Notes under the pieces: model-generated
Told to the model about the DNA's origin: nothing
What the model saw: only the letters and a program-made list of their open reading frames with translations
The model's database searches: none
Assembly: GCA_964016885.1 (NCBI GenBank)
Contig: CAXHJY010001017.1
Coordinates: forward strand, 29,531-93,530
Direction of reading: 5' to 3'
DNA: 64,000 nt
Source: Eledone cirrhosa
Lineage: Eukaryota
Position numbers and translations under genes: made by a program
Shown here: piece by piece, positions 1-64,000 of the stretch
Numbering within the stretch: the stretch's first letter is position 1
Layout of the letters: each line of letters starts with the position of its first letter

Positions 1-3965
<3,965 letters not shown>

Positions 3966-4037
3966 CCGAACTGAGGATCGCATAAGGTGAAACATTCGTT
4001 CTCAGATATGGTGAACTTACTGTTGTGGAACTACTTA

Positions 4038-4084
<47 letters not shown>

Positions 4085-4085
4085 T

Positions 4086-4206
4086 GGGGAAAATCGACTA
4101 ACTTTTAAATTCCATCTGTGATAACATTTTACACGTTTTTATTGTATGTAAACTTCCCCCTTTGTATTTGTCCCCTTCTTTTGTGCCCCTGTGGCTAATA
4201 AAGAAA
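4086..4206 (+). mobile_element. 5'-truncated 3' end of a Tx1-family LINE related to the downstream copy
   Basis: 4144-4206 (tatgtaaacttccccctttgtatttgtcccc...aataaagaaa) matches 9929-9990; preceded by (ATCT)n at 4039-4084. Confidence 0.8.
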
Positions 4207-4427
4207 TATATCTATCTATCTATTAATACACAAGATCTAGCTGTCGCTCTGTTTTGTTCAAATTTATTGAGGAAATTTTGTGAGTTCAAACTTAATTTTG
4301 ATACAATTGTGTAGCTTGACCCTCCGTCTGAACTGTCAGGCGGTGGGTCAGCTCATCTTTACCCCTCCTAGAGGTGAAAAACCTGTTTTAAAAATTTTGT
4401 GTAAAAAATTTCAATCGTCTAACAGAA

Positions 4428-6304
4428 ATGTTAAACGCAGCGAACGAAAATAGTGGTGGGGGGACAGCGGTAAGAGTTGTAAGCTCGCACGCTTTAGTCC
4501 TCCCTTCCTTCCCAACTAACGTCATAGAGAAGGAAGGAAAAATGAAAATAAAAACGGACGAATCTGCGGAGAAAAAATTAAATGACGAAAACAACGAAAA
4601 AAAAAATTTGAAAAATTGCATGACAATACTAATAACACAAACAAAGACACAACAAACAAAAAATAACAGTTGAAAATAACATCATATCAGAAAACAAAGC
4701 AGACGACAAGATTTCTTTTGCACAGAAAACAAAGAAATCTTTGACTTATATAGCGGAAAACATTTCAGATGTGGTACGAAGGATCACGGACGCAAAACAA
4801 TACATAAGTGAAGGTGAGATGGGTATTTTATTGGTAAAAATGCCTCAAGAATTCACGAAAGACATTGAAAGCCGAACGGTCAAGTTTCGGACCATCAACA
4901 ACAGTACAAAAAAACCTGAACAGCCTTCTCAAGCAGATATCAAAACAGTACTCGCAGAAGTACTGAATGAAACAACTTTCATAAGAAAAGACAGACTGTA
5001 TGGAAGCCTAGCAATTATCATGAAGAACGAATCGGCGGCAAAAAAATGTGCTTTGTCACCGATTCGTTCGAAAAATTTCACCTTTTATCCATCTTATATG
5101 GGAAAAAAAACTCAACGCATATGGCTGGATGCAATGATGCCAGATGTGGACTACTGCTGGCTCATAGCTGGCTTCATCGATCCAGTGAATGACAACGTGA
5201 TTTCCATTGGGAAAACCACAGGCAATGCGTTCAGTGGAACAGGTATAGAGCTGGTAGTACAAATGAAGCCTGAACGCATCGCCCAAATACCCGACAGAAT
5301 CCTATTAGAGGACCACGGGTATATAAACATTAGCGTGGAGGGGAGAAGGCCGTCCTGCCATATCTGTGCAGGCAGAGGGCACCTGAAGGCCGCTTGTCCA
5401 CAACTCAACAAAAAGAAAACTCTGCTACCAACACCAGCTCCACCACCACCACCACAACAGATAAACAAACAACAAAACTCAGTCCCACCCAACCCGTCCC
5501 TCAGTAACACCACAACACCACCACAACACAAACAGTCACAACACATTACCCCAAAACAAAATACAGGCCCACCCAACCTCTCACTCAATAAAACAACACA
5601 ACCACCGCAGACACAACACACAACACAGTCTAACATAGTGACATCCCATCTCCCCCACAAAGAAAACCAACACGGAAACATTACCAGCAAACATACCTCT
5701 TCCCTCCAACACTGAAGATAACCCAACGAATTCGGAGGAAGAAACGGAGTCCTTCAGACAGATTAAAAGGAAAAAAAGAAAACATGTGCAAAACACACAA
5801 GGACAAACAACCCCCACCCAAATCGCAACACAATCTAACAAAACAGAAAACACCCCTCCAGCAACAAACAAAACCAAACCTGCCCCTCCCCTCTTCGAAA
5901 CACTCACACCATCGGAAAAAAAGACATTACACTATACTTACATCAACAGAAACAATAATAAATTAAATGAACTCATATACAATAATCCTTCGGTACAAAC
6001 CGAAGGTGTAAACTTTGTTTCATCAGAAAACCACCCACATTTAAAACTAATAAAAATCCCAATGAACCTCTACCAAAAACTAAAAAAGGATTTTAAGGAG
6101 GACGTAGGACCACCCTCTGTCAAACCCATAAACCGCGTCCTACTAAAAAGCTTTCCCCCTCCCCTTCCCCTCCCCAACACAACTCCAAACACCCCAACCC
6201 CACCACACACCGACGACCCCACACCACCACAAGACACCCCTTCACCCAACACCCCCGACCCCATGGAAGTCGTGCAACCCGAACCCCGGGAAGCGGAAAG
6301 GTAG
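4428..6304 (+). pseudogene. Tx1 ORF1 (gag-like zinc-knuckle protein), split by two frameshifts
   Basis: Three consecutive ORFs in different frames (4428-4673, 4741-5715, 5786-6304); motif CHICAGRGHLKAAC (CX2CX4HX4C); Pro/Thr/Gln-rich tail. Confidence 0.8.
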
Positions 6305-6337
6305 GTCTCTACACTCTCCTTTGGCTCTGCCGCCCAC

Positions 6338-9300
6338 ATGGATGTGTTAAGAGTAGGATGTTTGAATGCACGTGGCCTGGGCTCAACTTGGAAGCAAGCA
6401 AAGCTTCTAAATGACCTCAGGTCATGTAGTATAAATGTAATGGTTATCTGTGAGACTCGAATCAGCGTCATGCGGCAGCTGGCCCCCACCTTCGATGACT
6501 TTGAGGTGCATGCATCTCTCTGTCAACCTGGAGGTGGGGGTGGGGTTGTCGTGCTGCTGCAAAAACACCTGGGTCTTGCCGTACAGGTTGTGCACTCGGA
6601 CCCGGAGGGTCGTTTGTTGGTGCTAGACGTTGGCAGTAGTGAAAGTGCGGCCTTGAGACTGGTCGCCGTCTACTCCCCTTTCGGAGCTGAACGGCCCGAC
6701 TTCTTCCAGCGTTTGGAGACTTTTCTGGGAACGTCGCGTTCCCTGCTTCTAGCGGGGGATTGGAATGACATCCTGGATGCACATTGGGACTATGCAGGAG
6801 CATGTCCTAATAGAGGGGGGTGTAACAGCCTCAAGGGGTTACTCGACCGTTTTAACTTGGTCGATAGATATCGACTAGATTTTCCAACTGTGCCTACCTG
6901 GACTTGGAGAAACCACAGTGGTCAATCTAGATCGTACTTAGATAGATTCTTAGTTAGAAGTAAGGATAGGGACATATTAAGCTGTCCAGAAATGCGCACG
7001 GTTGGCTACACGGATCACAAATTAGTGACCTGCGTGGTCAATCTCGAGAAAACACATAGACAGGGTCCCGGTTACTGGAAACTTAATTTGTTTTTACCGG
7101 CAAAAGAGACTTACAGAAACCGGATTAGCAGATTAGTTAAGGAGAGGTTGACGGGTGCAATCGTCAACAACCGATGGTGGGCATCTCTCAAAAGAGAGAT
7201 TAGAACAGAATCAATAAGTTATAGCAAGATGTTAGCTGCCAATAGGAATAGAAACGAGAAAGAATTAACAGGTAAATTAGAAGAGGCAATCAAGAGCGAA
7301 GATGTGGCCAGAGTGCTGGCATCGAGGACGGCCTTGAACCAGTTTTTCGATGCAAAGCATGAAGGCTGCGTCATTCGAAGTAAAATACGTGCTCTAGGTA
7401 ATGAGGGGGCCAAAGCCGTTGGATGGGCCCGCGTGACAGAAGCTAAAAGTGGAAATCGATCCACCATCCGGTCGTTGCAAGACGAAGATGGACGAGTGAT
7501 CCGGGAGCCTAAGCAGATGTGCGAGGCCTTTCAAAAGCACTTTGCCCGATTGTTCGGGGGAGGCGAGGGTCCGGGCCGGGGCGTGGATTTCGGTCCATAC
7601 CTCGACGGCCTGCCGCGTCTCTCGAACAAAGAGGCAGAGTCCTGCGAGGGACCAATCTCGGCTGATGAGATCGGAGATGCGCTGAGCCAATGCAGCAGAC
7701 GCAAATCTCCAGGTCTCGATGGTATACCTTACGAACTTTATTTAGCAATGCCGGTCTTCTTCTCCGAACTCCTCGAAGCGGTCTACTGCAATTGGCAGCA
7801 GAACGGGAGAATTCCTTGTTCTGTAGCCAAGGGCGTAGTCACGCTGGTGAGGAAGGACGAGAACAAGGGGGATAGTATAAATAATTTTCGGCCCATAACC
7901 CTGCTAAACACAGAGTTAAAGATTTTGGCCAAGGTGTTAGCAAAGAGGTTGGCGCTTGTCGTGGGTGGCCTGGTGGGAGATGCGCAGACATGTGCTATCC
8001 CATCCAGGTCCATTCACGATAACCTCCACCTCATGCGATACATCATAGAGAGGGTTGGCAACAAACCCGGCTTCGGTGGGGCCCTGATCAACTTGGATCA
8101 GTCTAAGGCCTTCGATAGGGTCGACCATGGTTACCTGGATGCGGTGCTAGCGGCGGCTGGGTTCGGTCCTGTTTTCAGAGGCTGGATCACTGCCCTACAT
8201 AGCAACCACATCTGTTCTAGGATCAAGGTGAACGGCTACCTTTCGAAGCCGTTCGAAATCACACGATCCATTCGACAGGGGTGCCCTCTCTCCTCCCTTC
8301 TGTACGTATTGACTCTCGAGCCTTTACTGAGGAAGTTGGAGTTGTTGCAGGGTATCCCCCTGGAACCAGGATTGAGCAAAGCGGTGTCGGCCTACGCCGA
8401 TGACGTAACAGTAATGGTATCAACCGACTCGGAGATCGAGGCGATCGGTACCTTACTGGAGGAGTACGAAAGGTTGTCAGGAGCGAAACTGAACCGGGAA
8501 AAATCCATCGGGCTGCAACTCGGAACGTGGAGAGGCAAACCGATGCCTCCTGACGGTGTCGTCGGACACTGGACGGAGGGCCCGGTAAAGTTGCTTGGGG
8601 TCTGGTTTGGACCGGACCTCCAGGTGGAAAAGAACTGGAACGAGGTTACGAACAAGGTGTTTGCACTAACCCAGAAATGGGCCAAGTGTAAGCTGTCCCT
8701 AAAAGGCCGGGCGGAGGTGGCGAACATTTACATAGCGTCCGTCACTTACTACCGCCTGACTGTCGTGCCTTGCCCTAAGGAAACACTCACCACCATGGAA
8801 CGCATGCTCTTCCAATTTCTTTGGAAGAAGCGTCCTCCTATGGTGAGAAGATCCATCTGCTGCCAACAACCTTCGAAAGGAGGGCTGGGGATGCCGTGGT
8901 TGATGATGCGTAGGCACGCATTAAGGCTACGGCACCTACAGGTATTCCTCACTGGTCAACCGGTGTGGGCTCCGTTCGTGAAACGAGCCTTTCCGAGACT
9001 CATCTCACTCACCGAGCTACAGTCCTGGGTCAAGCAAAGATCCGGAAAACTGGGAGACTGGCACACTGAGTGTGCTCAGGCGCTCAGGGCTCTCTGGCAA
9101 GCGGGCCGGGCCATCGGTGGAGAATCCACCTCATCATTCTATAGAGGGCTGGTGGCTAGCAGGGGCGATGACACCCTTGGAGAGTCGCTGGACATGGAGG
9201 AAGACGAACTGGCCAGCCTGTTCGGTAGGACTTTCGGCCCAGGACCAATGGACAACTTCCAGAAGTCACTGGCCTGGCAGTGCTACCGAGGGGCTCTACC

Positions 9301-9775
9301 CGTTCGAGAGAGGCTCTACAGACACGGGCGCCCGGGCAGGGATCCCTCAAAAAAGATTTGCCCTAGATGTGTGCGTCACGAAGAAACCGTGGCGCACGCA
9401 TTGGTGCAATGTCCGGGCGTGGCTGATCTGTGGGGCTACGCCGAACAACTGCTGTCGCGGGTGGCGCCGATTAAATTGACCGCCGAGTCCGTGATGACAA
9501 TCAAACCGCCTCCCCTCTTCACAAAGGAAGCAAAGGCGGTTTTTCTGTGCGTAATAGCCATGTTGAAAGAGGTTGTTTGGTGGACACGATTGAAAGGTCT
9601 GAGGTCAGGCAACTTCCTCTCTGGCCATAGTCTGGTCTACTTCTTCCGATATCACTTCGGAAGAAGGATAAGAATGGAGAGAGAGGTGCTTGGCCACAGG
9701 CAGTTTTATGAAAGGTGGGTGATAGTGGCGAGAATGGCTCGTGTAAATGGGCCTTCTCTGTATACCATCCTGTAG
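6338..9775 (+). CDS. Tx1/L1 ORF2: APE endonuclease, reverse transcriptase and C-terminal zinc finger (1145 aa, uninterrupted)
   Basis: APE motifs LNARGL, ET, GDWN, LDRF, TDH; RT motifs SPGLDG, FRPITLLN, DQSKAFDRV, RQGCPLS, YADD; C-terminal CPRC..HALVQC. Confidence 0.96.
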   Translation: MDVLRVGCLNARGLGSTWKQAKLLNDLRSCSINVMVICETRISVMRQLAPTFDDFEVHASLCQPGGGGGVVVLLQKHLGLAVQVVHSDPEGRLLVLDVGSSESAALRLVAVYSPFGAERPDFFQRLETFLGTSRSLLLAGDWNDILDAHWDYAGACPNRGGCNSLKGLLDRFNLVDRYRLDFPTVPTWTWRNHSGQSRSYLDRFLVRSKDRDILSCPEMRTVGYTDHKLVTCVVNLEKTHRQGPGYWKLNLFLPAKETYRNRISRLVKERLTGAIVNNRWWASLKREIRTESISYSKMLAANRNRNEKELTGKLEEAIKSEDVARVLASRTALNQFFDAKHEGCVIRSKIRALGNEGAKAVGWARVTEAKSGNRSTIRSLQDEDGRVIREPKQMCEAFQKHFARLFGGGEGPGRGVDFGPYLDGLPRLSNKEAESCEGPISADEIGDALSQCSRRKSPGLDGIPYELYLAMPVFFSELLEAVYCNWQQNGRIPCSVAKGVVTLVRKDENKGDSINNFRPITLLNTELKILAKVLAKRLALVVGGLVGDAQTCAIPSRSIHDNLHLMRYIIERVGNKPGFGGALINLDQSKAFDRVDHGYLDAVLAAAGFGPVFRGWITALHSNHICSRIKVNGYLSKPFEITRSIRQGCPLSSLLYVLTLEPLLRKLELLQGIPLEPGLSKAVSAYADDVTVMVSTDSEIEAIGTLLEEYERLSGAKLNREKSIGLQLGTWRGKPMPPDGVVGHWTEGPVKLLGVWFGPDLQVEKNWNEVTNKVFALTQKWAKCKLSLKGRAEVANIYIASVTYYRLTVVPCPKETLTTMERMLFQFLWKKRPPMVRRSICCQQPSKGGLGMPWLMMRRHALRLRHLQVFLTGQPVWAPFVKRAFPRLISLTELQSWVKQRSGKLGDWHTECAQALRALWQAGRAIGGESTSSFYRGLVASRGDDTLGESLDMEEDELASLFGRTFGPGPMDNFQKSLAWQCYRGALPVRERLYRHGRPGRDPSKKICPRCVRHEETVAHALVQCPGVADLWGYAEQLLSRVAPIKLTAESVMTIKPPPLFTKEAKAVFLCVIAMLKEVVWWTRLKGLRSGNFLSGHSLVYFFRYHFGRRIRMEREVLGHRQFYERWVIVARMARVNGPSLYTIL

Positions 9776-10227
9776 GTAAAGAAGTAAAGGAGAGGGGAGC
9801 ACCTTCTCCATGTGCTCCCCGGGCAAAGGATTGCACACTTTTTCGGGGGTGTGTGCAACCCCCATCACGTCCCCTCCCTTTTGAGGTTATTTTCGATTAT
9901 TTTCATGTTACACCCTTTTTACTCGATTATATGTAAACTCCCCCTTTGTATTTGTCCCTTCTTTTTATGCCTTTATGGTAAATAAAGAAATCTATCTATC
10001 TATTAATACACACACATTTATATATGTATCTCTCTCCCTCTACACACACACTCACACATACACACAGTCAGCCACTCTTACCCACACCCTTGTGCTAAAT
10101 TAGTTCAGATCAATCACAGTTCTAATTACAATCTCTTCTGATTAGTTGATGTGGTAACAAAATGAGGCGGCAGAGATAGGAGATTGTAAACACACCTTCT
10201 GTAGAATGATAATAATAGTAATAATCG

Positions 10228-10910
10228 TTTTTACTTTTGGCACAAGGCCAGTAAATACCCCAATGTATTACTGGTACTTTCTTTTATCGACCCTGTAAGG
10301 ATGACTGGCAAAGTTAACCTCGAATAATAATTTCTACTTTTGGCACAAGGCCAGCAATTACCTCAGTGTATTACTGGTACTTTCTTTATCGACCCCGTAA
10401 GGACGACTGGCAAAGTTAACCTCGAATAATAATTTCTACTTTTGGCACAAGGCCAGCAATTACCTCAGTGTATTACTGGTAGTTTCTTTTATCGACCCTA
10501 TAAGGATGAAAGGCAAAGTTAACCTCGAATAATATTTGTTTCTACTTTTAGCACAAGGCCTGCAATTTCCCCCAGTGTATTACTGGTACTTTCTTTTATC
10601 GACCCCGTAAGGATGAAAGGCAAAGTTAACTTCGGCGTGATTTGAACTCGGTCCATAATAATGATAATAATAATAATTGCTTCTACTTTAGTCACAAGGC
10701 CAGCAATTTGAAGGGGAGAGTAAACTCGATGAATAAAGTACCAGTGAATTACTGGTACTATATTTATCGACCCTCGTAAGGATGAAAGGCAAAGCTACCA
10801 TCAATCGGGTAATAATTAGAATTGTTTCTGTTTTAGGTTTAGGCACAAGGCCAGCAATTTTGGATGAGGGGAAAATCAATGAAATCGATCCTAGTGTATT
10901 ACTGGTACTT
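10228..10910 (-). mobile_element. Tandem array of 3' fragments of tRNA-derived SINE family 1 (~103-bp period in the first four units)
   Basis: Repeated ttctacttttggcacaaggccagcaatt...tactggtac...atcgacccc..aaggatgaaaggcaaagttaacctcg. Confidence 0.85.
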
Positions 10911-11338
10911 TATAACAGACTCTATAACTAGTCGCCGCCCCTTCATTTTCTTCTCCCTTCACTACCACCACCTTTCACCCACCAGTTCCACAGATTATAT
11001 AACTAATCAGCCCACCACCATCACCATCACATTCACCACCATCATCCCCAACTCCACCACCCTCACCATCACATCCACCACCAACACCATCACCATCACG
11101 CACACCCACCACCATCACCACCACCACCATCACACCCACCACCATCACCACCACCACCACCTTCCTCCCACTATTCCCATAGACTCTATAACTAGTCCAC
11201 CACAACTACCAGCACCACCACCACCACAACCACAACAACAACACTTTGTAATTAAAGTATCAATCAGATATTTAATCTCAGAATTGTGGCTTCCTACATT
11301 TTATTTTTCCTTCCAAATATATTACCACCACAGACGTG

Positions 11339-11402
<64 letters not shown>

Positions 11403-11416
11403 TATTCTTATATATA

Positions 11417-11529
<113 letters not shown>

Positions 11530-11577
11530 CTTATATGTATATATATACTGTATATATTTATTAAAATAACAGATTAA

Positions 11578-11628
11578 AGTTTAAGCAAAGAATCGCTGCT
11601 TTCACCCTTAACGGGATCTTCTGAAACT
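11578..11628 (-). ncRNA. Hammerhead-like motif with CAGAAGA (U4A) core; identical copies at 48701-48751 and 60920-60970
   Basis: Minus strand: AGUUU-CAGAAGA-uCCCguuaaGGGu-GAA-AGCA..UGCU-U-AAACU. Confidence 0.6.
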
Positions 11629-11779
11629 AAAAACATCAATCTGTGAACGCAGAACGAAATATTTCGAGAAACGTTGCAACCGAACGAAAACAGGAAGACG
11701 ATATTTTGGTTCGTGAAGACGTTCCCTGGCAATGAACGGAAAAAAGCGAAGATAATACTCCTGGGTTCAATTGGGATTA

Positions 11780-11970
11780 GCCACAGTAAGTAAGGTACTC
11801 AATACGTTAGTAGAGTATAAACATGTTTAATATAGAAATGGCTTCTGGAGGACTAGAACGATTTCGTTCGAAAGATAACATCAATTTACAAGGACAGTTG
11901 GCTTTCCTGGTGATTTGTTTTCAATAAAACATTTCTAGTCCCGTAGAAGCCATTTCTATGTCAAACATGA
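11780..11970. mobile_element. Decayed fold-back PLE terminus (GUA-hammerhead family)
   Basis: Inverted arms 11820-11865 and 11928-11970; homologous to 53701-53892, 24445-24560 and 44015-44148; core mutated to ctggtga...aaa. Confidence 0.65.
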
Positions 11971-12173
11971 TATATATTAGCACAGCATAAGTTCGACGAG
12001 ATTTTGATTCCAGAATCGGCCTAGATCGATACAGATCGAACCTTGAGCTGATCAATAGCGAAACGTGCGTCACTCCTCAATAAACGTAATGAAGATATAA
12101 CAAATCGTCCTTCTTATATATACATATATAATGAGTCGACGGACCCAGCATATTTATCAATGTCAGGACCGGT

Positions 12174-12227
<54 letters not shown>

Positions 12228-12655
12228 AATTAAAAAATAGAGCTAGAAGCCACGACTATCCATCAGCAGTGATCTTCTGGCCATCACAGGCATTTCTTCG
12301 CATTAAAGATCAGATACCTCAGGCCAGCGCGCGCAATAACTATAAGTTATTGGGATAAAAAGAATTGGGTGGAGTAAGAAAGACATGTAAACAAAACAAG
12401 AATGGTGAGGCAACGTAAAGAGTGGAAAAATGAGAAACAAGTCAGTGATACAAGTGAATATAAGATCTAGCGAATCATTGACAAAAAGACGACAGACTCA
12501 TCTAAGACAAGCGAAATGTGAGCGAGAAAAGAATTTCACACGAGTCAGACATGAGGAGTGAGAGAGGGTGAGTAGCAGAGAGTGAGTGAGTGAAAGTGTG
12601 AGGAAGAGGCTAGCCGAGAGAGATATATATATGCATATATATATATGTATATCTA

Positions 12656-12701
<46 letters not shown>

Positions 12702-12843
12702 TATATATATATATATATGCATATATATATATATATATATCTATGCATATATATACATATATATATATGCATATATATATGCATATATATATATATATAT
12801 ACATATATATATGCATATATATATATATATATACATATATATA

Positions 12844-12881
<38 letters not shown>

Positions 12882-12908
12882 TATATGCATATATATATAT
12901 ATATATGC

Positions 12909-12942
<34 letters not shown>

Positions 12943-13138
12943 GCATATATATATATATATATACATATATATATGCATATATATATATATATATATATAT
13001 GCATATATATATATATATATATATGCATATATATACATATAGTATGCTAGGGAAAGGATCAGGGGTGTATAACACTCCACTTATCCAGCAGGCAGTATGA
13101 GGTTAGCTCAATGTCTGAGGACAGAGCCGTAATATAAT

Positions 13139-13321
13139 TGGCGGCAGGTTGCTAAATCCCATCCATATACTCCTCATAGTAGAGTATGCAACCTGTGCCT
13201 TGCCGAATCCCACTCTATTATATTTGCTAAATGCCCTCTACTAAATAGAAAGTCTGAAATTTTTTCCTCTTGCCCCCACCGAATATTAAGCTCTTTCTTC
13301 TACTTTAAACCTGTTAGCTAG
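13139..13321 (+). pseudogene. C-terminal remnant of a PLE GIY-YIG endonuclease
   Basis: Manual translation WRQVAKSHPYTPHSRVCNLCLAESHSIIFAKCPLLNRKSEIFSSCPHR..., matching the PLE pattern W..PY..CNLC..E..LN.RSE....C.H. Confidence 0.75.
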
Positions 13322-14932
13322 CACGTCCTTATTCCTCCAGTTGGGCTGTCTTGTGTAACTGTCTCTGACTGAGTGTAACTGTCTCCTAATGTTGGTCGTC
13401 TATGTATACGAGTCTGTGAATGTATACGTATGCCTGTGGGAGGATATTGATCTTGATATTGGGGTGTGCAGGGGAGTGTATGTTAATAAGCACCCCTGTT
13501 TGGTACAGTGGATGTAACCCATCCACGCTGGCCTACCCACCATTAGTGCATTGGTGGACCTATCCTGACGTATATCTTGTTGATCTGTACCTCTGTATGC
13601 GCATGAGTTGTGATGTAATGTATTTATGTAAAGCGTGTACTGTGATTTAGGCTGCACTAGTAGAAATTTAGCCTGTAACTGTGGCGGACCCGTGCCATCC
13701 TGCCGTAAGCAGTGGATACGTGGCGCATATATGTGTTGCCCTCATATTCTGTGGTTCAAGATCTACAGGTGACCTCTGGGAACTCTTACCCGGGGTTGTA
13801 GTCTTTCTAGCACGATCGGCCTTCCTTATATTGACGGTCGTTTTTATGATCCCGAAAGTAACGTTTTGGCCCCGATGGCCCTCCGTAGTTACTAACGGTC
13901 TGTGTACACTCGAATCGGTCAATGGCACGTGCAGACATGAATATCTCCGTAGGATTTCAACTTTATTTTAATACATCTCATCGTATGTATTTGTTTTGAA
14001 TATATTACCTGTGGTGGTGGGTCTGATCTAATGTGGTATTTCGGTGTTTAATATTTAATATTGTATTTAATATCGTATTTAATATCGGCTTTGACCCGGG
14101 TGTCCTACGCTGTGTGTGTGTGCGTGTGTGCCCGTGTATACATTTATATGTGTATGGGTGTAGGTGGTTATATGTGTCTGTGTGTATATATAAAAATATA
14201 TATATATATATATATGTATACCGTCTCTGCATGTGCATGTGGTGTGTATACGTGCATATATGTACTGAACATATTGATGTGTATAATCTTGTGATGTCCC
14301 AATGCGGTGACTTAATGGCTCTTGAAGCTATCTTTTTATATTTTGTATGCGCTACAACTGTATCTGCTTGCTTTAAACTCACGCTTGCTAATGCATGTGA
14401 ATTCTTCTACCTCCTTTGATGCACCTCTCTGACCATTTGACTCCTGCCTGTGTTGAACCGGTTTGTGATTACCCCACCGCTCGAGTGATACTGGTGACTG
14501 TGACACTTAGCGCCTTCGTGGGCCCCTGATGTTTTCAAGAAATGTATTTAAAAAAAAAATTGGTGTGTGAACCGGTTTGTGATTACCCCACCGCTCAACT
14601 GTGTGAATGCACACCCATGACTTTCGAGTGAACTTTCGAGACTGCCCAACCTGGGACGCCTCCATTGCCTTGCAATGGTCAAGTGATACTGGTGACTGTG
14701 ACACTTAGTGCCTTCGTGGGCCCCTGATGTTTTCAAGAAATATATTTTGAAAAATTGAAAAATTGGTCAAGTGATACACATAACTGTGACATTTAGTGCC
14801 TACGTGGGCCCCTGATATATTCAAGAGATATATTCTAAAAAAATATATATCTTATCTCAATTTACTTTATTTCATTTTATTTTATTTCATTTCATGTTAT
14901 CTAATTTTATTTATTTACTTACTTGACTCCAT

Positions 14933-14979
<47 letters not shown>

Positions 14980-15608
14980 TATTTAAATTTAGATTTTAAT
15001 TTTAAAATTTTAAAATTTAAATTTAAATTTTATTTATTTATTTATTTATTTAATTACATTTAATTATACATATAATTATAATTACACATTTGATTTTAAT
15101 TTTAATTTAGTCTATGTTATTTGATTTTAGTTTACCTTATTTTATCTTATTTTACGATTATACTATATTATGTTCTATGTATATAATTTTTAATTTTTAA
15201 TTGTATATTATTTTTATCTCATTCCTTACCCTTTATTTTATATTTTATATGTAAGTTTGTTATGTATTTCTTTGTATTTCTTTTTATATATATTATAAGT
15301 CTGTTTTTTACCTATTTTTTACCTATTTTTTACCTACTCTTACCTAATCCCATTATCTTATCTACTCTTGTCTGTTCTCTTATCCATGTGTCTACTCTTG
15401 TCTGTTCTCTTATCCATGTGTATGCTTGTATGTAACTATATGTTGACAGCACACCGCCCAACTGTGACAGATAGCACCCCTTATTTTTATTTTTATTTTT
15501 ATTTTTACTTTTATTTTTATTTTTTTATTCGTATCCTCTATCGTCTATTATTACCTTTCATTCTTCAATGTCTTGGATTTGTTATTGCTTGTATGGTATG
15601 TAATTAAC

Positions 15609-15666
15609 CTTTATGCTCTGATGAGTCCCACTTATAGTGTGGATGAAACAATGTTAGCAAGTAAAG
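15609..15666 (+). ncRNA. Type I hammerhead ribozyme (GUU site)
   Basis: UGCU-CUGAUGA-GUCC..GGAU-GAA-ACAaUGU-U-AGCA. Confidence 0.8.
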
Positions 15667-15953
15667 ATATGCATATGCTATAAGCGTTCTTTGTTATTTA
15701 TTTATTATATATATACATATATATATATATGCATATATATACATATAAATATATATATATATATATATGCATATATATATATATGCATATATATACATAT
15801 ATATATATATATGCATATATATATATATATATATGCATATATATATATATATATATGCATATATATATATATATGCATATATATACATATATATATATAT
15901 GCATATATATACATATATATATATATATACATATATATATGCATATATATACA

Positions 15954-15995
<42 letters not shown>

Positions 15996-16069
15996 CATAT
16001 ATATATGCATATATATACATATATATATATATATACATATATATATGCATATATATACATATATATATA

Positions 16070-16150
<81 letters not shown>

Positions 16151-34696: not shown

Positions 34697-34866
34697 ATAT
34701 ATTATATATATATATATATTATATATATATATATATTATATATATTATATATATATATTATATATATATATATATTATATATATTATATATATATATATA
34801 TATTATATATATTATATATATATATATATTATATATATTATATATATATATATATATTATATATAT

Positions 34867-35018
<152 letters not shown>

Positions 35019-35022
35019 ATAT

Positions 35023-35095
<73 letters not shown>

Positions 35096-35181
35096 ATATA
35101 TATATATATATATATATAACCAAGAAACTCTATTGTAGTGTCAGGTGGCTTTATTCAGTTTTCCTCGTCAGCAACTTTAAC

Positions 35182-35270
<89 letters not shown>

Positions 35271-35364
35271 ACGCTCACTTCACACATTCATACATACTCT
35301 TACACGACTACACTTCACCTAGAATTTCTGGTAATATTTTAGATATGACATATCAATGACCTTT

Positions 35365-37490
35365 ATTTTTAAACAAGTTAAACGGGGGCTGTAGAAGGCG
35401 TAGATTGGAGGAGAGGGGTTATGTTGCCATTGACCCCTTTTAAACAAGTTAAACGGGGGCTGTAGAAGGCGTAGGTGGAGGAGAGGGTTCATGTTGCCAT
35501 TGTCCCCTTTTAAACAAGTTAAACGGGGGCTGTAGAAGGCGTAGGTGGAGGAGAGGGTTCATGTTGCCATTGTCCCCTTTTAAACAAGTTAAACGGGGGC
35601 TGTAGAAGGCGTAGGTGGAGGAGAGGGTTCATGTTGCCATTGTCCCCTTTTAAACAAGTTAAACGGGGCTGTAGAAGGCGTAAGTTGGAGGAGAGGGGTT
35701 ATGTTGCCATTGACCCCTTTTAAACAAGTTAAACGGGGGCTGTAGATGGAGGAGAGGGTTCATGTTGCCATTGTCCCCTTTTAAACAAGTTAAACGGGGG
35801 CTGTAGAAGGCGTAGGTGGAGGAGAGGGTTCATGTTGCCATTGTCCCCTTTTACACAAGTTAAACGGGGGCTGTAGAAGGCGTAGGTGGAGGAGAGGGTT
35901 CATGTTGCCATTGTCCCCTTTTAAACAAGTTAAACGGGGCTGTAGAAGGCGTAAGTTGGAGGAGAGGGGTTATGTTGCCATTGACCCCTTTTAAACAAGT
36001 TAAACGGGGGCTGTAGAAGGCGTAGATGGAGGAGAGGGTTCATGTTGCCATTGTCCCCTTTTAAACAAGTTAAACGGGGGCTGTAGAAGGCGTAGGTGGA
36101 GGAGAGGGTTCATGTTGCCATTGTCCCCTTTTAAACAAGTTAAACGGGGGCTGTAGAAGGCGTAGGTGGAGGAGAGGGTTCATGTTGCCATTGTCCCCTT
36201 TTAAACAAGTTAAACGGGGGCTGTAGAAGGCGTAGGTGGAGGAGAGGGTTCATGTTGCCATTGTCCCCTTTTAAACAAGTTAAACGGGGCTGTAGAAGGC
36301 GTAAGTTGGAGGAGAGGGGTTATGTTGCCATTGACCCCTTTTAAACAAGTTAAACGGGGGCTGTAGAAAGCGTAGGTGGAGGAGAGGGTTCATGTTGCCA
36401 TTGTCCCCTTTTAAACAAGTTAAACGGCGGGGGCTGTAGAAGGCGTAGGTGGAGGAGAGGGTTCATGTTGCCATTGTCCCCTTTTAAACAAGTTAAACGG
36501 GGCTGTAGAAGGCGTAAGTTGGAGGAGAGTGTTATCTTGCCATTGACCCCTTTTAAACAAGTTAAACGGGGGCTGTAGAAGGCGTAGGTTGGAGGAGAGG
36601 GTTATCTTGCCATTAACCCCTTTTAAACAAGTTAAACGGGGGCTGTAGAAGGCGTAGGTTTGAGGAGATTGTTCATGTTGCCATTGTCCCCTTTTAAACA
36701 AGTTAAACGGGGCTGTAGGAGGCGTAGGTTGGAGGAGAGTGTTCATGTTGCCATTGTCCCCTTTTAAACAAGTTAAATGGGGGATGTAGAAGGCGTAGGT
36801 TGGAGGAGAGGGGTTATGTTGCTATTGTCCCCTTTTAAACAAGTTAAACGGGGGCTGTAGAAGGCGTAGGTTGGAGGAGAGGGGTTATGTTGCCATTGTC
36901 CCCTTTTAAACAAGTTAAACGGGGGCTGTAGAAGGCGTAGGTTGGAGGAGAGGGTTCATGTTGCCATTGTCCCCTTTTAAACAAGTTAAACGGGGGCTAT
37001 AGAAGGCGTAGGTTGGAGGAGAGGGTTCATGTTGCCATTGTCCCCTTTTAAACAAGTTAAACTGGGGCTGCAGAAGGCGTAGGTTGGAGGAGAGGGGTTA
37101 TGTTGCCATTGTATCCTTTTAAACAAGTTAAACGGGGGCTGTAGAAGGCGTAGGTTGGAGGAGAGGGGTTATGTTGCCATTGTCCCCTTTTAAACAAGTT
37201 AAACGGGGGCTGTAGAAGGCGTAGGTTGGAGGAGAGGGTTCATGTTGCCATTGTCCCCTTTTAAACAAGTTAAACTGGGGCTGTAGAAGGCGTAGGTTGG
37301 AGGAGAGGGTTATGTTGCCATTGTCCCCTTTTAAACAAGTTAAACTGGGGCTGCAGAAGGCGTAGGTTGGAGGAGAGGGGTTATGTTGCCATTGTATCCT
37401 TTTAAACAAGTTAAACGGGGGCTGTAGAAGGCGTAGGTTGGACGAGAGGGGTTATGTTGCCATTGTCCCCTTTTAAACAAGTTAAACATG
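35365..37490. repeat. ~70-bp minisatellite, ~30 units
   Basis: taaacaagttaaacgggggctgtagaaggcg recurs at 35441, 35511 and 35581, with variants through to ~37490. Confidence 0.98.
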
Positions 37491-37808
37491 GAGTAGGTGG
37501 TGTAGGATGGGGCAGAGATTTAAACAAGTTAAACATGGAGTAGGTGGTAAGGGTGAAGGAGGTGTTTATATTCTATCTACTGTCACCTCACTTCTGCTAA
37601 TATTTACAAATCAACTGAGAAACGAGAATGTTTTTCCTTTAATTTACAATAAAATATTGCTTGATGAGATTTGTTAGATAAACCAAACAGAAGATTTAAG
37701 AGCAGAACTCCCAACGTGAAATATTTTATATTCAATTAAAACACACACACACAGACACACACATATAGACACACACACACACACACACATACACACACAC
37801 ACACGCAC

Positions 37809-37858
<50 letters not shown>

Positions 37859-38007
37859 AGACACACACACACACACACAGATAGACACACCCACACACAC
37901 AGATAGACACACACACATAGACACACACACACACACATACACACACACATACGTATTTCTATATCTATATAAATACACAACACGCGCATATATTTATATA
38001 TATGCAC

Positions 38008-38041
<34 letters not shown>

Positions 38042-38424
38042 TTAGGTAGAGTCATATATTTACTGTAAACTCTTCTGATTCGATTGAAAACACAGTTAAT
38101 ATTGTTTGACAATTTCAGATTTCCAGTTGCACAAAAGACTATTCACCTTACAGCGAAACCGACATTATTGGGTTTATTATATATTGTATGTTCGATGTAT
38201 CGATCTGTCAGCCTTATAGATTCACTTCCGTAACCAGGATCTATTATTATCTATTTATTTAATTAGTTTTATTTAATGTTGGTTGGTCCCCCATCACCCG
38301 GCGGTTTATTTTTGTACAAACCCTAGTATGTGAGATGAAGGGTTCTCCGTCGTTTTTGACGATGACTGTTTTATTAGTTCGATACCGTCATTGCGTGTTG
38401 CTTTTACCAATCACTATCGTCAAC

Positions 38425-38471
<47 letters not shown>

Positions 38472-38524
38472 TTATAAGTATGTGTATATATATATATATA
38501 TACATACTTATAAGTATATATATA

Positions 38525-38571
<47 letters not shown>

Positions 38572-38573
<2 letters not shown>

Positions 38574-40273
38574 ATTAGAATACTGGAGCGTGTTTGAGTC
38601 AAACACCCTCTTCGTATTATAGAAATGACAGTAAAAGGTATAGCTCAATGCAGTTAAACAGAGCCAAAAAATTAAGAGAGCAAAACAAAGAATCCTTTAA
38701 TACATCAAAAGTTTTTATTAGCCGACAATGTTTCGTCCTATTAAGGACTCATCAGGGCAATCAAAACAACAAGAGGTAATATCGGCAGATACAAGCCAGA
38801 AACTCTGAAGAATATGGAGTGTACATACACACCATACACAATATCTATGTCTTCACTATTACACCTTGTTAGTATACATAAGATTACACACTTTACGCCA
38901 CTTACGTTATTCTATTATTATCTTTATTTTTTTATTATTATTAACTTTAATTTTAATTTTAATTTTATTTTAAATTCTATTTTTATTTCTAAGTCTATTC
39001 TGATTTATCTATCGACAACCCCCCCCCCCCCCCGCTTCCCCCTCCCCCCATGCGCACATAAACTTATTGTCAACCCCTCCAGATTGAATATGATTATATT
39101 TAACCCCCTCCCTCTTTTATGCTCCGTTCTATTATTTATTATAGTATATCGACTATATTTTATGCCACTTCGCACCCTCCATATATTTCGTCAATTCTGT
39201 CCCCATTAGCCTACCTTAATTCTACTTAAGTCAGTTTTTTAGATATCGTTGCGTATATGATAGTATAATTTTCATTCCTTTTTGTAAACATTTGTAACGA
39301 AACATTAAAGTTTATAAACTTTAATGACTTAAACTACAGCTAATATTATACTACCTTATTGGACGGGTTCGATATTTTTAATATTAATTTATCAAATAGG
39401 GTTTGGAGTCAATTAAAATGATTGCTTTCCTTAGTGTTTACCTAATTTCTTAAATGCACGCGAGGCCTAAGTGTGTATATATTTGCTTTTGTTTTGTAAT
39501 TTCCGGTTGATTGTATTTATTTGTTTTATTTTATATTCTATTTACTATTCACTGTCTGGCTTCGCTCACTCATCCACATATGTCTGTCTACTAACCTTGA
39601 AATTATAAGTATTTATATATTTTATGCCAATTTTATAATATATTATATTATATTGTATGTAATATTGATCCTTATTACTTACTGTTCATTATATGTAACA
39701 TTATGATATTTAAACTTTATATATCATGTAAGATGTCTGGATTTTTGTAATATTGTAATATTGATCCTTATTACTTACTGTTCATTATATGTAACATTAT
39801 GATATTTAGACTTTACATATCATGTTAGATGTCTGTATATTTTTTTCTGTAACATCATATTTTTTTCTGTAACATCATAATTTTTCCCTGTACCATTATA
39901 GTTTTTTTGAGTATTATATAATTTATATTTCCTCATTTATTCTGTAACCCAGTATGAATCAATTCGTATATATTGTTTATGGTACATGTTAATACACTGT
40001 TAACGTTTTATCATTGTATTTTATTGTGACATCTATATTGTTTCTGTAAATTAACCGGGGATTATCTATTTTATTATATTATATTGAATTATATAATTTT
40101 GTTGTTTATTATTTGTTATATGTGTTTCTTGTAATTATATCATATTATTGCCTCATGTATATTGGGTAGATGTATTAGTATTATTTTCACTCTTATCATG
40201 CTTTTTTTAAATATTCAAACTTCTAATAGGGCTTAATTTTTGTGTAGTCGAACATAGATGTGTGTGTTGTTAC

Positions 40274-40331
<58 letters not shown>

Positions 40332-40760
40332 ACATATATACATGTACATGTATATATTGTACCTTTTGATTTTTAATTTGGAATTTTAATGTTGGTAAAA
40401 GTATATTATTATTATAATGTATTATATTGTGTTATATATAATTCCTGCTCTATATAACCAAATTTGTTTAGATTTAGGTTGGTTTGAACTATATTTGTAA
40501 TATGGTTCTTAATGTTATCTACATCCTTAGTTATTCTTATTATATATTTTTATTATTTTTATCTTTATTTTCATTTTTATTATCATATATTTCTGTAAGA
40601 CATTAGTGTATGTACACTCCATATTCTTCAGAGTTTCTGGCTTGTATCTGCCGATATTACCTCTTGTTGTTTTGATTGCCCTGATGAGTCCTTAATAGGA
40701 CGTAACATTGTCGGCTAATAAAAACTTTTGATGTATTAAAGGATTCTTTGTTTTACTCTC

Positions 40761-40765
<5 letters not shown>
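38572..40765. mobile_element. PLE remnant with ~160-bp inverted terminal segments carrying an HHR (intact on minus ~38716-38762; A13U on plus ~40675-40718)
   Basis: 38670-38830 is inverted at 40607-40765; GCC-CUGAUGA-GUCCuuaauaGGAC-GAA-ACAuUGU-C-GGC. Confidence 0.85.
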
Positions 40766-40800
<35 letters not shown>

Positions 40801-41090
40801 TGTATATATACGTATATAGGAACGATCGACTTTCGTCAAATCGGACCGAGGGAACAATGTTTCCGTTGGTCTTTCCAATTGCTAATACTATCTATCGGTC
40901 GCAACTCCAGGTAGAAGGAGCAACGTGAAATAAAGTGTCTTGCTCAAGGACATAACGCATCGCCTGGTCCAGGAATCGATCTCACAACCTTACGATTGCG
41001 AATCCAATTCTCTAACCACTCAGCCACACGCCTTCACTATATATATATATATACATACTTATAAATATATATATATATACATACTTATAA

Positions 41091-41122
<32 letters not shown>

Positions 41123-41133
41123 TTATTTATAAG

Positions 41134-41195
<62 letters not shown>

Positions 41196-41206
41196 CTTAT
41201 AAATAA

Positions 41207-41250
<44 letters not shown>

Positions 41251-41321
41251 TTATATATATATATATACTTATATATATATATATACTTATATATATATAT
41301 ATACTTATATATATATATATA

Positions 41322-41381
<60 letters not shown>

Positions 41382-41517
41382 TTAGTTAAGCAAAACAAGA
41401 CCACAAACTTCACAAGGAAGACATTATTAAAAGATTGTCAACATATTTTAGTTTGATGTAAGGAATGTAGAGAATAATAATAATAATAATAATGTCCGTT
41501 TACAATTGTTTCGCTAC

Positions 41518-41564
<47 letters not shown>

Positions 41565-42785
41565 TTATAAGTATATATATATATATATACTTATAAGTAT
41601 ATATATATATATATATACTTATAAGTATATATATATATATACACTTATAAGTATATATATGTATATATATACTTATATGTATATATAAAAGTATATATAT
41701 ACTTATAAGTATATATATACTTATATGTATATAATATACTTATAAGCATATATCTATATATATACTTATAAGTTTATATATGTATATATATATATATATT
41801 TATATATATACTTATAAGCATATATATACGTATAAGTATATATATGTATATATATATATACATATATACTTATAGGTATATATATATATATATATAAGTA
41901 AAAAGGAAAAGAAAATGCTGACAGATTTTTCCCAGTGAAAAATAGTTTAATTAGGAATAAGTATAAATTAGTAATAAGTAATGGTTAGTATTTAGTGTTA
42001 GTTTAAAGTTTTTTACCGGTTGCGCATTTCAAATGCTTTTCAAAAATAATTTTGGGATAGAGCGTTCGTGAATTGGTTGGTTGTTGAATGTCACGTGAAT
42101 AAGCACTATAATATTGATTGGTCGGTAGAAGTCACGTGAATGTTCAATAATAAAAGAGGTGAAATGATATACTTATAAGTATATATATGTATATATATAT
42201 ATATACATATATACTTATAAGCATATATATATATACTTATAAGTATATATATGTATTTATATATACATATATACTTATATGTATATATGTATATATATAT
42301 ATACTTATAAGTATATATATGTATATATATATATATATACTTATAAGTATATATATATATATATACTTATAAGTATATATATATATACTTATAAGTATAT
42401 ATATATATATTTATAAGTATATATGTATATATATGTACATATATACTTATAAGTATATATATATGTATATATATATATATATATATACTTATAAGTATAT
42501 ATGTATATATATATATATACATATATACTTATAAGTATATATATATATATATATATACTTATAAGTATATATATATATATTTATAAGTATATATGTATAT
42601 ATATATACATATATACCTATAAGTATATATATATGTATATATATATATATACATATATACTTATAAGTATATATATGTATATATACATATATACTTATAA
42701 GTATATATATGTATATATACATATATACTTATTAGCATATATATATATACTTATAAGTTTATATATGTACATATATACTTATAAG

Positions 42786-42816
<31 letters not shown>

Positions 42817-42888
42817 ATACATATATATACTTATAATTATATATATGTATATATATATATATATAAACATATATATATATACTTATAA

Positions 42889-42943
<55 letters not shown>

Positions 42944-42956
42944 TATATACTTATAA

Positions 42957-43018
<62 letters not shown>

Positions 43019-44179
43019 TTATAAGTATATATGTATATATATATACATATATACTTATAAATATATATATATATACTTATAAGTATATATATATATATAT
43101 ATATATACTTATAAGTATATATATATATAAATATATAAATAAATGTACGCATGAGACAGAGAAAGGGGGGTGTGCGTTGTTGGGATGATAGTATTTGTGT
43201 GAAGATATACTTCAGGCAAAAGATAAAATGCGAAAAGGTGTAAAGAATTGACTTTCCTCCGATGTTCATCCATTTAGAAGTACTATTTACTTATTAATGC
43301 ATATTGTTACTTAATTATCTCCCCTGGAGGCATTCTCCTTTCGTCTCATTATTTTGAAAAGACAATTGAATGATTATTCTGGCTTTCTTGGTTTCCTCCT
43401 TTTAACGAATTGCTTCCATATTGGATCACAGCCAGACAACTGCTGTCCATATTTTACCTAAAATGTAGTATTGTGTCGTTTCTTTAGTCTCTCAATGGCT
43501 TCTGTCATATCAGACGAGAAAGGGCAACCCTGTAATTTATAGTGGTGGTGGTGAGTGAAGGGATGAGGGGAGAAGAAGAAAGTGAGAGAGGAATCACAAA
43601 TTGTGGTGTTACTTGTAAATTGTGAGAAATTGCATTATACAATAATTCAACGGATTTGAGACAAAAGAAAAAAAAAAATGAACGCTCTGGATGAAAATTT
43701 GCAATCAGCATTGAAATTTCGATATTTTAATAGATTCTGAATTGATTTTGACTTTTTATCAGTTAACATTCGAAAACATCTCTGTCTGACGACCGATCCA
43801 GACGTATATTATTATTGTCTGAGATTCAGAAACCTTTGGTAATGGAGTAGTTATATTTTGTGTTGTTCACTTTCTAATATATATATGTATATGTATGTAA
43901 AAGGTAAACAGAAATAACAACATAATCGGTACAGTACATGGAAGGAATATATTAGGTTAACGCTTGAATTAGCAGGAAGAGGGTCTTAATGTTTCGGACG
44001 CTAGCCCTTCATAACTTAATATAGAAATGGCTTCTACAGGACTAGAACTGTTCGAAGGACACCATCAGGAAGACCCTGAAAGAAGGGCTTTCCTGATGAT
44101 TTTCTTCTAATGAAACAGTTCTAATACCGTAGAAGCCATTCCTATAGAAAATCTGTTTTATATATATATATATATATAT

Positions 44180-44526
44180 TAGAAAGTGAGGTTTTTTTTA
44201 CAAAATGAAAAATAACCGAGGTGTCCTACACGAGTGGAAGTATAAAGAAAAAGGGATGAAATCGAAAATGCAACTGAAGTCTTATTTTTTTTTAAAATAT
44301 ATATATTTATTTGGTTCCTTTACCGGTTTCGCAGTTCTTCTGCTTTTCAAAAGTAGAGTTGAGATGGAGGGTCTGTGGTTTTTCTGTGAGAAAAACCACA
44401 GACCCTCCATCTCAACTCACCTTTTGAAAAGCAGAAGAACTGCGAAACCGGTAAAGGAACCAAATAAATATATATATTTTAAAAAAAAATAAGACTTCAG
44501 TTGCATTTTCGATTTCATCCCTTTTT

Positions 44527-44532
<6 letters not shown>
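44180..44532. mobile_element. Near-perfect ~290-bp palindrome carrying a UUGAAAA-core hammerhead on each strand
   Basis: Arms 44241-44385 and 44389-44532; CCUU-UUGAAAA-GCAGaagaaCUGC-GAA-ACCGGU-A-AAGG at 44420-44457. Confidence 0.8.
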
Positions 44533-44574
<42 letters not shown>

Positions 44575-45039
44575 TGTCGATCGACTTTCGTCAATTCGAA
44601 CCGAGGAAACACTATTTCCGTTGGTCTTTCCAATTGCTAATACTATCTATCGGTCGCTACTCCAGGTAGGAGAACGGTGAAATAAAATGTCTTGCTCAAG
44701 GACATAACTCATCGGCTGGTCCAGGAATGAAAGTCACAACAAAAACACAATTATCAGGGCGAAACAGATTAAATTCCTAATCTGTCCGAGAGATGAAATA
44801 GTTATTGAGACGGTCAGAATATTTATTCTATATTTTCAGTTTGCTTCAGGTTAAATTTGTCAAACCAACGTGGTATTTCAACCCTCGTAATTTTAGGCAC
44901 ACAATTTACTGTGTTTATTTCTACATATATTATTATATAATGCCCAGTATTTATACTTTGAGCTTGTTAATTACAGAGTATCTATATGAGTTATTAACTC
45001 TGTATTTTATTTATATGTATATATATATTATGGAGACTT

Positions 45040-48000
45040 AGCCATAAGCAATCAAGCATTATGCATGGCACTACCCGAAACGCACCTGACAAGCAGTATA
45101 GCAGATGCAGAAATACATATACCGAAATATACTGTATTTCGTTCGGACAGGAAGGAGAGAACTCATGGTGGGGTTGCTCTGTATATCCGTGAAGGTGTCA
45201 CACCAATTGTATTGTTGACACATTCAAACTCAGTCTGTGACACACTGATAATACATATGAAGCAACTAAAGACAGTAATATGTGTCACATATATGCTGCC
45301 CGATGCCCCCAGTCATGAGGGTAAATTTGAGGATAGCCCCAGTAGTATAGAAGAGCTCCTTGACAAACTGGACCAGGGTCTCAACATTCTACTGCTGGGA
45401 GACTTCAACCTGCCAAAGGTCAAATGCCCTGAGGGCCACCTCCTCCCTGGAATGACGTCAATAGAACAGAGACAGACGGAATTCGTGCTGGCCCTCACAC
45501 ACAGGCTGTTCATGGAACAAGTAGTACTCCTCCCAACAAGAGGCGAAAATGTCCTGGACCTCTGTTTTACAAACAACGAATTGCTCATACACAATGTAAA
45601 GGTGACACCAACAATTTTCTACAAGGCTAACGGGAAAAAGATCAAGAGAGAAATCCGGAAGCAAATATAGAGCGAAAACACCGCCACACAAGACACCAAC
45701 ACACAATTTCAACACTTCATGACAACGATACACACTATATGCAAGAAGTTTGTCCCGGAGAAAAGGGCAAACAGACACAAAAATCTTATTCCCAGAGATA
45801 GGAAAATCCTCATGAGACGTAGAACCAAGCTCTCAAAAAGTTGAATGCACAACAAGAAAACAAAAACAAGAAGGAATCCTATTTGAAACGTGCACTACTT
45901 GGCACCGAGATTGCACTCAAACTTTCCCATGAAAATGAGAGGGCAAAGAAAGAAAGCATGGCCATAGAAAATATTAAAACAAACCCTAAGGCCTTCTTTA
46001 AATTTGCAAAAGAAACTGCCTCGGTACGCTACAAAATTGGGCCACTCTTCCATACAGACGGTTCATTAACCGAGAATCCCCAAGAGATATGTGAAATACT
46101 TGTTTCTACTTTAGGCACAAGGCCAGCAATTACCCAGTGCATTACTGGTACTTTATTTTATCGACCCCGTAAGGATGAAAGGCAAAGTCAACCTCGGCGG
46201 GATTTGAACTCAGATCGTAAAGGGACGTAACTATGCTTGAAAGCATGGCGTCCGACCCTCTACCGATACTGCCAATCCACCGCCCTAGATATGTGAAATA
46301 CTAAACGAACAGTACAAAAGTGTGTTCACATGTCCACTGAGGCACATGCAAATAACAATGCCAGAGGAGTTCTTTGATGCCACAACACTACATGAAGAAA
46401 TGGCGACCATCAACCACATAGACATAACGGAGGAGGATGTGGTGTACGCCATTGATGAAATTAGAACAGACTCAGCTGCTGGATCTGATGGATTCCCAGC
46501 AGTCCTCTTAAAAATATGTAAGCGGGCCTTAGCAACTCTACTGAAGACGCTCTTCAGAAGCTCCTTGGCTAGCGGTATACTACCCAGGGAGCTGAAAGAA
46601 GGCACAATATGTCCTATCCATAAAGGAGGTAGCAGAGCGGAGGCTCAAAACTATAGGCCAGTCTCCCTGACGTCGCATATCAGTAAGGTCATGGAGCGAG
46701 TCGTCAGAAAGAAACTGATCACTTTCCTTGAGGAAAATAACCGCCTGACTAGCACGCAGCATGGCTTCCGCCCAGGAAGAAGCTGCCTTACACAGCTGCT
46801 ACATCACTACGACTGGGCACTGAAACAAACAACTGTTAGACAGCTCACATGTGGACGTGATATATCTTGACTTTGCGAAGGCCTTTGGCAAGGTCGACCA
46901 TGGAATGATATGTCATAATCTACACGGACTCGGCATAACTGGAAAATTAGGTGAGTGGCTGCATGACTTCTTAAAGAACAGCAGCCAGACAGTCGCAGCA
47001 AACGGGGCCCTCTCAAAGGAAACATCAATAACAAGTGGGGTGCCCCAAGGGACAGTCCTGGGGCCACTACTGTTTTTGGTGGCTCTCTCAGACATGCCCT
47101 CTGTAGTACATACACCAACATCCCTCACTAGCTATGCTGATGACACTAAGGTAGCACAGGCAATCAAAAACCCGGTTGACGCTGCCCTTTTACAAGATCT
47201 GGATACCATATACAAATGGATGGAAGAAAACAACATGCAGTTTAATGCTGGCAAATTCCAAGCCCTACAATACAAACCTGCAAACACAAATACAGTAGGA
47301 CACAGTTACGCAGGACCAGGAGTGACCGATATCCCCGTGTCAAAATCGGTACGAGACCTGGGTATAGACATGAGCGATGATGCATCTTTTTCCTCACACA
47401 TCATGAAAGTGACGACAATGTGCAGACGACTCGCTGGCTGGATCTTGAGGACTTTCCGGACAAGAGACCGAGACACCATCTTGACACTATGGAGGAAATT
47501 TGTCCTAAACCGCCTGGAATATTGCTCCCAGTTGTGGTCACCCCATAGTGTCAAACTAACCACAGAGCTTGAGGCAATCCAGCGAAGCTACACCAAGAGG
47601 ATTTCCACGATGAAGGAGACAAGCTACTGGGAGAGGCTAAAAGAACTGAACCTCTACTCCTTGGAGCGAAGACGGGAGAGATACGCAGTGATCTACATGT
47701 GGAAAATCCTGGAGGGACTAGCACCAAATTTTGGCATTGGGAGCTGGACCAACCGTTGAACAGGACGTCATTATGTGGTGCCAAAGGTCCCGTCTTCCAC
47801 ATCTAGGATAAGGAGCAGATATTGCAATAGCCTGGGATTCAAGAGCCCTCTACTCTTCAACAAGCTGCCGAGGGATCTGAGAGATTAGCATGGTGTGGAG
47901 GTGGATGTCTTCAAGAAACATCTCGACACCATGCTATCCAGGATCCCGGATGAGCCCACAGCAAGGTACGAGGGACACCTAAGAGCAGCAGCAATAAACT

Positions 48001-48115
48001 CCCTCTTACACCAGTGGCCAACCAATACAGGCTGGAGATAAAATGTATAGCAACAAGGGCGGTGCCCCAGCATGGCCTCAGCCGGATGGCTGGCACAAGT
48101 AAAAGAGTAATATAG
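45040..48115 (+). mobile_element. Decayed, 5'-truncated CR1-like LINE (APE-RT) with frameshifts
   Basis: APE motifs ETHL, GGVALY, GDFN, LDL; RT motifs NYRPVSLTS, QHGFR, YLDFAKAF, SGVPQGTVLGP, YADD; LYSLERRRER. Confidence 0.93.
46101..46286 (-). mobile_element. Full-length SINE family 1 nested in the CR1 element, 16-bp TSD
   Basis: agatatgtgaaatact at 46085-46100 and 46287-46302. Confidence 0.95.
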
Positions 48116-48301
48116 ATAACAAAGAAAGTGTGGTAAGAAACCATGTGGACCATAAGGCACCGTTCGGATCTAGCTGTCGAAACGGCCGGAGCTCAGCCGC
48201 CGGTGTCTTTTCCTATATATATATATATATATGTATATGTCCCAAGGCTCCGATACCATCAACACCATAAACACAGAGCTGGCATATCTAAGAACTGACT
48301 A

Positions 48302-48357
48302 ACTGCCTGATGAGGTCATAGCCATTCAATGGCTATCATCGAAATATATATAGCAGT
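48302..48357 (+). ncRNA. Type I hammerhead (AUA site); relative at 54453-54507
   Basis: ACUGC-CUGAUGA-GGUcAUAGCCAuucaaUGGCUAUcAUC-GAA-AUAUAUAU-A-GCAGU. Confidence 0.85.
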
Positions 48358-48402
48358 AAATACAGGATTATGAGTTCATGCAATTGACTTATGTTTCATC
48401 AC

Positions 48403-48481
<79 letters not shown>

Positions 48482-48762
48482 AACCAGTAAGACCCCGACG
48501 GCTGAGCTCAAGCCTTTTCGACGGCTAATTCTGGAATTAGCCGTCGAAACGGCTTGAGCTCAGCCGTCGGGGTCCTACTCGTTCCTATTACCCACTCTAC
48601 TACCCTAAGTATTGAGTACTTTGGTGCGTTATGGTCCACCTGGTTCCTTACCACATCTCCTTCGTTATATATATATATATATATTAAAATAACAGATTAA
48701 AGTTTAAGCAAAGAATCGCTGCTTTCACCCTTAACGGGATCTTCTGAAACTTATTATTATTA

Positions 48763-48878
<116 letters not shown>

Positions 48879-49194
48879 GTGGCACTGTACTTTTCTACAC
48901 GCAGCCACCCTTAAACCAATATGTTCGTAATTATTTTATCGATCCTGCCATGATGAAAGCTAACGTTGACCTGTGGGACGTGACTAAGCAATGTAATGCA
49001 TCTGGTCGAGCGCTCTTCCGCTTCAGTCGTCTCACAATGTCCTTTGAATAATTAAATAGTTAATGAGAATTTACTCAGTAATTTTTTGCTGCTGTTGCTG
49101 TTAATGGCGCTGTTGATGTATTTGTCTTTGTCCTCCAGTGTTTGTGTTAGAGTATGTCATGCAAGCAGACGATCGATGACGTAAAACACAACAA

Positions 49195-49790
49195 CCATCG
49201 TCCTTTGTAAAATCGGATGTGTCTGTGTCTGATGAATTAAGCCTACCCATAGTCTTTTGTAAAACCGGATGTGTCTGGATATATTTACTCTATCCATCGT
49301 CCTTTGTGAAAACCAGATGTGTCTGATGACTTAAGCCTTCCCATCATCCTTTGTAAAATCGGATGTGTCTGATGACGTAAACTTACCTATCGTCCATTGT
49401 AAAACCGGATGTCTGGTGAATTAAGCCTTCCCATCGTCCTTTGTAAATAACCGGATGTGTCTGGGTATATTTACTCTATTCATCGACTTTGTAAAACCGG
49501 ATGTGTCTGATGACTTAAATTAACCTATTGTCCTTCGTAAAACCGGATGTGTCTGCTGGCTTAAACATACTCATCGTCCATGGTAAAATCGGATGTGACT
49601 AAAGCCTACCTATCATCCTTTGTAAAACCGGATGTCTGATGACTTAAGCCTATCCATCATCCTTTGTAAAACCGGATGTGACTGATGACTTAAGCCTACC
49701 TATCGTCCTTTGTAAAACCGGATGTGGCTGATGACTTAAGCATACCCATCATCCTTTGTAAAACCGGATATGTTATAAAACCGGATTTAC
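49195..49790. repeat. ~46-bp degenerate minisatellite, ~13 units
   Basis: catcgtcctttgtaaaaccggatgtgtctgatgacttaagcctacc. Confidence 0.92.
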
Positions 49791-49907
49791 TGGTACCTTA
49801 GATTTCCACATCCTCCTTATAAAACTGTATGTATCTGAGATGGTAAGGGACGTTGCTCTTGTAAAACCGGATGTGTGAGAGTGAGTGTGCGTGTGTGTGT
49901 ATTTGTT

Positions 49908-49959
<52 letters not shown>

Positions 49960-64000: not shown

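Follow-up and report, generated by a model that had tools for sequence, protein, structure and literature searches.

Probable slow-cutting minimal hammerheads in the pLTRs of two young sister PLE families of Eledone cirrhosa, one with A13C fixed

The hammerhead core contains a contact between A13 and the nucleotide at position 17 (N17). Natural deviations from the core consensus have been catalogued, and a section of Perreault et al. (2011, PMC3088659) lists U3-A8, A6C, A6a, U13a and U15.1-A16.1; A13C is not among the variants in that section. The closest described systems are found in PLEs. In the Cercyon PLEs of Schistosoma mansoni (families Sm3/Sm4), hammerheads with a U3-A8 core were missed by the first descriptor and then gave ~1,300 matches (Cervera and De la Pena 2014, PMC4209133); an Sm4 example in the published alignment has the core UUGAAAAA. 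These motifs are of type I, lie in the pLTR, have a palindromic residual stem III and a G10.1-C11.1 pair, and occur genome-wide as single or inverted stubs. The PAc element (Poseidon) of Anolis carolinensis also carries a pLTR hammerhead, with a C3-G8 core and a single reading frame whose start lies within the ribozyme; it has two reverse-transcription start sites that give rise to a 'tail', A/T-rich targets and uncut RNA as its main template (Frangieh et al. 2024, PMC11167929). Finally, the Neptune and Nematis EN+ PLEs combine RT, a CX2-5CxxC linker common to both clades, a C-terminal GIY-YIG domain and (TA)n targets with a tail on one end, an inverted 5' copy and an optional ORF1 joined by frameshift, the frameshifted ORF1 being shown in Fig. 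1 of Craig et al. (2021, PMC8557442).

The window analysed here, a stretch of 64,000 nt of Eledone cirrhosa DNA, contains a palindrome that is a short two-ended PLE insertion, a stub of a family that we call A, together with a stub of a sister family, B (Table 1). A loose core pattern matches the window three times (44424+, 44322- and 42015-) against 0.02 matches expected, and none of 100 shuffles reaches three. The first-pass annotation had given the motif as beginning CCUU-UUGAAAA on both arms of the palindrome; every letter is present at 44420-44457, but on the left arm the 5' strand of stem I is ACUU, which leaves three pairs and an A.G mismatch. For the motif at 42009-42046 it had reported a UUGAAAA core, ACCGGU, a GCAU/AUGC stem II and A13C, all of which the sequence bears out, and had called this island otherwise dissimilar. 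The latter description does not stand, as the island belongs to family B, shares 72% identity with family A across 123 nt that lead up to and include the motif, and carries a C13 that is family-wide. Standard models do overlook the motif: Rfam calls no hammerhead in the window at the gathering threshold, nor does one appear in 41900-44600 at E<=10, where all 128 matches, hairpin types included, are put down to chance and none attains its gathering score. MicroRNA matches at 44350-44424 in the latter search were rejected, as they reflect the DNA palindrome.

Table 1 Features of the window (positions in the 64,000-nt stretch; hammerhead assignments and cut sites are predictions)
Feature	Position	Strand	Details
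Palindromic insertion, family A stub	44180..44531		~350 nt, two-ended
Inverted arm, family A stub	44180..44385	-	pLTR plus 'tail' extension, ending in (TA)n
Forward arm, family A stub	44385..44531	+	starts 68 nt upstream of the predicted cut, where the family prefers to have its 5' end; stops in (TA)n, at the shorter of the pLTR ends
Family A minimal type I hammerhead motif	44420..44457	+	stem I CCUU (44420-44423)/AAGG (44454-44457); core UUGAAAA 44424-44430 (U3-U4-G5-A6-A7-A8-A9) and GAA 44444-44446 (G12-A13-A14); stem II, 4 bp, GCAG 44431-44434/CUGC 44440-44443; palindrome ACCGGU 44447-44452; A17 at 44453; predicted cut after A17
Second family A motif, inverted arm	44317..44354	-	stem I ACUU/AAGG; predicted cut after A17 (44321)
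Family B motif	42009..42046	-	U3-A8 core; stem II GCAU(U)/(A)AUGC; G12-C13-A14, C13 at 42022; ACCGGU; A17 at 42014; stem I of A-U pairs only
5'-truncated family B pLTR stub (subfamily B3)	41895..42166	-	between (TA)n-rich repeats
Tandem repeat	49224..49773		46-nt unit, 12 copies, with CUGAUGA and ACCGGA, without G12-A-A-A; no hammerhead fold recognised
SINE-like repeat, 143 nt	40775..40917 and 44530..44672		copies 90% identical; one adjoins the family A stub
Non-LTR retrotransposon, apparently intact	4636..9775		359-aa ORF1 and 1,156-aa endonuclease-RT frame
Broken LINE fragments	44990..47759		endonuclease-RT

In their type I architecture, pLTR location, palindromic residual stem III, G10.1-C11.1 pair, U3-A8 core and genome-wide occurrence as single or inverted stubs, the motifs resemble those of Sm3/Sm4. 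Families A and B differ from these in a stem II of 4-5 bp, a 6-nt ACCGGU palindrome and a copy number of ~23,000 (PMC4209133). A9 is followed directly by G10.1, with no extra nucleotide separating position 9 from 10.1, as in some of the published examples (PMC4209133). The U3-A8 covariation is shared with the natural core variants (PMC3088659), and the novelty implied for this core by the first-pass annotation falls away, given that it has been published for PLE minimal hammerheads together with the failure of the CUGANGA descriptor to find them (PMC4209133). The U3-A8 cores described here are new members of a variant already published. The C13 of family B stands apart: the published 56-motif alignment has GAAA in every 3' core cell (one of them AGAAA), and GAAA is required by its descriptor (PMC4209133). 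Neither a natural C13 hammerhead nor 'A13C' in connection with a hammerhead was found in the literature searched, a scope that excludes Lünse et al. (2017) and supplements such as the per-mutant data of PMC9901934. As far as these searches reach, a C13 fixed in a thriving sister family is new.

The abundance of family A was determined by exact pattern searches across the 3.0-Gb genome, which also underlie the other copy counts. Its 29-nt core occurs in 11,625 exact copies, and a reversed-pattern control returned 0. When position 3 was freed the count rose to 11,726, of which 11,625 carry U3, and a pattern with C3-G8 in the core and stem III unchanged gave two matches genome-wide. The element behind the motif was reached by following one copy upstream to a GIY-YIG fragment and searching the genome with that fragment, which yielded at least 150 scored matches, many of them within frames of 775 aa. 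In 14 of 16 loci picked for long frames, the exact motif follows the 775-aa RT and GIY-YIG frame at a distance of ~1.0-1.4 kb, on the coding strand, and in tandem copies the motif is present again upstream of the frame; in full-length copies the distance is ~1.1 kb. The protein matches RVT_1 at E=4.9e-6, which is below the curated cut-off, and GIY-YIG at E=3.7e-6, above it, with a CX4CxxC linker between RT and EN, and the 16 frames have a mean pairwise nucleotide identity of 99.5%. In L023, L024, L025 and L029, the GIY-YIG frames close to family A motifs were left out of account because they were taken to belong to other PLEs inserted alongside; such families, with a different GIY-YIG type or Naiad-like frames, share (TA)n tracts with family A in L008, L023 and L025 and in L024, L029 and L158. 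Proteins 45-50% identical to that of family A (P0012, P0037, P0041, P0056) are deposited under bacterial symbionts of bivalves and are probably host DNA within symbiont assemblies.

The insertions abut (TA)n and have two alternative 3' ends, which lie ~79 and ~147 nt beyond the site of the predicted cut, in an approximate survey of end positions in which overlapping loci were counted twice and A/B cross-matches are mixed in. Of 11 inverted pairs, eight have the tail end on one arm and the pLTR end on the other, the remaining three having one unclassified end, and this use of one end per arm corresponds to the known PLE 'tail' pattern. An origin of the two arms from two different RNAs finds no support as a general rule, the stem I subfamily variant being the same on both arms in 10/11 pairs; the insertion in the window is the exception. 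Both families have an ATG-led ORF1 of ~400 aa, which has no Pfam match and overlaps an ATG-less RT-endonuclease frame by a -1 shift (L073:1259-2461 and 2371-4695; L143:2812-6071, minus strand). Inside the overlap, in the ORF1 frame, both families keep a U UUU UUA sequence, which is likely a programmed -1 frameshift site. The putative pLTR hammerhead, the tail, the A/T-rich targets and the probable use of uncut RNA as main template recall PAc; unlike in PAc, the motif lies ~170-200 nt upstream of ORF1, the two frames overlap and the zinc finger is of the Neptune/Nematis type. The CX2-5CxxC linker seen in the A and B proteins, the RT and C-terminal GIY-YIG domains, the (TA)n targets, the tail on one end, the inverted 5' copy and the frameshifted ORF1 suggest that the elements are of Neptune/Nematis type (PMC8557442), and the linker, present in both clades, does not separate the two.

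Family B is likewise autonomous and young. Eleven intact frames of 784 aa have a mean pairwise nucleotide identity of 99.2%, and in a search with the B endonuclease all 150 scored matches were 100% identical, among the matches listed. RVT_1 was found on a partial frame, and the full 784-aa frame is 55.8% identical to the family A protein. B motifs occur in 16/17 loci around B frames, with C13 in 29/29 motifs. With the exact sequence of 42009-42046 and position 13 left free, 62 copies were found, comprising 58 C, 2 G, 2 U and no A; with the loop also free, 11,104 copies have C13 versus 155 with another base. A pattern anchored in the flanks alone matched 9,687 copies and showed, by eye in the first 100 of them, U3-A8 in 100/100 and C13 in 98/100. 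Decay of a single copy, considered as the origin of A13C, is ruled out by the 11,104 to 155 ratio, the flank-anchored copies and the motifs around B frames. The non-C13 rows, inspected by eye for the first 100 of the 155, consist of 50 U, 35 A and 15 G, with no enrichment of reversion to A13, and some of the A13 rows belong to an older family A lineage (L166). Three B subfamily consensuses, to which 122 of 134 copies could be assigned with 12 left out, differ at 29/151 flank columns and at 1/29 motif columns, the latter in the loop (Fisher p=0.025), in line with constraint on the motif. Pattern selection accounts for part of this motif invariance, for which the first 100 flank-anchored copies serve as a check. 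Among the sequencing runs listed with the B motif none was of RNA. Contigs with B motifs from three differently labelled sequencing runs have position 13 unchanged; their depth is low and they may be the same organism's DNA, so we do not count them as evidence. In L267, an intact B frame lies between two motifs that each have C3 opposite A8, a 3-8 pair broken at both ends of one insertion, and U13, G13 or A13 likewise occurs in both ends of single B insertions. Such core mutations at both ends fit copying without a perfect core.

Two older low-copy families, C and D, have 16 pattern matches genome-wide (L189-L204). These copies have the U3-A8 core, A13 in 15/16, a GCU/AGC stem II and mostly C or U at position 17, and PLE protein remnants lie upstream of 2/16. 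At least four families therefore share the U3-A8 core and, with A13 present in C and D, U3-A8 is common to the lineage and C13 is derived in family B by parsimony. The proposal of the first-pass annotation that a PLE lineage has fixed U3-A8 is thereby upheld: the motif sits in the pLTR of RT and GIY-YIG elements, and genome-wide pattern searches, of the kind it had put forward as a check, return U3-A8, not C3-G8, as the family consensus. L166, an old copy of family A type, combines a B-like stem II (GCAU/AUGC) with A13, which suggests that this form of stem II is older than A13C. A separate family in the same genome (L019, L071) has a canonical CUGAUGA core, an ACUAGU palindrome and a 7-bp stem I.

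The fold is supported by covariation. Across 23 sequences chosen for comparison (three from A, four from B, six from C and ten from D), three of the four stem I pairs show changes on both sides, in 19 cells, a result reached in 0/500 shuffles, and stem I pairing amounts to 87% versus 15-34% for slid controls. At 10.3-11.3, stem II is A-U in A and B and U-A in C and D, a change that was read directly, since MAFFT gaps hid it from the count. The sample consists of four related families and motif invariance is partly set by pattern selection, so these figures support the fold and do not give a probability for it. Families A, C and D keep G5, A6, A9, G12, A14, A15.1-U16.1 and H17 (A, C or U), and family A has the pattern G12 A13 A14 A15.1 ... 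U16.1 H17 in the form of GAAA, U16.1 and A17. Family B departs from it at position 13 and is to be regarded as a variant, not as a consensus member of the type I hammerheads. A lone motif is unable to close stem III because ACCGGU has no loop; as a duplex it is computed at -8.3 kcal/mol, and it forms between strands in 4/4 cofolds. Stem I is predicted to be weak in family A and unstable in family B, with computed duplex energies of -1.7 kcal/mol (A), 0.0 (left arm of A) and +2.2 to +2.4 kcal/mol (B), and the best predicted fold of the B1 monomer sequesters the core in another hairpin.

We consider it probable, at roughly 70%, that the motifs in the pLTRs of the two families are minimal type I hammerheads that would cut slowly after GUA as an ACCGGU-paired dimer, family B, with A13C fixed, cutting much more weakly yet reaching ~11,000 copies. 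The site of the predicted cut is spanned by at least 11,625 copies in A and at least 11,104 in B. Where inverted pairs are truncated, 6/15 partner arms in A and 8/17 in B begin at the same homologous position, 60-72 nt upstream of the cut, and the approximate survey of end positions shows this cluster as well. Taken together, the shared start and the more than 22,000 copies that span the cut point to an RNA 5' end at this spot and to uncut RNA as the usual template, which matches the anole PLE (PMC11167929). Transcription would thus start 60-72 nt upstream of the predicted cut, and reverse transcription would begin downstream of the motif and usually run through it uncut. Cutting may then be incidental or come late, probably with the aid of the protein that the element encodes; in the anole PLE it likewise needed protein and was dispensable for insertion in vitro (PMC11167929). 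A weakened core could then be tolerated in family B while the fold is kept. Copying does not appear to need cutting. In 30 loci scored by script and the first 100 rows inspected per family, the 5' ends of neither family pile up sharply at the predicted cut, and both show no more than a mild step there. The scripted truncations, 15 in A and 17 in B, are spread over the range. By eye, 18/43 (A) and 20/47 (B) 5' ends fall at 0 to +7 past the cut (p 0.04 and 0.03, for a range picked post hoc), in rows that were the first 100 of 1,147 (A) and of 306 (B), minus indel variants and ambiguous rows. Changes of A13 reduce cutting 10-100-fold (PMC4075628), which makes family B most likely attenuated. In a double-mutant scan the 3-8 pair was rescued only by G3-C8 (PMC9901934), which counts against efficient cutting even in family A, although a U3-A8 hammerhead is reported to be active in vitro (PMC3088659).

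It is unlikely, in our estimation, that family B instead has a fully working variant core in which something makes up for C13, for example a pair with A17 that mirrors the A13-C17 contact, or the protein of the element. On this unlikely reading, family B would be a natural hammerhead whose core departs from the consensus at three bases (U3, A8 and C13) and which still cuts efficiently, either by way of a different 13-17 contact or aided by its own protein. C13 does persist through three B subfamilies in which the remaining core bases and the palindrome are intact, and A and B show the same mild surplus of 5' ends immediately 3' of the predicted cut. This surplus is weak, was picked out post hoc and does not amount to a peak, however; A17 accompanies A13 in family A and so did not arrive together with C13, stem I of B is weakened as well, and the cost of A13 changes (PMC4075628) weighs against such compensation. 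Somewhat less likely still, neither family would cut, and the motif would be kept for protein binding or for RNA dimerisation through stem II and ACCGGU, or would overlap pLTR promoter sequence. Such a role would be in line with templates copied mostly uncut, with the core mutations in both ends of single insertions (C3 opposite A8 in L267; paired U13, G13 or A13) and with the spread of Naiad PLEs without hammerheads, but A, C and D retain every one of the catalytic positions, and the covariation in stem I extends exactly across the cut site, neither of which a pure dimer signal would need. A chance resemblance in A/T-rich repeat DNA, to which a short, A-rich motif not called by Rfam might be ascribed, is very improbable and already contradicted by position and covariation, given the shuffles (0/100), the reversed-pattern control (0 versus 11,625) and the same place of the motif in four PLE families with compensatory stems.

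Families A and B form a pair that is more useful than the U3-A8 core by itself: they are equally young and equally successful sister elements in one genome that differ at an otherwise invariant base of the catalytic core. The role of PLE hammerheads has been described as unclear, and in one in vitro study cutting was dispensable for insertion (PMC11167929). If family B barely cuts, it would provide evidence on a genome scale that PLE spread needs no efficient cutting while the fold is kept. If it cuts well, the consensus of the hammerhead core must be widened to include a new variant overlooked by both CUGANGA and GAAA descriptors. With A13C fixed in family B, the question of whether cutting is required of PLE hammerheads can readily be put to the test.
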